Shown: positions 1 to 64,000 of the stretch, one piece after another
Numbering within the stretch: position 1 is the stretch's first letter
Layout: each line of letters begins with the position of its first letter
Assembly (NCBI GenBank): GCA_964544395.1
Contig: CAZJAO010000001.1
Location: 41,185 to 105,184, forward strand
Source of the DNA: Candidatus Woesearchaeota archaeon
Lineage (GTDB): Archaea; Nanobdellota; Nanobdellia; Pacearchaeales; GW2011-AR1
Length of the DNA: 64,000 nt
Direction: 5' to 3'
Translations under genes and position numbers: made by a program
The notes under the pieces: generated by a model
What the model was told of the DNA's origin: nothing
What the model saw: only the letters and a program-made list of their open reading frames with translations
The model's database searches: none

Positions 1-68
1 AACTATCAGAAATCCAAATCAGCAGCAAAAATCATCAATGGATTATTCAAACTATATAAGAAATTAAT

Positions 69-350
69 TTACTTAGAAGTATTAGCTAATTGACTGCATA
101 ATTGTGGAGGTATCAATGTTACAGTCTGATTTGTTCCCGGAATAGGAAGCTGTATGTAACCTGCAGAATTGACTTGTGCAAGTATTGCATTCAAAATCTT
201 AAGATCTTCCTGGCTTGTAGCATCAGTCTGTATTTTTGTAACATAACCACTATAAGAAGGTTTAATTACAAAAGCATAAACAAATATCGCAGCTAGGACA
301 ATTACCACTGCAACAAGAATAACGGTAATCCTCGACTTTTTTTCACTCAT
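69..350 (-). CDS. hypothetical small membrane-anchored protein (single N-terminal TM helix)
   Basis: ATG start; hydrophobic stretch ITVILVAVVIVLAAIFVYAFVI after a basic N-terminus; no recognisable family. Confidence 0.4.
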   Translation of the reverse strand: MSEKKSRITVILVAVVIVLAAIFVYAFVIKPSYSGYVTKIQTDATSQEDLKILNAILAQVNSAGYIQLPIPGTNQTVTLIPPQLCSQLANTSK

Positions 351-408
351 GATTTAAATAAATTTATAACCTATTTAAATATTTCTTTAGTGTAAAGATT
401 GCTTTAAA

Positions 409-690
409 ATGGAAGACAGAATAACTATCGAGAAGCTCAAAAAGTATTTTGATTTGACAACAAGAGCTCTGGAAGAGATTAAGAAGAAAATCGTAAAAAA
501 CAAGAAGAAAGGAGCAAAAGAGATAATTGAGATGGCTTCAAACTATCTTTCAGATGCCCATTATTTTGAAAAGAAAAAAGACTTTGTGAATGCTTTCGCA
601 TCATTGAATTATGCCCATGGCTGGATAGATTCGGGGGTAAGATTGGGAATTTTTGATGTTCATGATAACAAACTGTTTACAATTAGATAG
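409..690 (+). CDS. small conserved archaeal protein, possibly DUF357-like
   Basis: 93 aa; motif ...LNYAHGWIDSGVRLGIF... resembles small archaeal DUF357-type proteins from memory (unverified); ATG start directly upstream of the UMP kinase gene. Confidence 0.35.
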   Translation: MEDRITIEKLKKYFDLTTRALEEIKKKIVKNKKKGAKEIIEMASNYLSDAHYFEKKKDFVNAFASLNYAHGWIDSGVRLGIFDVHDNKLFTIR

Positions 691-720
691 AAATAAAAAT
701 CCCTTACGCATTATAATAAA

Positions 721-1407
721 ATGAAAGAGGTCAAAGTTATCAGTCTTGGCGGAAGCCTGGTTGTTCCGGAGAAGATTGATATAAAATTTCTAAGAGAGTT
801 TAAAGGAATTATTAATAAGAATAAGTCAAAATACAAGTTTATAATTGTCTGTGGCGGAGGAACTGTCGCGAGGAAATATATTTCTGCATTAAAAGATTTT
901 GGATTGAATGAAAAGTTTCAGGATTTTTCAGGAATATCTGCAACAAGAATGAATGCAAGATTTATGAGTTACATTTTTGGTTTCAATCCTGAAAAAGGAA
1001 TTCCCCATAAATTAAGTGAAATTGAAAATCTTATCAGAAAGCAGGATTTAGTTTTCTGTGGTGCTCTCGAATATAAACCGCGTGAAACATCAGATTCAAC
1101 GGCAGTAGAAATTGCGAGGCATTTTCATACAGATTTCATAAATCTAACAAATGTAAATGGTTTGCACGATAAAAATCCAAAAGAATTCAAGAATTCAAAA
1201 TTCATCTCGGAAATTTCATGGAGAGGTTTATATAAGATGGCAACACAAAAAGAGTTCAAGCCGGGGCAGCATTTCGTAATAGACCAAACTGCCTCAAGGA
1301 TTATGATGGAGAGTAAAATCACAACTTACATATTGGGAAAAAATCCGAAGCAATTGGACAATCTTCTTAACAGCAGAAAATTTACAGGGACAGTTGTTAA
1401 GGGCTAA
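721..1407 (+). CDS. pyrH: UMP kinase (amino-acid kinase family, archaeal type)
   Basis: N-terminal VISLGGSLV and IVCGGGTVAR glycine-rich nucleotide/phosphate-binding motifs; 228 aa, typical of archaeal UMP kinase. Confidence 0.75.
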   Translation: MKEVKVISLGGSLVVPEKIDIKFLREFKGIINKNKSKYKFIIVCGGGTVARKYISALKDFGLNEKFQDFSGISATRMNARFMSYIFGFNPEKGIPHKLSEIENLIRKQDLVFCGALEYKPRETSDSTAVEIARHFHTDFINLTNVNGLHDKNPKEFKNSKFISEISWRGLYKMATQKEFKPGQHFVIDQTASRIMMESKITTYILGKNPKQLDNLLNSRKFTGTVVKG

Positions 1408-1893
1408 TTATCCAAAATATCTGCTGCTGGATTTATCCTCTTCGTTATCTTTAACGTTTTTCAGTTTACTGAGGATAGGAATTAATTCTTTTTTGATATT
1501 TTGCCAGGAATAATAGACTTTTCCAATGAATTCAGCATCTTTGCTTTCCGAAGATTCTATATCAAGTTTGATTAATTCCAAATCAATTTCTGACAATTTA
1601 ACATAAATGTCGGTAAGTTTCTTTTTGTCATCCGAACTCATAGATTTTATGACCGAGAAAATGAACATTGGCGCATTTGCAGGATTAAGCAAAGTTTCGA
1701 TAAATCTGAGATAATTAAAGATTTTGTCTGCGATATATCTTCTGATTTCCCTAGTTAAAATTTCTGTTTCTGAATCAGCAATTTTTTCTATTGAAAATTC
1801 CTGATTCATCAATTCAAAATTAGGAAGATTGTATCTTTCCTGTAATTTCTTGTATTGCACTTTCACTTCATTTAAATCATATTCTTTAGCCAT
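1408..1893 (-). CDS. hypothetical protein
   Basis: 161-aa ORF with ATG start, charged/helical, no recognisable motif; abuts the pyrH stop. Confidence 0.4.
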   Translation of the reverse strand: MAKEYDLNEVKVQYKKLQERYNLPNFELMNQEFSIEKIADSETEILTREIRRYIADKIFNYLRFIETLLNPANAPMFIFSVIKSMSSDDKKKLTDIYVKLSEIDLELIKLDIESSESKDAEFIGKVYYSWQNIKKELIPILSKLKNVKDNEEDKSSSRYFG

Positions 1894-1922
1894 AGTCCAA
1901 AGAAGAGGAATAGTTTATAAAT

Positions 1923-2555
1923 TTATTTAGAAGGAATTGAGGAAATAAGTGAATTTAATTCACTATAATCTTTTTGAACAAGCTTGTCTCTTTCAGCAGT
2001 CAAATTCTCTGTGAGGGCTTGAATTATAGAATATAAAGAACCAGAAGATAAGTTCTCAATATTTAGGTAATTAATTTCTTTCTCTCCTTTTTTAGATGGA
2101 ATTCTTACTGAAAAAGATAAACCATCAGCACCTTCAGAAACCTTATACTCTATATTGTTTGAATATACTATAGCTCTTCCAGTTCTTGCAATTGTTCCAA
2201 AAGGATTATAAAACTCCATGGTTGCGGGAACTCTCTTAAAAGCATTCACGAAATCATTTGCTTGCTGCTGTAAATAATTCTTAGTCATGTTATCAAAGAA
2301 GTTTTGTTGAACAGGAGTAACCTTGTCTCCTTCATAAACTGAAGCCACTTGTGCATCAGCAGGCCATTCCTTAACAACATCAACTACTCCATCTCTTTTC
2401 TTATCCTCAAATTGCAAAATAGAACCGCTTGGAGTAACTGCAGTGAATTCAGTCCAGTCTCCTTTAGAATTCAATGTAAATGGATTAGACTGAGAAAATG
2501 CAGCCGTTGCTGCACCAGCCAATAAAAGTGTGATAAGAGGTAATATTTTTCCCAT
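1923..2555 (-). CDS. secreted/extracellular hypothetical protein
   Basis: signal-peptide-like N-terminus MGKILPLITLLLAGAATAAFSQS; 210 aa. Confidence 0.45.
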   Translation of the reverse strand: MGKILPLITLLLAGAATAAFSQSNPFTLNSKGDWTEFTAVTPSGSILQFEDKKRDGVVDVVKEWPADAQVASVYEGDKVTPVQQNFFDNMTKNYLQQQANDFVNAFKRVPATMEFYNPFGTIARTGRAIVYSNNIEYKVSEGADGLSFSVRIPSKKGEKEINYLNIENLSSGSLYSIIQALTENLTAERDKLVQKDYSELNSLISSIPSK

Positions 2556-2611
2556 ATCCGATTTAAAACAAATCTTCTTTTAAACATATATGGTGCATGA
2601 AATATACTTCA

Positions 2612-2685
2612 AGCCTCAGCTGAGAATCGAACTCAGGACCTCGACATTACCAATGTCGCGCTCTAACCGTCTGAGCTACTGAGGC
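2612..2685 (-). tRNA. tRNA-Thr (anticodon GGU)
   Basis: reverse complement folds as a cloverleaf: acceptor GCCTCAG/CTGAGGC, D-arm GCTC-AGACGGTTA-GAGC, anticodon arm CGACA-TTGGTAA-TGTCG (anticodon GGT), T-arm CTGAG-TTCGATT-CTCAG, discriminator U; TATA-like TTTTATAAAA centred about 27 nt upstream (2707-2717). Confidence 0.85.
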
Positions 2686-2717
2686 ATCAAGTAGCGAATA
2701 AATCGGGTTTTATAAAA

Positions 2718-2768
2718 TTAAGGGAAAGTCAAGCGAAGAAAACCGCAGGTTGTCTCGCTGAGCTACCG
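2718..2768 (-). repeat. copy A of a conserved ~50-nt intergenic motif (family A/B/C), read in the sense of the downstream tRNA-Thr
   Basis: plus strand ttaagggaaagtcaagcgaagaaaaccgcaggttgtctcgctgagctacc; about 85% identical to 7005-7056 over ~50 nt; 3' half shared with 15451-15487; lies immediately upstream of the tRNA-Thr TATA box. Confidence 0.6.
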
Positions 2769-2861
2769 AAGCGCAAACGTTAAAGCTATTTCAGAAAAAG
2801 CAGATTAAAAAGTTTCGTATTATCTATTTTAAAGGAGAGTAAGGAGAAACTTGGTTCTCCT

Positions 2862-3155
2862 CTATCTTTTCTTATTGAATAACTTCAAAAATAAAAATGT
2901 TACAAGAGTGATTAAGAATGCGGCGCTTATGACTCCAAATCCTAGCATGAAGACAAAGAATAAACTTTGATAAACTCCGCTTAGGAAGCTATACAAAACT
3001 AAAGAAACAAGGAATAAAATTACAAAGACAATCAGATTTGTGAAAACAATCTTTATACTTGCCTGATGCTTGCCTCTTGCATATGAAACATTTCTTCTAG
3101 CTCTTGAATGAGTTGTTTTTCTAGAAGTTGTCTTTCTCCCTCTTTTTCTAGCCAT
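2862..3155 (-). CDS. hypothetical membrane protein (basic N-terminus, 2 TM helices)
   Basis: MARKRGRKTTSRK... followed by two hydrophobic helices; ATG start. Confidence 0.45.
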   Translation of the reverse strand: MARKRGRKTTSRKTTHSRARRNVSYARGKHQASIKIVFTNLIVFVILFLVSLVLYSFLSGVYQSLFFVFMLGFGVISAAFLITLVTFLFLKLFNKKR

Positions 3156-3194
3156 TAATATATATAATAGAAAATAGTATTTAAATCTTACGAA

Positions 3195-3374
3195 TTACTC
3201 CGTGTCCGAGAATGATTCTTGCTGCAGCATGTTCATCAAATGAAATTCCCGTCGTTCCTCAATGAAATCCAAATCAGATAATGATTTTTTCTCTTCCGCT
3301 TCTTTTTTTGCCAATTTGTCTGCAACTTTCCACATCTCCTCATAGGTTTCAGGAGGAACAATATTATTTGACAT
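3195..3374 (-). CDS. hypothetical small acidic protein (59 aa; below the ORF-track length cutoff)
   Basis: manual translation of the minus strand gives MSNNIVPPETYEEMWKVADKLAKKEAEEKKSLSDLDFIEERREFHLMNMLQQESFSDTE; no clear SD. Confidence 0.25.
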   Translation of the reverse strand: MSNNIVPPETYEEMWKVADKLAKKEAEEKKSLSDLDFIEERREFHLMNMLQQESFSDTE

Positions 3375-3419
3375 AATTAATTTATTTCTTCGAACTTTTT
3401 ATATTTATATGCCCAATTA

Positions 3420-3623
3420 TCAACTATTTGGAGTCCAGTTTAATTTCACAGCCTGCCCAGTAACTGTAAGAAGATTATTGTATAACGTGCTTATCCAATC
3501 AGAAGAAAGTTGAAAAAATTTCTGCACATTATCCGGCTTGTACATCGCCAGATTGTTATTACTTATAATTAATAAAACCCCAAAAATCAGAACTATAAAA
3601 ATAAACAAAAAAGTTCTTCCCAT
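3420..3623 (-). CDS. hypothetical small membrane protein
   Basis: N-terminal TM helix; C-terminal ...NWTPNS similar to the C-terminus (...NWAAN...) of the upstream paralogous ORF. Confidence 0.35.
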   Translation of the reverse strand: MGRTFLFIFIVLIFGVLLIISNNNLAMYKPDNVQKFFQLSSDWISTLYNNLLTVTGQAVKLNWTPNS

Positions 3624-3624
3624 G

Positions 3625-3945
3625 TTATCCCGAGGAATTAGTGGAGTTTACAGAAGTATTCGCTGCCCAGTTCATGTTAATTGCATTCGTTGTAATTGAT
3701 TTGAAATTTACAAAAACAGAACCCAGCCATGCAAAATAAGTGCCTCCTGCTTGACTTATGCCATTAATAGAAGATAAATCAAGAGGTTTGTTATGAAATA
3801 CAAATGTAAAGCTAAAGTAAAGGAAAAGCAATAAACCAATTAAGAAAATTGCAAGAAGCCTGTGTCTAAACCTCTTTAATTCAAGGAATACCCAGATAGC
3901 AACAATGAGAACACCAATCCCTATTAAGGTTATAGTTAAATCCAT
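3625..3945 (-). CDS. hypothetical membrane protein (tandem paralog of 3420-3623)
   Basis: two TM helices; 1-nt spacing to the next ORF in a different frame; could be a tandem pair or one frameshifted gene. Confidence 0.35.
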   Translation of the reverse strand: MDLTITLIGIGVLIVAIWVFLELKRFRHRLLAIFLIGLLLFLYFSFTFVFHNKPLDLSSINGISQAGGTYFAWLGSVFVNFKSITTNAINMNWAANTSVNSTNSSG

Positions 3946-4020
3946 AGATAAAATAATGAAGGGTAATATAAAAATATTTCCTTAAGATAAATTTTTATAC
4001 AATCCTGATTAAGGATATTC

Positions 4021-5463
4021 ATGGAAAAATTCTATGTTACAACGCCAATTTATTATCCGAATGACATACCGCATATTGGGCATGCTTACACAACCATAGC
4101 AGCAGATATCGTAGCAAGATGGAACAAGCTTCTTGGAAAAAAGGTTTTCTTTCTTACAGGAACAGATGAGCATGGAAAAAAGATAGAAACGATTGCAAAA
4201 GAGAAAAACAAAACGCCGCAGGAATTTGTTGATGAACTGGTTCCAAAATTTAAGGAAGCGTGGAAAAAATTAAACATAGATTATGACTATTTCATTAGAA
4301 CCACAAACCCCGAGCATGAAAAAGTTGTAAAAGAAGTTTTGCAAAAAGTTTACGATAAGAGAGATATTTATTTAGGGGAATATGAAGGGCTTTATTGTAC
4401 TGCCTGCGAAGCTTATTACACTGAAAAAGATTTAATAAATAATTGCTGTCCGATTCACAAAAGACCTGTTGAAAAATTGAAAGAACCAAGTTATTTCTTC
4501 GGATTAAGCAAATACAAAGACCGGCTTCTCGAATTCTATAAAAAAAATCCCAATTTCATTTCTCCAGATTATAGAAGAAAAGAAATTATCAATCGTGTTG
4601 AGGAAGGATTGCAGGATTTGAGCATTTCAAGAACGAGTTTTGATTGGGGAATAAAATTGCCTTTCAACAAACAGCATATAACTTATGTTTGGTTTGATGC
4701 CTTGATAAATTATTATTCTGCAACAAGAGAAAAAGGAAAAAGCAGCTTCTGGCCCGCTGATTTGCATTTGATAGGAAAAGATATTCTTTGGTTCCATGCA
4801 GTTTATTGGCCTGCTATGTTGATGTCCGCAGGAATCAAATTGCCAAAGAAAATTTTCGCCCATGGATGGTGGACATTCAATAAAGAAAAAATCTCCAAAT
4901 CTCGGGGAAAAGTTATCAATGTAAATGAATTAATTGAAATTGCAGGCGTTGATTCTGCAAGATATTTCTTGTTCAGGAATACGGCATTTGGTGAAGATGG
5001 AGATTTCTCGAAAGAAGATTTGATTTCAAGGCATAATAATGAGTTAGCAGATAAATTAGGAAATCTCACGAGAAGAGTTGCAGGATTAGCAGAGAAATAT
5101 GGAATTTCCAAAACAAAAAATTCATTGCTTAAAGATTTGAAATTAAAAGAAATCAAAAGCAAAATGGAAAATCTTGAATTGGACAAAGTCCTAAATTTAA
5201 TTTTTGAATTTATAGACAAATGCAATGAATATGTCCAACAAAAGAAGCCATGGGAAACATTCAGCACAACTGTCTTGTATGAAGTCGCAGATTCAATTAA
5301 AGCAATTGCAATTTTGCTATGGCCATTCATTCCAGAAACTTCTGAAAAGATAGCAAAGCAATTTGGTTTCAAGATTAAAAAAGGAAGCCTAGAAGAAATA
5401 AAGAAACCATTGAAAATTGGAAAAATTCAAAAAGGAGAAATACTCTTCAAAAAGATAGAATAA
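4021..5463 (+). CDS. metG: methionyl-tRNA synthetase catalytic core (class I aaRS)
   Basis: HIGH motif (IPHIGHAYTTIAADI), KMSKS motif (KISKSRG), CxxC zinc knuckle (CTACEAY...CCPIHK); 480 aa. Confidence 0.9.
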   Translation: MEKFYVTTPIYYPNDIPHIGHAYTTIAADIVARWNKLLGKKVFFLTGTDEHGKKIETIAKEKNKTPQEFVDELVPKFKEAWKKLNIDYDYFIRTTNPEHEKVVKEVLQKVYDKRDIYLGEYEGLYCTACEAYYTEKDLINNCCPIHKRPVEKLKEPSYFFGLSKYKDRLLEFYKKNPNFISPDYRRKEIINRVEEGLQDLSISRTSFDWGIKLPFNKQHITYVWFDALINYYSATREKGKSSFWPADLHLIGKDILWFHAVYWPAMLMSAGIKLPKKIFAHGWWTFNKEKISKSRGKVINVNELIEIAGVDSARYFLFRNTAFGEDGDFSKEDLISRHNNELADKLGNLTRRVAGLAEKYGISKTKNSLLKDLKLKEIKSKMENLELDKVLNLIFEFIDKCNEYVQQKKPWETFSTTVLYEVADSIKAIAILLWPFIPETSEKIAKQFGFKIKKGSLEEIKKPLKIGKIQKGEILFKKIE

Positions 5464-5464
5464 A

Positions 5465-5809
5465 ATGACAGAAGGAATAATAGATTTCAGCCACTGGGAA
5501 AAAATAGATTTGCGAGTTGGAAAAATTGTGAAGGTTGAAGATATTGAAGGTGCTGACAAGCTTTACAAATTAACAGTAGATTTGGGAAAAGAAATTGGAA
5601 AGAGAACAGTCTGCGCTGGAATTAAAAGACATTATTCAAAAGAAGATTTGAAGAACAAGAAAATAATTTTATTTGTGAACCTCGCACCAAGAATGTTAAA
5701 GGGAATAGAAAGTCAGGGGATGATTCTTGCAGCAGTTAACAAAGATGAAAGCAAGGTTATTCTCTTAACACCAGAAAAGGATATTGAAGTTGGCAGCAAA
5801 GTGAGATAA
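5465..5809 (+). CDS. tRNA-binding domain protein (Trbp111/EMAP-like; the MetRS C-terminal domain encoded as a separate ORF)
   Basis: IDFSHWEKIDLRVGKIVKVEDIEGADKLYKLTVDLGKE...CAGIK matches the OB-fold tRNA-binding domain usually fused to the MetRS C-terminus; starts 1 nt after the metG stop in the +1 frame (taaaATG). Confidence 0.75.
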   Translation: MTEGIIDFSHWEKIDLRVGKIVKVEDIEGADKLYKLTVDLGKEIGKRTVCAGIKRHYSKEDLKNKKIILFVNLAPRMLKGIESQGMILAAVNKDESKVILLTPEKDIEVGSKVR

Positions 5810-6240
5810 TGGTTTCCAAAAAGCTATTTGATATTACTATTTATGAAACAGATAATTTTGAAGTTAACCAGGATTGGGAAGTCCCAATTCCAGGATTTTT
5901 CATCTTATCCCCTAAAAATAAAATAAAGTCAATAACAGAGTTTACAGATGGCGAATCCCATGAATTAATTGACATTCTTCGCAAAATCCGTAATGCTATG
6001 AGGACCGTTCTTAAAATTAAAGAAGTCTCTATTTTTCAAGAGGAAAAAACCAAATTCAATTTCCATATTTGGATTCTCCCTCAATATGATTGGATGAAAG
6101 AAAATTCATTAAAAGAAATTCTAAAGTATGCACAAAAAAATATGAAATCATCCAAAAACATGAAAGAGGTTAAAGAGGCGGCTGAGAAAGTCAAAGAATA
6201 CTTATCTTCTTCTCAAATTTCTGAAAACCCGGTCCAATAA
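5809..6240 (+). CDS. HIT-like superfamily protein (degenerate histidine triad)
   Basis: ...FHIWILP in the position of the HxHxHxx triad; size and hydrophobic pattern fit a HIT/GalT-like fold; weak call. Confidence 0.3.
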   Translation: MVSKKLFDITIYETDNFEVNQDWEVPIPGFFILSPKNKIKSITEFTDGESHELIDILRKIRNAMRTVLKIKEVSIFQEEKTKFNFHIWILPQYDWMKENSLKEILKYAQKNMKSSKNMKEVKEAAEKVKEYLSSSQISENPVQ

Positions 6241-6975
6241 GCTTTCCCTGTCTTTTCGGGAGTCATAATCTATATTCATTATCTTTGCCGCAATTTCTTT
6301 GTAAGCGCGTGAAGGCTTGCTCTTTGGATAAACATTGACGACTGCATCTTTCATGTTAATTGCTCTTTTTACAACCATATCTTCAGGAATCATTCCAAGA
6401 ATAGGAATTTCAAGCATTTCTTTTACTGTTTCTGGTTGCATTTCAATATCGTCTTTTCTTACTCTCGTAACAATTGTTCCCATAACAGGAATTCTCATTT
6501 GCTCTGCAAGCTTGACAGTCTTTAGTGCATCGGTTATCGCAGCAATCTCAGGATTTGTGACAATAATCAATTCATCAGCCATTTCCATGACAGAAGTTGC
6601 TTCACTTCCAAGTCCGGCTGAACTATCAACAATAACATAATCAGCAATTCTCTTGAAATCATCTTTGAAATCTTTTATTTTGTTCGGCTTTATCTTTCTA
6701 AGTTCTCTTACAGATAAAGAAGAAGGCATAATCTTCATTCCCGATTCATGTTCATAAACAGCCTCATAAGGCTCTGCTTTTCTCAAAAGAACATGATTAA
6801 GGTTTATTGGAACTTCCGGAGAGTTAAGATGTATTCCGATATTTGGAGTAGATAAGTTCCCATCAATAACAAGAACATTTCCGCCAAAATGATTAATTGC
6901 GGCACCGAGATTTATTGCGGTGGTCGTCTTTCCAACTCCCCCCTTACCAGAAGTGATAACAATAAGTCTTTTCAT
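6202..6975 (-). CDS. minD: MinD/ParA-family P-loop ATPase (archaeal MinD-like)
   Basis: deviant Walker A ITSGKGGVGKTTTAINLGAAI at the N-terminus; 257 aa. Confidence 0.85.
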   Translation of the reverse strand: MKRLIVITSGKGGVGKTTTAINLGAAINHFGGNVLVIDGNLSTPNIGIHLNSPEVPINLNHVLLRKAEPYEAVYEHESGMKIMPSSLSVRELRKIKPNKIKDFKDDFKRIADYVIVDSSAGLGSEATSVMEMADELIIVTNPEIAAITDALKTVKLAEQMRIPVMGTIVTRVRKDDIEMQPETVKEMLEIPILGMIPEDMVVKRAINMKDAVVNVYPKSKPSRAYKEIAAKIMNIDYDSRKDRESLLDRVFRNLRRR

Positions 6976-7004
6976 TTTAAATCCATAAGAACAATTTCAC
7001 TTTC

Positions 7005-7056
7005 TTGAGGGAAAGTTAAGCGAAGGAAACCGTAGGTGTCCTCGCGGTTCTACTTA
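7005..7056 (-). repeat. copy B of the conserved intergenic motif, read in the sense of the downstream minD
   Basis: plus strand ttgagggaaagttaagcgaaggaaaccgtaggtgtcctcgcggttctac; overlaps the stop of ORF 7050-7490 and ends ~25 nt upstream of the minD ATG. Confidence 0.6.
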
Positions 7057-7490
7057 CTAAGAAATTGCCTCGTCGTACTTATAAATCTTTCCAGCATGCT
7101 AGCATAAATTTTTAATTTCTCGAGATTAATATCAACCTCTTCCCCACGATAAATTACTTTAAGAGTAACATTCTTTCTGAATTCGCCGATTCTTTCTTTT
7201 CTAAGCTCTTCAAGTTTTCGCAGCATTTCGTAAACATCAATGACTTCAAGAAAATCTTTATCTTTCTTGAAAAGTTTTTTCACTTCTTCCATTTTTGCTA
7301 GAGGGCTTGATGGAATCACAGAGATCTTTTTCTTTGTTTTTGCATGAGCAAGAATTTCTTCAATGCTTGTTTCAATCATTCTTCGCCATCTCAGAAGCAG
7401 ATTAACAATCACATCACAGGTTTTTGTATACTTGAGACTAACATAAAGTAGATGATCTGCCCTAATCTTTTCCTGAATTATATCTTCCAT
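7050..7490 (-). CDS. hypothetical protein
   Basis: 146 aa, ATG start, helical/charged; no recognisable motif. Confidence 0.4.
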   Translation of the reverse strand: MEDIIQEKIRADHLLYVSLKYTKTCDVIVNLLLRWRRMIETSIEEILAHAKTKKKISVIPSSPLAKMEEVKKLFKKDKDFLEVIDVYEMLRKLEELRKERIGEFRKNVTLKVIYRGEEVDINLEKLKIYASMLERFISTTRQFLSK

Positions 7491-7569
7491 TCCTAAAGAG
7501 AACTAAAGTTTAGTAGTAAAATGGTATTTTTATATTTTCCTATTTTATACTATCAGGTAATGGTAAAAG

Positions 7570-7899
7570 TTAGTTTGATAATTTAAAGATGGCTTCTGCC
7601 AAATCGCCGGTCTCAGCCAGTGCTTCCTGCGCTTCTTTTTCGCTGCATCCAGTTTTTTCCATTATGGTCTTTATATCATCATCGGAGAATTTATCGTCGC
7701 TGATTTCCTGGATGTCTCCTGTAATTTGCAAGCTCTCCTGACCTTGCATCTTCATTTTCATAACAGAAGGATTTTCAATTACCAGTTTTCCCCCATCATT
7801 TTTCTCAATTATGACTCTCGAAGCATCTATTTCTTCCTGGGAAAGCCCCATTTGTTTCATTACTGCTTGCATTTTTTTGGGATCAATATTTGGAAACAT
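7570..7899 (-). CDS. nac: nascent polypeptide-associated complex alpha subunit (NAC domain plus C-terminal UBA)
   Basis: MFPNIDPKKMQAVMKQMGLSQEEIDA... N-terminus and a UBA-like C-terminus (CSEKEAQEALAETGDLAEAI); the ORF-track start at 7914 is GTG, so the ATG at 7899 is used. Confidence 0.8.
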   Translation of the reverse strand: MFPNIDPKKMQAVMKQMGLSQEEIDASRVIIEKNDGGKLVIENPSVMKMKMQGQESLQITGDIQEISDDKFSDDDIKTIMEKTGCSEKEAQEALAETGDLAEAIFKLSN

Positions 7900-8244
7900 G
7901 ATAACTGATAACACAAATGGTTAAAAAATCTTTTTATTGCTCTTATTTATGAGCCCAATAAGACTAACAGAACACTCTGATGGTAATCTATATTCTGGAA
8001 TAACAAAAGTAGTAGTAAAAAGAGCATATGGGGGGGGCGAAATCTCCCTTGATACTTTTTCAGTAAAAGATTTAGAAAGAGCAATTTCAGACAAAACAAA
8101 AGAATTCAAGGCAAATGCATATGAACCCCTCAAAGCTAATCTTGTGAATTGGAGCGGGGAATATCACGGTCAATTCCGTTTTTATGAAATTGACAAATCT
8201 GCTTTAACAAGAAAAAAACTAGAACTATATTAGCAATTCTATTA

Positions 8245-8406
8245 TTAAATCTTAACAGTCAATCCAAGTACTATTCTAAAACCAACTAAAAGTATCAAAA
8301 AGAAAATCACGTGCATCGGTTTAAGATTGAACAAGCTGGAATATTCTTCCTTGAATCTTACAAGCCCCCCATAACCAGAAGGTAAATTTATGCTTTCATC
8401 TGCCAT
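8245..8406 (-). CDS. preprotein translocase Sec61-beta subunit (archaeal SecG/Sec-beta), 53 aa
   Basis: manual translation gives MADESINLPSGYGGLVRFKEEYSSLFNLKPMHVIFFLILLVGFRIVLGLTVKI; has the conserved GLxRF/Y motif followed by a single C-terminal TM helix; below the ORF-track size cutoff. Confidence 0.6.
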   Translation of the reverse strand: MADESINLPSGYGGLVRFKEEYSSLFNLKPMHVIFFLILLVGFRIVLGLTVKI

Positions 8407-8483
8407 GATATTACAATCTTAAAAGGGTATAAAAAAGTTTTGTATCCGATAAGTTTTATAATATTGAAATTATAGATAAGTGT

Positions 8484-10841
8484 ATGTTTGAATTCAAGAA
8501 ATCAGAGGAAAAATGGAAGAAGTTCTGGGAAGATGAAAAAATCTACAGGTTTAATCCAGAAACCAAAAAGGAGATTTATTCTATAGATACACCTCCTCCA
8601 ACAGTTTCGGGAAGAATGCACATTGGACATGCCTGTTCCTATTCACAACAGGATTTTATTGCCAGATACAAGAGAATGCGCGGCTATGATATTTTCTATC
8701 CTTTTGGAACAGATGACAATGGATTAGCAACAGAAAGAATGATTGAAAAAATCAAAAATGTCAAAGCCAAAGATATGTCCAGAGAGGAGTTCATAAAATT
8801 GTGCCTTGAATTTCTCAAGAAAGAACTTCCAGAATTCATTCAAGATTGGAAAGATATTGGAATAAGCTGCGATTGGAATCTTCGCTATTCAACAATAAAT
8901 GAACATTCAAGACGAATTTCTCAGTGGAGCTTCTTGGACTTGCACAAAAAAGGAAGAATGTATAGAAAAGACGCTCCTGCAATGTGGTGTCCTGAATGCA
9001 GAACAGGAGTTGCTCAAGTGGAAGTTCGTGATAAAGAAATTGATTCACATTTCAATGACATAATTTTCAAAGTTGATGGAAGAGATTTGATAATTTCAAC
9101 AACACGTCCAGAATTGCTGCCGGCCTGTGTAGCAATTTTTTATAATCCTGAAGATATTAGATTCAAGAAATATCATGGGAAAAAAGCCCGTGTTCCTCTG
9201 TTTGATTTTGAAGTCCCAATTATGGAAGACAAAAGAGCAGACCCAAAAAAAGGAACGGGTGTTGTTATGTGCTGCACTTTCGGAGACCAGACAGATATGG
9301 AATGGCAGAAAGCCTACAATCTTCCGATAAAAATTGCCATTGGGAATGATGGAAGAATGACAGAAGTTGCAGGAAAATACAAGAATCTTCCAATAAAAGA
9401 AGCACGAAAAAAAATAATTGAAGACCTCAAAGAAGCCGGACTTCTTGTTTCTCAAAAACAGATAAAGCATTTTGTTAATGTTCATGAGCGTTGTGGCACT
9501 GAAATTGAATTTGTAAAAAGCAAGCAATGGTTCGTCAAATATCTTGATTTAAAAAAAGATTTGCTGAAATGGGGAAATGAGTTAAAATGGTATCCTAATT
9601 TCATGAAAGTAAGGTATGATAATTGGGTAAATGGATTGCAATGGGATTGGCTCGTTTCAAACCAAAGATATTTCGGAATCCCGATTCCAGTTTGGTATTG
9701 CAAAGAATGTGATGAAATAATAATTGCAAAAGAAGGACAATTGCCTGTAAATCCTCTTTCAGACAAGGCTCCCGTAAAACAATGCCCAAAGTGCGGCTCA
9801 AAAGAGATTATTCCTGAAAAAGATGTTCTCAACACATGGTTTACTTCTTCAATGTCACCGCAATTGTCAACCTGGCTCATGCCCGAGAAAGTTCAGAAAA
9901 GATTATTCCCGATGGACCTTCGTCCCCAAGCTCATGAGATTATCAGTTTCTGGCTTTTCAATACCTTGTTGAAATCAAGATTACACTTCGAAAAGAATCC
10001 TTGGAAGAATGCAATGATTTCGGGATATGTAACCATGAAAGGCGAGAAAATGTCAAAATCAAAAGGGAATGTAATAAATCCTAGGGATATAATGGAAAAA
10101 TATGGGAGTGATGCAATAAGATACTGGGCGGCATCATCAAAATTAGGAGAGGATTTTGATTACAATGAAAAGGATGTCCTTACTGGAAAGAAATTTGTTA
10201 CAAAATTGCTGAATGCATCAAACTTTGTTTTCATGAATCTAAAAGATTACAAACCAAAAGTCACAGAATTGGTTGAAACAGACAGAATATTTTTGAGCAA
10301 GTTAAATGAACTAATCGAAAACTCAACAAAGAATTTCGACAATTATGAATACAATCGTGTAAAATCTGATCTGGATAATTTTTTCTGGAAAATATTCTGT
10401 GATAATTACTTAGAGATTGTCAAAGGCAGAATTTACAATGGGAATGAAAAAGAAAAAGCCTCAGCCTGTTTCACTTTGTATCATATTTTGCTTTCACTAT
10501 CAAAAATGTTTTCTCCGATTACTCCTTTCATAACAGAAGAAGTTTATCAGGAGCATTTCAAAAAGAATGAAAAGTTCAAGAGTATTCACATTTCTTCGTG
10601 GCCTGAAAAATTCAAGATTAAAACATCAAAAGATGATGAAATAAAATTGAATTTAATGTTGGAGCTTATCTATCAAGTGCGACAGGAAAAAACAAAGGCA
10701 AATAAGCCAATGAATGCGCCAATAAAACTTGTTGTTGAAGCTCGCAGATTGAAAATAATAAAGGATATGTTAAGCGATTTGAAGAGCGTTACAAATTCTG
10801 GCGATATCCAAGAAGGCGATTTCGAAGTAGCCTTCAATTAG
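8484..10841 (+). CDS. valS: class I aminoacyl-tRNA synthetase with editing domain, most likely valyl-tRNA synthetase
   Basis: HIGH (PPPTVSGRMHIGHACSY) and KMSKS (KMSKSKGN) motifs; zinc knuckles (CPECRTG, CPKCGSKE); 785 aa fits archaeal ValRS; IleRS/LeuRS not fully excluded without alignment. Confidence 0.75.
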   Translation: MFEFKKSEEKWKKFWEDEKIYRFNPETKKEIYSIDTPPPTVSGRMHIGHACSYSQQDFIARYKRMRGYDIFYPFGTDDNGLATERMIEKIKNVKAKDMSREEFIKLCLEFLKKELPEFIQDWKDIGISCDWNLRYSTINEHSRRISQWSFLDLHKKGRMYRKDAPAMWCPECRTGVAQVEVRDKEIDSHFNDIIFKVDGRDLIISTTRPELLPACVAIFYNPEDIRFKKYHGKKARVPLFDFEVPIMEDKRADPKKGTGVVMCCTFGDQTDMEWQKAYNLPIKIAIGNDGRMTEVAGKYKNLPIKEARKKIIEDLKEAGLLVSQKQIKHFVNVHERCGTEIEFVKSKQWFVKYLDLKKDLLKWGNELKWYPNFMKVRYDNWVNGLQWDWLVSNQRYFGIPIPVWYCKECDEIIIAKEGQLPVNPLSDKAPVKQCPKCGSKEIIPEKDVLNTWFTSSMSPQLSTWLMPEKVQKRLFPMDLRPQAHEIISFWLFNTLLKSRLHFEKNPWKNAMISGYVTMKGEKMSKSKGNVINPRDIMEKYGSDAIRYWAASSKLGEDFDYNEKDVLTGKKFVTKLLNASNFVFMNLKDYKPKVTELVETDRIFLSKLNELIENSTKNFDNYEYNRVKSDLDNFFWKIFCDNYLEIVKGRIYNGNEKEKASACFTLYHILLSLSKMFSPITPFITEEVYQEHFKKNEKFKSIHISSWPEKFKIKTSKDDEIKLNLMLELIYQVRQEKTKANKPMNAPIKLVVEARRLKIIKDMLSDLKSVTNSGDIQEGDFEVAFN

Positions 10842-10870
10842 TTTATAAATATTCCAGACATTTTTTTATA

Positions 10871-11956
10871 ATGATATCCACTAAAACACAGGTCACCGAA
10901 TTGTTAGAAGAACTGGAGAAGTATAAAGGAAAGCATACAGAATTAGTTACAGTTTACATTGCTGCAGGCTATGATGTAGTTTCAGTCCAGAAACAGCTTG
11001 AAGGTGAAAAAGCTACTGCGAAGAACATAAAATCGGCAACTACGAGAAAGAATGTTATTGATGCCTTAGAAAAAATAATTAGAGAATTGAAGAATTACCG
11101 TGGTTCTCCAGAAAATGGATTGGCTCTTTTTTGTGGGAATATATCTCCAGTAGAAGGAGTTCCGGATTTGCAATTCTGGGCGCTTGAGCCTCCCCACCCC
11201 CTTAATACAAGATTATACAGATGTGATAAAGAATTTGTTCTAGACCCGTTGAAGCAAATGATTGAAGTGGAAGAGGTTTTCGGGCTTTTAGTCATGGACA
11301 GAAAAGAAGCAACGATTGGTTTGCTTGAAGGAAAATTAATTCAAGTTTTGCAAAAGATGACTTCTGGAATCCCCAGTCAGATTCGTGCTGGAGGACAAAG
11401 TGCGCAAAGATTCCATAGAATAACGGAGGGTTTAACAAAAGAATTCTACAAAAGAATTGCAGATGAAATGCAGAAAATATTTCTTACAATGCCAAAATTA
11501 AAGGGAATTATTGTCGGAGGTCCTGTTCCGACAAAAGACGAATTTATCAATGGAGAATATTTGCCTGTTCAACTTGGAAAGAAAGTTATCGGAAGAATTG
11601 ATTTAGGTGATGCATCTGAATCAGGATTAAATGAACTTGTTGAAAAATCTGGCGAGTTACTTGCACAACAGGAAATCACAAAAGAAAAAGATTTAGTCAA
11701 AGAATATTTCGGTGCATTAAAAGAAACGCACGGAATGGCAGCGGTAGGCTTCCCAGATACAAAAAAAGCATTGGAATATGGCGCAGTCCAGAAAGTTTTC
11801 ATGTCAACAAAAACAGACAAGAATATACAAAAAGAGCTTATGGAAATGGCAGTTAATTCTGGCGCTGAAGTCTCCATAATTTCAACAGAAACAGTAGAAG
11901 GCCAGCAATTCTTTAATATCGGCGGAGTTGGAGCAATCCTAAGGTTTAAAATCTAA
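10871..11956 (+). CDS. prf1: peptide chain release factor aRF1
   Basis: NIKS codon-recognition motif (TAKNIKSATTRK) and GGQ peptidyl-hydrolase motif (AGGQSAQRFHRI); 361 aa. Confidence 0.9.
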   Translation: MISTKTQVTELLEELEKYKGKHTELVTVYIAAGYDVVSVQKQLEGEKATAKNIKSATTRKNVIDALEKIIRELKNYRGSPENGLALFCGNISPVEGVPDLQFWALEPPHPLNTRLYRCDKEFVLDPLKQMIEVEEVFGLLVMDRKEATIGLLEGKLIQVLQKMTSGIPSQIRAGGQSAQRFHRITEGLTKEFYKRIADEMQKIFLTMPKLKGIIVGGPVPTKDEFINGEYLPVQLGKKVIGRIDLGDASESGLNELVEKSGELLAQQEITKEKDLVKEYFGALKETHGMAAVGFPDTKKALEYGAVQKVFMSTKTDKNIQKELMEMAVNSGAEVSIISTETVEGQQFFNIGGVGAILRFKI

Positions 11957-11973
11957 AATATCTCTTCTTAAAC

Positions 11974-12504
11974 ATGAGCATAACAAGCAATACAGCTTCA
12001 GAAATCGACGAGGCAAAAGAAAAGGAATATGTGAAAAGGATTGAAGCAATCTTCTTCATTTCAGGAAGATTTTTGTCCATGCAGGAATTAATTTCCCTTT
12101 CAGACCTAAACCCAATTATCATAAAGGAGCTTATTGACAAACTTAAAGAGAAATACAACAAAGATGATTCGGCTATAGAGATAACCGAGAGAAATGGATT
12201 GTGGAAGATGGATATAAGAAAAGAATTTGGAAATATTGCAAATAGATTAGCTTCAGGCAATTCTGAATTCTCAAAGGCCGAACGTGAAACTCTTGCAATC
12301 ATAGCTTATAAGCAGCCAATAAAACAATCTGTGATAATAAAAATAAGGGGGAACAAGGCTTACGATCATGTAAAAAAATTCATTGAACTGAATCTCGTTA
12401 AAAAAAAGAAGATAGGACATACGAACGAACTTTCTTTGTCAGATGAATTTTATGATTACTTCAATGTCCAGGATTCTAAAGACTTCCTGAGAAAGGAGGA
12501 CTAA
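11974..12504 (+). CDS. scpB: ScpB-like segregation/condensation protein B (winged helix)
   Basis: IEAIFFISGRFLSMQELISL matches the ScpB N-terminal wHTH signature (IEAlLFasgePlsl.eL); 176 aa. Confidence 0.6.
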   Translation: MSITSNTASEIDEAKEKEYVKRIEAIFFISGRFLSMQELISLSDLNPIIIKELIDKLKEKYNKDDSAIEITERNGLWKMDIRKEFGNIANRLASGNSEFSKAERETLAIIAYKQPIKQSVIIKIRGNKAYDHVKKFIELNLVKKKKIGHTNELSLSDEFYDYFNVQDSKDFLRKED

Positions 12505-13743
12505 ATGGTTCAATTTCTGACAGGAGTTTACCTCTTCTATATCTTTTGCTCCCTGTATCTCCTTTTTCTTTATTTGTTATTATACTTGCAAAACAGAAAA
12601 GAATTCTTTGCCTATCCCCCTCCTTCCAAAGAATATTTTCTGGATATGATAATTCCATGTTATAATGCGGAAAAGACAATTGAAAATACTATTAATGCAA
12701 TATTGAAATCCGATTACAAGGGATTGAAAAAAGTAATAGTCGTGGATGATTGCAGCACAGACAATTCTTACAAAATCGTGAAGGAACTTGCAAAGAAAAA
12801 TAATAAAATACTTTTGGTGCAGACCCCTAAAAATACTGGAAAAGCGAGTGGTGCAAAAGACTATGGAGTAAAATTTTCCAAATCAGAATTTATTGGATTT
12901 ACAGATGCAGATTCATTTCCGGGAGAAACATCAATCTCAAAGATGATTGGATTCTTCAATGATGAAAAAGTTGGAGCTGTAACTTCTTCGGTACTGGTTT
13001 TGAATGATGATAATATTCTTGGAAAATTGCAGGCAATAGAATACAGAATTATCGTCTTCACAAGAAAGCTTCTTGGTTTTGTAGATGCTATTTATGTAAC
13101 TCCGGGACCTCTTGCAATATATAGAAAGCAAATTTTCAATGAGATAGGGGGCTTTGATGAAAAAAATCTCACAGAGGATATTGAAATCACATGGAATCTT
13201 GCATCAAAGGGATATATGGTAAGAATGAGTCCTCTTGCTCAAGTCTATACTGAAGCTCCGACAAATCTCAAGTCCTGGCTCAAGCAAAGAATAAGATGGA
13301 ATGTTGGAGGACTTCAAACAATTGGAAAATACAAAAAGTTCCTTTTCAAGAAAGGCATGCTTGGAAACTTCATACTCCCCTTCTTCCTTGTCTCATGGGC
13401 TATCGGACTTTCAGGGCTCTTCATCATGGCTTACAGATTAATTCAGGGGCTGATAGTCAATTTATTATCTACAAGTTACTCTTTGCAGGCGCAGACGGCG
13501 GTATTAAATCTACAGAACATAAATCTTGTTCCGAATATTCTGTTTTTCTTCGGAGTAATCGTTTTAATATTTGGTTTCATATTTACCCTAATTGCTTTGA
13601 AAAAGACAAGATATAATGGAAAATCCAAAAGAGTAAGTCTCCTTAATCTGCTCGAGTATACTTTCCTGTATGTATTAATCTATCCGATAATTTTAATAAT
13701 TTCAATTTATAAGGTTATAACAAGAAAGGAGAATAAATGGTAA
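12505..13743 (+). CDS. membrane glycosyltransferase, GT2 family (processive-type, QxxRW)
   Basis: DDCSTDNS (DxD-type), TDADS, and the QRIRW motif followed by multiple C-terminal TM helices; SD AGGAGG upstream; start overlaps the scpB stop (TAAATG). Confidence 0.8.
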   Translation: MVQFLTGVYLFYIFCSLYLLFLYLLLYLQNRKEFFAYPPPSKEYFLDMIIPCYNAEKTIENTINAILKSDYKGLKKVIVVDDCSTDNSYKIVKELAKKNNKILLVQTPKNTGKASGAKDYGVKFSKSEFIGFTDADSFPGETSISKMIGFFNDEKVGAVTSSVLVLNDDNILGKLQAIEYRIIVFTRKLLGFVDAIYVTPGPLAIYRKQIFNEIGGFDEKNLTEDIEITWNLASKGYMVRMSPLAQVYTEAPTNLKSWLKQRIRWNVGGLQTIGKYKKFLFKKGMLGNFILPFFLVSWAIGLSGLFIMAYRLIQGLIVNLLSTSYSLQAQTAVLNLQNINLVPNILFFFGVIVLIFGFIFTLIALKKTRYNGKSKRVSLLNLLEYTFLYVLIYPIILIISIYKVITRKENKW

Positions 13744-14396
13744 TGTTCGGAAATAAAAAGAATGTTTTCTGGGAAGCGTTTTTAATAGCATGCGTGATTT
13801 TTATTCTAGGACTGTTAATAGGGGTTTTCGTCGAATCTGACCGATTGCAGCAGATTAATGATTATTATTCGCAGGCACAGGTCTCCCTGATGGATTCAAT
13901 GGCGATGAGCAACTCTTTGAGCAATTCCACAAACTGCGCAATCATGATAAATTCAAGCATTAACTTTGCAGACAGCATTTACAATCAAGCTTTGTTGTTG
14001 GAGAAATATGAAGATTCAGGAAAAATCAGCAATAGTATGATAATTGCCCATTCTGAATATGATTTATTGAGAACGGTTTTATGGCAGAATCTCATTACAA
14101 TGAAATCAAAATGTTCCAATCAATTTAATTTCATTATCTATCTTTACCAGTATAATCCGTCAAATTTAAATCAAAAAGCAATGCAGAGTGTGTGGTCCAA
14201 TATCCTAGCTGATATGAAGCAGAAAGAAGGCAATAATGTAATTCTCGTTCCTATTTCCGTCAGCAGCAATTTGTCTTCTCTGAATTTATTGACAAGCAAT
14301 TTCAACATTACAAGTTATCCCGCTGTTGTGATAAATGACAAAACAACCCTCTATAAATTGCAATCTGTCAACGATATTAAGAAGTATTTAGCCTAA
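13737..14396 (+). CDS. hypothetical membrane-anchored protein
   Basis: N-terminal TM helix (AFLIACVIFILGLLIGVFV), remainder Ser/Asn-rich; overlaps the GT2 gene end by 7 nt (operon-like). Confidence 0.4.
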   Translation: MVMFGNKKNVFWEAFLIACVIFILGLLIGVFVESDRLQQINDYYSQAQVSLMDSMAMSNSLSNSTNCAIMINSSINFADSIYNQALLLEKYEDSGKISNSMIIAHSEYDLLRTVLWQNLITMKSKCSNQFNFIIYLYQYNPSNLNQKAMQSVWSNILADMKQKEGNNVILVPISVSSNLSSLNLLTSNFNITSYPAVVINDKTTLYKLQSVNDIKKYLA

Positions 14397-14462
14397 ATCC
14401 GCCGAATTTCAATTATTTTTCAATATAAGAATCTTTAAAAAATAGTTATGAGGTAAATATGT

Positions 14463-15149
14463 ATGGAAAAATGTTTTAGGTGTGGTGCTTCTTCAGAAAA
14501 TACAATTATTTATGATGCAATTTCAAGTGAAGGATTAGTAAGAATCTGTGGTAATTGCAACATTAAAGAAAATCTTCCTGTTCTAAAAAAAGCTGGTGAT
14601 GTGCCTCCCGAAAAGAGGCAGACGGTTTATGAAAGAATGACTCGGATGTCGGGATTTAACCCTAAAGAGAGAGAAATAAGGGAAAGAGAAGAAGAAAGAA
14701 AAAAACAAAATGAAGATATGAAGCAGGTCATGGATAGAAATTTCAGAGAAGAGATCATGACTACAAACATGAAAAAAGAGACCGCAGGGGAATCAAATCT
14801 TGTCAGAAATTTCCACTGGGAAATGATGAAGGCAAGAAGAGCAAAGCATATGAGCCAGAAGCAATTAGCAGAAGCGCTGGGCGAATCTGAATTGGCAATA
14901 AGAATGGCTGAAAGAGGAATGCTTCCTAGGGAAAGAGAGAGACTTGTAAGAAAGATAGAGAATTATCTGCATATAAGGATTTCAAATGTGCCTACTTCAG
15001 AAATAACTATTGATGCCCAGTCACAGGAAGTGCCTGATGAAGTTCCAATTGAAGAAATCAAAAAGAAATTTTCAATAAGAGAACTGCTTGGTTTGAAAAA
15101 AAAGATAAAAGAAAAAGAAGAATCGGAACAGGCAGAGCAATCAGAGTAA
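14463..15149 (+). CDS. MBF1-like transcription cofactor (N-terminal zinc ribbon plus HTH_XRE), with a long charged linker/tail
   Basis: CFRCG...CGNC zinc ribbon at the N-terminus; HTH motif MKARRAKHMSQKQLAEALGESELAIRMAERGML typical of XRE/MBF1; longer (228 aa) than canonical aMBF1. Confidence 0.5.
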   Translation: MEKCFRCGASSENTIIYDAISSEGLVRICGNCNIKENLPVLKKAGDVPPEKRQTVYERMTRMSGFNPKEREIREREEERKKQNEDMKQVMDRNFREEIMTTNMKKETAGESNLVRNFHWEMMKARRAKHMSQKQLAEALGESELAIRMAERGMLPRERERLVRKIENYLHIRISNVPTSEITIDAQSQEVPDEVPIEEIKKKFSIRELLGLKKKIKEKEESEQAEQSE

Positions 15150-15187
15150 TCCATTAAATTTATAAATGAATTTTCTAATTCTTTACT

Positions 15188-15451
15188 ATGGAAATTAATG
15201 TTCTTAAAAGTTCAAAGGATGAAATAGAATTAGAGCTTGATAGCCTGACAATCGCTGAAATTCTAAGAGTTTATTTGAACAGGGATTCATCTGTTACATT
15301 CGCTGCATGGAAAAGAGAACATCCTACAAAAAAGCCTTCTTTGATAATAAAAACAAAAGGCAAGGCTGCAAAAAAGGCAGTTGAAGATGCTGTTTCTGAG
15401 ATTGAAAAAGATTTGGAAAAATTAGGAACAGATTTCAAGAAATTAAAGTAG
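15188..15451 (+). CDS. rpoL: DNA-directed RNA polymerase subunit L (Rpo11)
   Basis: EIELELDSLTIAEILRVYLNRDSSVTFAAWKREHP matches the RpoL/Rpb11 signature (ElEgEdHTLgNlLr...v.fAaYk.eHP); 87 aa. Confidence 0.75.
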   Translation: MEINVLKSSKDEIELELDSLTIAEILRVYLNRDSSVTFAAWKREHPTKKPSLIIKTKGKAAKKAVEDAVSEIEKDLEKLGTDFKKLK

Positions 15452-15487
15452 AGAGTCAAAGTTTCCTTCGCTTAATCTTCCCTTAAG
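15451..15487 (+). repeat. copy C (3' half only) of the conserved intergenic motif, in the sense of rpoL/radB
   Basis: gagagtcaaagtttccttcgcttaatcttcccttaag; shares ~25 nt (gtttccttcgcttaa.tt.ccct.aag) with copies A and B in transcript sense; begins at the rpoL stop and ends ~40 nt upstream of the radB ATG. Confidence 0.55.
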
Positions 15488-15528
15488 ATTACAATAATCC
15501 TTATTAATTCTTTAAGCTATTTTCTGAA

Positions 15529-16254
15529 ATGTCAAAAGAAAGGCTTTCTACAGGAAGTTATGATTTGAACAAGTGGCTATATGGAGGGTATGAAAAAGAT
15601 ATCATAACAATGATTGCAGGTTCTCCTGGAAGCGGAAAAACTAATTTTGCGATATTAGCTGCTTGCAGTCAAGCTAAAAAAGGATGCAAGGTTCTGTTCA
15701 TTGATACAGAAGGCGGATTTAGTGTTGACCGAGTTAAGCAGATCTCAGGAGAAAAATCAGAGGAGATTCTCAATAATATTTTCATTTTAAAGCCTACAAA
15801 CTTCAAGGAGCAGATGGAAGTAATTAACAACCTGAAAACGAAAATAAAAAAAGATTCTATAAGTCTGGTTGTGATTGATGGAATAGCTATGCTCTACAGG
15901 TTGGAGTTGGGAGACAATAGAAAAGACGATGAAGAAGTAAGGAGGATTAACCAAGAAGTTTCAAGGCAGATGAGAGATTTAGCAGAGATTGCAAGAAAAA
16001 TGGAAATCCCTGTAATAATAACAAATCAGGTTTATTCACAATTTCTTTCTGAAGAAGATTTAAGAAAAGGTGTTGAAAAAGAAACTAATATCGTAGGGGG
16101 GGATTTGTTCAAATATTGGAGCAAATGCATAATAAAATTATCCAATGATAACAAAAAAAGAAAGGCAGAATTGGTAAAGCATAGATTCCTTCCTGAAAAA
16201 GAGATATTTTTTGAAATAAGGAATGAAGGAATTTTCAAGAGGGGTTGGATATAA
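15529..16254 (+). CDS. radB: RadB-like RecA-superfamily ATPase
   Basis: Walker A GSPGSGKTNFAILAA, VLFIDTEGGFSVDRV; 241 aa without the RadA N-terminal HhH domain. Confidence 0.75.
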   Translation: MSKERLSTGSYDLNKWLYGGYEKDIITMIAGSPGSGKTNFAILAACSQAKKGCKVLFIDTEGGFSVDRVKQISGEKSEEILNNIFILKPTNFKEQMEVINNLKTKIKKDSISLVVIDGIAMLYRLELGDNRKDDEEVRRINQEVSRQMRDLAEIARKMEIPVIITNQVYSQFLSEEDLRKGVEKETNIVGGDLFKYWSKCIIKLSNDNKKRKAELVKHRFLPEKEIFFEIRNEGIFKRGWI

Positions 16255-17459
16255 TGGACGATATAAAATTTCAGGTTATCAAGAAAATAGCTGAAACTAA
16301 TTTCAAATACAAGGATTTGGGAAATATATCTAAAATAGACTCTACTTCTCCACCCAGCGTTTTCATAGGAAGCAAGCTAAGATATCCGATGGTAAATGTT
16401 GGAATTCTTTCTCCATTAGATAAAGATGAAAATGCTTGGATATATGATAACGAAAAATACTGGGCAAATAATAATTTCCAGATTAATGATGTTCTAAAAT
16501 TGAGAAATAGTTTGCTGAATTCAAGATTCCAGTCAAAAGTTCAGGATTCAAGGTTGAAAAAAAGATTTATCCAAATTGCGCAGGATATTGCTGTAGCTTC
16601 TCGTCCCGTAGATGTTGAGATACAATTAAGAAAAAATCTTAATCTCGGAAAGAATCAGGACAGAGTTGTAACCCCTCATGGAATGCATGCTGGTTTAAAG
16701 CAGGCAAAAATAACAGGCAATGTAAAGATAGATACCAAAGTTGACAAAGTCATGAATGATGAAATCAAAGCATCAGAAGGAATTGAATATCTCTACAAGA
16801 ATGAATTTACAGAATATTCTCTAAGCAAGATCTTAAGTGTTGGTGTTCTCGGATTGCAGAAAGACAAAAGACTTGTTCCAACGAGATGGAGCATTACTGC
16901 CACAGATGACACTTTAGGCAAATATTTGCTGAAAAGTGTAAGAGAATACAAATGGATTGAGAATTATGAACTATTCATGGGAGAATTTTTGGGAAACCAA
17001 TATCTTATCTTATTCTTTCCATCTGAATTTAACTTTGAATTATTTGAATTATATATGCCAAAAAGTTCCTGGAATCCATCAAGTGAAGTTAAAGCATCAA
17101 CAGACTCCGAGACTTATTCGGGGAGAAAAACATATGCATCAAACACCGCCGGAGGATATTATGCAACACGTCTTCCTATTTTGGAATATCTTAATAGAAT
17201 AAAACGTCAAGCTTCTGTATTGGCGATTAGAATTGAAACTCCAACCTACTGGGCAGGTTTGGGAGTTTGGGTCGTTAGAGAGTCTGTAAGGAAGTCTCTC
17301 AATAACGAACATTTTGAATTTGATGACATGAAGAAATTCATAGAAACCTCAAAAATCTTGGGAAACAAGAAATTCAATTTCAATTATACCACAATTATGG
17401 ATAAGAGCAAGTTAATCAAGCAAATCACGACTCAGAAAAATCTGAACCAATGGTTCTAA
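16254..17459 (+). CDS. conserved archaeal protein with C-terminal PCNA-interacting PIP box; possibly Nre-family DNA repair protein
   Basis: C-terminus ...TQKNLNQWF fits the PIP consensus QxxLxxWF and closely matches the FEN-1 C-terminus in this window (KQKNLERWF); placement directly after radB with a 1-nt overlap (TAATG); Nre assignment is from memory of COG1602-like proteins and is unverified; the ORF-track start at 16245 is TTG, the ATG is at 16254. Confidence 0.4.
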   Translation: MDDIKFQVIKKIAETNFKYKDLGNISKIDSTSPPSVFIGSKLRYPMVNVGILSPLDKDENAWIYDNEKYWANNNFQINDVLKLRNSLLNSRFQSKVQDSRLKKRFIQIAQDIAVASRPVDVEIQLRKNLNLGKNQDRVVTPHGMHAGLKQAKITGNVKIDTKVDKVMNDEIKASEGIEYLYKNEFTEYSLSKILSVGVLGLQKDKRLVPTRWSITATDDTLGKYLLKSVREYKWIENYELFMGEFLGNQYLILFFPSEFNFELFELYMPKSSWNPSSEVKASTDSETYSGRKTYASNTAGGYYATRLPILEYLNRIKRQASVLAIRIETPTYWAGLGVWVVRESVRKSLNNEHFEFDDMKKFIETSKILGNKKFNFNYTTIMDKSKLIKQITTQKNLNQWF

Positions 17460-17461
17460 TC

Positions 17462-17518
17462 ACCGCTTTTTTAATACAAAAGTAAAAAATAAAAAATAAA
17501 TGTTTTCAAGGAGATAGT
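17462..17518. terminator. bidirectional oligo-T/oligo-A terminator region between convergent genes
   Basis: gcttttttaa immediately after the + gene stop; on the minus strand ttattttttattttttac after the RRM gene stop; archaeal terminators are oligo-T tracts. Confidence 0.4.
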
Positions 17519-17881
17519 TTAGTATCTGCCTCTGCTGTTATTGTCTCTTCCACCGAAGCTTCTTCTCTGACCGCCGCCAAAACCGCCTTGTCTAGGTCCT
17601 CTGTTTCCAAAGTCTCTTCTAGGTGGTCTTGGTGCATCAGGGTCGAAAGGCTTAGCTTCAGACAACTTCAATTCTCTTCCTTTGAAGTCTTTTCCGTTCA
17701 ATTCAGAAATTGCTTTGTTAGCAGCTTCATCATCCGGAATTGTAACGAAACCAAAACCCTTTGATCTTCCGTTGAATTTATCTTTAATGAGTACAACTTC
17801 TTCAGTTTCAAAACCAGAAAAAAGCTCTTTCAAATCAGACTCTTCAACCGTGAAAGGCAAATTACCTACGTAAATTTTCAT
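17519..17881 (-). CDS. RRM-domain RNA-binding protein with a glycine/arginine-rich tail (bacterial glycine-rich RBP type)
   Basis: RNP-2 (KIYVGNL) and RNP-1 (KGFGFVTI) motifs; C-terminal RGG/GGF repeats; strong SD AGGAGG 7 nt upstream of the ATG. Confidence 0.9.
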   Translation of the reverse strand: MKIYVGNLPFTVEESDLKELFSGFETEEVVLIKDKFNGRSKGFGFVTIPDDEAANKAISELNGKDFKGRELKLSEAKPFDPDAPRPPRRDFGNRGPRQGGFGGGQRRSFGGRDNNSRGRY

Positions 17882-17988
17882 TTTATCCTCCTTACATTTA
17901 GTTAAGCGTAACAGAATTAGCTGTTTCTTTCCTTACTCCTCGTATTGCTGACATGCTATTGTTATAAAAGATGTGTTTAAAAACTTTT

Positions 17989-18069
17989 AGTTCCAAGATA
18001 GACAGTCCGAAAAGTAAGTAATAACCGAGAAGTGTCCGAATAGTTTTTCGGGCTGTCTAGTTCCAAGAT
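17989..18069. mobile_element. MITE-like miniature element: 11-bp direct repeats flanking 14-15-bp terminal inverted repeats around a ~30-nt core
   Basis: agttccaagat (17989-17999) | agacagtccgaaaag (18000-18014) ...loop... ttttcgggctgtct (18045-18058) | agttccaagat (18059-18069); the TIR/DR junction provides the TAG stop of ORF 18057-18437, while the left DR preserves the ancestral ...W N TAA reading. Confidence 0.55.
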
Positions 18070-18437
18070 GACATTACCTTTTTTGTATAATCTTTGCCCT
18101 TTGCTTTAATGGTAACATTACAAGTATAATATCTTGCAAATGTCTTGCCAGGCTTGTATGCTACTTTTATTGAAACATTCTCTATATCATTTAATTCAAT
18201 CTTTAATCTTTTCATTTCTGAATTAAACCATTTCTTATAACTCTCAATAACCTGTTTAACTTTTTTTGAGGTAAGATTTTCGGGAGTAATTGTTTCGTTC
18301 AATAGATTAATCTCAAATAACTTGGTGTTTTCAACAGGCAGGGATTCTATATAATGTAAAAATTCAACATTAGTTACACTAACAAAACTATCTGCTAAAT
18401 TATTTGCTACACCCAATAATTGACTAAATTTTCCCAT
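18057..18437 (-). CDS. hypothetical protein (3' end overlaps the MITE-like element)
   Basis: 126 aa, ATG start; C-terminal codons SSWN* are encoded by the duplicated 11-mer. Confidence 0.4.
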   Translation of the reverse strand: MGKFSQLLGVANNLADSFVSVTNVEFLHYIESLPVENTKLFEINLLNETITPENLTSKKVKQVIESYKKWFNSEMKRLKIELNDIENVSIKVAYKPGKTFARYYTCNVTIKAKGKDYTKKVMSSWN

Positions 18438-18438
18438 T

Positions 18439-20757
18439 TTATAAAAAAGAGACTTTATCTTCCGCCTCTGCCTCTTTCTTCTTCTGGTATTCTTCCATCC
18501 TTACCTTGTTTGTAGGGCATTGGGGATTAAAGCAGAAAATCCATGGCTTTCTGCCCTTTGAAAGTCTCATTAGCATAGGGAATCCGCATGCCTCACAGAT
18601 TTTCTCGGTTTTTTTGATTAGCCCATTCGGAGGCAGGCTGTAAGTGTTCTTGCATTCAGGATACTTGTTGCATGCGACAAAAGATCTTCGTGTCTTCTTG
18701 GAATATATTATTGCGAGATTTCCCTGTCCGCACTTAGGACATTTGTTCAAAGTATTCAATCTTTTTTGCTCCTCAATCAAATCAAGATTGGCTTCAAGCA
18801 ATTCTCTTCCAATATTATTCTTATTCTTATCAAAATGTACTATAATCTCTGTAATAGCATCTTCTGCTTCACGGATAATCTTGTCTTCTTTTTCCTGAAA
18901 TCCTTTATTCTCTTCCTGCATCCTTTCCATTTCATCTTCAAAATTTCTTGTCAGCTGTTCATCGATAATAATTGGTGAATATCTTTCCATTGTGGAAATC
19001 AACGACAAGCCAAGGGGGGTTGCTTCAATGCTTTTTTCCCTGATGTAACCCCGATCATAAAGAGTTTCCAGGATTGCAGCTCTTGTTGCTTTCGTTCCAA
19101 GATTTCTTTTTTCAAGTTCAGCCACAATTGAAGCAGGCGAATATCTTTTCGGTGGCTGCGTTTCTTTCTCTTCATTTCTTACTTTGGTAATTTCAAACTC
19201 GCCATCTGCATCGGGAATATTTTTTTCATCAATCTTAGCAGGATAAACTTCCATCCAGCCTTTCTTTCTGATAGAAGAGCCTTTTAATGTAAATTTCATT
19301 CCATCGATAACACCTGAAACTGTTTTTCTGTCAATAATTGCATCATCACAGAATAAAGCAACAAATCTTCTTACAATTAAATCATATAACTTCCTTTCTT
19401 CAGCAGATAATGTTGCGTCCATATTTTCACCTGTCGGGAAGATAGAAGGATGTGCTGAATCTGTTTTTTCTCCTTCAACAGGTTTGTCTCTTATAATTAA
19501 TTTCGTCATAGGATATTCTCTTGACAATTTTTTCAAAATCTCTCTATATTCAACAGATTCTGGAAGTTTCTGACTTGATGTTCTTGGATAAGAAATCATT
19601 CCGCCAAGATAAAGCGATTGTGCAATCTGCAGAGTTCTCGCAGGAGTAAAGCCGCAAAGCTTGTAAGCTTCGGTCTGCAAGGCCGTCAGATTAAAAGGAG
19701 GATTTGGGGGAATGCTCTGGCTTGTCTTCTCGGTCTTTAGCAAAATCTTCTTTCCTACAAGATTGTCAAATTTTCCAAGTTCTGCTTTATCAAAAATGTC
19801 TTTGTTATATTGAAGTTCAAAAATCATAGGACGTGTATCTTTGTTCTGGACTGTGATAAATACGTCCCAATACTTTACTGGCTTGAATTCCTGAATTTCT
19901 CTTTCTTTCTCAACAATAATATTAAGTGTCGGTCCTTGAACTCTTCCGATAGACATTATCTTGAATCTCCCCGTTGATTTTATAGCATCCATCAATGCTC
20001 TTGATAAATTAATTCCATAAAGCCAATCAAGATAATGCCTTGTTTCTCCTGCAATCGCCTGTCCCCAATCAAGATGAGGAAGTTTGTTATCATAAGAATT
20101 GTTCAATTCAGCAGAGGTTAATGTTGAAAATTTCATCCTGTTTGCATCTTCCTGCCCGCAAAGATATCTTACAATATTCAATCCAATAACTTCACCTTCC
20201 ACATCATAATCTGTAGCGATGGTCACGCTTCCAGCGCCTTTTACCAGTCTTAAAATAGAATCATAATATCTTTTCGTGAAATCATTTTTCTTGGCTAAAT
20301 AATTTGGAACCCAGTAAATATCAAAAACAGGTGTCCCAGCATTTCTTGTCCTTTGCGTCAGAGTAAACAAATGTCCGACAGCACAGGTTACAATAATTTT
20401 CTTTCCCTTTCTGTCAACTTCATAATAATTAACTCCTCCGATATTTTTCGTTGTAGCTTTTCCTAGGGCGCTTGCAATTTTTGCAGCTGCTTGTGGCTTT
20501 TCAGTTATAACTAATTCATATCCTTCTTTCTTGAGCTTAAATTTGGAAGATTCATATTTAACAGAACCAGATATTTTTTTTCCTGAAACAACTCTCTTCT
20601 TGCCTCTTTTTTTGGATCTCTTTATTTCAACAGTCGGCAAAGGCAATGCCTTAACAGACTTTTTCTCAACAGCATGAGCCAAATCAGTCTCACTTATAGG
20701 AAAATAATTCTCTGCTGTAACCTGTTCACGACTTTTCGTTTTCTTTTTTCTAAGCAT
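18439..20757 (-). CDS. topA: DNA topoisomerase I/III (type IA) with C-terminal zinc ribbons and a basic N-terminal extension
   Basis: Toprim start YELVITEKPQAAAKIA, type IA core motifs, C-terminal Cys4 ribbons (CPKCGQG...CNKYPECKN; CEACGFP...CFNPQCP); the ORF-track start at 20871 is TTG, the first ATG at 20757 (MLRKKKTK...) is used; ~85 basic residues precede Toprim. Confidence 0.85.
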   Translation of the reverse strand: MLRKKKTKSREQVTAENYFPISETDLAHAVEKKSVKALPLPTVEIKRSKKRGKKRVVSGKKISGSVKYESSKFKLKKEGYELVITEKPQAAAKIASALGKATTKNIGGVNYYEVDRKGKKIIVTCAVGHLFTLTQRTRNAGTPVFDIYWVPNYLAKKNDFTKRYYDSILRLVKGAGSVTIATDYDVEGEVIGLNIVRYLCGQEDANRMKFSTLTSAELNNSYDNKLPHLDWGQAIAGETRHYLDWLYGINLSRALMDAIKSTGRFKIMSIGRVQGPTLNIIVEKEREIQEFKPVKYWDVFITVQNKDTRPMIFELQYNKDIFDKAELGKFDNLVGKKILLKTEKTSQSIPPNPPFNLTALQTEAYKLCGFTPARTLQIAQSLYLGGMISYPRTSSQKLPESVEYREILKKLSREYPMTKLIIRDKPVEGEKTDSAHPSIFPTGENMDATLSAEERKLYDLIVRRFVALFCDDAIIDRKTVSGVIDGMKFTLKGSSIRKKGWMEVYPAKIDEKNIPDADGEFEITKVRNEEKETQPPKRYSPASIVAELEKRNLGTKATRAAILETLYDRGYIREKSIEATPLGLSLISTMERYSPIIIDEQLTRNFEDEMERMQEENKGFQEKEDKIIREAEDAITEIIVHFDKNKNNIGRELLEANLDLIEEQKRLNTLNKCPKCGQGNLAIIYSKKTRRSFVACNKYPECKNTYSLPPNGLIKKTEKICEACGFPMLMRLSKGRKPWIFCFNPQCPTNKVRMEEYQKKKEAEAEDKVSFL

Positions 20758-20827
20758 GATTTTAGTATAAAAGAGGCATTTTTTAACTTTGTGATATATT
20801 TTTAATATAAAAAATCTTGAAATAAAG

Positions 20828-21883
20828 ATGGTTAATTTGAAATGGAGAAAAACTAAGTTCTTAGTATCCAAATTGCCTCCAAAATTATCAATCGGGGTTT
20901 ATTCTCTGGGACGCCAAGTATTCTTGTCCGGGATGAAAAGAGAAACTCCAAAAGAAGCTTATGTCCCCCCTCAAAGCCTGAACAGGAAATTATGGGGCAT
21001 TGATTTTAGAACTCCTTTATTTAATGCAGCGGGAGTGTTCAAGGATTTCAGCTGTTATGATTTAGCATTCAAACAGGGCGCAGGAGCTTATTTGGTAGGA
21101 ACAATAACTCCTACGAGTAATGAAGGAAATCAGATTAATAGTATTCACCTGCCATTTGCAATTTATCCAAATTCTCATGCATCTTCAAATTCATTAGGAC
21201 TGCCTAATAAAGGAATAATCAAGATATTGAAAGGAATTTCTGAAATTGAACGGCATGAAGGATTTCCAATTGGAATAAGCTTAACATCAGACTCTTTGGA
21301 AGAATTAGTGTATTCACTGCAATTATGTGAAGGGAGCAGGATTGATTTTGTTGAACTTAATGAAAGCTGCCCAAATAAAAAAAATGCAGGGAATTTGAAG
21401 CAGAGATTGGAATACGTAAAGAAAAAATTCCTAGAAAAAGCAGATTTTCCCGTTATTATCAAGCTTTCAAATGATTTGGATTTTGCTCAAATTCCAGACA
21501 TTATGGATTCGCTCTTTGAACTCGGTTATGATGGAATAAATCTGGGGAATAGTTCAACAGATTATCATGCGATAAGGAATAAAATTCATTTGAAGGATTT
21601 GCCTCTTTATGATTTTTTCACAAAAAATTTCAAGGGAGGAGTAAGCGGTGAACCATTAAAGCATATATCTTTAGAATTGTCAAGCATCGCAGTTCAATAT
21701 GTTAAAGCAGCTTCTCCACGGCAAGAATTTCATGTTACAAGAACAGGAGGAATTCAAACTCGGGAAGATATTTCTGCTTCTGAAGAAGCGGAGATATCAT
21801 TAAACCAAATGGGTGTTGGATATTTTGAGAGTTTAATTGCTCATGGAAATGATTTGTATAAAGATATCTGGGAGAAAGAATAA
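20828..21883 (+). CDS. pyrD: dihydroorotate dehydrogenase-family flavoenzyme (PyrD-like)
   Basis: FRTPLFNAAGVFKD, LGLPNKG, VELNESCPN and TGGIQTREDI match DHODH/DHPD family signatures; 351 aa. Confidence 0.65.
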   Translation: MVNLKWRKTKFLVSKLPPKLSIGVYSLGRQVFLSGMKRETPKEAYVPPQSLNRKLWGIDFRTPLFNAAGVFKDFSCYDLAFKQGAGAYLVGTITPTSNEGNQINSIHLPFAIYPNSHASSNSLGLPNKGIIKILKGISEIERHEGFPIGISLTSDSLEELVYSLQLCEGSRIDFVELNESCPNKKNAGNLKQRLEYVKKKFLEKADFPVIIKLSNDLDFAQIPDIMDSLFELGYDGINLGNSSTDYHAIRNKIHLKDLPLYDFFTKNFKGGVSGEPLKHISLELSSIAVQYVKAASPRQEFHVTRTGGIQTREDISASEEAEISLNQMGVGYFESLIAHGNDLYKDIWEKE

Positions 21884-22390
21884 ATGGCGGATATTTTCCT
21901 GATATTAGTAATAACTTTTCTGGCTATATTTTTTATTTGGATTTCATCGGCTTTATTTGGCGCCCCTTTTCAGCCAAGTTCCGACAAGGAATTAAAAGAA
22001 ATAATGGAACTCGCAAACGTAAAGAAAGGACAGAAGACTGCAGATTTAGGTTCTGGAAACGGAAAAATTGTAATTGAATTTGCAAAGCACGGCGCATATG
22101 CCCATGGTTTCGAGATAAATCCTCTTCTCGTCTTACTTTCCCAAAAAAGGATAAAAAAACTTGGTCTGCAAAATAATGCTACGATTCATTGGAAAAATTT
22201 CATGAAACAGAATTTTTCAGATTTTGATATTATAACTTCTTTCCAGATAAGTTATATTATGCCGGATTTAGAAGAAAAGTTAATGCGGGAATTAAAATCC
22301 AGTTCTAGAGTTGTATCAAATACCTGGAAATTTCCGAAGTGGAAACCGAAAAGAAAAATGGGGCATGTTTATTTGTATAAGAAAGACTAA
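21884..22390 (+). CDS. small class I SAM-dependent methyltransferase with an N-terminal TM anchor
   Basis: motif I ADLGSGNGKIVIEFA and motif II-like FEINPLLV; N-terminal hydrophobic helix; start overlaps the pyrD stop (TAAATG). Confidence 0.65.
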   Translation: MADIFLILVITFLAIFFIWISSALFGAPFQPSSDKELKEIMELANVKKGQKTADLGSGNGKIVIEFAKHGAYAHGFEINPLLVLLSQKRIKKLGLQNNATIHWKNFMKQNFSDFDIITSFQISYIMPDLEEKLMRELKSSSRVVSNTWKFPKWKPKRKMGHVYLYKKD

Positions 22391-22426
22391 AGAAATCTTT
22401 ATATATCCCCTTAAATTAATTGATAT

Positions 22427-22837
22427 ATGACTGAAGTTCCAACATTAGTTAAAGTTCTTGCGGTCTTGGATTATATTGGCTCAGGATTTACAATTCTTGC
22501 AGGATTTGTGTTTCTCTTTGGAGGTGCTTTTTTCAGTTCGATAATCTCTTCTTTGCTTCCAGGCTTCGAAGGTTTTGTAAGTATCGGCGTTATTGTTTTA
22601 GGGGTATTCTTTATTGCATTTGGAGTTTTAGGAATTTTTGTTGGAAGAGGATTATGGAGAGGAAAGAATTGGGCAAGAATTTTAACTATCATCTTATCAG
22701 CAATTGGAATAGCTTTATCTCTGATATCTCTCGTTGGAGGCAATTTCAGCAATATTATTAATTTAGTAATAGGGACAGCAATATTTGGATATCTTACATT
22801 TAGCAATAAAGTAAGAGAAGCTTTCAGAAAAATTTAA
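22427..22837 (+). CDS. hypothetical polytopic membrane protein
   Basis: four predicted TM helices, 136 aa. Confidence 0.4.
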   Translation: MTEVPTLVKVLAVLDYIGSGFTILAGFVFLFGGAFFSSIISSLLPGFEGFVSIGVIVLGVFFIAFGVLGIFVGRGLWRGKNWARILTIILSAIGIALSLISLVGGNFSNIINLVIGTAIFGYLTFSNKVREAFRKI

Positions 22838-23448
22838 ATCTCGAAAATTTTCTCTTTCTCAGAAACATTAATCACTCTTGTTTTTCCCATTTGCTCTTCT
22901 ATTCCTCCAGCTTCGTGAATATGGGCATTAATCAAAATGTCCGGCTGAAAATACTTCACTGCTTTTCTTATCGCCCTTGAACCGGGAAAACCGGAAAATT
23001 CGGACTTGCTTCCTTCAGGGTGCATATGTGTAACCATTATCTTTTTCTTCAAACCCTTGATTCTTTCATAGCCCTTTTTTAGCAGATAAAATAAATCGGA
23101 ATCACTTACAATATGCTCACCCACATCAGCTCCGCCCGCACCAAAAATTCCTAAATTATCTTTTATAAAAGAATATCCATGAATATTCTCTGCATTATTA
23201 TACATTTCTGCAAGAAAATCAATCGTCGCAATCGATTCGTGATTTCCAGGAATTAGCAGAACTTGTTTCTTGGCTTTTGCAAAGGGACCAATAACACCAT
23301 TTACATTATTCTCAGAAAGAACAATATCACCTGCAAGTATAACCAAGTCCACATTTTCTTTAACCGCCTTATCAGCCAGCCTTTTGACTAATCGCGTATC
23401 TCCGTGAATGTCCCCAACAGCAAGAATTTTAGATTTTTTATCAGCCAT
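22834..23448 (-). CDS. calcineurin-like metallophosphoesterase
   Basis: LAVGDIHGD, LVILAGDI, IPGNHES and HMHPEG metallophosphatase motifs. Confidence 0.85.
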   Translation of the reverse strand: MADKKSKILAVGDIHGDTRLVKRLADKAVKENVDLVILAGDIVLSENNVNGVIGPFAKAKKQVLLIPGNHESIATIDFLAEMYNNAENIHGYSFIKDNLGIFGAGGADVGEHIVSDSDLFYLLKKGYERIKGLKKKIMVTHMHPEGSKSEFSGFPGSRAIRKAVKYFQPDILINAHIHEAGGIEEQMGKTRVINVSEKEKIFEI

Positions 23449-23478
23449 AAAAATAAAGAAGATTTCAGTTTAATAAAA

Positions 23479-25818
23479 TTATCTGCTCATTCTCTTTCTT
23501 GCAGTTCTAACAAGAGTTGTAGAAACAATAATTACTCCGGAAATTATCATGATAAACAAGAAGTAATATGTTACTGTACCAATGCTAAGCTGAAGATCTC
23601 CAGGAAGCCCATTAAAGAATCCTTCAATGCCATTTAATACTCCTTGGAAGAAATTTGCAGCTTCCTTGGACGTTGTTATACATCTTCCTTCGCCACATCC
23701 AAGCTGGCAATGCTGCGATAAAATCCATACATTGCTTGAACAAACTTGTGAGTCATTCAAAAGACATCGTGTGTTTCCATTATTGCATTCAATAAGCCTT
23801 GCAAGAATCGTATAATTTGAAAATCCTGGAGAGATTGCAGTAAAGTAATAAAATTGGGAATCCTGCGAAGTCAAATTAGTGGGAAGTGCGGTCCAAGTTC
23901 CACCCGCGTTTCTATACAAGGAGATATTTATTGGGTCGAGATTATTTGCAGACATCCATGAATTATTTACTTGGAAATTAATTGCAACATTAGAAATTTG
24001 AGAATCATTCACACCAGTAGTCAAAATCTGGAAAGATTGATAGATATGATTGCTCGCTGCAATCTGAAGCTGAACAGGGGGGATTTGTGAAACAGTAACT
24101 ATTGCATTTGAAACCGGCTGATTAGTTGTTATCTGCAATTGTGTGAGCCCAATTGTAGCGGAATTGATGTTCATTGTTATTGGAACACCCGCAGTTGTTG
24201 AAAATAAAGTCGTGCTCGTTGACCCGTTATTTGTGATAATAGCTCCTCCTCCACCCCCGCTTCCTTCGCCGCCGGATGAACCACCATTATTTGATGAACC
24301 ATTTCCGTTTGATGACGAATAAGTAAAAGTAATACTTGCAGAACTTTGACTTCCAACGCTATTATTTGCATAAACAATCCAGGTATTAATTCCTGCTGCG
24401 GGAGTAATAGTAAAACTTGAACATGTTGGGTCCGGCGTTGAATTTGTTATGCCTCCATTCATGCTATACCAACAGGAAGCTAGGGCAACATCTGATGCAG
24501 AATAAATTAATTGTGGCGCAATGCTATAAGACGAATTTGTTGGAGAGGAGATTGAAACAGTTGGAGCAGCATTGTCTATAGTAATTGTATAATTAGTTGA
24601 ATTAAAGGCATAATTTCCCGCGGAATCAACCCCCAAAACATTCCATGTATAAACTCCATTTCCGGGAAAAGTATAAGTCCAACTTGTTGAATTTGAAGTT
24701 CCTAAAAGAGTAGTTAGGTTATAAGAATTAAATGGTGGAATTAAAGATAAGCCCCCATCAAATGCCATTGCAAGGACATTACCAAATGCAGTTCCATTAT
24801 AAAAAATAAATGTCCCATTTGGGAGAATTTTTTGAACATTTCCGCCTTCATTAGCAGCCCACATGTTTACACCGTCAAATGCAATTCCGAAAGGATAATA
24901 GCCAATAGGACCTCCAGTATAATTTGTCATTGTACCATTAGGAGATACTTTTGTTATATTACCCGGAGCAACACCATTTCCCGCATTAGAAGTCCACATA
25001 TTTGTTCCATCAAAAGCTATTTTATAATTTGAAGTTCCGGTTCCGAGGTATGTTGTCATGGTTCCATTGGGTGCAACTTTTGTAACACTATTACATCCAT
25101 AATTCGTAGTCCACATGTTTACACCGTCAAATGCAATTCCGACAGGATTGCATCCTGTTCCTGAATAAGTAGTCATTCCCCCTGTTGAATTTACTTTAGT
25201 AACACTACTGCCTCCAGTATTAGCCACCCACATGTTTACACCGTCAAATGCAATTCCGCTCGGAGCAGAACCTGTTCCTGAATAAGTAGTCATTCCCCCT
25301 GTTGAATTTACTTTAGTAACACTATTACCACCATTATTAGCGGTCCACATGTTTACACCGTCAAATGCAATATCATCGGGACCACTTCCCGTACTGCTAT
25401 AAGTTACCATGGTTCCATTTGGAAAAACTTTTGTAACACTGTTTCCGCCAGCATTAGCGGTCCACATGTTTACACCGTCAAATACTATTGCACTAGGACT
25501 ATTTCCAGTCGCAGTATAGTTAGCAATAATTGTCCCATTTGGGAGGACTTTTGACACAGCAGCGGTAGTAGTTACAGCCGCCCACATATTTCCCGCTCTG
25601 CCGACATTAATTCTGTCTCCTGTTGAGTCCCAGACAAACAATCTTGCACTTTGAAGAGGAACCGCACTGGATAAACTAACTAAAAGTGTCTGAGTAGGAT
25701 TAGTGGAATAGATATTGCTGGAAGCATTAAGATTTACTATAGGAGCTGCAGATAAAAAATTAAATAATAAAACAAAAAACACTAAAGAAATTACTAATAT
25801 CAACCTCTTTCTATGCAT
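23479..25818 (-). CDS. cell-surface beta-propeller protein (YVTN/NHL-like ~40-aa repeats) with Gly/Ser linker, Cys-rich module and C-terminal TM anchor; heavily N-glycosylation-sequon rich
   Basis: signal peptide; at least 8 repeats of the form VTKVxxNGTMTTYSGTGSxPxGIAFDGVNMWTAN.GGNS; linker SSNGNGSSNNGGSSGGEGSGGGGGA; C-terminal CxxGC-rich segment and TM helix plus RKRMSR tail; dozens of NxS/T sequons. Confidence 0.7.
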   Translation of the reverse strand: MHRKRLILVISLVFFVLLFNFLSAAPIVNLNASSNIYSTNPTQTLLVSLSSAVPLQSARLFVWDSTGDRINVGRAGNMWAAVTTTAAVSKVLPNGTIIANYTATGNSPSAIVFDGVNMWTANAGGNSVTKVFPNGTMVTYSSTGSGPDDIAFDGVNMWTANNGGNSVTKVNSTGGMTTYSGTGSAPSGIAFDGVNMWVANTGGSSVTKVNSTGGMTTYSGTGCNPVGIAFDGVNMWTTNYGCNSVTKVAPNGTMTTYLGTGTSNYKIAFDGTNMWTSNAGNGVAPGNITKVSPNGTMTNYTGGPIGYYPFGIAFDGVNMWAANEGGNVQKILPNGTFIFYNGTAFGNVLAMAFDGGLSLIPPFNSYNLTTLLGTSNSTSWTYTFPGNGVYTWNVLGVDSAGNYAFNSTNYTITIDNAAPTVSISSPTNSSYSIAPQLIYSASDVALASCWYSMNGGITNSTPDPTCSSFTITPAAGINTWIVYANNSVGSQSSASITFTYSSSNGNGSSNNGGSSGGEGSGGGGGAIITNNGSTSTTLFSTTAGVPITMNINSATIGLTQLQITTNQPVSNAIVTVSQIPPVQLQIAASNHIYQSFQILTTGVNDSQISNVAINFQVNNSWMSANNLDPINISLYRNAGGTWTALPTNLTSQDSQFYYFTAISPGFSNYTILARLIECNNGNTRCLLNDSQVCSSNVWILSQHCQLGCGEGRCITTSKEAANFFQGVLNGIEGFFNGLPGDLQLSIGTVTYYFLFIMIISGVIIVSTTLVRTARKRMSR
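24740..25560. repeat. intragenic tandem DNA repeats (period ~117-123 bp, at least 6 units) encoding the propeller blades
   Basis: catgtttacaccgtcaaatgcaattcc recurs near 24861, 25111, 25227, 25348 and 25469; adjacent units are near-identical over >40 nt (e.g. tcattccccctgttgaatttactttagtaacact near 25181 and 25301). Confidence 0.8.
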
Positions 25819-25922
25819 AATTTATACAATAAAACCGGATATAAAAATCTTCTTATATCCTCTGGCGAAACATTTAAAAGTAGTTTACCATCTGGATATA
25901 TACATCAAAAAATATACTTAAA

Positions 25923-26189
25923 ATGAAAGACAACTTTGATATCTTTTTTAGAAGAAAGCCGGCTTTGATGCTGGTTTATTTGAAAAAGAACACAAGGATG
26001 AGATATGGCAGTATTCTTGCAAAAGAAGTTGACTGCACTTACAGCCATGCTGTAAAGATTTTGCAAACCTTGGAAAAGCTGGGTTTGGTTCTGTTTGAGA
26101 AAAAGGGGCGAGTTAAGCTGATAAAGCTTACAAAGAAAGGAAAAGAAGTAGCAGATCACATTGAACTTATACAAGATCTTGTAAAGTAA
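25923..26189 (+). CDS. small winged-helix transcriptional regulator
   Basis: 88 aa; ...YGSILAKEVDCTYSHAVKILQTLEKLGLVLFEKKGRVKLIKLTKKGKEV fits a wHTH (recognition helix plus wing) pattern of ArsR/TrmB/MarR-like regulators. Confidence 0.55.
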   Translation: MKDNFDIFFRRKPALMLVYLKKNTRMRYGSILAKEVDCTYSHAVKILQTLEKLGLVLFEKKGRVKLIKLTKKGKEVADHIELIQDLVK

Positions 26190-26326
26190 ACCTCGCCTTG
26201 TAAATACTTGAAACTCAAATATGAGATTGCCAGTTATAACAACTCGTTTTCTCAAAAAAATTCTATATTACTTGGAAAGTAGAACAAAAGTTTATTATAA
26301 TCCCATTAATCCATCAAATATCCAAA

Positions 26327-28927
26327 ATGACAAAAATCACAGAAGCAGAAAAAAGCGAAAGCTCTGAAATCAAGAAAATCCTTCATCCTCTTGTTAGAGA
26401 TTGGTTCTTTTCCAAATTCAAGGATTTCTCGCCTACTCAAGAATATGGAGTTTTGAACATCTGGAATAGAAAAGACATCCTTATTTCAGCACCAACAGGG
26501 GGAACAAAAACTCTTACAGCTTTTCTATCAATTCTTAATTACTTAGTTATTCAGGCTGAAAATGGAAGTTTGGAAGACAGAATCTACGCGGTTTATACTT
26601 CTCCATTGAAAGCTCTTAGCAATGATATTCACAAGAATCTAATTGAACCTCTTGAAGAAATAAACAAATTGGCTGAAGAAAGAGGAATTAAGTTGCAGAA
26701 AATTCGTGTTGGTTTGAGAACAGGCGATACAACAACAGCAGAAAGAGCAAAGATGGCAAGAAAAGCGCCCCATATTTTTGTTACAACACCAGAATCATTG
26801 GCAATTGTCTTAACAAGTCCAAAATTTGTTGATAATATGAGGGCAGTAGAATTCTGCATAGTGGATGAGATTCACGCTTTTGATAACAAAAGAGGAGTCT
26901 ATTTGAGCTTGACTTTGGAAAGGTTGAATGAAATAAGCAACATCTGGCCTACAAAGGTTGGATTGAGTGCAACAATAGAGCCGATGGAAGAAGTCGGAAT
27001 GTTCCTTGTCGGAGAAGGAGATGAAAGAGAAGTTGCAATCGCAAGAGTTCCAATGACAAAGAAATTGGATATAGCTGTTCTTACACCTACAAAAGATTTG
27101 ATTGAAGATGTAAATATTTTCAACGGCATGTATGATCTGCTTGGAAAGTTAATTCGTGAACATAAAACAACTTTGATTTTTACTAATACAAGGTCTGCAA
27201 CAGAAAGGATTGTAAATAATCTGAAAGAAAAATTCCCAACAGAATATGGGGAAGATAATATCGCAGCACATCATTCTTCTCTTTCAAAAGCCCATAGGTT
27301 TGATGTAGAAGAAAAATTAAGAAATGGAGAATTAAAAGTTGTTGTATGTTCTACGTCTTTGGAATTGGGAATTGATATTGGTTATATCGATTTGGTTATT
27401 ATGATTGGTTCGCCAAAATCTTCAGCAAGAGCATTGCAAAGATTAGGAAGAGCAGGACACAAATTGCACGATATAGCCAAAGGAAGATTCATTGTAACAG
27501 AAAGAGATGATTTAGTTGAATGTTCTGTAATCCAGAAAGAAATGATTGAAAAGAAAATCAACAAGGTATATTTCCCTAAGAATTGCCTTGATGTTCTTGC
27601 ACAGCAGATTTATGGAATGGCTATTTACAAAATCTGGGATATTGAAGAGCTTTTCAAGACAATAAAAGGAAGCTATTGTTATGCAACTCTTCCAAAGAAA
27701 GACTTTTTGGATATTATTAGTTATCTTGCAGGAGAATACGATTTAGAAAAGAATTATGTCTATGGAAAAATCTGGTATGACCCAATTACAAAGCAGGTTG
27801 GAAAGAAAGGAAAGATGGCAAGAGTTTTGTACATGACGAATATTGGAACAATTCCTGATGAATCTTTCATAACAGTAAAATTAGCAAAGACACAGGAGCA
27901 GATTGGGTTCATTGATGAAGGTTTCATGGAAAGAATGAAGAAAGGAGATGTTTTCGTTCTTGGAGGAAAGAAATATCAGTTCTCTTATTCAAGAGGAATG
28001 AATCTTTATGTTAATTCAGCAGAACAGCTTTCTCCTACAATTCCTTCATGGTTTTCAGAAATGCTTCCTTTAAGTTTTGATTCTGGCTTGGAAATAAACA
28101 GATTCAGGTTCATGATGCATGAAAGATTCTCTTCTAATAAACCAAGAAAAGAAATTGAAGAATTCATTTGTGAATATCTTTACATTCCTATTGAAACAGC
28201 AAGAAAGATTTATGATTATTTTTACGAACAGCACAAGTTCCTTGGAATTCCAAATGAAAAGTTGATGATTGTTGAAAGATACAAGGGAGAAAAGAAATTC
28301 TTAATTTTCCATAGCATGTATGGCCGTCGTGTGAACGATGCACTTTCAAGAGCATTCGGTTTCATTGTTGGACAAGAAGGAGAAAGAGATGTTGAAATGG
28401 GAATAAATGATAATGGATTTTATCTTGCAGGAGAAAAATTCTTGAATATTGAAAAAGCTCTCAACTCTTTAACGCCAGATAATATAGAAGAAGTTTTGAA
28501 AGAAGCAATTGAAAAGACAGATGTTCTTGCAAGAAGATTCCGACATTGTGCCACGAGAAGTTTAATGATTCTTAGAAATTACAAGGGAAATAATAAGACG
28601 GTTGGAAAGCAGCAAATGAAATCTCACTTCCTCTTGCACGCAGTAAAAAAGATAACAAATGAATTCCCAATCCTCCGTGAAGCCAGACGAGAAGTTTTGG
28701 AGGATTTGATGGATGTTCAGAATGCAAAGAAAGTTCTTCAATGGATAAAAGACGGAAAAGTAAAACTCAAGTTCATTGATACGATTCTCCCCTCTCCTTT
28801 TGCAACCAATCTCATCATCCAAGGTTATAGCGACCTCATCAGGATAGAAGACAAGCAGAACTTCCTCAGAAGAATGCATGAGCTCCACATGAAAGAGATT
28901 TCAAGGGGAATGGGACTGGAATTTTAA
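26327..28927 (+). CDS. lhr: Lhr-like (Lhr-core) ATP-dependent DEAD/DEAH-box helicase
   Basis: Q-motif/Walker A (FSPTQEYGV...LISAPTGGTKT), DEIH (VDEIHAF), SAT-like (LSATIEP), motif VI (QRLGRAGH), and a long C-terminal Lhr-associated region; 866 aa. Confidence 0.8.
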   Translation: MTKITEAEKSESSEIKKILHPLVRDWFFSKFKDFSPTQEYGVLNIWNRKDILISAPTGGTKTLTAFLSILNYLVIQAENGSLEDRIYAVYTSPLKALSNDIHKNLIEPLEEINKLAEERGIKLQKIRVGLRTGDTTTAERAKMARKAPHIFVTTPESLAIVLTSPKFVDNMRAVEFCIVDEIHAFDNKRGVYLSLTLERLNEISNIWPTKVGLSATIEPMEEVGMFLVGEGDEREVAIARVPMTKKLDIAVLTPTKDLIEDVNIFNGMYDLLGKLIREHKTTLIFTNTRSATERIVNNLKEKFPTEYGEDNIAAHHSSLSKAHRFDVEEKLRNGELKVVVCSTSLELGIDIGYIDLVIMIGSPKSSARALQRLGRAGHKLHDIAKGRFIVTERDDLVECSVIQKEMIEKKINKVYFPKNCLDVLAQQIYGMAIYKIWDIEELFKTIKGSYCYATLPKKDFLDIISYLAGEYDLEKNYVYGKIWYDPITKQVGKKGKMARVLYMTNIGTIPDESFITVKLAKTQEQIGFIDEGFMERMKKGDVFVLGGKKYQFSYSRGMNLYVNSAEQLSPTIPSWFSEMLPLSFDSGLEINRFRFMMHERFSSNKPRKEIEEFICEYLYIPIETARKIYDYFYEQHKFLGIPNEKLMIVERYKGEKKFLIFHSMYGRRVNDALSRAFGFIVGQEGERDVEMGINDNGFYLAGEKFLNIEKALNSLTPDNIEEVLKEAIEKTDVLARRFRHCATRSLMILRNYKGNNKTVGKQQMKSHFLLHAVKKITNEFPILREARREVLEDLMDVQNAKKVLQWIKDGKVKLKFIDTILPSPFATNLIIQGYSDLIRIEDKQNFLRRMHELHMKEISRGMGLEF

Positions 28928-29018
28928 GAATTATTGTCCTTCACTTTTAACTCAAAAAATAACTAGAAATATAAAAAATCTCCCCACACAAAGAAAATAA
29001 AAAAAATAAAATTTGTTC

Positions 29019-29216
29019 TTACTTGCACATCTTGCAGCCAGGCATTAGCAATTCAATCAATCCCCATAAAACAAGGATTCCTCCGATGAATGCTACCCAG
29101 TTCAAAAAGCCCCAGTACATGTTTGCAAGGATAAGTATACCAAGAATTAACATCTTAGCCCCCATCATTTTCTTGTGTACCATCCAGTGCTTGCTGTCGT
29201 TCATATCTTTTGCCAT
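29019..29216 (-). CDS. hypothetical small 2-TM membrane protein
   Basis: 65 aa, two hydrophobic helices, C-terminal CKMCK. Confidence 0.35.
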   Translation of the reverse strand: MAKDMNDSKHWMVHKKMMGAKMLILGILILANMYWGFLNWVAFIGGILVLWGLIELLMPGCKMCK

Positions 29217-29246
29217 TTATTTACCTCCTTTCATTCTCATTTAGTA

Positions 29247-29447
29247 TTATCTCCCTCTGTAAATACGATTAACAATTATACCGATGCCGATAACTATCAA
29301 AATTAATGGAACCCAAGGAAGACTTATTGTCAGGACATTAAGTTCATTCAAGAACCAAACTACCCCAATCAATAAAATGAGAATTCCAAAAATTGGAAAC
29401 ACTCTTCCTTTATGTCTTGCATGCCTTTCACTTCTTTTTCTTGCCAT
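29247..29447 (-). CDS. hypothetical small 2-TM membrane protein
   Basis: 66 aa, basic N-terminus MARKRSERHARHKGR followed by two TM helices. Confidence 0.35.
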   Translation of the reverse strand: MARKRSERHARHKGRVFPIFGILILLIGVVWFLNELNVLTISLPWVPLILIVIGIGIIVNRIYRGR

Positions 29448-29461
29448 CTTTTTTAGTATGA

Positions 29462-29623
29462 TTAAAATTGTCCTGTCTCAGTAAATTTCTTCATCAGCTT
29501 TTCAGTAATGATTTGTGGAGCAAAACCTTTTCTGCTGCATGCTTTTACAAACTCATCATAAGTTTGTCGGTCAATGTTCCAATCAATCTTCATTTTCTGC
29601 GGGCCTTTTGGATATGATGCCAT
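29462..29623 (-). CDS. hypothetical small protein (53 aa)
   Basis: manual translation gives MASYPKGPQKMKIDWNIDRQTYDEFVKACSRKGFAPQIITEKLMKKFTETGQF; below the ORF-track cutoff. Confidence 0.3.
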   Translation of the reverse strand: MASYPKGPQKMKIDWNIDRQTYDEFVKACSRKGFAPQIITEKLMKKFTETGQF

Positions 29624-29653
29624 AATGAAATTATAAAAAAGAACTTTATAAAT

Positions 29654-30028
29654 TTATTTCATCGCTTCTTTGGATTCATTCATTTCTGCTTGTTCTTTTA
29701 GAATTTGTTTTATTATTGTAGCTGGCACTTTTTGGTCGAACTTGATTTGTATTCTTTTTTGTCCTGTTGCATAACCCTCTTTTTCAAGCGTTTTACAATC
29801 GCTATCTTGAATATCTGAACCAAAGCCTAAGGCAACGTGATGTTTGTATTCAGCAAAGTGTGTAAGGATGCCGTGATATTTATATAATGGAAAGCCCCAG
29901 CTTATTCCTTCTTCTGCGCCAGGCACTGCCGATTTTATTATCGCTCTTATTTCTCTAAGTTTAGATTGCGCGTCTTTTGAAGCGCTTGCAATATATTCAT
30001 CAACGTTTTTTACTGAATAGTTTTTCAT
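29654..30028 (-). CDS. DUF1801 (YdhG-like) domain protein
   Basis: ISWGFPLYKYHGILTHFAEYKHHVALGF matches the DUF1801 core; 124 aa. Confidence 0.65.
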   Translation of the reverse strand: MKNYSVKNVDEYIASASKDAQSKLREIRAIIKSAVPGAEEGISWGFPLYKYHGILTHFAEYKHHVALGFGSDIQDSDCKTLEKEGYATGQKRIQIKFDQKVPATIIKQILKEQAEMNESKEAMK

Positions 30029-30189
30029 AAAGTTAATTTAAATTTTTTCTTTGTAACAGCGCTAACAGAATTTTTATGTCCACAATGAGGACAACTAATC
30101 TGTTGGGTCATTCTTCCAGTCAGCATCTCTGGTAAAATTCCAAAAAACTTTCCGCACCTACGACTTCTACATTTCTGTAAAAATCTCAT
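30025..30189 (-). CDS. small zinc-ribbon protein (54 aa), translationally coupled to the DUF1801 gene
   Basis: manual translation gives MRFLQKCRSRRCGKFFGILPEMLTGRMTQQISCPHCGHKNSVSAVTKKKFKLTL; Cx5C...CxxC; its TGA overlaps the ATG of the downstream gene (ATGA). Confidence 0.4.
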   Translation of the reverse strand: MRFLQKCRSRRCGKFFGILPEMLTGRMTQQISCPHCGHKNSVSAVTKKKFKLTL

Positions 30190-30239
30190 ATTTTATATTA
30201 GACAGTGAACTATATAAATATTAAGAAAGAAAATTTTAT

Positions 30240-30995
30240 ATGAAACTTTCAGAAATCAAAAACAAAGGGCAGGGATATATCTTCATAGACAAGACTGTAT
30301 TTTTCCCTGAGCTTGGAATTCTAGCTGTTGGTGATTTGCATTTGGGCTATGAATTAATGTTAAGGCAGTCTGGGGTCGGTTTGCCTGAATCTCAAATTGA
30401 TGAAATCATAGATGATTTGAAAAAAACATTTGCTAAGATAAAAGAATCGGGTTTTTCTGTAAAAAAGATAATTTTTCTTGGAGATATAAAGCATTACTTT
30501 GGATTTGAATACAAGGAAAGAAGAATTTTCGATGAAATTTTGGATTTTCTTAAAACTTATTTTGAAGACAAGGATATTATCTTGATAAAGGGAAATCATG
30601 ACAAGATGGATTATTCTGGAAAGAAAATGAAAAATTATCTTATCAAGGATGGCGTCTGTTTCATTCACGGGCACATTGCTTTTCCTGAAATTTATGACAA
30701 AGAAGTAAAGACAATTGTGATGGGGCACTTGCATCCTTCAGTAATAATATCAGACCGAGCAAATGTGAAGAGAGAAAAATTCAAATGCTTCCTTGTAGGA
30801 AAATTCCATGACAAGCAAATCATAATTCTTCCAAGCTTCTTCGAAACAATTGAAGGAACAAGTGTTAATGATTATGGAGAAGATTACCAGAATTATTTTT
30901 CAATAGTTCCAAAAGATGTTGTCATGAATTCAGAAATTTTCGTAATTGGAAAAGATGAAGTTTATGATTTCGGGAAAGTCAAGAATTTGGATTAA
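30240..30995 (+). CDS. metallophosphoesterase with Mre11/SbcD-like HLGY N-terminal motif (short, 251 aa)
   Basis: GILAVGDLHLGYE, IIFLGDIKH, IKGNHD, GHIHP/GHLHP motifs of the calcineurin-like fold; the DxHLGY motif resembles Mre11/SbcD nucleases but the protein is far shorter. Confidence 0.7.
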   Translation: MKLSEIKNKGQGYIFIDKTVFFPELGILAVGDLHLGYELMLRQSGVGLPESQIDEIIDDLKKTFAKIKESGFSVKKIIFLGDIKHYFGFEYKERRIFDEILDFLKTYFEDKDIILIKGNHDKMDYSGKKMKNYLIKDGVCFIHGHIAFPEIYDKEVKTIVMGHLHPSVIISDRANVKREKFKCFLVGKFHDKQIIILPSFFETIEGTSVNDYGEDYQNYFSIVPKDVVMNSEIFVIGKDEVYDFGKVKNLD

Positions 30996-31288
30996 AAAAA
31001 TTTATATATTCCTTGTCCTCCTTAATTAAAGATGGTGATGCAGTATAAATTAAAAGGAGAAACTCGCTGGAAGAAATATCCTGGCAAAGACAAGATTGAG
31101 GGTTCTGTAAGCAAATACAATTTCAGATTGCTTAACGCATCAAAAACAAAAGTTCTCGTTCCTTCGGGGTCATATGCAAAAGTCCTAAAAAGATTCAGGC
31201 AGATAGAATTCTTCAAACACAGATAAAGCTCAAACCATATTAAATAAAAAGAATAATAGAAATATTTTATATAAAGTTTTTGGAAGAA

Positions 31289-31513
31289 TTATCTTTTTTT
31301 CTTTTTTCCCTTTCTTCTGAAAATTTCTGAGACATCTTTTTTTACCCGTACCGCTTCATCCTTAAGGTCAACTATCGCTCCAGCAACCTTCTGAACTTTT
31401 TTCTTCTGGGTTGTATCACTCTTTAATTCCTTAGCTGATTTTTTAATAGAATGTTTTATCTTCTTAGAAGCAGACTTCAATTTCTTCTTGCCCCTCTTAA
31501 CCACCTTATTCAT
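31289..31513 (-). CDS. hypothetical highly basic (Lys-rich) small protein
   Basis: 74 aa, >35% Lys/Arg, ATG start. Confidence 0.4.
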   Translation of the reverse strand: MNKVVKRGKKKLKSASKKIKHSIKKSAKELKSDTTQKKKVQKVAGAIVDLKDEAVRVKKDVSEIFRRKGKKKKR

Positions 31514-31555
31514 TATAATATATACTTTGCAGAATATATAAAGCTATCTTAAAAA

Positions 31556-31629
31556 TGGCCCCGATGGGATTTGGACCCACGACACCTAGATTAAGAGTCT
31601 AGTGCTCTACCAAGCTGAGCTACGGAGCC
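31556..31629 (-). tRNA. tRNA-Lys (anticodon CUU)
   Basis: reverse complement folds as GGCTCCG-TA-GCTC-AGCTTGGTA-GAGC-A-CTAGA-CTCTTAA-TCTAG-GTGTC-GTGGG-TCCAAAT-CCCAT-CGGGGCC-A; anticodon CTT; T-loop has C at position 55 (TCCAAAT), which is unusual. Confidence 0.85.
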
Positions 31630-31689
31630 ATTAATTAATACAATTAAAATTTGAGAAAATTCTTTAAATATCTATCTCCTTATAATAAA

Positions 31690-31920
31690 ATGCCGAAAAA
31701 AATAATTGAGAAAGAAAAAATCAAACATAAAGACAGAGGCGAAGGAATTGTAAAAGAAAAAGATGTTTTTGCTGATTACAAGCATAAATGCAAAAAGTGT
31801 GGCTATGGAAAAGCAGAAGTCATGGATTTAGGCGCGCAATATTCTGATGAGAATGAATTAGTCATGATAAAATGCGGCAAATGCGGCTATACTGAAAGAG
31901 TCGATAAGAAAACGAGCTAA
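31690..31920 (+). CDS. TFIIS-type C-terminal zinc-ribbon protein (TFS/RpoM paralog lacking the N-terminal ribbon)
   Basis: CKKCGYGKAEVMDLGAQYSDENELVMIKCGKCGY follows the CxxC-x(n)-CxxC TFIIS-ribbon spacing, with an acidic loop (SDENE) in the position of the TFS RSADE hairpin; the ORF-track start at 31651 is TTG, the ATG at 31690 is used. Confidence 0.4.
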   Translation: MPKKIIEKEKIKHKDRGEGIVKEKDVFADYKHKCKKCGYGKAEVMDLGAQYSDENELVMIKCGKCGYTERVDKKTS

Positions 31921-31961
31921 ACTATACAAATATTTATATTTCTTAATGTAGAAATCGAATT

Positions 31962-32393
31962 ATGATTGAAGGAATAGATTACATTGGAGTCACTATAGTT
32001 TCTTTTTGCCATGATGGTAATGGAAATTTTGTTATGGCAAAAAGAAAAGAGACTTGCAGAGATGAACAAGGGCGATGGGGTATCGGAGGCGGAGGATTGG
32101 AATTTGGAGAGAATGTAAAAGATACGTTAAGAAGAGAAATTAAAGAGGAGTATCTAACCGACGTATTAAATTATGAATTTTTAGGTTACAGAGATGTTCA
32201 TCGGCAAAATAATGGAAGCCCAACTCACTAGGTTGCTTTGGATTTCAAGGTTTTAGTTGATAGTAATAAAGTAAAGAATGGAGAACCGCACAAATTTGAT
32301 GAAGTTAAATGGTTTAAATTAGACAATCTACCATCCCCGATGCATTCCCAATTTCCTACTTTTTTAGAATTGTATAAGAATAGAATCTATTAA
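31962..32393 (+). pseudogene. Nudix hydrolase gene interrupted by an in-frame TAG at 32229-32231
   Basis: Nudix box GGGLEFGENVKDTLRREIKEE in the first segment (31962-32231); the same frame continues after the TAG as VALDFKVLVDSNKVKNGEPHKFDEVKWFKLDNLPSPMHSQ...KNRIY (to 32393), giving a normal ~143-aa Nudix protein if read through. Confidence 0.6.
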
Positions 32394-32394
32394 T

Positions 32395-32712
32395 TTATCT
32401 GTATTCTCTTAAGGTATTAGAACACTTCGTGCACTTGAAGAATTTTGTCTCGGCCTCATCTCCTGAACGTGTTTGAACCGTCCAGAAATAAGCCTTGTCA
32501 TTTCCGCATTTTCTGCAGTTGAATGCAACTACTGGAAGAGGCTGTTCGCCCTTGTCAGCAACTATTCCTATATTCTCGTGTTCCTTCATTTTCTCAGAAC
32601 TCGTTATTTTCCCTTTTGCTTTGCTGGTCTTGCTGGAATATCCACATCTAGGACATCCAAGATTCTTTGTTTTTTGAATCATTACAGCACCACACTTCGG
32701 ACAAAATTCCAT
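32395..32712 (-). CDS. tfs: transcription factor S (TFS) / RNA polymerase subunit M
   Basis: N-terminal ribbon CPKCG...CPRCG and C-terminal TFIIS-type ribbon CRKCGNDKAYFWTVQTRSGDEAETKFFKCTKC with acidic hairpin (SGDE). Confidence 0.85.
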   Translation of the reverse strand: MEFCPKCGAVMIQKTKNLGCPRCGYSSKTSKAKGKITSSEKMKEHENIGIVADKGEQPLPVVAFNCRKCGNDKAYFWTVQTRSGDEAETKFFKCTKCSNTLREYR

Positions 32713-32753
32713 CTTAAAAGTATCCGTTATGAGATGAAGGATTGTTTAAAAAT

Positions 32754-33398
32754 TTAACTCTCTGTGCAGAAACCTCTTTCATAAACTGGCTTTTGGCTTT
32801 CATAAAAAATAAGCTTTGCCCAGCCAATATAAGGGACTATTCTAAAAAGTGCCTTTCCAACAAGTTGATCCTGGCTTATTCCATTTTCAAAGCTCAGCTG
32901 TCCGTTATTGTTATCTCCAATTGTTGAGAAGTAATATTTTCCGTTAGTCAAGGTTATGTTAATGACTCGATGAATTACTGGTGCCTGCTGTCCTGCGTTG
33001 AATATTATAACATCCCCTATTTTGATTTTCGCGGGATTAGCTCCTACAATAAATAATATGTCTCCTTTGTTAAATCCGTTTACAAAGCTAAAATGATCGA
33101 ATGCAGTCTGATTAATTCCAAGACTAGTATACTTTGTATCATGTCTTGAAAACCATGCAGTAAAATCTGAGAAGAGATTTCCGGAATGATACATGCTGCA
33201 CGATTCTACAATTGCAAGAGGAAGTGAAGTTCCCGTCGTCAAACTCAAGACAGGAAAGAAAATAAAACGTATGAAGACAAAAATGATTATCAAAGATAAA
33301 AGCCATCCCTTAAAGGAATTATCTTTCCATAACAAAAACCAAAATTTCTTGAAGAATTTTTTAATTTTACTTTTAGTCTCTTTTTTCTCTTCGCTCAT
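32754..33398 (-). CDS. signal peptidase I (archaeal/eukaryal Sec11-type, Ser-His)
   Basis: N-terminal TM; box B-like VESCSMYH (catalytic Ser), box D VIHRVI (catalytic His), box E GDNN. Confidence 0.75.
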   Translation of the reverse strand: MSEEKKETKSKIKKFFKKFWFLLWKDNSFKGWLLSLIIIFVFIRFIFFPVLSLTTGTSLPLAIVESCSMYHSGNLFSDFTAWFSRHDTKYTSLGINQTAFDHFSFVNGFNKGDILFIVGANPAKIKIGDVIIFNAGQQAPVIHRVINITLTNGKYYFSTIGDNNNGQLSFENGISQDQLVGKALFRIVPYIGWAKLIFYESQKPVYERGFCTES

Positions 33399-33436
33399 TG
33401 ATAACCTTATGATTCTGGATTTTTAAAATATATGAA

Positions 33437-33637
33437 TCAGTCGGTATTCCCGACTTCTTCCAAAATCTCAAGTTTCTTTATTGCTGTGAAAGGAATAAAA
33501 CCGGTTATAGATTTGGAATTCATGTCAATTAGTTCAACCATCTTTTTGTCATTATTTACAATTCCGACAACTTCATCATCAACATCTTCTTCGCTTGTGA
33601 TAAACTCTATTCTGAACTTGAAAACTTTTGTCGGCAT
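33437..33637 (-). CDS. hypothetical small acidic protein
   Basis: 66 aa ORF with ATG start; overlaps an opposite-strand ORF of similar size; orientation uncertain. Confidence 0.25.
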   Translation of the reverse strand: MPTKVFKFRIEFITSEEDVDDEVVGIVNNDKKMVELIDMNSKSITGFIPFTAIKKLEILEEVGNTD

Positions 33638-33727
33638 AAAATAATAAAGGATTTTCCATTTATTAATTATTTGCAGAAAACATTAAATTATTAAAGGATA
33701 TTATTTACAAAATATTAGGAGAATAAA

Positions 33728-33847
33728 ATGAATCTTAAAACAGGCGGAAGAAAGCAATCCAAGAAACTTTTCATGCAAAAAATAAGGGCACAGGCAAAAA
33801 AAGATGCTAAAAGGCTAAACAAAAAATATTCGCCTAAAAAAGCTTAA
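33728..33847 (+). CDS. tiny Lys/Arg-rich protein (39 aa), possible ribosomal or nucleic-acid-binding peptide
   Basis: manual translation gives MNLKTGGRKQSKKLFMQKIRAQAKKDAKRLNKKYSPKKA; strong SD AGGAGA 6 nt upstream of the ATG. Confidence 0.4.
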   Translation: MNLKTGGRKQSKKLFMQKIRAQAKKDAKRLNKKYSPKKA

Positions 33848-33928
33848 TTCTATTTGAATATAATGCCAGACTACCGAAATGTTTAAAAATATATCCGGCT
33901 ATGTGTATACAAGGTAATATACACTAAA

Positions 33929-34297
33929 ATGGGAGATATATTCGATAATACAATACTTTGCAACAAGTGCAATACTGAAATGAACAAGGTTAGCATTGCA
34001 AAAAATGGATTTCTATTAAGAGCAGTTGTTTGCCCAAAATGCAATGACAAGATAATTCATCCTGCTGATGAGGCAGAGTATGAGAAATTTGTAAATCTAA
34101 AAAATAAAGAATTTCACGTAAAGATGAGACTTGTTGGAAACAGTTATGCGGTCTCAATACCAAAAGAAATTGTTTCTTTCATGGAATCGCAAAAAAACAT
34201 GATGAATGAAATGGTAAGATTATGCTTTGAAGACATGGGAAGAGTTTCCCTAAATTTTGAAGAGCTTGCAAGGAGAAATATAAAACATGGCAACTAA
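33929..34297 (+). CDS. zinc-ribbon plus SpoVT/AbrB-like swapped-hairpin domain protein
   Basis: CNKCN...CPKCN ribbon; VGNSYAVSIPKEIV matches the AbrB/MazE-type motif; 3' end overlaps the cdc48 start by 11 nt. Confidence 0.5.
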   Translation: MGDIFDNTILCNKCNTEMNKVSIAKNGFLLRAVVCPKCNDKIIHPADEAEYEKFVNLKNKEFHVKMRLVGNSYAVSIPKEIVSFMESQKNMMNEMVRLCFEDMGRVSLNFEELARRNIKHGN

Positions 34298-36617
34298 AAA
34301 AGAAAATATTCAGTTGAAAGTAGTTGAAGCATTGCAAGATGATGCTTACAAAGGAGTAGCAAGAATAGACTCCGAAATGATGAGAGAATTGGATATAAGA
34401 CGTGGTGACCCAGTGATAATCAAAGGCGGAAGGGAAACAATTGCAATCGCAGACAGAGCTTATCCGGCTGATGTTGGAGAAGGAATAATTAGGATTGACG
34501 GTATTCTTAGAAAAAATGCAAAAACAGGAATTGGTGATGTTGTTACAATTTCTAAGGCAGATGTAAAAGAAGCAAAGAAAATAGTAATCGCTCCTGCCCA
34601 GCAAGGTGTAATGGTCCAGGGAGACCCTGAAGGATTGAAGAGAGGATTGCTTGGAAGACCAGTAATAAAAGGAGACGTATTAGTTCTCGGCGGAGTTCAA
34701 AGAAGAAAAGATTTGATGTCAGATGATTTCGGTGACATATTCGGGGATATAAATGATATACTTGGAAAAATGGGTTTCGGAGGAAATTTCGGCGGAGGAA
34801 TAACACAGATAAGATTTATTGTAGCATCAACAAATCCAAGTCAGGCGGTTCTCATTACAGAGAATACAGAAGTTTCTCTAAGTTCAAAAGCAGTTGAAAT
34901 ATCAGAAGAAAACATTCCTCAAATTAATTACGAAGATATTGGTGGATTAAGTGAAGAAATAAGAAAAATCAGAGAAATGGTAGAAATTCCATTAAAACAT
35001 CCTGAACTTTTCAGAAAATTAGGAATTGAAGCACCAAAAGGAGTTTTGCTTCATGGCTCTCCTGGAACAGGAAAAACTTTATTAGCAAAAGCTGTTGCAA
35101 ATGAATCAGAAGCAAATTTCATTTTATTAAATGGTCCTGAAATAATGTCAAAGTTTTATGGTGAATCTGAAAAGAAAATCAGGGATATCTTTGAAGAGGC
35201 AGAAAAAACAGCACCATCAATTATTTTCATAGATGAAATAGATGCTATTGCACCAAAGAGAGAAGAAACACAAGGCGAAGTTGAAAGGCGTGTTGTTTCC
35301 CAAATTCTTACAATGATGGACGGTCTTAAGTCTCGTGGAAAAGTTATTGTTATAGGAGCAACAAACAGAATTAATTCTATTGACCCTGCATTAAGAAGAC
35401 CAGGAAGATTTGACAGGGAAATAGAAATCTCTGTCCCAAGAAAAGAAGGAAGATTAGCAATTCTTAAAATCCATACAAGAAATATGCCTCTTACAAAAGA
35501 TGTAAAGCTAGAGGAATTAGCAGCAGTAACTCATGGTTTTGTCGGTGCAGATTTAGAATCTTTAACAAAAGAAGCGGCAATGAATGTCCTTAGAAAATTC
35601 CTTCCCCAAATAAAACTGGACAAGGAAGAAGAAATCCCAATGGAAGTATTGGAGAAAATGACAGTTAAGCATGAAGATTTCATAGAGGCACTTAAAGTTG
35701 TTCGTCCTTCTGCTATGAGAGAGGTTCTTGTTGAAAATCCAAATGTCGAATGGGAACATGTCGGCGGATTGGAGAGCATAAAACAGGAATTGAAAGAAGC
35801 TGTTGAATGGCCTATGAAGAGACCAGAAAGTTTCACAAGAATGGGAATCCGTCCTTCTCGTGGAATCTTGCTTTATGGTCCTCCTGGAACAGGTAAGACT
35901 CTTTTGGCAAAGGCAGTTGCAACAGAATCAGAAGCAAATTTCATTCAGGTCAAAGGCCCATCATTGTTAAGCATGTGGGTTGGAAAATCTGAAGAAGGAG
36001 TAAGAAAAATATTCGAAAGAGCAAGACAGGTAGCTCCATGCATTATCTTCTTTGATGAAATTGATGCATTAGCGGGAGCGAGAGGAATGGATAATGGAAC
36101 AAAAGTAACAGAAAGAGTTTTGAACCAGTTACTAGCAGAAATGGATGGTCTTGAAAATTTAAGCAATGTTATTGTCATTGGTGCTACAAATAGACCAGAT
36201 ATGTTGGATCGGGCTTTACTAAGACCTGGAAGATTTGATAAGATTCTTCTTGTTGATGCACCAAATGAAAAAGCAAGAGAAAATATTTTGAAGATTCATA
36301 CAAGGAGTATGCCTCTTGGCGATGAAAAAAAATTATTGACTGAAAAAGAAAGACACACACTTTTATCGGAGCTTGCAACTCAAACAGAAGGTTATACTGG
36401 TGCAGACATGGAATCTTTGGCAAGGGAAGCAGCAATGCTCGCTCTGAGGGAATCAGCAGATGCGATATATGTTCAAAAGAAACATTTTGAAGAAGCATTG
36501 AACAAAGTTCGCCCAAGTGTTACAAAATCAACATTAGATGTTTACAAGAAGATGGAAGAGAATTTCATCAAGTCAGCAAGAGTTGCGATTCCCACAAGTG
36601 GGAGTTATTTGGGGTAA
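34287..36617 (+). CDS. cdc48: Cdc48/VCP-like AAA+ ATPase (N-domain plus two AAA modules)
   Basis: two Walker A boxes ([16 protein letters not shown]; [16 protein letters not shown]), two Walker B (IIFIDEIDA; IIFFDEIDA), SRH regions; N-terminal double-psi barrel region; 776 aa. Confidence 0.9.
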
Positions 36618-36648
36618 AACTAATAAATAGAAAATTCCTTCTTCAGTT

Positions 36649-37425
36649 ATGAAAATCCTGACAATTGGCGACCCGCATGGAGATTTGGAAAAAATCAAGA
36701 AAATTCCTATGAATGGAATTGAATTAATTCTTCTGACAGGAGATTTGGGTAAAGCGGATTTGGCAAGAAAAAGATTCTTTGAGAATATTGAAAGAAAGAA
36801 AAATGGACTTAAAGAGTTAAAATATGATGCTGAACTCTCTAAAAATGTAGCTAAACAAATATATGATTCCACTATCGAAATTCTAAACTATTTGGTTAAA
36901 TTTGCTCCAGTCTATTCTATTACTGAAAATGTTTGGATGTCTGATGAATGGGCTAGAAAGGATGAAAAGAAATTTGGAATTAAACTGCCACATCTGCATG
37001 AAGATTTTAAAAAAATTAAGAATTTCAATTTAGTTAAGAATCGAATTAGAAACATTAAAGGGCTAAAAATTGGTTTCTTGGAATATTTCGTAGACAATTG
37101 TTGGATAAAAGAATTTGAAGAAAAAGATAAGAAAGCAATAAAGAGAGCTAAAAAACAAACGGAGAAAGCAAAGAAAATTCTGGAACGATTTGGGTCAAAT
37201 ATAAATTTCTTGATTTGTCATCAACCCCCTTACAAATTTCTGGATGAAGTTAATTGGAATAAAGGAAAACACGCAGGAAGTGAAGTGATATTAGATTATA
37301 TCAAAAAATATCAACCAAGATATGTTTTCTGCGGGCACATACATGAAGGTGAGGGCGAAGCAAAAATCGGAAAAACTGAAGTTTACAATCTTGGAGTAGC
37401 AGGACATAAAATTATTTCATTATAA
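36649..37425 (+). CDS. calcineurin-like metallophosphoesterase
   Basis: ILTIGDPHGD, LILLTGDLG, ICHQPP, CGHIHEGEG motifs; 258 aa. Confidence 0.75.
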   Translation: MKILTIGDPHGDLEKIKKIPMNGIELILLTGDLGKADLARKRFFENIERKKNGLKELKYDAELSKNVAKQIYDSTIEILNYLVKFAPVYSITENVWMSDEWARKDEKKFGIKLPHLHEDFKKIKNFNLVKNRIRNIKGLKIGFLEYFVDNCWIKEFEEKDKKAIKRAKKQTEKAKKILERFGSNINFLICHQPPYKFLDEVNWNKGKHAGSEVILDYIKKYQPRYVFCGHIHEGEGEAKIGKTEVYNLGVAGHKIISL

Positions 37426-37480
37426 CAATAAGTTTCTAAGTAGTAAGAAAGAATTTAAACCGTTTAGTCTCTATTTATTT

Positions 37481-40400
37481 ATGAAAAAGGGGAAGATAAT
37501 AGTATTAGTTTTATCCTTGATATTTCTCTCTTTAATCTTTTATTTTTTTATAGAAAATGTTAGTGCCGTTATCACAGATTATACTCTTTCATTTGTAAGC
37601 CCCACTCCGGGAAATGGAGCTATCACGAATAAAATTGAAATAAATGCCTCAATAACAAACGCTTCTGATTTAAGCATGATAAACTACGACTGGAATGGAA
37701 CAAATTATACCGCCTATAATAATAGTTTAATTCTTATGATGAATTTCGAGAATATTTCTGCATTAGGAGAAAATAGTACCAATGTTGTAGACTTGAGCAA
37801 CAGATGGAACAATGCAACTTGTACTGGCACCACATGCCCGATATGGAATTCGTCGGGAAGATACGGAGGCGCTTTCACTTATAATGGAATAGATCAAAGA
37901 TTCTTAATCAACACCACTAATAATCCATTGCAAAATTTTACTGAATTTACTATCGGAACGTGGGTTTATATAAACGATTTTGGCTCAAATAATAACACAC
38001 TTATTATCAGCAACTGGAACAATTTTGTCGTTAAAAAAGGTTTTTTGCTTAGAATTATTCGTGATGACCCTCTCAATAATTATTGGTCCTTGAATCTAAA
38101 TAATGGGACGGATTCCTTTAATATAGGTACAACTCCAAAGCTTAATGATTCTGATTTTAGTTCTAGATATAAACAAAAATGGCTTTATGTTGTAGCTACG
38201 TACAAATCAGGCCAGTTTGGAGAGATATACATCAATGGAGTTCTCTTGATAAATAGGACTGGCACCGCTGTCCCAAATATATTTGTACCGGACCCCAATT
38301 TAACTTATTTAGGCTGGAGCGGAGTAAATGCAGGATATTTTAATGGAAGTATAGACTCTGTTAAGATTTGGAATCGTTCCCTGAGCACGGCAGAAATTCA
38401 GCAAGAGTATATAACAAATCTGAATAAATATGCTTCCAGTAATTGGAGCTTATACGTAAATCAAAGTTCAAACAACCCTCAGAAAATAGCTGATGGAAAT
38501 TATACATATTATGCTTCTGTAAAAGATAGCGTAGGAAGCGAACTATTAAGCGGGACAAGAAGTGTTGACTTTATTTCAGTTGTTTCTTATTCTAATTTCA
38601 TAAATAATTTATCATTCCAAGGACAAGGGGCCAGAGCAGGAGACACTGTGCTTTTCAATGCTACTTTATCTGCTGTTGGTGGATTAGTGGGTTATATTAC
38701 TAGTTGTAATTTCACAGGCAATGATTCTTACGTTCCAATTTCAGGAATATCTTATAACTTAAATTTTGTAAAAATTGCAAATCTAAGTGAAGGAAGCGTG
38801 GGATGTTGTTCGGTTTGGTTCAATGATACTCTTGGTAATTCTAATCAGACATCTAATTCCTGTTTTAGCATGAAATCAAGAACCCAAATAAACATAGATT
38901 ATACTTCTCTCGATCATCCTATAAATAATATGATTTTTGGACAGGGTATTTACGGAAATACTTTCATGATGCAAAGGATATTTACCCCAACAGGATATAA
39001 TAGCACTTATCTTCCAACAACACAATCAATGGGTATCACGAATATAAGATTTAATACCGGAGGCGGGGATTATGATTGGAGTTTATATGCAAATAATGCC
39101 ACTAGTGAATCGAATTATAGAAGGTGGAGGAACTATAGCATCTTCCTCACAGGCCAGGAACCTACATTCGTCCTCTCAATACAAGACCCGTACAATTTAT
39201 CTAACTTAGTCGCTTGGGTGAATGATTCTGTTCAGCAGAAATTTAATATAACTAATTGGGAAATAGGCAATGAATTATATCTAAGTGCTCTATGCAATGG
39301 AAGTCAAAATGTAACATGCTTTGCATTAAGAATAAAAGAAGTTTGTGCTGCAATTAAGCAAGTAAAACCAGATGTAAAATGCGGGTTAACCTTGAGTCCG
39401 CTTAGCAATAGTTTTGCTTATGGATACACAGGTATAAATGATTGGAATACTAATCTTTTGAGCATTGCAGGCAATTATACGGATTTTGTTTCCTTGCATT
39501 ATTATTCTCCTAATTTCTATTTTGATATGAAGTCTTGGTTTTCATCAAATCCTTCAACTTATAGTTTTAATGTCAATGGGAATACTAATTATTCTGCTAG
39601 TGTAAATGTAAAATCGCAGACCTGTTGTGAAGCGTCGGATTGCTTCCCCGATATACAAATTAAAGTAGATGGTAATCAAGTATTATTAGCTAACGTTACA
39701 ACTAACACAACGTTTGGAATATATAACACTCCATATAATCTTAGTTTATCCGCAGGAACACATAACATAACCGTAGATGAACAAGATAGTTATCAAAATC
39801 AGACTTCTAATTGTAAAAAAGCTATATTTGTTGCAAATTTGTCTGTAACAAATACTACTGAAATGGTTCCAGTAAGCTTGTGGGATGTAAGAAATTGGAC
39901 TTATAGCATGTTTGCAACAACAGATACAATAATAAAAACAAATTTGGCAAATATAAAATACAATATTACAAATTTGGTTAATCACTCAATGGACATTAAG
40001 CTTACAGAGTATAATTTCCAATATTGCGGGGCAAGTGCTTGCTTTTCATCACCAGTATTTACGCAATACGATTGGAGAGGAAATTTACTTACGGCTATGG
40101 AATTAAATACATGGTTGCAGGGAAATATCAGCCAAGCAGATTTATGGACAGATGCAACCCAATTTGCAAATGGAGGAGAATATTTCAGATATGTAAGCGG
40201 AGATGGAACCGTCAAATATCCACAGTATTACCTACTAAATCTTTATTCAAGCAAAACAGGAAATTATTATGCAAATTATACGACAACAAATCTGGATTTG
40301 TACAATACCTCTACCATTGTAGACCCAACTTTTTCTCCAAATGCAACAAATGAACCTTTCTTGTCTATTGCGCCAAGTAAAGATACAATTAAGCATGAAT

Positions 40401-41143
40401 ATGACCTCGCAATTGTAAATAGAAATCAGGATGATGATGAATTAGTTCAAATAAATCTTAATAATGATACACCTTTAGATAGTACAACTTATGTAACTGT
40501 TTTGACCGCAAACAATCTAAGTTCGCATCCTTATTTAGATGGTATTAATATTGCCCCATACTATAATTCAATAAGCTCAGCAACTTCGTTCAATTATACA
40601 ATACCAAAATACTCTGTAGTGTTTTTTGAGACAGGATACAAGGCAATTCCTGCCTCGGTATTACCAGTATATTATCAATCCTTTACTTTAAATCAGACAC
40701 AGTTAGAATCGGGGCAAAACTATGATATACTTCTTCTAAAAAACGGAATAGCACAATTTAGTTTTGAGGGTGTGAATCATACTATAAAATTAGATGATAT
40801 AATTAACAAAACTGCAATACTTACAGTTTCAAGCCTCCCAACAACCTTCAATTTAACAGTTAATGAAACTAAAAAAATAAACTTAAATGGTGATAATTAT
40901 TATGATTTACAGGTTCTATTAAATGATATTAATGATTATACCGCCGTCTTAACTCTTAACTTTATAAAAGAGGCTATCCCTCCTGGAGAATCAGGGAGCG
41001 CAAGTCCAAATCAAGTACAGATTGCAGGATTAAAAATCGATAAATCAGTATTATATTACGTAGGAGCAGGAATTCTAATTATTTGCCTTGTCCTTCTTTA
41101 TTTTATCTTAAAGAAAGGTAAAAAGAAAAAAGGTAAAAAATAA
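37481..41143 (+). CDS. giant surface protein: signal peptide, LamG/ConA-like lectin domain, a GH clan-A-like (W-E-I-G-N-E) TIM-barrel region, long N-glycosylation-rich extension, C-terminal TM anchor and Lys-rich tail
   Basis: N-terminal signal/TM; LamG_3-type signature ...YINGVLL...FNGSIDSVKIWNRSLSTAEIQQEY; NITNWEIGNELY resembles the acid/base strand of GH5/30/39/79-type hydrolases; very many NxS/T sequons; C-terminal hydrophobic helix followed by KKGKKKKGKK. Confidence 0.55.
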   Translation: MKKGKIIVLVLSLIFLSLIFYFFIENVSAVITDYTLSFVSPTPGNGAITNKIEINASITNASDLSMINYDWNGTNYTAYNNSLILMMNFENISALGENSTNVVDLSNRWNNATCTGTTCPIWNSSGRYGGAFTYNGIDQRFLINTTNNPLQNFTEFTIGTWVYINDFGSNNNTLIISNWNNFVVKKGFLLRIIRDDPLNNYWSLNLNNGTDSFNIGTTPKLNDSDFSSRYKQKWLYVVATYKSGQFGEIYINGVLLINRTGTAVPNIFVPDPNLTYLGWSGVNAGYFNGSIDSVKIWNRSLSTAEIQQEYITNLNKYASSNWSLYVNQSSNNPQKIADGNYTYYASVKDSVGSELLSGTRSVDFISVVSYSNFINNLSFQGQGARAGDTVLFNATLSAVGGLVGYITSCNFTGNDSYVPISGISYNLNFVKIANLSEGSVGCCSVWFNDTLGNSNQTSNSCFSMKSRTQINIDYTSLDHPINNMIFGQGIYGNTFMMQRIFTPTGYNSTYLPTTQSMGITNIRFNTGGGDYDWSLYANNATSESNYRRWRNYSIFLTGQEPTFVLSIQDPYNLSNLVAWVNDSVQQKFNITNWEIGNELYLSALCNGSQNVTCFALRIKEVCAAIKQVKPDVKCGLTLSPLSNSFAYGYTGINDWNTNLLSIAGNYTDFVSLHYYSPNFYFDMKSWFSSNPSTYSFNVNGNTNYSASVNVKSQTCCEASDCFPDIQIKVDGNQVLLANVTTNTTFGIYNTPYNLSLSAGTHNITVDEQDSYQNQTSNCKKAIFVANLSVTNTTEMVPVSLWDVRNWTYSMFATTDTIIKTNLANIKYNITNLVNHSMDIKLTEYNFQYCGASACFSSPVFTQYDWRGNLLTAMELNTWLQGNISQADLWTDATQFANGGEYFRYVSGDGTVKYPQYYLLNLYSSKTGNYYANYTTTNLDLYNTSTIVDPTFSPNATNEPFLSIAPSKDTIKHEYDLAIVNRNQDDDELVQINLNNDTPLDSTTYVTVLTANNLSSHPYLDGINIAPYYNSISSATSFNYTIPKYSVVFFETGYKAIPASVLPVYYQSFTLNQTQLESGQNYDILLLKNGIAQFSFEGVNHTIKLDDIINKTAILTVSSLPTTFNLTVNETKKINLNGDNYYDLQVLLNDINDYTAVLTLNFIKEAIPPGESGSASPNQVQIAGLKIDKSVLYYVGAGILIICLVLLYFILKKGKKKKGKK

Positions 41144-42148
41144 TTATTTAGTTGTAACTTCTACTTTACCTTTTTCAATAATAACAGTATGTTCAGCTTG
41201 AGCGACATTTCTATGCGAAACTTCAATCAGCTGTGAAAACTGATGAAGATTTCCATTGTCTTCCAGTTGTTTTAATCCGAACATCGCGCCCTGTCCGAAT
41301 TCTTTTACAATCCACCTAGAACAGAAAGGCAATGTTGAATATTTGTCAATTACAAAATCGAGAATCTTTCTTGCAATCGGACTTCTTACATTCTTTTCAT
41401 CAATCAGTTCATAAATGCCTGAAGGTTTTCCGTCATAAATTCTTCCGTTTCCAAAAGTTGCGAAAGGTTCTATTGCATAAATTCCTTCTTCAAACTTCTC
41501 TCTTGTTCCGCTGTTATAATTTGGAACTGAAAAGCCTGCATGCAATTCATAATGTGAGATAGAATGACCCGTCAGGTTCGTGATTGGAAAAGCCTTGTAA
41601 GATTCCATTGTTTTCTGAATCTCTTTTCCAACTTCATTAATTGACTTTCCTTCTCCGACAATTTTCAGGGCATTATCAAGAGCTTTTTCAGCAGCAAGAA
41701 TTAATTTTTTATTTTCATCATTTCCTTCTAAATCAAAAGAAAGAGAAGTATCTGCAATCCATCCATCAATATGAACTCCAAAATCAACTTTCAGCAAACC
41801 ATGGGCTTTTGTTTGGTCATCAAAAGCAGGAGTGTAGTGTGCGGCAACATCATTAATGCTCAAATTCACGGGAAAGGCAGGCTTTCCATCAAGCTGGATA
41901 ATTCTTCTCTCAATTTTTTCTGCCAGGTCTATTAAAAGCATGTCTTTTTTCACAATTTCCTTGACATATTCTCTGATTTCAGAAGTGATATGTCCTGCCT
42001 TCAATATTTTTTGCTTGTCAAAATCAATTTCATCCAATCCTTTTTTTTGTTTTTTGTCTTTTTCAGAGAATTCCAAACTGGAACTTGACTTTGCTTCTTT
42101 TATCTGTTTTCTGAAAGGTGCCGCGCCCCCATAATTCTTTTCAGTCAT
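41144..42148 (-). CDS. map: methionine aminopeptidase, type 2 (M24A) with a Lys-rich N-terminal extension
   Basis: pita-bread fold metal ligands and MetAP2-type spacing (AAHYTP, VDFGVHIDGWIADTS, HSISHYELH, EPFATFG); the ORF-track start at 42160 is TTG, the ATG at 42148 is used; ~45-aa charged/Lys-rich N-terminal extension. Confidence 0.85.
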   Translation of the reverse strand: MTEKNYGGAAPFRKQIKEAKSSSSLEFSEKDKKQKKGLDEIDFDKQKILKAGHITSEIREYVKEIVKKDMLLIDLAEKIERRIIQLDGKPAFPVNLSINDVAAHYTPAFDDQTKAHGLLKVDFGVHIDGWIADTSLSFDLEGNDENKKLILAAEKALDNALKIVGEGKSINEVGKEIQKTMESYKAFPITNLTGHSISHYELHAGFSVPNYNSGTREKFEEGIYAIEPFATFGNGRIYDGKPSGIYELIDEKNVRSPIARKILDFVIDKYSTLPFCSRWIVKEFGQGAMFGLKQLEDNGNLHQFSQLIEVSHRNVAQAEHTVIIEKGKVEVTTK

Positions 42149-42203
42149 GTTAATAATCAATATTTTAGGCTTTTAAATTTGTGGTTCTGCTTTCAACTTC
42201 CCG

Positions 42204-42671
42204 CTAGGTGCTGAAGGTTCTGCTTTTAAGTCTTCGCATTTTAGGAACAAAGTTCCCAATCTTCTCTTCAGATGCCTTTCCGCAACCCAAAAAGTTATCC
42301 TTATATTTCATAACCAAGAAATTCTTCTTGCCTGTTTTGATGTTCAGTTCCTGCCCTTGCATCCATTTTGTTGCTTGCTCTTCATCTATTTCAAAAATGT
42401 TCTTTTTAATCTGATTTTTCAAAGCTTGTGTTCCTTCAATGTTCAATTTCACGTCATTCCTTATTAATTTTGCAAAATAAACCCCTAATCTTTCAACAGG
42501 GACAATTTCTTCCAGTTTCTTTATCTCTTCATTGGTTGCATCACCCGTAAATAAAAATAATTTTTCCTCACCAAGTTTCATAATTCTTCCTGAAAAGTGC
42601 TCTACTCCAAATTGTTCTCTTAAAAACTTTGCAACATTGTGCCATTCTTTGGTGTTTAGTATTTCTATCAT
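42204..42671 (-). CDS. hypothetical protein, possibly a PUA-like RNA-binding partner of the adjacent NSUN methyltransferase
   Basis: 155 aa; C-terminal NFLVMKYKDNFLGCGKA is vaguely PUA-like; sits immediately downstream of the Nop2/Sun gene on the same strand; weak. Confidence 0.3.
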   Translation of the reverse strand: MIEILNTKEWHNVAKFLREQFGVEHFSGRIMKLGEEKLFLFTGDATNEEIKKLEEIVPVERLGVYFAKLIRNDVKLNIEGTQALKNQIKKNIFEIDEEQATKWMQGQELNIKTGKKNFLVMKYKDNFLGCGKASEEKIGNFVPKMRRLKSRTFST

Positions 42672-42679
42672 ATTTATTC

Positions 42680-43636
42680 TTATTTTATCTTCCTAAATTT
42701 AGTTATGAAAAATCCCTCTGTGTTATTATCAAAAGGAAAGACTCTGCACGCAAATTTAACTTTTTCTGAAAATTCCTTGTCTTGCCATTTTGTAATACCT
42801 TGATGAGTTTTAAGAGGAAGAGCAATTTTTTCAATTTCTATTTGCTCTGGAAATTCTTTCAAAACAAAGTCTGCAACTTCTTCATCTTCTTCGGGACCAT
42901 AAGTGCAGGTTGAATAGACAACTTCTCCACCAACCTTTAGAAGTTTAATTGCAGAAGAAATTAATCTTTTTTGCAAAGAGGACATTTTCTTTATTCCATT
43001 TGGATTCCACATCAAGGCTGTTTTCGGATTTGCTCTCAAAGTTCCTTCTCCAGTGCAGGGGGCGTCTACAAGAATTTTATCAAATTCAAATCCATTTTCG
43101 AATAATTTATTGCATAAAGCAGTTCCTTCTTTTCTTGTAACAATTACATTGCTTACACCACATCTTTCAAGATTGGAAGAAAGAATCTTCATTCTTCCAA
43201 AATCCGGCTCATTTGCAATAATCAATCCAGTATTTTTCATGAAAGAAGCCATCTCTGTTGTCTTGCTTCCTGGTGAAGCACATAAATCCAAAACTCTTTC
43301 ATTTGCCTGGGGGTTCAAAGCAATTATTGGGAGCATGCTGGAAATTTCCTGAACATAATAATATCCAAGAAGATGTTCAAAGGTTCTTCCTATTTCCCCT
43401 GGTTCTAATTGTGATTCAATGACCATAATTTCAGGATGAGAATGAATTGGCTGATTTATTTTCCAGCCCTTGTCTTCCAGTTCTTTCTTTAGTTTATCAG
43501 GAGAAATCTTAAGTTCATTTACCCTTATCGAGCTTAGGGGTCTTTGTTCCAAAGAAGAAACAAATTTTTCAAAATCATCCCCAAGTAGAGTTTTCATTCT
43601 ATTTTCAAATTCTGGTTTAAGAGGATACTTTTGCAT
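42680..43636 (-). CDS. NOL1/NOP2/Sun-family RNA (cytosine-C5)-methyltransferase
   Basis: SAM motif I VLDLCASPGSKT, motif IV DKILVDAPCTGEGT (catalytic Cys), motif VI Cys (VYSTCT). Confidence 0.9.
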   Translation of the reverse strand: MQKYPLKPEFENRMKTLLGDDFEKFVSSLEQRPLSSIRVNELKISPDKLKKELEDKGWKINQPIHSHPEIMVIESQLEPGEIGRTFEHLLGYYYVQEISSMLPIIALNPQANERVLDLCASPGSKTTEMASFMKNTGLIIANEPDFGRMKILSSNLERCGVSNVIVTRKEGTALCNKLFENGFEFDKILVDAPCTGEGTLRANPKTALMWNPNGIKKMSSLQKRLISSAIKLLKVGGEVVYSTCTYGPEEDEEVADFVLKEFPEQIEIEKIALPLKTHQGITKWQDKEFSEKVKFACRVFPFDNNTEGFFITKFRKIK

Positions 43637-43669
43637 AAAAAATAAAAAGGATATGCGTTTAATAACTTA

Positions 43670-44530
43670 ATGAAAGAAGAGGTAAAAAGGGTAAAAGCTC
43701 CTGTTAGAATAGACTTTGGAGGGGGAACGACAGATGTTCAGCCTTTCCCAAAAATGCACGGTGGTGCAGTTCTAAATGCTTCTATAAACAGATACATTAT
43801 AGGGGAGCTCAAATCAAGTGATAAAAAAGTTTCCTTGTCTTATTCCGGAAATATTCCTACTTCTTCGGGGCTTGGAACAAGCGGAGTAATGAATCTCGTC
43901 TGGCTTTCACTAATCAGCAAAAAAAAGTTTGCAGATGAAAATGATAAAATCTCTCTTGCAGAAGAAACATACAAATTAGAGCAGATAACAGGTTTGATTG
44001 GTGGAAAACAAGACCAATATGCAGGCGCTCTCGGAGGAATAAACTTTTTGGAATTTAATGATAACAAAGTAAAAATCCATAGATTAAAATTAAAACCAGC
44101 CTTTGTGAAAAAATTAGAGAATAATTTGATTCTTGTTTATACCGGCAAACCCCACTTCTCGGGGAACACTAATGGCAAAATGATTGAAGGATTAAAAAGC
44201 GGGAAAAAGGTAAAAAATTTTCTTAACATAAAAAGAATAGCAATCGAAATGAAAAATGCCCTTGAGAAAGAAGATTTGTACAGTTTTGCAGAATTGTTAA
44301 ATGAAGAAACAGAAGAAAGAGAAAAACTCAATCCAGACATAGTTCCATCAAAAATAAAGGAAATGATTACGCTTGCAAAGAAAAACGGAGCGATAGCAGC
44401 TAAAATTTGCGGTTCAGGTGGTGGAGGCTGTATTTTGTTCTTCGGAGACAAGCAAAAAATAAGAAAAATTTTCAAGGAAAAATGCATCGATTTCAAGTTC
44501 GATTTTGAAGGTTTGCATTGGATAAAATAA
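43670..44530 (+). CDS. GHMP-family small-molecule kinase (substrate unassigned)
   Basis: GHMP motif 2 PTSSGLGTSGVMNLVWLS; C-terminal glycine-rich KICGSGGGGCILFF; 286 aa. Confidence 0.65.
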   Translation: MKEEVKRVKAPVRIDFGGGTTDVQPFPKMHGGAVLNASINRYIIGELKSSDKKVSLSYSGNIPTSSGLGTSGVMNLVWLSLISKKKFADENDKISLAEETYKLEQITGLIGGKQDQYAGALGGINFLEFNDNKVKIHRLKLKPAFVKKLENNLILVYTGKPHFSGNTNGKMIEGLKSGKKVKNFLNIKRIAIEMKNALEKEDLYSFAELLNEETEEREKLNPDIVPSKIKEMITLAKKNGAIAAKICGSGGGGCILFFGDKQKIRKIFKEKCIDFKFDFEGLHWIK

Positions 44531-44582
44531 TTCTGATTTTTTAGTTCGCAAAGTTTAAATAATCATTTCTTGGAGAGATAAA

Positions 44583-45179
44583 ATGGAAGGAGAAAGGCAA
44601 TTATATGCAAGAAGTGAAGGTACTGCTGTTACTCTTAGAAAACTTCCCGTCTCTTATTATGGAGAAGCATTTGCAGGGAAAAAATCGGATTTGGTAAGTT
44701 ATAATGACGGTTCAAGAAAGTTAAAAGCTGATGCACTATGTTATATAGAAGACGAGAGAACTTCTGTTACTAGCAAAGTGTTATTCAGAGTAAACCCACA
44801 GAGAATTGTAAGGACAAGTGATTCTCCTCTTGTTGAGAAGATTGCAGTTGGTAAAGGAGAGCTAGAGTTTAGAGTAAAAGATGGGCAGATGTATGTTTGT
44901 TCAAGAAATAAAAGCGGAACAACGACTTATGAAATTTCCAAAGAGCTGGCGAGGGGCATAGCTCCAGAAGAGGCACTTAGAAATGCAGAAGCAAGTGTTT
45001 TAGCAGATCTTGAAATGAGGAGAAGGCAAGCGGAAATGAGACTGAGTTTGGCTAATTACAATAGAAAGCAATTAGTTTTGGAAAGATTAAGAAAAGCAAG
45101 AAATAATGCGGAGATTGATGATGAGACTCTAAATGGAGTCCTGAAACAATTGGCTGCAAGAGAAAGAGACGCTGCTTAA
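44583..45179 (+). CDS. hypothetical protein with atypical Arg/Ala/Glu-rich composition
   Basis: 198 aa; uses Arg rather than Lys and is visibly GC-richer than neighbours; no recognisable motif; converges on the polB 3' end with a 4-nt overlap. Confidence 0.4.
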   Translation: MEGERQLYARSEGTAVTLRKLPVSYYGEAFAGKKSDLVSYNDGSRKLKADALCYIEDERTSVTSKVLFRVNPQRIVRTSDSPLVEKIAVGKGELEFRVKDGQMYVCSRNKSGTTTYEISKELARGIAPEEALRNAEASVLADLEMRRRQAEMRLSLANYNRKQLVLERLRKARNNAEIDDETLNGVLKQLAARERDAA

Positions 45180-47644
45180 AAATCTCCAAGGGTCATCTGT
45201 TTCTTAGTTTCTAAAATTGCATTAATGTCCAGATTGAAAACCTGAAAGATATTTTCAACAGCAGGAAGAATCTGATGTTTTAGATAATATTCAATGTCAT
45301 ATTCTCCTTCTTCATTTGCAAGTTTTACTCTATCTCTTACAAGTCCTTTCTTCTTCGGAGATGCAGAACCATTTGGGCTCTGCTCTGCGATATAATATTC
45401 TATCAAAGCTCCTTCATCAATTGGAATGTGCATCTCTTCCATTTTTTTCGCAGCAATGACGTGGGGAGTTATAGATTTGTATTCTGAAATAGGCTTTTTC
45501 AATTGCGTTCTTACTAAAATTTCTTCTTTGTCAATTCTGCGTTCCTTGATTTTTGCAGAAATCTCTTTTATATAAGTTAATGCTCGGTTCTCATTTCCAT
45601 CTTCAAGAATCATTCTTAAAATTCTGTTTTGCGTTTCTCTTGCAAGGTCGCACCAATCTCTTCTTACTGTTTCAAATCCTCTTATCTTTAATTTTCCTTC
45701 CTCGCCAATCAGCGCATATTTCTTCTTGGCTCCAAATTCTCCTGTTCTCTTTGTAACCCATATTCCTCTCTTGTAAAAATCTTCTAATTCCAGTTCCATT
45801 ATTCCGGGAAGTTTTTCATTCAATTTTTCAAGCATTTCAGTAGTTTCTTTTTTGGATTTTCCATTCTTCAGGAAAGCAATGGAATCGGTATCTGAATAAA
45901 TTGTTTTGAATCCTGATTTGTCAATTTCATCAATCATTTTTTTAATGAAATCTCTGCTCAAGGATGTTGTTGCTGCGGAAGCTTCAGGACAATAATACCT
46001 TGCCCCGAAAAATCCCTGATATCCATAAGAGGCATTTGCCAAAAGCTTGAAAGCATTGCTTCTTGCTCTTGTAATCGCGCTGTCTTTTTTCTTTAATTCC
46101 TGCTTGTATTTTTTTCTCAAAAGAATTATTTCTTTCAGCATTTCAGGGAAGAATCCGGGCTTTTTGTCAAAATAAACTTTTCTGCCTATATCAACTTCAA
46201 GCGAATCTTTTTCTTTTTTCTCAAGAAGAGTCGATGCAGACAGATTAAAAGTAACAATTATGCTTGGCCAATAGCTTGTGAAATCAAATAATACGATGTC
46301 TTCGTATAGTCCGGGAGTAGGCTGAAAAACAAATGCTCCTTCATATTTCTCTCTCCTTCTTCTCTTTCCAATCTCTTCGGCCATTGGTCGCTTTTCAGGA
46401 ATTTCATTAAATCTTTCAAGATTATGAATTATGTAAGATTCAACATTCTTTGACATCCCATTTCTTGAAACATCAAACATAGGTTCCCCCATAACTCTTG
46501 AAAATTCTATCAAATCAGGCCAGAATTTGAAGAACAATTTGTAAGTAAGAATTGAATCATGAAGATTGTATTCAAAATAATCTTTCCAGTCAGATTCAGC
46601 CATTTCAGATAATCCCTTGAATCCGAATTCTTTTTTGTTATCGCCAAGAAACTCGCGAGCAACATCATTCAAGGACAAAGTTTCAGACTGCATATATTGC
46701 GAATAAGCACTGTCAATAAATTTCAGCAGGTCAATATGAACAATTCCATCTACTTTACATGTAAGAACAGCACCTCGGTGAAAAAGGGGCTGACTTCCAT
46801 CAAGTCCGAAAGATAGCTTGACACCATTTTCTTCTGCTCTTGATTTAAGATAAGGCATATCAAAACCATCGCTGAAATATCCCACTAAAAAGTCAGGAGA
46901 AATCTTCTTTACATATTCCAAAAATCTTTCAAGCAGTTCAGCCTCATCTTTGACATATTCAACGTAATCAATTTTGTCCTTCGCACTTTTCCAAGTAATA
47001 ACTTTCTTGAAATTGTCGGAAACAAGAGAAATCATAAGAATTCTTCCTTTTCCGATTCTGAACTCGTCTGTTTCAATATCAAAAGCCAAAACTCTTGGAT
47101 TGAATTCATCCCTTTCAATTTTCTTGGCAGATTTTAACTTAATGCACAAATCAACTTCAAGGTTTGCATCTATTCCTCCAAAATCCAAACTGTTGTTAAG
47201 CACATCTCCTTCAATTTCATACCATGAAAGAGGAACAATTTTCTTCTCGATTATATAATGACTTACAAAGCCAAGGTCATAACCTCTTCTTTTTTCGATT
47301 TCATCCATTCCAAGCTTATCCGCAATATCATGCAAATCCTTGTAATTTGTTGCAAAAATCTTAAACGCCTTAACATCTTTTCCCATGAATTTCTTATCAT
47401 GAAGTTCAACTTTCTCAACTCGCGTTTGCCTGCCCTTTACATTCAATTGTATCTTCTCCATCTTCTCCCTTAATTTTTGTATCTGCTTGTCATTTATCTT
47501 GTCCTTCAAAATAGCCCAGAAATAGATATCACAGGAGTCAATTACACAAATCCTCTTGCCTTTTGCATCTCTTCCGATGAGTTTAGCATAATTTCTGCCT
47601 TCAAAGTCAAAATAGTCATAATCAAGGGGAATAAAGTCAAGTTT
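45176..47644 (-). CDS. polB: DNA polymerase, family B (no inteins)
   Basis: Exo I (LAFDIETDE), motif A (DFTSYWPSIIVTFNLS), motif C (IYSDTDSIAF), KKKYA-like KKKYALI motif; the ORF-track start at 47752 is GTG, the first ATG at 47644 (MKLDFIPLDYDYFDF) is used and sits ~27 nt downstream of a TATA-like box (leaderless-like). Confidence 0.9.
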   Translation of the reverse strand, partial: KLDFIPLDYDYFDFEGRNYAKLIGRDAKGKRICVIDSCDIYFWAILKDKINDKQIQKLREKMEKIQLNVKGRQTRVEKVELHDKKFMGKDVKAFKIFATNYKDLHDIADKLGMDEIEKRRGYDLGFVSHYIIEKKIVPLSWYEIEGDVLNNSLDFGGIDANLEVDLCIKLKSAKKIERDEFNPRVLAFDIETDEFRIGKGRILMISLVSDNFKKVITWKSAKDKIDYVEYVKDEAELLERFLEYVKKISPDFLVGYFSDGFDMPYLKSRAEENGVKLSFGLDGSQPLFHRGAVLTCKVDGIVHIDLLKFIDSAYSQYMQSETLSLNDVAREFLGDNKKEFGFKGLSEMAESDWKDYFEYNLHDSILTYKLFFKFWPDLIEFSRVMGEPMFDVSRNGMSKNVESYIIHNLERFNEIPEKRPMAEEIGKRRRREKYEGAFVFQPTPGLYEDIVLFDFTSYWPSIIVTFNLSASTLLEKKEKDSLEVDIGRKVYFDKKPGFFPEMLKEIILLRKKYKQELKKKDSAITRARSNAFKLLANASYGYQGFFGARYYCPEASAATTSLSRDFIKKMIDEIDKSGFKTIYSDTDSIAFLKNGKSKKETTEMLEKLNEKLPGIMELELEDFYKRGIWVTKRTGEFGAKKKYALIGEEGKLKIRGFETVRRDWCDLARETQNRILRMILEDGNENRALTYIKEISAKIKERRIDKEEILVRTQLKKPISEYKSITPHVIAAKKMEEMHIPIDEGALIEYYIAEQSPNGSASPKKKGLVRDRVKLANEEGEYDIEYYLKHQILPAVENIFQVFNLDINAILETKKQMTLGDF

Positions 47645-47697
47645 CATGTAAAAATTAGTTTCATAATCCTTAAATACCTTTTTTTGTGTAATTTTGC

Positions 47698-48351
47698 ATG
47701 GATGAGCATTTACTTGGAGAACCCGTAAATAGTAATGATAAACAGGTATCACCTAATCCCAGGACTAAAATGTTGGAAGAGAGATTAGAAGATGCCGGGC
47801 GGAATGGCAGATCTATTGAACTTTCATTAATAATAGATGAATTAGGAATAGAGCCAGAACCAAGATATCAAGTCTACTATGATCAAGGCATCGAATGGAG
47901 ATCAAATTTATCTAAAGTTCAAATCGAAGGAATTAAAATGAGAATAGGATTAATTGAAGCCAAACCCAAAAAAAGGCAGAATTTGCGTGCAATCGCTGAA
48001 TCATATTCAAAGGAAGATGAAGCACGTTCAGCTCCTGCTGAACCTGAAAAGAGACTACAACCTAAGCAGTATACAATAGCTCAATACGACATTGATAAAA
48101 GTATGGATGGTTATGTAAAAGTAAAACGTGTTAATTTAAGAACTTATGAAGAAGCAATTAAATTCTTAGAAATGTTTGGTACACCTACATTAAAGATTGA
48201 GGGAGGAAAGCAGCTTCCCTTAAAAGAATGTACGCCCTCAAGAGTCATAGCTGCTGCAATTGGAAAATATGATGATGCCCAAATACGATTAAAAGAAAAG
48301 AGGGATAATTTAAGAGAAATAATTAATGGTTCTCATCCCGAGTACGAATAA
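47698..48351 (+). CDS. hypothetical protein (compositionally atypical) directly upstream of the HerA-like ATPase
   Basis: 217 aa, Arg/Glu/Ala/Pro-rich, ATG start; no recognisable motif. Confidence 0.4.
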   Translation: MDEHLLGEPVNSNDKQVSPNPRTKMLEERLEDAGRNGRSIELSLIIDELGIEPEPRYQVYYDQGIEWRSNLSKVQIEGIKMRIGLIEAKPKKRQNLRAIAESYSKEDEARSAPAEPEKRLQPKQYTIAQYDIDKSMDGYVKVKRVNLRTYEEAIKFLEMFGTPTLKIEGGKQLPLKECTPSRVIAAAIGKYDDAQIRLKEKRDNLREIINGSHPEYE

Positions 48352-48406
48352 ATATTAAAACTCTGCTTGGTATTTCTAATTATGAAAGTTTTCAAACTTC
48401 TTGTTT

Positions 48407-48445
48407 GGGATGCTGGAAATTGTAGAAACCCGCAGGAGGTTTCAC
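48407..48445 (+). promoter_or_regulatory. copy 1 of the conserved 5' leader hairpin that sequesters the AGGAGG ribosome-binding site
   Basis: ggatgctgg-aaattg-tagaaacccgcaggaggtttcac-ATG; stem gaaacc/ggtttc with loop cgcagga; the same sequence recurs at 59222-59251 with one extra base pair. Confidence 0.6.
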
Positions 48446-49750
48446 ATGTATGATATCATAATCGGGAGGGACGCTTCTGACAAAGAAAAATTTGGTGACA
48501 GGGGACTTATTTTCATTGGAAAGGGCTATGTTAAAATGGGACAATATACTTCTTTGAGCAATAGGATTTTAATGGACGTAGTAAGAAGCCATGTAGTTTT
48601 AGTAGCTGGAAAAAGAGGAAGTGGTAAATCTTATACATTAGGTGCAATTGCGGAAGAACTTTCTAATCTTCCAGCAGATATAAGCAAAAATATTGCTTCT
48701 CTGATTTTCGATACAATGGGGATTTATTGGACCATGAAATTCAGAAATGAAAAAGACAGAGACTTGCTTCTCGAATGGGGATTGAAAACCAAAAACTTGC
48801 CAGTTAAAATATTCGTTCCTTTCGGACATTTTGATGAATATCAAGCGAAAGGAGTTTCAGTAGATGAAAAATTCGCCCTTGATATAACTGAACTGAACCC
48901 CGAGGATTGGATTATTACTTTTGGTTTGGATATGATAAGTCCGACTTCAATATTAATCGAAAGAACAATCTCCGAATTGAAAACAAAAGGCAGATTTGGA
49001 ATAGGAGATATTATTGAAAGATTTGAAGGAGACGAAAAATCTGCACAGGAAACAAGAAATGCTGCAGTTTCTCTTTTTGAAGCAGCGCGAACATGGGGTG
49101 TTTTCTCAGAGAAAGGAAAAGATGCAACGCAAATAAGGGATTTGATTACCGCAGGAACTACTTCTGTTCTTGATTTAAGTGTATACAATTCAATTGGAGC
49201 TTTCAATGTCAGGGCATTAGTAATAAGCCTTGTATCAAGAAAGATTTTCAACGAAAGAATGGATGCAAGAAAAAAAGAGGAAGTGCAGTCAATTTCAAAA
49301 GGTGCAAATTATCTTTCATCATTGGAAACTAAAGAAACTCCCTTGACATGGTTGTTTATTGATGAAGCCCACGAATTTCTCCCGCTTACAGGAAAGACTG
49401 CCGCTTCTGATGCATTGATTCAATTGCTTAGAGAAGGAAGACAACCAGGAATCTCTGTTGTTCTTGCAACGCAGCAGCCGGGGCAGATTCATAGAGATGT
49501 CATGACTCAGTCAGACATAGTTATTTCTCACAGGGTTACATCAAAACCAGATTTGGACGCCTTAGGTTATATCATGCAAACTTATTTGAGCGAAAGCATA
49601 AGAAATTATATGAATGACCTTCCCACATTAAAAGGTTCTGCAATTATTCTTGATGATAATTCCGAAAGGATTTATCCCATGAGAGTTCGTCCAAGATTCA
49701 CATGGCATGGTGGTGAGGCTCCAACAGCTATCGGTGTAGAAAAAAAGTAA
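48446..49750 (+). CDS. HerA/FtsK-superfamily (DUF87-like) P-loop ATPase
   Basis: Walker A VLVAGKRGSGKSYTLG, Walker B WLFIDEAHEFLP, ATQQPGQI (HerA-type ATQRP box); the ORF-track start at 48401 is TTG and translates through the leader hairpin, so the ATG at 48446 after the SD is used. Confidence 0.6.
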   Translation: MYDIIIGRDASDKEKFGDRGLIFIGKGYVKMGQYTSLSNRILMDVVRSHVVLVAGKRGSGKSYTLGAIAEELSNLPADISKNIASLIFDTMGIYWTMKFRNEKDRDLLLEWGLKTKNLPVKIFVPFGHFDEYQAKGVSVDEKFALDITELNPEDWIITFGLDMISPTSILIERTISELKTKGRFGIGDIIERFEGDEKSAQETRNAAVSLFEAARTWGVFSEKGKDATQIRDLITAGTTSVLDLSVYNSIGAFNVRALVISLVSRKIFNERMDARKKEEVQSISKGANYLSSLETKETPLTWLFIDEAHEFLPLTGKTAASDALIQLLREGRQPGISVVLATQQPGQIHRDVMTQSDIVISHRVTSKPDLDALGYIMQTYLSESIRNYMNDLPTLKGSAIILDDNSERIYPMRVRPRFTWHGGEAPTAIGVEKK

Positions 49751-50527
49751 TCATAATACTCTCAAATCGATTCTTATTCTATACTTGTAAGGAGAAATTT
49801 CGCCTGCTTTCTTTATCTTAAGAATTTGAATTTTCTTCTTGTTTTTTTCTGCTTCATTCAGAACTTTATTTTTTATCAGATTAATTTCATCACTTTTGCA
49901 GAAATCATAATAATAAATTCTTGTTCCGGATTTGGAAAGCATAAATGCCTGTTTTAGAAAACTGTCTTTCAATTGTGGGCGAGGCATTACAATTGCATCA
50001 AATTTGTCTTTCAGTTTTTCTGCAACTTTCTTTATATCTCCGGGAACTAAAATGATTTTGTTCTTTAGTTTATTCAGCTCAATATTCAATTTAGCATATT
50101 CATTTGCTTTCTTATTTAGTTCATTGGAGTAGACTATCTTTGCTTTGGAAAGTTTGGCTATCACAATTGAGAAGGGGGAAATTCCTGCAAACATAACCAG
50201 AACCTTGTCTCCTTTTTTTATCTGGTGTGCAATTTCTTTCCTTTCATTGCTTAGTCTGGAGGAAAAATAAGTGTCATCAATGTTAAATCTGAACACGCAT
50301 CCATTCTCTTTGTAAAGAGCTTCTTTCGTTTTTTCTCCTGCAAGATATTTCGTAGTTTGTTTTCTTAGTCTGCCTTTGAATTTGCCTGTTTTCTCCAAAA
50401 CAGTTCGGATAGATTTATTTTTCTGAAGCAAGTCTTTTGCAAATTCTTTTTTGCTTTTGGAACTCACCCAAATTTGGAATTTCACAATTGCTATATTCCC
50501 CATAATATCAAAAGAACCTTTAATCAT
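49751..50527 (-). CDS. trm5: tRNA (guanine37-N1)-methyltransferase Trm5/Taw2-like (Met-10+ family)
   Basis: FDIMGNIAIVKF and VLVMFAGISPFSIVIAK (SAM-binding) match the archaeal Trm5/TYW2 class I MTase signatures; 258 aa. Confidence 0.75.
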   Translation of the reverse strand: MIKGSFDIMGNIAIVKFQIWVSSKSKKEFAKDLLQKNKSIRTVLEKTGKFKGRLRKQTTKYLAGEKTKEALYKENGCVFRFNIDDTYFSSRLSNERKEIAHQIKKGDKVLVMFAGISPFSIVIAKLSKAKIVYSNELNKKANEYAKLNIELNKLKNKIILVPGDIKKVAEKLKDKFDAIVMPRPQLKDSFLKQAFMLSKSGTRIYYYDFCKSDEINLIKNKVLNEAEKNKKKIQILKIKKAGEISPYKYRIRIDLRVL

Positions 50528-50603
50528 AGTAATACAAATAAACTAATTATTAAAAAGCTATCCAACAGGATAAATTTATAAAAACTATCAGAGTAAGAGA
50601 ATT

Positions 50604-51128
50604 ATGAAAAAGGGATGGTTACTTCTTAGTGCATTTGCATCATTAATCTCATTTATCAGTTTTACAAGTGCGCAATCAGTAATAAGTGATATTTTTGCGG
50701 GCATTGACGCAACAACAATAACCCTAGCCATTCTTTTTGTTGTCTTCTTTGCAGTATTATATTTCTCGACATCAAAGATTTTCAAGGGAAATAAAACAAT
50801 TTCTGCAGTAATTTCTCTTGCTCTGGCTCTTTTATTGGTTTATTGGATAAACCAATCAGCAAATATCGGCGGGCTTTTTGCAGGTATAGGCATTTCAGGG
50901 GATAGCCTTTACACAATCGGTTCAATATTCATTATCGCATTCACAATCTTCCTTTTTATAAAAATTAAGTCATTAGCATTATTTGTTCTTGGAGGAATTC
51001 TTATTGCTGTGGCTATAAGTGGGCTTATATACGATACCACTACTGTTGCAGTAATAGGAATTGTTTTGGTAATATTAGGAATAATATTTGCGGCTAAAAA
51101 AAAACATATCGGGGCGCGCAGGGTATAA
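50604..51128 (+). CDS. hypothetical polytopic membrane protein (possibly the 5' part of a disrupted longer gene)
   Basis: signal-like N-terminus and four TM helices; ends just after an A9 homopolymer (51096-51104). Confidence 0.4.
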   Translation: MKKGWLLLSAFASLISFISFTSAQSVISDIFAGIDATTITLAILFVVFFAVLYFSTSKIFKGNKTISAVISLALALLLVYWINQSANIGGLFAGIGISGDSLYTIGSIFIIAFTIFLFIKIKSLALFVLGGILIAVAISGLIYDTTTVAVIGIVLVILGIIFAAKKKHIGARRV

Positions 51129-51607
51129 ATTTCGGTAAAAATAATATCTCTTTTTCTGGTCCTCGTGAAAATTGGGTAAGCAGAAAAAAAGCTGCTGCAA
51201 ATCGTGCTGCTGAAGAAGCTGAAATTCTTAGACGAAGATTAGAAGCAGAAAAAAAACAGCTTGGTCCTTAAAGAGACTTGGCTGAAAGAGCGCGGGCAAT
51301 GGCAGTTGCAAATGCAGATTATATCCAGCATGAAGCAAGACAGAAGGCATCTACAGAAGCTCTTCAAAGAGAAAAAGAAGCCCAAATAGCTCAGGAACAA
51401 AGACAGGAACAGGGCCTGCAAAATCAGGTGGGGGCATATTTGGATTCACTAAGGCAATCTTTTCAAAAATTACAGGAAGAATATAATGCACTTCTGAGAA
51501 TAAATCCCCAAGACCCGGAAGTTAAAAATATCTATAACCAGTTATCTGCTGTCCGTTCAGAGATTCAAAGAGTAATGCAAAACAATAAAATCCGATACAA
51601 GGATTAG
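51128..51607 (+). pseudogene. Ala/Arg/Gln/Glu-rich coiled-coil reading frame without an ATG, continuous with the upstream membrane gene after a -1/+2 shift in the A9 tract and interrupted by an in-frame TAA (51269-51271)
   Basis: frame 2 is open from before 51128 to 51607 except for one TAA; the ORF-track start at 51278 is TTG; translation ...AANRAAEEAEILRRRLEAEKKQLGP*RDLAERARAMAVANADYIQHEARQKASTEALQREKEAQIAQEQRQ... Confidence 0.35.
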
Positions 51608-51657
51608 AACCATTTATTCAAATCTTCCTGCAATTTTTTAAAAAATTGTAGCAAAAT

Positions 51658-52698
51658 TTAGAACCAACGTTCTAAATTTTTCTGCTTGTTCTTCTCTTCG
51701 GTTATTTCAAGTTTCTCCAATTGTTTGTCAATCCTTTCTTCAGAGAAATCATGCTTCTCTACGAGGATTTCCTTTATTTTTGCTACGTCAAGCTTGTTTG
51801 ATTTCAAATCTGAATTTACAACATCAGGCTTGTGAAATAAAGCAAAAATCTCTTTCCAATCAAATTTGTCTTCTTCATCCATCTTTTCCATCTGCTCTTC
51901 AACACTCTTGAAAATCATGACTGGTTGTTTATATTGCTGGACAATTTTCAAAGCTTTCTTTTGCCCAATTCCAGGAATTCCTTTGGGATTATAATCTGTT
52001 CCGACAAGTATTCCTAAGCAAATCAATTGGTCAAGACTAATGTTAAGGGTATTCAAAACTTTTTCAAGTTCGATAATTTCAGGATTGACTTCTATCCATC
52101 CCCTGAATGTTTTTCTTTTTTTGGAAAAAGTAAGATTTCTTACCAATTTTGGTGTTCCGAATAATAAACTGTCGTAATCCTGGCTTACACTCGCATAAAT
52201 CTTGTCTTTGATTCTTGCAAGATAAGCAGCTTCAGCTTCGCCCTCTCCTGGAGCTTGAACAACTGCAATTCCCATAGCACTCAGAAGTTCCTTTGCCTCT
52301 TCTATCATCTCGTGATTTAGCCTTACAAGCTGACTGCCGTATCTCTTCATCGCAGGCAAGTCTTCTTCTTGTTTTGCTTCTTCATATCTTTCTTCTGAAA
52401 CCTCTCTACTATCGTGTCTTTTTTCATGAGTCTTGTATTTTAAATCAGGGGCTTTCCCATCAAATGCATAAATCAACTTTATCCCTTCAGCAAGAAGACT
52501 TACATTTCTGTAAAAAATTCCTGACAGGTGGCTTGTGATTCTTCCTTTATTGTCCATAAGAGGAGTTCCATCAGGCTGCCTAATCGTAGATAAAAACTGA
52601 TAAAGGATATTGAATGCATCAACACAGAGCGTCTTGCCTTTCAAATCAGAAATTTTTATTTCTTCTCTTGGAATTATATCACTTATATTCAAACCCAT
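51658..52698 (-). CDS. fen: flap endonuclease FEN-1
   Basis: XPG-N (MGLNISDIIPREEI...CVDAFNILYQF) and XPG-I regions, H3TH, C-terminal PIP box QKNLERWF; 346 aa. Confidence 0.9.
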   Translation of the reverse strand: MGLNISDIIPREEIKISDLKGKTLCVDAFNILYQFLSTIRQPDGTPLMDNKGRITSHLSGIFYRNVSLLAEGIKLIYAFDGKAPDLKYKTHEKRHDSREVSEERYEEAKQEEDLPAMKRYGSQLVRLNHEMIEEAKELLSAMGIAVVQAPGEGEAEAAYLARIKDKIYASVSQDYDSLLFGTPKLVRNLTFSKKRKTFRGWIEVNPEIIELEKVLNTLNISLDQLICLGILVGTDYNPKGIPGIGQKKALKIVQQYKQPVMIFKSVEEQMEKMDEEDKFDWKEIFALFHKPDVVNSDLKSNKLDVAKIKEILVEKHDFSEERIDKQLEKLEITEEKNKQKNLERWF

Positions 52699-52767
52699 TA
52701 TAAATACATTAATTCTAAATATAAAAAATTATGCAATTAGGCTAAATATAAAGGAGGTGTGGAACTG

Positions 52768-53940
52768 TTAGTTCTGCCTGTCCAAATACTCTTCTTCTTC
52801 TTTTTCAAGCTTCAACTCTTTCCTTGCTTCGGGATTTTTCAATATCAGTCTCAGCAGTGGAAATTCAAACATCGCACGCTTCTGCCCAATATGAACATGT
52901 TGAGCATATTTTCTTGCAATTGTAACCTTCTTCGCAGTTCTCTGATTATTGAGCCAGATTTTCAAAATTCTTTCGGGTTTTTTATAATTAGTAAATCCTC
53001 TCTTTATTCCGTCTTTTGCAGATGCGATTCCATAACTAAGGAGAATATTTTCATAAACTAAAAATCGCCAATATTGCTGTTTGTAGATTCTTCCCTTGAA
53101 AACATCAGCCATGCTCAGAGCATCATAAGCTTTTTGCAATTCAGCACCTTTGTATTCTGCAGGGATATTCTCTTCCAACCAAAGCATAATCTGATCTATA
53201 GGCATATTTACCGAATCAAAAATCCTAAGTGTGTTATCATTAGGTTTTTCCTTGAAAATAACTCTTAATGCATTGAAGATATCTACTTCTTTGTTTCTGT
53301 CATTCTCTAAAATTTTGGAAGGGTCTTCCATTCCGACTGCAATCTGCAAATCATTAATTGCCGCACGCAAGTCTCCCTTAGCTTTTACAGAAATTCCAGT
53401 CAAGAGATTATTATCCATAAATTTATCTTCTTTTTTCAATATTGCAATAAGAACATCCTTTATTGTCTTGTAATCAATTTCTTTTAATTGAACCAGTTCA
53501 CATTCTTTTCTTAATGCGCTAAAACTTTTGTCCCAGATGTCATTTGCAGTAATTATGATTGGCCAGTTTGCATCTTCAAGAAAACCCACAAGTTCTGGAA
53601 GTCCACCCCAATCTTCTTTTGAAATTCCATCAACTTCATCAACAAGGATTATTTTATTATCATTAGTAAGAGACATTTGTTCAAGTGCCGGTCCTAAAAC
53701 TGCTTTAAGCTTTTCTTTGTTTCTCAAATCAGAAGCATTCAATTCAAAGATTTCAGAATCTGTCTCTGCCGCTGCTGCATAAGCCAGAGTAGTCTTACCA
53801 GTTCCCGGAGGACCATAGAGCATCAGCGCTTTTTTTCCTTTTTGAAAATTCTTAAGAAAAATCTTTATCTTTTCAATTGCATCATTCTGCCCTTTTATCT
53901 CAGAAAATCTCTTTGGCCTATAAATTTCAACCCAAGGCAT
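52768..53940 (-). CDS. rfcL: replication factor C large subunit
   Basis: PWVEIYRPKRFSEIKGQ, Walker [20 protein letters not shown] Walker B; 390 aa with a C-terminal acidic tail. Confidence 0.85.
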   Translation of the reverse strand: MPWVEIYRPKRFSEIKGQNDAIEKIKIFLKNFQKGKKALMLYGPPGTGKTTLAYAAAAETDSEIFELNASDLRNKEKLKAVLGPALEQMSLTNDNKIILVDEVDGISKEDWGGLPELVGFLEDANWPIIITANDIWDKSFSALRKECELVQLKEIDYKTIKDVLIAILKKEDKFMDNNLLTGISVKAKGDLRAAINDLQIAVGMEDPSKILENDRNKEVDIFNALRVIFKEKPNDNTLRIFDSVNMPIDQIMLWLEENIPAEYKGAELQKAYDALSMADVFKGRIYKQQYWRFLVYENILLSYGIASAKDGIKRGFTNYKKPERILKIWLNNQRTAKKVTIARKYAQHVHIGQKRAMFEFPLLRLILKNPEARKELKLEKEEEEYLDRQN

Positions 53941-54903
53941 TTATCCCTTCCCCAAACCGGCTAAAACAAAACTTGCAAGAAGAGCCTGGAGTTGTATAAA
54001 AGGATCGCTTCCCTCGACAATTCTAAACTCGGCTTCGCCTGTTTTTTCGGTTAGCTTTACTTTTATTTCGGGTTCAACTGGAAGGTTCCAAATTTCTTTC
54101 TGGATGGATTTGATAACATCCTGTCCTGAAATAGATTCTTTGAGCATAATGTCCAAAAGCTTATCTCTTGACCTCTGAAAATCACCGGCAATTGCATAAT
54201 CAAGAACAATTTTGATGTCTTTTGGTTTTGTATTGGAGATAATTGTAGACACTAAATCAGCATTTATCGAAGGTGAAATGGCTGCTGTTGCCTGCAGGAG
54301 ATTTATGCATCGTCTGCAATCTCCTTCACAGCCCTCATAAAGCATTTCTACAACTTCAGGCGTGATTGAAAGTTTTTCCCTTTCAGCAATTTTTTGAATT
54401 ACTTTTTCAATATCTTTCTTTTCCAATAACTTGAATCTGAAAATAGCACAACGAGACTGAATCGGGTCTATAATCTTGCTAGAGTAATTGCATGAAAGAA
54501 TGAATCTGCACGTTGAAGAATAATTTTCCATGGTTCTCCTTAATGCTTGCTGGGCTTCCGGAGTAAGTGCATCAGCTTCATCCAAAAAGATTACCTTGAA
54601 TGGCACACTTCCCAAAGATTTTGTTCTTGCGAAATTCTTTACTTTGTCTCTTACAACATTAATTCCTCTTTCATCAGAAGCATTCAATTCAAGATAATTT
54701 TCTCTCCAGTCTTCCCTGAAGAGTTCCTTGACAACAATCAAAGCAAGAGTGGATTTTCCAGTTCCAGCAGGACCGGCAAATAATAAATGAGGAATATTAT
54801 TTGTTTTTGTAAGAGATTCTACTCTCTTGAGGGTATTATCCTGCCCAACCATTTCCGTAAACCTTGTAGGCCTATATTTTTCAGTCCAGATTTCGCTAAC
54901 CAT
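53941..54903 (-). CDS. rfcS: replication factor C small subunit
   Basis: WTEKYRP box, Walker A LLFAGPAGTGKST, DEAD Walker B (IFLDEAD), SRC-type motifs; 320 aa; start abuts the rfcL stop. Confidence 0.9.
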   Translation of the reverse strand: MVSEIWTEKYRPTRFTEMVGQDNTLKRVESLTKTNNIPHLLFAGPAGTGKSTLALIVVKELFREDWRENYLELNASDERGINVVRDKVKNFARTKSLGSVPFKVIFLDEADALTPEAQQALRRTMENYSSTCRFILSCNYSSKIIDPIQSRCAIFRFKLLEKKDIEKVIQKIAEREKLSITPEVVEMLYEGCEGDCRRCINLLQATAAISPSINADLVSTIISNTKPKDIKIVLDYAIAGDFQRSRDKLLDIMLKESISGQDVIKSIQKEIWNLPVEPEIKVKLTEKTGEAEFRIVEGSDPFIQLQALLASFVLAGLGKG

Positions 54904-54972
54904 TATATAACTTTTTAAAAGAAACTTATAAAGATTATTGTGTTAATTTACCCATCAGAAGTTCAACTACCA

Positions 54973-55089
54973 TTACTTGGCTCTTTCTCTCTTCATCTTA
55001 CGTTTTCGCTTCTCTTTTCTAAGCCTTTTTCTTTGCCATTTCCATCGCATTTGCCTTTTTTTCTTCCATCTACGGCTTGAACGTTTCAT
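54973..55089 (-). CDS. tiny extremely basic peptide (38 aa), L41e-like
   Basis: manual translation gives MKRSSRRWKKKRQMRWKWQRKRLRKEKRKRKMKRERAK; TATA-like TTTTATAAA ~28 nt upstream of the ATG (leaderless-like); no SD. Confidence 0.3.
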   Translation of the reverse strand: MKRSSRRWKKKRQMRWKWQRKRLRKEKRKRKMKRERAK

Positions 55090-55212
55090 TGTATAGATAG
55101 TTTTGAATTTTGGTTTATAAAAGTTTCCGTGTTTAAGGAATATTAAATATAATAAAAAATCCAGAAGAAATAAAGAAAAGAAAAATAAAAAGATAGTAAA
55201 ATAAAAAATAAT

Positions 55213-55587
55213 TTATCTCTTTATTCTGGTTGTTGTTGTTACCGAAGTACCTTTAGGCAATGAAGCTCTTCTCGATTTTCGCCTTACCGTTGAACGTCTT
55301 ACAGGCGAACGTCTACGTACCGAACTTCTTCCTCTAGCTCCTCGTGGCCCTGCAGGCCCTTGAATAACTCTTACTGACCCAGGAACGGCTAAACCTAGTA
55401 TTAGTAAAACAAAACCTATAATCGCAGAGGCATATGCCCATCCAGTAGGTACCGTTACACTAGCAGAGGCCGTGTTTGCATTTCCATTCCCTACAGCCGT
55501 TGCATTAATTTGTTGTAGCGGAACAAAATACAATAACCCTCCGATAACTAAGAAGATTACGCCAAATATCACCAAACTTGCTTTCAT
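55213..55587 (-). CDS. hypothetical membrane protein with Arg/Ser-rich basic C-terminal tail
   Basis: two TM helices then GPAGPRGARGRSSVRRRSPVRRSTVRRKSRRAS. Confidence 0.4.
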   Translation of the reverse strand: MKASLVIFGVIFLVIGGLLYFVPLQQINATAVGNGNANTASASVTVPTGWAYASAIIGFVLLILGLAVPGSVRVIQGPAGPRGARGRSSVRRRSPVRRSTVRRKSRRASLPKGTSVTTTTRIKR

Positions 55588-55625
55588 TTTTCCTCCTTTT
55601 TATATTTAATTATCTTGCTAAAAAA

Positions 55626-55817
55626 TTACTTAGATTTTTTTGTTGCGTGAGCTATCACAGATACTAAGAATAATATTACAAAGATTAAGGCTAGCCATTT
55701 GGCTATTGTAAGCGAAACTCCAGATATCAATCCAAATCCCAATATTCCTGCAACTAGAGCAACTATTAAGAATACTATCGCCCAAACCAACCAACCGGAT
55801 AAACCTCTTTTGTTCAT
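55626..55817 (-). CDS. hypothetical small 2-TM membrane protein
   Basis: 63 aa, two hydrophobic helices. Confidence 0.3.
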   Translation of the reverse strand: MNKRGLSGWLVWAIVFLIVALVAGILGFGLISGVSLTIAKWLALIFVILFLVSVIAHATKKSK

Positions 55818-55891
55818 TTTCCTTATCTAATTATGACTATTCAGATATATAAATCTTTGGTGAAATAGGTAAATATTCATATATATTTTTT

Positions 55892-56512
55892 CTATTTTTT
55901 CTTTCGACGATTTTTCCTAGGCCATAGAAAAAAATTCAAGATTATAGCAGTAACGCCGACCATGATGAAACTAATCAAAAACCATACAATAGAATAAGGT
56001 ATTCCAAAATTTATATTCATGCAGGGGTGAAATACGCAATCCACATTAAGTGCAGGTAATGAAAGAGTCATGACCGCAATGAAAATTATAACTAATTCAA
56101 GAAGGCTCCATTTCCATGCATCTTTTCTTTTCACACCTATTAAGGTCAAAGCATAGATCGACAAAGGAACAAGATAAAGATGCTGCAAGCTTATAAAATT
56201 GCCAAGAATTGAGGGAGTAGTGGAAAAGAAATAATTAGTTATTCCCCATAGTGGTCCTTTAAAAATTATCCAATGAAAAAAATCTATATCCCAGATCATA
56301 ATAGGAATCGTAAGCAGATAAACCTGACTAAGAATAATGGAACTTCTTTTTGTTAACATACCTATTCCAATTAAAATAAGACCAACATAGCATGCGTAAA
56401 GAATTTGGGAGGGATTATTATTATACAAAGAGAATATAATTGCAAATATTCCTAAAAGGATAAAATAGATTCCAAGTACAATCAAAAATATACTTTTAGT
56501 CCCCTCTTTCAT
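55892..56512 (-). CDS. hypothetical polytopic membrane protein
   Basis: six predicted TM helices, basic C-terminus RKNRRKKK. Confidence 0.45.
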   Translation of the reverse strand: MKEGTKSIFLIVLGIYFILLGIFAIIFSLYNNNPSQILYACYVGLILIGIGMLTKRSSIILSQVYLLTIPIMIWDIDFFHWIIFKGPLWGITNYFFSTTPSILGNFISLQHLYLVPLSIYALTLIGVKRKDAWKWSLLELVIIFIAVMTLSLPALNVDCVFHPCMNINFGIPYSIVWFLISFIMVGVTAIILNFFLWPRKNRRKKK

Positions 56513-56550
56513 ATTTGGATTAAAAGTTTATTTACATTTAATTACTTTGC

Positions 56551-56991
56551 TTATTTCATCTTGGAATAAGTTCCAATTAAAATTGCTTTATCAATAACAT
56601 GCACTTTTATCGCTTTTTCAAGATCATTTTTTTTTGAGCCCCTAGGTAAATTAAGTTCGATATCTAAAGCAAATAACTTAAACGCGTATCTATGTTCTCC
56701 CGAATGAGGACATGGTCCGCCATAACCTACATTTCCAAAGTCATTCAGTCCTTCTCTTGCTCCTTTTGGCATGGAATTTTCTTTTATGCTTTTAGTATTT
56801 GGGGAGATATTCCATAATATCCAATGTGCAAATATCTTTGAGGGAGAATCAGGGTCGTCAACAATCAGAACCAGACTTTTTGCATTTTTAGGAACATCGA
56901 TAAAATCCAAGGTAGGATTCACGTCAGTTCCGTCACAGGTATATCTCGAAGGAATTCTTTCACCATCGTTAAATACGCCCTTTATTTTCAT
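56551..56991 (-). CDS. PEBP/YbhB/YbcL-family (Raf-kinase-inhibitor-like) protein
   Basis: LVLIVDDPDSPS...FAHWILWNI...GYGGPCPHSGEHRYAFKLFALD matches PEBP signatures. Confidence 0.85.
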   Translation of the reverse strand: MKIKGVFNDGERIPSRYTCDGTDVNPTLDFIDVPKNAKSLVLIVDDPDSPSKIFAHWILWNISPNTKSIKENSMPKGAREGLNDFGNVGYGGPCPHSGEHRYAFKLFALDIELNLPRGSKKNDLEKAIKVHVIDKAILIGTYSKMK

Positions 56992-57027
56992 TTAGTAAAG
57001 AATCAGTTATAATTCTTAAAATTATCG

Positions 57028-57945
57028 ATGCAAAACCTTAATAAATTCGGTCTGCAATTTTTAGATATGGAACACATTGATTTTCGGGACCAAATCTCAA
57101 GAAACAAGAGAAAGTCTTTCTTCCTTATGTTTTCAATTTTCATAGTTATCATTTTATTAGGTTATGTAATCTCTCTGGCTTTTGATCCGGGTTATTTCTT
57201 CTTCATAATGATAATAGCAATAATCTTCTCTCTATTTTATCTAAGTGTAAATTATTACAATTCAGACAAAATTGCGCTCTCCAGTGTGGGTGCAAAAGAA
57301 GCAGACAAGGAAAAAAATAAGCAATTCTACGATGTTGTTGAATCACTGACAATAGCCAGCGGACTACCAATGCCGAAACTTTACATCATGGAATCTCCTC
57401 AGATAAATGCATTTGCTTCTGGTCGTGATCCAGGACATGCAGTTATATGTGTAACACGCGGTTCTTTGGATAAATTGGATAAAAAAGAGTTAGAGGGAGT
57501 TTTAGCTCATGAATTATCTCATGTCGCAAATTATGATATAAGATACATGACTCTCGCAACAGTCATGGTTGGGATAATTTCCATAATATCCGAAATATTC
57601 TTGAGGAGTTTATGGTTCAAAGGCAATGACAGCAACAATAAAAATGGGGGCATATTCCTTCTGATAGGAATAGTCCTCGCAATAATCGCTCCGATTATCG
57701 TATGGCTCGTCCAATTAGCAATCTCACGAAAAAGAGAATACACCGCCGATGCATCAGCTGTAGAATTCACACGTTATCCAAAAGGCTTGATTGAGGCACT
57801 TAAAAAAATTCAAAAGGAAAATGAACCAGAAAAGAAAATCCCAAAAGCCGTGGCTCCTTTATTTTTTTCAAATCCCTTAAGAGCTAACTTAGCATCAACT
57901 CATCCTCCAATAGAGAAAAGAATAGAAGTTTTAGAAAGAATGTAA
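57028..57945 (+). CDS. htpX: M48-family zinc metalloprotease (HtpX-like), membrane bound
   Basis: HEXXH in VLAHELSHVANYD, N-terminal and internal TM helices, downstream Glu-containing motif. Confidence 0.85.
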   Translation: MQNLNKFGLQFLDMEHIDFRDQISRNKRKSFFLMFSIFIVIILLGYVISLAFDPGYFFFIMIIAIIFSLFYLSVNYYNSDKIALSSVGAKEADKEKNKQFYDVVESLTIASGLPMPKLYIMESPQINAFASGRDPGHAVICVTRGSLDKLDKKELEGVLAHELSHVANYDIRYMTLATVMVGIISIISEIFLRSLWFKGNDSNNKNGGIFLLIGIVLAIIAPIIVWLVQLAISRKREYTADASAVEFTRYPKGLIEALKKIQKENEPEKKIPKAVAPLFFSNPLRANLASTHPPIEKRIEVLERM

Positions 57946-57980
57946 ATTAGATTTATAAAGTTCTGTTGATTATTTGGCTA

Positions 57981-58778
57981 ATGGGTTTTATTAGGGGTTT
58001 GCTGGTAGTGTTTATTTCAATTGTTCTTATTTTATCAGTATTAGCTTCAAGCATTTTCTTTACAATTTCTTCATCCTTGGATTACAAAAATGTTCAGGGG
58101 CCGGAGATTAATGCTCTTCAGCCCATAATCGCGCAGTTAAACTTAGTGGAAATAATAAATTCGAAATCAAGTTATATAGTTGAATATTGCAAGACAAATT
58201 CAGATTTTGTTTATAACTATCAGAATTATACTCTTCATTTCCCTTGTCAAGATGCCAATAATACCTCGCTGATTCTGAATGATACCATAAATAATTTTGT
58301 AAGCGATTCTTATCATCAGCATTTTGACTGCGGTTATTGGGACTGTTTTGAAAAGTATTCTCCAGAGGCATTTTTGATTTCTGAAAAATCGCATGATTAT
58401 TGGTCTAATCTATTTTATATCGCTTTAGCTGCTGCAGTTGTTTCCGGAGTAGCATTAATTTTCCTATTCAAAAAGAAATATGATTTGTTATTTTTATTAG
58501 GAGTAGCATTAATTCTCTCTGCATTTTTAATCTCGGGAATTGGGAAACTGATTACTAGTTTAGCTAATCAACTACTTTCGAGTTTTAGTTCAATCTTCTT
58601 TTCGCAGATAAATTCTGTGTTCTGGAAATTGATAATTGCGGGGGGGATATTGATAATTGCGGGATTGGTAGTAGAGCTTTTTAGAGTTGGATTTAAAATC
58701 TATGATATGTTCTCGCGATTCAGAAAGGGAGGAGAAGACGCCCGTAAAGTAAAGCAGCCTCAAAAGAAAAAGAAATGA
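57981..58778 (+). CDS. hypothetical membrane protein
   Basis: N-terminal TM, Cys-containing extracellular segment, three C-terminal TM helices, basic tail; the ORF-track start at 57966 is TTG, the ATG at 57981 is used. Confidence 0.4.
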   Translation: MGFIRGLLVVFISIVLILSVLASSIFFTISSSLDYKNVQGPEINALQPIIAQLNLVEIINSKSSYIVEYCKTNSDFVYNYQNYTLHFPCQDANNTSLILNDTINNFVSDSYHQHFDCGYWDCFEKYSPEAFLISEKSHDYWSNLFYIALAAAVVSGVALIFLFKKKYDLLFLLGVALILSAFLISGIGKLITSLANQLLSSFSSIFFSQINSVFWKLIIAGGILIIAGLVVELFRVGFKIYDMFSRFRKGGEDARKVKQPQKKKK

Positions 58779-59230
58779 AATCTGTTTTCATAGAAGAAGA
58801 TAATTTTGATAAGGCAAGGAAAAAAATAAGAGAGAATCAAAATACCGAAATAATCTTTTCCAGCAATGATGATGAGACAAGAAGGAAGGTAACTGAAAAA
58901 GAGCCTGTCAAAATTCTCCTGATAAAACAGCGAGGAAGGAGAGATAGGTCTAAGCAGAGAGATTCTGGATTTAATTCAGTGATAGCAAAGATAGCAAAAA
59001 AGAAAGGCATAGAAATCGGTATATATCTTGACGAACTATTGGATTGCAAGGGAAAAGAAAAAGCAGAAGTCTTATCACGAATAGAACAAAATGTTAAGAT
59101 TTGCAAAAAAGAGAAGTTGAAAATGAAATTTATAGCATGGGGAGAGAAGAGCAGAAGAGATGAGTATGATTTGAAAGCTCTCGGCCTTGCCCTAGGAATG
59201 CCGACCTGGATGTCGGTGGATGCGGGATAG
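58775..59230 (+). CDS. possible RNase P protein subunit Rpp30/Rnp3-like (short form)
   Basis: C-terminal half ...IAKIAKKKGIEIGIYLDELL...KICKKEKLKMKFIAWGEKSRRDEYDLKALGLALGMP resembles the conserved C-terminal region of archaeal Rpp30 (from memory; unverified); 151 aa is short for the family. Confidence 0.35.
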   Translation: MKSVFIEEDNFDKARKKIRENQNTEIIFSSNDDETRRKVTEKEPVKILLIKQRGRRDRSKQRDSGFNSVIAKIAKKKGIEIGIYLDELLDCKGKEKAEVLSRIEQNVKICKKEKLKMKFIAWGEKSRRDEYDLKALGLALGMPTWMSVDAG

Positions 59231-59251
59231 AAAACCCGCAGGAGGTTTTCA
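59222..59251 (+). promoter_or_regulatory. copy 2 of the conserved SD-sequestering leader hairpin
   Basis: tgcgggatagaaaacccgcaggaggttttca-ATG; stem gaaaacc/ggttttc (7 bp, i.e. the copy-1 stem plus one compensatory A-T pair) with loop cgcagga; begins at the stop codon of the upstream gene. Confidence 0.6.
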
Positions 59252-59281
59252 ATGCGTACTTCAGCAATAAAAGATTTATAA
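59252..59281 (+). CDS. 9-codon upstream ORF (MRTSAIKDL) between the leader hairpin and pheS
   Basis: ATG 6 nt after AGGAGG; stop TAA 25 nt before the pheS ATG; pheS itself lacks an SD. Confidence 0.35.
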   Translation: MRTSAIKDL

Positions 59282-59306
59282 AATAATAACCTTTTTAACA
59301 TTCAAG

Positions 59307-60824
59307 ATGGATGTAAAAAGAATTTTGCAATCTTTAAGTCCGAATGAACTTAAAGTTCTGCCATATATTGAAGAAAAGGATATAGTAGTCGTCTGCAAGA
59401 AATCTAATTTAGATAAAACATCAGTAATCAGAGCTCTCGAATTTCTAAAAAACAAGAATCTAGTTGATTTATCATATAATAAGGAAAAAACAATTGATTT
59501 GGGTATCAATGGCATTCTATACAAGAGAAAAGGGCTTCCAGAAAGGAGATTGCTAAATCTTCTTGAAGAAAAGAGAATTATCACTCTAGAAGAAGCATTA
59601 AAACAAAGCAGATTATCTGAGGATGAATTTCGTGCTTCAATAGGGAGCTTAAAGAAAAAATCACTTATTGATATAAAGAACGGGAGAATTATCCTGAATT
59701 TTGGGGACCATGAAATCGCAAGAAAAATGCCGGAAGAAGTGTTCATAGAATCATTGCCCCTGAATCTAGATTCTTTACCTAAAGAGGAACATGAAACTTT
59801 TAAGGAATTGCAAAAAAGGCGAAATATAATAAAAATTACAGAAGAGAATCATATCAAAATAAAAGCGACTGAAAAAGGAAAAGAAATAATAAATTCAAGG
59901 ATAAAATCAGAAAGCCTGATTGAACAATTAACGCCAGATATTATCAAGTCTGAAAAATTATGGAAAGGAAAGAGATTCCGAACCTATGATGTTCTTTCAT
60001 CTGTTTCTAATATAAATGGGGGGAAAAGGCATTTTGTGAATCAGGCCGCGGATTACGCAAGAAGAGTATGGACCGATATGGGTTTCAAAGAGATGAGTGG
60101 AAACATGGTGGTCAGTTCATTCTGGAATTTTGATGCACTCTTTCAGCCTCAGGACCATCCAGCAAGAGAATTGGCAGACACCTTCTTCATTAATAAAAAA
60201 TCTTCTTTGCCAGAAAAAGAACTTGTAAAAAAAGTAAAAGAAAGTCATGAAAGAGGAATGGATAACAGCAAAGGATGGCAGTATCAATGGAGTGAAGAAG
60301 AAGCAAAAAGGTCAGTTCTGCGAACTCATACAACATCTCTCTCTGCTCAAACTTTATCACAGCTAAAAACAAAAGATTTGCCTCAGAAATTCTTCGCGCT
60401 TGGAAAATGTTTCAGAAATGAAACCGTTGATTGGTCTCATGGATTTGAATTTAATCAGACAGAAGGAATTGTCATAGATAAAAATGCAAATTTCAGGCAC
60501 CTTCTCGGTTATTTGAAGCAATTCTTTACAAAAATGGGTTTTGAAAAAATACGATTCAGACCAAGCTATTTCCCTTATACAGAGCCAAGTGTTGAAATAG
60601 ATGTCTGGCATCCAGAAAGAAAGATATGGGTTGAATTGGGTGGTGCAGGAATGTTCAGGCCGGAAGTTACAATTCCTTTGCTTGGTGAAAATATCCCTGT
60701 ATTGGCTTGGGGTCCCGGATTTGACAGAATGATAATGAATTATTATGGAATAAAGGACTTGAGAGAAGTATACAAGAATGATTTAGAAATGCTAAGAAAT
60801 ATAAAATTCTGGATGAAGACATAA
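59307..60824 (+). CDS. pheS: phenylalanyl-tRNA synthetase alpha subunit (archaeal/eukaryal type)
   Basis: class II motifs: motif 1 region (FQPQDHPARE), motif 2 (FRNE), motif 3 (GAGMFRPEV); N-terminal wHTH repeats; 505 aa. Confidence 0.9.
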   Translation: MDVKRILQSLSPNELKVLPYIEEKDIVVVCKKSNLDKTSVIRALEFLKNKNLVDLSYNKEKTIDLGINGILYKRKGLPERRLLNLLEEKRIITLEEALKQSRLSEDEFRASIGSLKKKSLIDIKNGRIILNFGDHEIARKMPEEVFIESLPLNLDSLPKEEHETFKELQKRRNIIKITEENHIKIKATEKGKEIINSRIKSESLIEQLTPDIIKSEKLWKGKRFRTYDVLSSVSNINGGKRHFVNQAADYARRVWTDMGFKEMSGNMVVSSFWNFDALFQPQDHPARELADTFFINKKSSLPEKELVKKVKESHERGMDNSKGWQYQWSEEEAKRSVLRTHTTSLSAQTLSQLKTKDLPQKFFALGKCFRNETVDWSHGFEFNQTEGIVIDKNANFRHLLGYLKQFFTKMGFEKIRFRPSYFPYTEPSVEIDVWHPERKIWVELGGAGMFRPEVTIPLLGENIPVLAWGPGFDRMIMNYYGIKDLREVYKNDLEMLRNIKFWMKT

Positions 60825-61210
60825 TGACCGAAAATTGTTTATTTTGCAAAATCGTGAAGGGGGAAATTCCTGCAATAAAAATCTGGGAAGATAAAAACCA
60901 TATTGCTTTCTTAGATATGAAACCTATAAACCCCGGACATTTATTAGTAATACCAAAAAATCATAAAGATTATGTTTTCGACTTAAGTGATAAGGATTAT
61001 TCTAAATTAATGTTAAAGGCTAAAGAAATTGCAAAAGATCTGAAAAGCAAGATGAAATCAAAAAGAATTGGCCTAATTGTAGAAGGTTTTGGAGTTCCGC
61101 ACGCACATGTTCACCTCATTCCAATTAATGAGATGCATGAATTAAATCCTGAGAGGGCAAAAATATCAAGCAATGAAGAGCTTGAAAAAATCGCGAAATT
61201 ATGGCAATAG
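60824..61210 (+). CDS. HIT-family (histidine triad) nucleotide hydrolase
   Basis: NPGHLLVIPKNH and the triad HAHVHLIP; start overlaps the pheS stop (ATAATG). Confidence 0.85.
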   Translation: MTENCLFCKIVKGEIPAIKIWEDKNHIAFLDMKPINPGHLLVIPKNHKDYVFDLSDKDYSKLMLKAKEIAKDLKSKMKSKRIGLIVEGFGVPHAHVHLIPINEMHELNPERAKISSNEELEKIAKLWQ

Positions 61211-62829
61211 TTTCAATCAATCGAAATCAATTTGAGAAAGAAATTGGAAAAATTGATGAGAAAATGGAAGAAAAGATTGCGCTTTTAGGAACACCTATAG
61301 ACAAACTGACAAAAGATGAATTACAGATTGAAGTCTTCCCAAATCGCCCAGACTTATTGTCTTATCATGGATTCAAGAGAGCATTTATGGCATTCCTTGA
61401 GAAAAATGAGGGAATGAAGAAGTATAAAATATCAAAGTCAAATTACAAGGTAATTATAGACAATTCCTTAAAAGAAATACGTCCTTACACTGCTTGTGCA
61501 GTGATCAAGGGAGTTAAGCTTGATTCAGAAAGAATAAAAGAACTTATTGAAATTCAGGAAAAGTTGCATGCTACTCTTGGACGAAAGAGGAAGAAACTTG
61601 CAATTGGGATTTATCCCGTAGATAAGATAAAATTCCCAATCTATTTTAAGGCTCTTGAGCCGGATAAAATAAAATTCAGGCCGCTTGATTCTGACCGGGA
61701 GATGTCTGGGTTGGAAATATTGCAAAGGCACCAAACAGGAAAGGAATATGCACATCTTCTCGCAGGAAAAGCAAGGTTCCCTGTTTTCATGGATTCTCAA
61801 GGCAAAGTGCTGAGCATGCCTCCGGTGATAAACTCGCATGATACAGGAAGAATAACAGAAAAAACAAAGGATATGTTCATTGAATGCTCGGGTTTCAATC
61901 TCGAAATTTTGAACAAATGCTTGAATATCTTAGTTTCTATTTTATCAGACATGGGCGGAGAGATATTTGAAATTGAAACAGAATATGGCCGTGAAAAAAA
62001 GATAACGCCAAATTTTGAAGCAGAAAAGATGGAAATCAATCCTGAAAAAGTAAATCAGATTCTCGGATTGAATTTGACAGAAAAAGATATAAGAAAATTG
62101 CTTGAAAAAATGGGTTTTGATTGCAACAAGAATATTGTTGAAATACCCCCCTGGAGGATAGATATCCTTCATGAAGTAGATATTATAGAGGATATTGCCA
62201 TAGCATATGGTTATGATAAATTCATCCCGGAAATTCCTGAAATCTCAACTATAGGTCAGGAAAATCCAAGAGAGACTATAAAACGAAAAGTGTCGGAGAT
62301 TTTAACCGGTCTTAATATACTCGAAGTCTCAAATTATCATCTGACAACAGCAAAAGACCAATATGAAAAAATGGGACTTAAAGAAGAGGGGGTTATAGAA
62401 GTAGAAAATTCAAAGACAGATTACAATATTCTCCGAAACAGTCTGACTCCTTATCTTCTAAAAATATTCTCAGAGAATGTGAACAATGAATTCCCACAAA
62501 GAATCTTTGAAATTGGGAAAATATTTTCCTTGAAAGATAACAATCCATCTGAAAAAGAAAATTTAAGTCTGGCTATAGCTCCCGGAAATTTCACCGAAGC
62601 AAAGCAAATCTTGAATTATTTATTTAGAATGATGGATTTAGAAATAAGACTGGAAGAGCCTAAAGAAAGTCCAAGTTATTTCATTCAGGGAAGAATTGCA
62701 GAGATAATGCTGAAAGATAAAAAAATTGGTTTCATGGGAGAAATCCATCCGAAAATTTTAAGAAATTGGAAAATAAGAATGCCTGTCGCATTATTTGAAA
62801 TTGATTTTGAAGAAATATTAAAAGACTAA
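61201..62829 (+). CDS. pheT: phenylalanyl-tRNA synthetase beta subunit (archaeal type)
   Basis: 542 aa, B3/B4 and B5-like regions and a C-terminal class-II-like fold, typical of archaeal PheT; overlaps the HIT gene end by 10 nt (operon pheS-HIT-pheT). Confidence 0.85.
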   Translation: MAIVSINRNQFEKEIGKIDEKMEEKIALLGTPIDKLTKDELQIEVFPNRPDLLSYHGFKRAFMAFLEKNEGMKKYKISKSNYKVIIDNSLKEIRPYTACAVIKGVKLDSERIKELIEIQEKLHATLGRKRKKLAIGIYPVDKIKFPIYFKALEPDKIKFRPLDSDREMSGLEILQRHQTGKEYAHLLAGKARFPVFMDSQGKVLSMPPVINSHDTGRITEKTKDMFIECSGFNLEILNKCLNILVSILSDMGGEIFEIETEYGREKKITPNFEAEKMEINPEKVNQILGLNLTEKDIRKLLEKMGFDCNKNIVEIPPWRIDILHEVDIIEDIAIAYGYDKFIPEIPEISTIGQENPRETIKRKVSEILTGLNILEVSNYHLTTAKDQYEKMGLKEEGVIEVENSKTDYNILRNSLTPYLLKIFSENVNNEFPQRIFEIGKIFSLKDNNPSEKENLSLAIAPGNFTEAKQILNYLFRMMDLEIRLEEPKESPSYFIQGRIAEIMLKDKKIGFMGEIHPKILRNWKIRMPVALFEIDFEEILKD

Positions 62830-64000
62830 TCAGAAGAATTTTTTATTGCTCTCTTGTTCTTCTCTTTCCATTTTGCTCATGAATTCTTTTATGAATCTCT
62901 GACTTTTTTCTCTGTTTCTGACTTCAGTCAAAGGGAAGTATTCCAAATCACCGCTGGTTTGTTTTTCAGTCTTAACATCAGTAGCTACTCTGTTTCTTAT
63001 CTCCTTGCTTAAAACAATTTCTCCCCTAGATAAAGAAGCTAATCTCTTGGAAACCGAAATGAAATTCCCAAGGCTCATGAACTTTACTCCATTAATCCCC
63101 TGCTTTGCAATTATCATTCCATAATTTACCGAAACACCAAAGATTATTTTTTGCTTTAGCAATCTGTTGTGGTCATCCAAAACTCTTCTTATCTGCTGGG
63201 CACATTCTATAGCTTCTAATTCATTGTTAAGTGCCTTTGTTCTTATAGGAGCGAATATGAAGAAGAAATAACTGCCATTTTCATATACTACTGCTCTTGA
63301 TTCGTCAGCAATAGATTTCAGTCTGTTCATTGTTTCACTTATTCCGCCTTTTCCTGAACGTACTTCTTCAAAGTTCTTTATATTTACAGCAACAATGCTT
63401 GAACCCTGCTTTTCACCCTGAATAGAGGGGGAAAAATCTGCTAGATTTCTGCTGTTTATCATCCTGTTTCTTGAAGATACGGAATTGCCTCTGTCAACTA
63501 CAATTCCATCTCTTAAATGAAATGTCTTGTTTAAATCTATTCTTTTTGAAAATCTTTTCTTATGGGATCTTCTGAAGAAAAAGAATATTACAAAGACAAG
63601 AATTAATAAAATAATGGCCCAGACCCAAGTGTATTGAAATATGCTCAAAACTCCTACAGAAGCCTGCTGGATATTGATTGCGTTTCCGGTCAAAGCCACA
63701 TTCCCGTTAAATAAATTATTTCCGTCCAGACTTAAAACAGAAACTGAATAATTTCCGTCAGGCGCACTCAAGATATATTTCTGACTTTCACCAACACCAA
63801 GAGAAACATTGAAAGGAACAGATTGGTTTCCTAATTCAACCAAAATTTGATTATTATAAGGGACATTGCCAATATTTGTAACCAGAAGTGTTCTGTTAGT
63901 CAAAGTTGCCGATACAACTGCATTTCTAAGGACAAAAAATCCAGATGTTGCACTCAAACCCAAAGAAGATGCAGAGATAGTCCATCCATCAGGAACATCA
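62830..64000 (-). CDS. membrane sensor-like protein (partial; runs off the window) with extracellular N-glycosylation-rich domain, one TM helix and a cytoplasmic degenerate nucleotidyl-cyclase/GGDEF-like palm domain
   Basis: reading frame is open to the window edge (the ORF-track start at 63963 is TTG); TM WVWAIILLILVFVIFFFF; cytoplasmic SIVAVNIKNFEEV...AVVYENGSYFFFIFAP...EAIECAQQIRRVL...IIFGVSVNYGMIIAKQG aligns with class III cyclase/GGDEF palm motifs, but the metal-binding Asp positions appear substituted (K/N). Confidence 0.45.
   Translation of the reverse strand, partial: DVPDGWTISASSLGLSATSGFFVLRNAVVSATLTNRTLLVTNIGNVPYNNQILVELGNQSVPFNVSLGVGESQKYILSAPDGNYSVSVLSLDGNNLFNGNVALTGNAINIQQASVGVLSIFQYTWVWAIILLILVFVIFFFFRRSHKKRFSKRIDLNKTFHLRDGIVVDRGNSVSSRNRMINSRNLADFSPSIQGEKQGSSIVAVNIKNFEEVRSGKGGISETMNRLKSIADESRAVVYENGSYFFFIFAPIRTKALNNELEAIECAQQIRRVLDDHNRLLKQKIIFGVSVNYGMIIAKQGINGVKFMSLGNFISVSKRLASLSRGEIVLSKEIRNRVATDVKTEKQTSGDLEYFPLTEVRNREKSQRFIKEFMSKMEREEQESNKKFF

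What the first reader, a model, noticed from the sequence alone, without database searches (positions are those of the whole stretch)
48407..48448. Conserved RBS-sequestering hairpin leader (copy 1) ahead of the HerA-like ATPase, supported by a compensatory base-pair change in copy 2
tagaaacccgcaggaggtttcacATG (48423-48448) and tagaaaacccgcaggaggttttcaATG (59228-59254) are near-identical. They differ by one extra A in the 5' arm and one extra T in the 3' arm. The stem (gaaacc/ggtttc versus gaaaacc/ggttttc) is therefore preserved by a compensatory insertion.

The loop cgcagga plus the 3' arm contains the perfect SD AGGAGG placed 6-7 nt from the ATG, so the hairpin would occlude the ribosome-binding site. 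An upstream block ggatgcKgg is also shared. It offers an alternative pairing (tgcggg/cccgca) that is mutually exclusive with the SD stem, a switch-like arrangement.

This looks like a cis-regulatory RNA element (translational control or thermosensor-like) shared by two unrelated genes.
Basis: seen in the sequence. Interest (0 to 1): 0.65.

Follow-up and report, generated by a model that had tools for sequence, protein, structure and literature searches.

The report
Mobile ribosome-site hairpin repeat, DPANN archaea
The two look-alike hairpins are copies of a short, apparently undescribed repeated element found in many DPANN archaea: one copy now seems to supply the ribosome-binding site and start codon of the HerA-like gene, and the other only clipped the tail of a neighbouring gene.

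Summary

They are not a gene-specific regulator. Six syntenic relatives lack the HerA-site sequence and three lack the p30-site sequence, so both copies are lineage-specific insertions.
- Copy 1 is 64 nt placed directly after the ancestral leaderless ATG of HerA. It creates a 23-codon upstream ORF whose UGA overlaps the new SD-led HerA AUG.
- Copy 2 is a net +54 nt inside the 3' end of an RNase P p30-like gene. Its "ATG" opens only a 9-codon relic ORF.

The 17-mer recurs in about 45 DPANN genome bins, several times per genome. Both hairpins covary. 47 of 79 copies lie 0-8 nt before an ATG that opens an ORF of at least 40 codons, against 3.5% of random positions. The downstream genes are unrelated housekeeping genes. 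Copies also sit inside tRNA introns, directly 5' of tRNA genes, in frame within a methyltransferase gene, and in tandem arrays.

No Rfam family or paper matches. My best reading is a small mobile structured element acting as a portable SD leader. How it moves is unknown.

The parts
48350..48360 (+). TATA-like box aaatattaaaa of the ancestral HerA promoter, about 27 nt upstream of the ATG at 48382
   Evidence: It is conserved in sequence and spacing in relatives L015, L016, L142, L143 and L144, and less exactly in L018. In the relatives without the insert it lies about 22 nt before the HerA ATG, the arrangement of a leaderless gene. The TSS is inferred, not measured.
48382..48453 (+). 23-codon upstream ORF MKVFKLLVWDAGNCRNPQEVSHV*. 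It starts at the ancestral leaderless ATG, runs through the hairpin, and ends at a TGA (48451-48453) overlapping the HerA start (ATGTATGA).
   Evidence: Read. Related uORFs ending just after the main ATG occur in the same subfamily: L139, L140, L016, L142.
48385..48448 (+). Copy 1: the 64-nt inserted element (equivalently 48382-48445, because ATG flanks both ends). It retains the 5' GTTTT repeat, a vestigial P1 hairpin, the GGATGCTGGA block, the P2 hairpin and an ATG.
   Evidence: Absent from the orthologous site in six relatives: L015, L016/L017, L018, L143, L144. Scores 48.6 bits with covariance model R1 and 33.2 bits with the long-form model R2.
48408..48417 (+). Conserved linker block GGATGCTGGA
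   Evidence: Nearly invariant across the 71 aligned family members.
48425..48443 (+). P2 hairpin: arms GAAACC (48425-48430) and GGTTTC (48438-48443), loop CGCAGGA (48431-48437). The SD AGGAGG is at 48434-48439.
   Evidence: Fold of -7.5 kcal/mol, z -3.4. Family covariation.
48446..49750 (+). HerA-like ATPase gene (434 aa; DUF87/HerA_C), with its start codon 6 nt after the SD
   Evidence: Pfam match. Homologues are 434-438 aa and start MYD/MPYD, up to 94% identical.
58775..59230 (+). RNase P p30-like gene whose last codons (MSVDAG) and TAG stop come from the insert
   Evidence: Weak PF01876 hit, 23.6 bits against a 35-bit cut-off; orthologues in L015 and L018 are annotated with PF01876. Relatives end ...W-I-I-K-D-L*.
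59210..59266 (+). Copy 2: a 57-nt inserted segment replacing 3 nt (net +54). It contains a remnant of the P1 3' arm (ATGTCGG), GGATGCGGGA (59218-59227), a TAG stop (59228-59230), the P2 hairpin, an ATG, and 15 nt of unknown origin.
   Evidence: Absent in L015, L016 and L018. Scores 53.9 bits with R1 and 46.4 bits with R2.
59230..59250 (+). P2 hairpin of copy 2: arms GAAAACC and GGTTTTC, loop CGCAGGA (59237-59243). The SD AGGAGG is at 59240-59245.
   Evidence: Fold of -8.4 kcal/mol, z -3.6.
59252..59281 (+). 9-codon relic ORF MRTSAIKDL*. Its last four codons and stop are the ancestral p30 tail, still in the ancestral frame.
59276..59284 (+). TATA-like box tttataaaa of pheS, 27 nt before the pheS ATG at 59307. 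It lies in the old p30 tail and is not part of the element. It shows that copy 2 does not lead pheS.
   Evidence: Conserved in L015, L016 and L018.

Best explanation
Both sequences are copies of a short (about 40-90 nt), multi-copy, structured insertion element that is widespread in DPANN archaea.

Element anatomy. The full unit reads GGTTTT - P1 hairpin (7 bp, loop YCRGAGGCAA) - GGATGCTGGA - P2 hairpin (7-9 bp, loop CGCAGGA) - GGTTTT, usually followed 2-6 nt later by an ATG. P2 holds a Shine-Dalgarno sequence, half in its loop and half in its 3' arm.

Copy 1. In this genome the element landed directly after the ATG of the formerly leaderless HerA-like gene (shown). That pushed the coding sequence 64 nt away from the transcript's 5' end. 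I infer that HerA is now translated from the element's own SD and ATG. Ribosomes that start at the old 5'-terminal AUG probably help: they read a 23-codon upstream ORF through the hairpin and stop on a UGA overlapping the new AUG (termination-reinitiation, or melting of the hairpin).

Copy 2. This is a 5'-truncated copy that landed in the last codons of the RNase P p30-like gene (shown). It supplies a premature TAG and leaves an SD-ATG that opens only a 9-codon relic ORF. It is most likely neutral, with no regulatory role (inferred).

Family level. The element behaves as a portable SD leader that survives where it restores or preserves expression. How it moves is unknown.
For: Insertion is shown by empty orthologous sites.
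- HerA: six relatives have TATA followed about 22 nt later by ATG, with no leader.
- p30: three relatives end WIIKDL* and have a 22-24 nt spacer to pheS.
- Reciprocal case: the relative L016 carries the same subfamily (GGTTGCTGGAAATTGCAGAAACCCGCTGGAGGTGTCACATG) directly after the leaderless ATG of RFC-S, where the window, L015 and L018 are empty.

Family.
About 72 copies with the upstream GGATGCTGGA block come from about 45 DPANN bins, with up to 8 exact-core copies per bin.

Structure.
- P2 outer pairs covary.
- All 7 pairs of P1 show compensatory changes, and P1 was not part of the search pattern.

Start-codon association.
- 47 of 79 copies have an ATG opening at least 40 codons within 0-8 nt, against 3.5% of random positions and 7.4% of other GGAGG sites.
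- Downstream genes are unrelated: EF-1a, r-proteins, aIF2, proteasome, Spt5, FttA, DnaG, SecDF, NDK, HerA, Mre11, Rad50, SMC, pheT, GGDEF and others.

HerA must still be expressed.
- The gene is intact and 94% identical to its closest homologue.
- HerA is one of only 4 long ORFs in the window with GGAGG 3-10 nt before the ATG.

Other points.
- uORFs of the same design occur in L139, L140, L016 and L142.
- Both window copies are fixed and identical in 14 independent contigs.
Against: - There are no expression data. The TSS, translation of the uORF and use of the SD are all inferred from sequence.
- No terminal inverted repeats, no clear target-site duplication beyond a flanking ATG, and no transposase or RT partner were found. 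'Mobile' therefore rests on presence/absence and copy number only.
- Near-identical sequence across several DPANN lineages (Woese-, Pace-, Aenigm- and Micrarchaeota) is more than a decaying selfish repeat would normally keep. It may point to a host function I have not identified.
- All copies were collected through an exact 17-mer, which inflates apparent conservation.
- An in-frame ATG at 48410 could give HerA a 12-residue N-terminal extension instead.
- In longer folding windows the P2 hairpin competes with other pairings and the overall z-scores are unremarkable.
- The anti-SD of this organism's 16S rRNA was not available to check.
Confidence: 0.7

Rival explanations
1. Host-selected functional RNA module. 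The two-hairpin unit is a conserved structured RNA, for example a ribosome-recruiting or standby site or a protein-binding leader. It is spread and kept because it raises or tunes translation, not because it is selfish. On this view the hairpin displays the SD rather than hiding it.
For: - Strong nucleotide conservation of the unpaired blocks (GAGGCAA, GGATGCTGGA, CGCAGGAGG) across DPANN lineages, with covarying stems.
- Both hairpin loops carry SD-like CAGRAGG.
- Many downstream genes are highly expressed translation genes.
- Fixed spacing to the ATG.
Against: - Copies occur where no such function is possible: copy 2 in the window, tRNA introns, 5' of tRNA genes, tandem arrays, and a diverged copy in opposite orientation in a tRNA-Lys intron.
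- Close relatives manage without it at the same genes.
- There is no functional coherence among the target genes.
Confidence: 0.17
2. One reading: a dedicated cis-regulatory switch (RBS-sequestering hairpin, thermosensor-like or ligand-responsive) that controls HerA and a second gene through mutually exclusive pairings.
For: - The hairpin includes part of the SD.
- An upstream UGCKGG can pair with CCCGCA, perfectly in copy 2 and in 7 of 71 family members.
- The stem is of modest stability.
Against: - Copy 2 has no gene to control.
- The element precedes dozens of unrelated genes.
- The alternative helix has a central U-C mismatch in 64 of 71 copies.
- No Rfam family matches.
Confidence: 0.06
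3. The inserts are introns removed from the RNA by the archaeal splicing endonuclease (bulge-helix-bulge introns). Splicing would restore a leaderless HerA mRNA and the ancestral p30 tail.
For: - The same element lies inside canonical-position tRNA introns: L059 tRNA-Ile, L088 tRNA-Phe, and L034 tRNA-Ile with three tandem units.
- The p30 insert and the RsmB-like inserts are multiples of 3 nt.
Against: - A BHB scan that ranks the true tRNA introns of L059 and L034 first finds no BHB fitting the insert borders in W1, W2, L086 or L127.
- A 5' exon of 3 nt cannot form the motif at HerA.
- The tight SD-to-ATG spacing in 59% of copies makes no sense if the element is spliced out.
Confidence: 0.05
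4. Chance resemblance of two strong ribosome-binding sites, or programmed translational bypass of copy 2 (T4 gene 60-like: GGA-UAG followed by a hairpin).
For: - Copy 2 reads GGA TAG directly before a hairpin, as at the gene 60 take-off site (own knowledge).
- GGAGG is a generic motif.
Against: - Chance is excluded by the family.
- The only downstream GGA is inside the SD, and landing there does not restore the p30 frame (read).
Confidence: 0.01

Closest known systems
Rickettsia palindromic elements (RPE) and other small bacterial repeats (REP/BIME, ERIC, Correia/CREE)
   Same: Short, multi-copy, hairpin-forming, non-coding repeats. They are found in intergenic regions and, for RPEs, inserted in frame into protein genes and into RNA genes. 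They show presence/absence between close relatives and can alter expression of neighbouring genes (own knowledge). Here the matching features are in-frame copies in an RsmB-like gene, copies in tRNA genes and empty orthologous sites.
   Different: - Archaeal, and smaller (40-90 nt).
- No sequence relation tested or expected.
- Carries a Shine-Dalgarno sequence.
- Sits at a fixed distance before start codons in 59% of copies.
- Found across several DPANN lineages with near-identical cores.
Leaderless upstream ORFs coupled to a downstream gene (for example the polycysteine leaderless sORFs of mycobacteria, bioRxiv 10.1101/834739; translational coupling review PMC12548453). Both were seen only as titles and abstracts.
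   Same: A short ORF begins at the 5'-terminal AUG of the transcript and ends at or just after the start of the main gene. Its translation can open structure and deliver ribosomes to the main start.
   Different: Here the arrangement was created by an insertion. The uORF peptide is not conserved between subfamilies (DAGNCRNPQEVSH versus DAGFIKTRRRFL), so no amino-acid sensing is implied. Nothing has been tested experimentally.
SD-occluding hairpins / RNA thermometers (ROSE, fourU)
   Same: A small hairpin in a 5' leader that pairs part of the SD close to the AUG.
   Different: Only GG of GGAGG is paired. There is no coherent heat-shock or virulence gene set. Copies also occur outside leaders.
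IS200/IS605-derived miniature elements (PATEs)
   Same: Two subterminal hairpins, no obvious target duplication, strand-specific copies, apparently clean empty sites, and the same trinucleotide (ATG) flanking the insert at HerA and RFC-S.
   Different: No TnpA or TnpB partner or full-length element was seen in the DNA held. The element is much shorter. Target specificity is not established.
Mobile archaeal tRNA introns (intron transposition in Thermoproteales; own knowledge)
   Same: Related short sequences recur in introns of different tRNA genes.
   Different: Most copies here are in mRNA leaders, and those lack the BHB motif. In tRNA introns the element looks like cargo, not like the splice signal.

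Membership tests
RNA thermometer / SD-sequestering regulatory hairpin | SD and/or AUG base-paired in a leader hairpin | tested here: inconclusive
   Only the last two G of GGAGG are in the P2 stem; GGA is in the loop.
RNA thermometer / SD-sequestering regulatory hairpin | Sits in the 5' UTR of the gene it controls | tested here: not met
   True for copy 1. Copy 2 precedes only a 9-codon relic ORF.
RNA thermometer / SD-sequestering regulatory hairpin | Temperature-dependent melting that changes translation | not testable with these tools
   Needs reporter or structure-probing experiments.
Riboswitch or regulon-specific cis-regulatory RNA | Associated with a functionally coherent set of genes | tested here: not met
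   Downstream genes span translation, replication, repair, secretion, proteolysis and signalling. No Rfam hit.
Small non-autonomous repeat element (MITE/REP/RPE-like) | Many dispersed copies per genome | tested here: met
   2 copies in this 64-kb window. Up to 8 exact-core copies in one bin; about 45 bins in total.
Small non-autonomous repeat element (MITE/REP/RPE-like) | Filled and empty orthologous sites in close relatives | tested here: met
   HerA, p30 and RFC-S sites.
Small non-autonomous repeat element (MITE/REP/RPE-like) | Terminal inverted repeats and a target-site duplication (MITE in the strict sense) | tested here: not met
   The ends are direct (GGTTTT ... GGTTTT), not inverted. 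The only flanking repeat is ATG at the HerA and RFC-S inserts.
Small non-autonomous repeat element (MITE/REP/RPE-like) | A related autonomous element encoding the mobility enzyme | tested here: inconclusive
   None was seen in the roughly 550 kb of flanks held. One candidate interval holds TFE-like and EndA-like genes only, assigned by reading the translations. Whole genomes were not searched.
Rickettsia palindromic element-like behaviour | In-frame, stop-free insertion inside protein-coding genes | tested here: met
   RsmB-like gene in L086 (+24 aa) and L127 (two units). This is rare: 2 of 75 copies.
Archaeal bulge-helix-bulge intron | BHB motif (3-nt bulge, 4-bp helix, 3-nt bulge) at the insert borders | tested here: not met
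   The scan ranks the true introns of L059 and L034 first (it misses the relaxed one of L088) but finds nothing fitting the borders of W1, W2, L086 or L127. Relaxed motifs are not excluded.
Programmed translational bypass (T4 gene 60 type) | Take-off codon matched by an identical landing codon that restores the frame | tested here: not met
   GGA-TAG plus a hairpin is present in copy 2, but the only downstream GGA (in the SD) gives the wrong frame.
Leaderless-uORF translational coupling | uORF starting at the transcript's 5'-terminal AUG and stopping at or over the main start | tested here: met
   ATG at 48382 lies 27 nt after the TATA box. The TGA at 48451-48453 overlaps the ATG at 48446. The TSS itself is inferred.
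Leaderless-uORF translational coupling | Main-gene translation depends on uORF translation | not testable with these tools
   Needs reporter assays or ribosome profiling.

The most novel reading that the evidence does not exclude
The element is a new class of small structured RNA-based mobile element. The proposal is a roughly 70-nt unit, perhaps derived from circularised tRNA-intron RNA, that is copied (rolling-circle style, giving tandem arrays and terminally redundant GGTTTT ends) and joined precisely to the 5' ends of transcripts. That would explain why copies abut the first codon of leaderless genes and the first base of tRNA genes, why they share a common 3' end with variable 5' truncation, and why they sit in tRNA introns. 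On this reading it has been rewiring translation initiation from leaderless to SD-led across DPANN archaea.
Probability: 0.15. Interest if true: 0.85.

Novelty: new variant of a known kind. Interest (0 to 1): 0.62.

Why it matters
- DPANN archaea have tiny, gene-dense genomes. In this window only four long genes have a GGAGG-type SD, and the starts I examined look leaderless. A repeat that can drop into the first codon of a gene and still keep it expressed, because it brings its own ribosome-binding site and start codon, is a concrete route by which genes could switch between the two modes of translation initiation.
- It would also be a source of new upstream ORFs, altered protein ends and enlarged tRNA introns in uncultivated organisms.
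- Practically, gene callers mis-extend N-termini through it. P0004 is called at 457 aa, and the window ORF is called from TTG 48401.
- Its sharp sequence signature could serve as a marker for DPANN contigs.
- If the element turns out to be a functional or RNA-mobilised structure, it would be a new RNA family with dozens of covarying examples already in hand.

Tried and rejected
- att-site idea: I asked whether the two 25-nt direct repeats 10.8 kb apart bracket an integrated element. Rejected, because the interval holds core genes (FEN1, RFC large and small subunits, Trm5) in conserved synteny.
- Known RNA families: the Rfam gathering scan of the window and an E<=1 scan of eight element-rich loci returned only tRNAs.
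- BHB-intron reading of the mRNA copies: no fitting motif.
- Translational bypass or readthrough of the TAG in copy 2: no landing codon. The in-frame relation to the old tail is noted, but it has a 1-in-3 chance expectation.
- Conserved leader peptide: rejected, because subfamilies with different linker lengths read the same nucleotides in different frames.
- RNA-level versus DNA-level selection from G-U against A-C mismatches: uninformative.
- Virus carriage: one IMG/VR hit, which lacks the family's upstream block.
- Autonomous partner: orphan-end search and ORF reading found only housekeeping genes.
- Donor of the 15 extra nt in copy 2: not found in the data held.
- More copies in the window: the next-best covariance-model hits score 11.6 bits or less and lie in coding sequence.
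- Literature: the core sequence and several keyword sets gave nothing relevant.
- The metagenome scan for the W1 subfamily returned only 3 loci, so the copy number in the source genome remains unknown.
Full report
**1. The observation.**
The window is AT-rich (34% GC). It encodes archaeal replication and translation genes: PolB, FEN1, RFC large and small subunits, and PheRS alpha and beta. The closest HerA homologues are labelled Nanoarchaeota, Pacearchaeota or Woesearchaeota, so the organism is a DPANN archaeon.

They share an exact 17-mer, AAACCCGCAGGAGGTTT. Their 11-nt core occurs twice, where 0.13 matches (one mismatch allowed) are expected. Each folds into a 6- or 7-bp hairpin around the loop CGCAGGA. 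MFE is -7.5 and -8.4 kcal/mol, with z about -3.5. AGGAGG lies 6 nt before an ATG in each. Both loci are identical in 14 contigs from independent assemblies.

**2. Both copies are insertions.**
Synteny around HerA is conserved in relatives with 85-94% identical HerA.

- *HerA site.* At the HerA start, six relatives read TATA (aaatattaaaa), about 22 nt, then ATG. This is the layout of a leaderless archaeal gene. The window keeps the TATA box (48350-48360) and that ATG (48382) but has 64 extra nt before codon 2.
- *p30 site.* At the second site, relatives end the RNase P p30-like gene with W-I-I-K-D-L-stop, 22-24 nt before a leaderless pheS. The window has a net +54 nt (59210-59266). The p30 gene now ends MSVDAG-TAG. 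The 'ATG' of copy 2 opens only MRTSAIKDL-stop, whose last codons are the old p30 tail. The pheS TATA box (59276-59284) lies downstream of the element. Copy 2 therefore leads no gene.
- *Reciprocal case.* Relative L016 carries a 40-nt copy of the same subfamily directly after the leaderless ATG of RFC-S, where the window, L015 and L018 are empty.
- *A second filled HerA site.* A third relative (L142, HerA 87% identical) has a longer, diverged copy at exactly the HerA position.

**3. A large family.**
About two thirds are in DPANN bins (Woese-, Pace-, Nano-, Aenigm- and Micrarchaeota), with several copies per bin. The high-GC bacterial hits lack the flanking features and look like chance.

The family consensus is tGGATGCTGGA, then 3-8 nt, then a hairpin (outer arms - AAACC - CGCAGGA - GGTTT - outer arms), then 2-6 nt, then ATG. 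A long form adds a 5' GGTTTT and a P1 hairpin with the invariant loop GAGGCAA.

- The outer pairs of P2 covary: 56 cells changed on both sides against 23 +/- 3 in shuffles.
- All seven P1 pairs show compensatory changes. P1 was not part of the search pattern, so this is unbiased.
- Covariance models find only the two copies in the window, at 53.9 and 48.6 bits. The next hit scores 11.6 bits.
- No Rfam family matches.
- The core sequence and several keyword searches found no description in the paper library.

**4. Where copies sit.**
47 of 79 copies are followed within 0-8 nt by an ATG opening at least 40 codons. The figure is 3.5% for random positions and 7.4% for other GGAGG sites. The genes are unrelated: EF-1a, r-proteins S17e/L44e/L1/L10e, aIF2 beta and gamma, proteasome, Spt5, FttA, DnaG, SecDF, NDK, Lhr, HerA (again, in L029), Mre11, Rad50, SMC, pheT, GGDEF and others. 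Some are Pfam-confirmed; others I named from their N-terminal sequences.

Other contexts:
- Inside canonical-position tRNA introns: L059, L088, and L034 with three tandem units.
- Directly 5' of tRNA genes: L108, L141.
- In frame and stop-free inside an RsmB-like gene: L086, and L127 with two units.
- Tandem arrays of 48-72-nt units: L026, L071, L114.
- A diverged copy in opposite orientation in a tRNA-Lys intron: L112.

Copies share the 3' end but are truncated or deleted to different extents at the 5' side. W1 keeps the GTTTT and a vestigial P1, W2 starts in the P1 3' arm, L016 starts at GGTTGC, and some are P2 only.

**5. How copy 1 most likely works.**

*Shown:*
- The insertion.
- An intact, highly conserved HerA.
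- AGGAGG 6 nt before its ATG.
- A 23-codon ORF from the ancestral ATG through the hairpin to a TGA overlapping the HerA start (ATGTATGA).

*Inferred:*
- Transcription still starts at about 48382.
- HerA can no longer be translated as a leaderless mRNA, so it depends on the element's SD and AUG.
- Ribosomes translating the uORF unfold P2 and reinitiate.

Full GGAGG leaders are rare here, at 4 long ORFs in 64 kb, so the SD was imported with the element. uORFs of the same build occur in L139, L140, L016 and L142. The uORF peptide differs between subfamilies because the same nucleotides are read in different frames. Selection therefore acts on the nucleic acid, not on a peptide.

**6. Alternatives.**
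- *Dedicated switch or thermosensor.* It does not fit copy 2 or the spread of target genes. The proposed alternative helix has a central mismatch in 64 of 71 copies and cannot be tested for covariation.
- *Splicing as BHB introns.* Not supported: my scan ranks the real tRNA introns of L059 and L034 first, but finds nothing at the mRNA insert borders.
- *Bypass, chance and att sites.* All rejected.
- *Host-selected RNA function.* This remains a live rival, because the unpaired blocks are conserved across lineages far more than I would expect for junk.

**7. Limits.**
- Copies were ascertained by an exact 17-mer.
- The genome scan was truncated.
- The source genome outside the window was not available.
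- No transcript or protein data exist.
- The mobility mechanism is unknown: no inverted termini and no partner gene.
- RNA-level and DNA-level constraint could not be separated.

**8. Verdict.**
It is wrong on being a gene-specific regulator of two genes. What is there is a previously undescribed family of small structured insertion elements that act as portable SD leaders in DPANN archaea.

Noticed in passing
window 50171-50190 and 60856-60875: Exact 20-mer GAAGGGGGAAATTCCTGCAA shared between the antisense strand of the Trm5/TYW2 'FAGISPF' motif and the HIT-family 'VKGEIPA' motif (26 of 29 identical over 50162-50190 versus 60847-60875). It is colinear with the two element copies and has similar spacing (10685 versus 10806 nt). 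My back-of-envelope estimate is about 0.01 chance 20-mer repeats in 64 kb. Unexplained.
   Followed up: no
window 24839-25523: Four to five tandem 117-nt (39-codon) repeats in a locally GC-richer stretch (0.383), presumably a repeat-domain protein.
   Followed up: no
L024 about 1640-1720 and 3300-3450 (-), L066, L093 4120-4210, L128: A second conserved module (GAGTTTACACGAGATAATCCAAAAGTGAGTGTGGGCTCGAGCAGAAAAAAACTCGAAGG) accompanies or is nested in the element before the S17e, DRG GTPase, EndA-like and Mre11 genes. The family looks modular or mosaic.
   Followed up: partly
L112 about 5798-5957 and 5960-6060; L049 about 1200-1300: A tRNA-Lys intron carries a diverged copy in opposite orientation. 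Downstream, the element is flanked by duplicated 3' parts of the tRNA (from the T arm onward). The element's 3' end GGAGGTTTTCAA resembles a T arm, GGGGGTTCAAA.
   Followed up: partly
window 59252-59266: 15 nt after the ATG of copy 2 (ATGCGTACTTCAGCA) belong neither to the family consensus nor to the ancestral p30 tail. They may be flank carried over from a donor locus. No second copy exists in the data held.
   Followed up: partly
window 48401-48445: The ORF finder extends HerA upstream through the element (TTG 48401; in-frame ATG 48410, giving MLEIVETRRRFH-MYD...). The homologue P0004 is called at 457 aa for the same reason (MLELAG...LRRRFRM-AYD). This is a likely systematic N-terminal mis-annotation caused by the element.
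   Followed up: yes
window 58775-59230: The RNase P p30-like protein is short (151 aa) and scores below the Pfam cut-off (23.6 against 35 bits), although orthologues in relatives carry the annotation. It is now also missing its conserved IIKDL tail.
   Followed up: partly
window 49750-49751, compared with L015 11309-11740, L018 11312-11776 and L142 2886-3449: Relatives have an extra 143-187-aa ORF between HerA and Trm5 that the window lacks. The ORF upstream of HerA (47698-48351) is also variable between relatives.
   Followed up: no
window 18890-18930 (-), 2213-2244 (+), 31362-31395 (-): Weak covariance-model hits (11.6 bits or less) containing GGWTGCNGGA-like strings. The first appears to be coding sequence, and all are probably chance.
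   Followed up: partly
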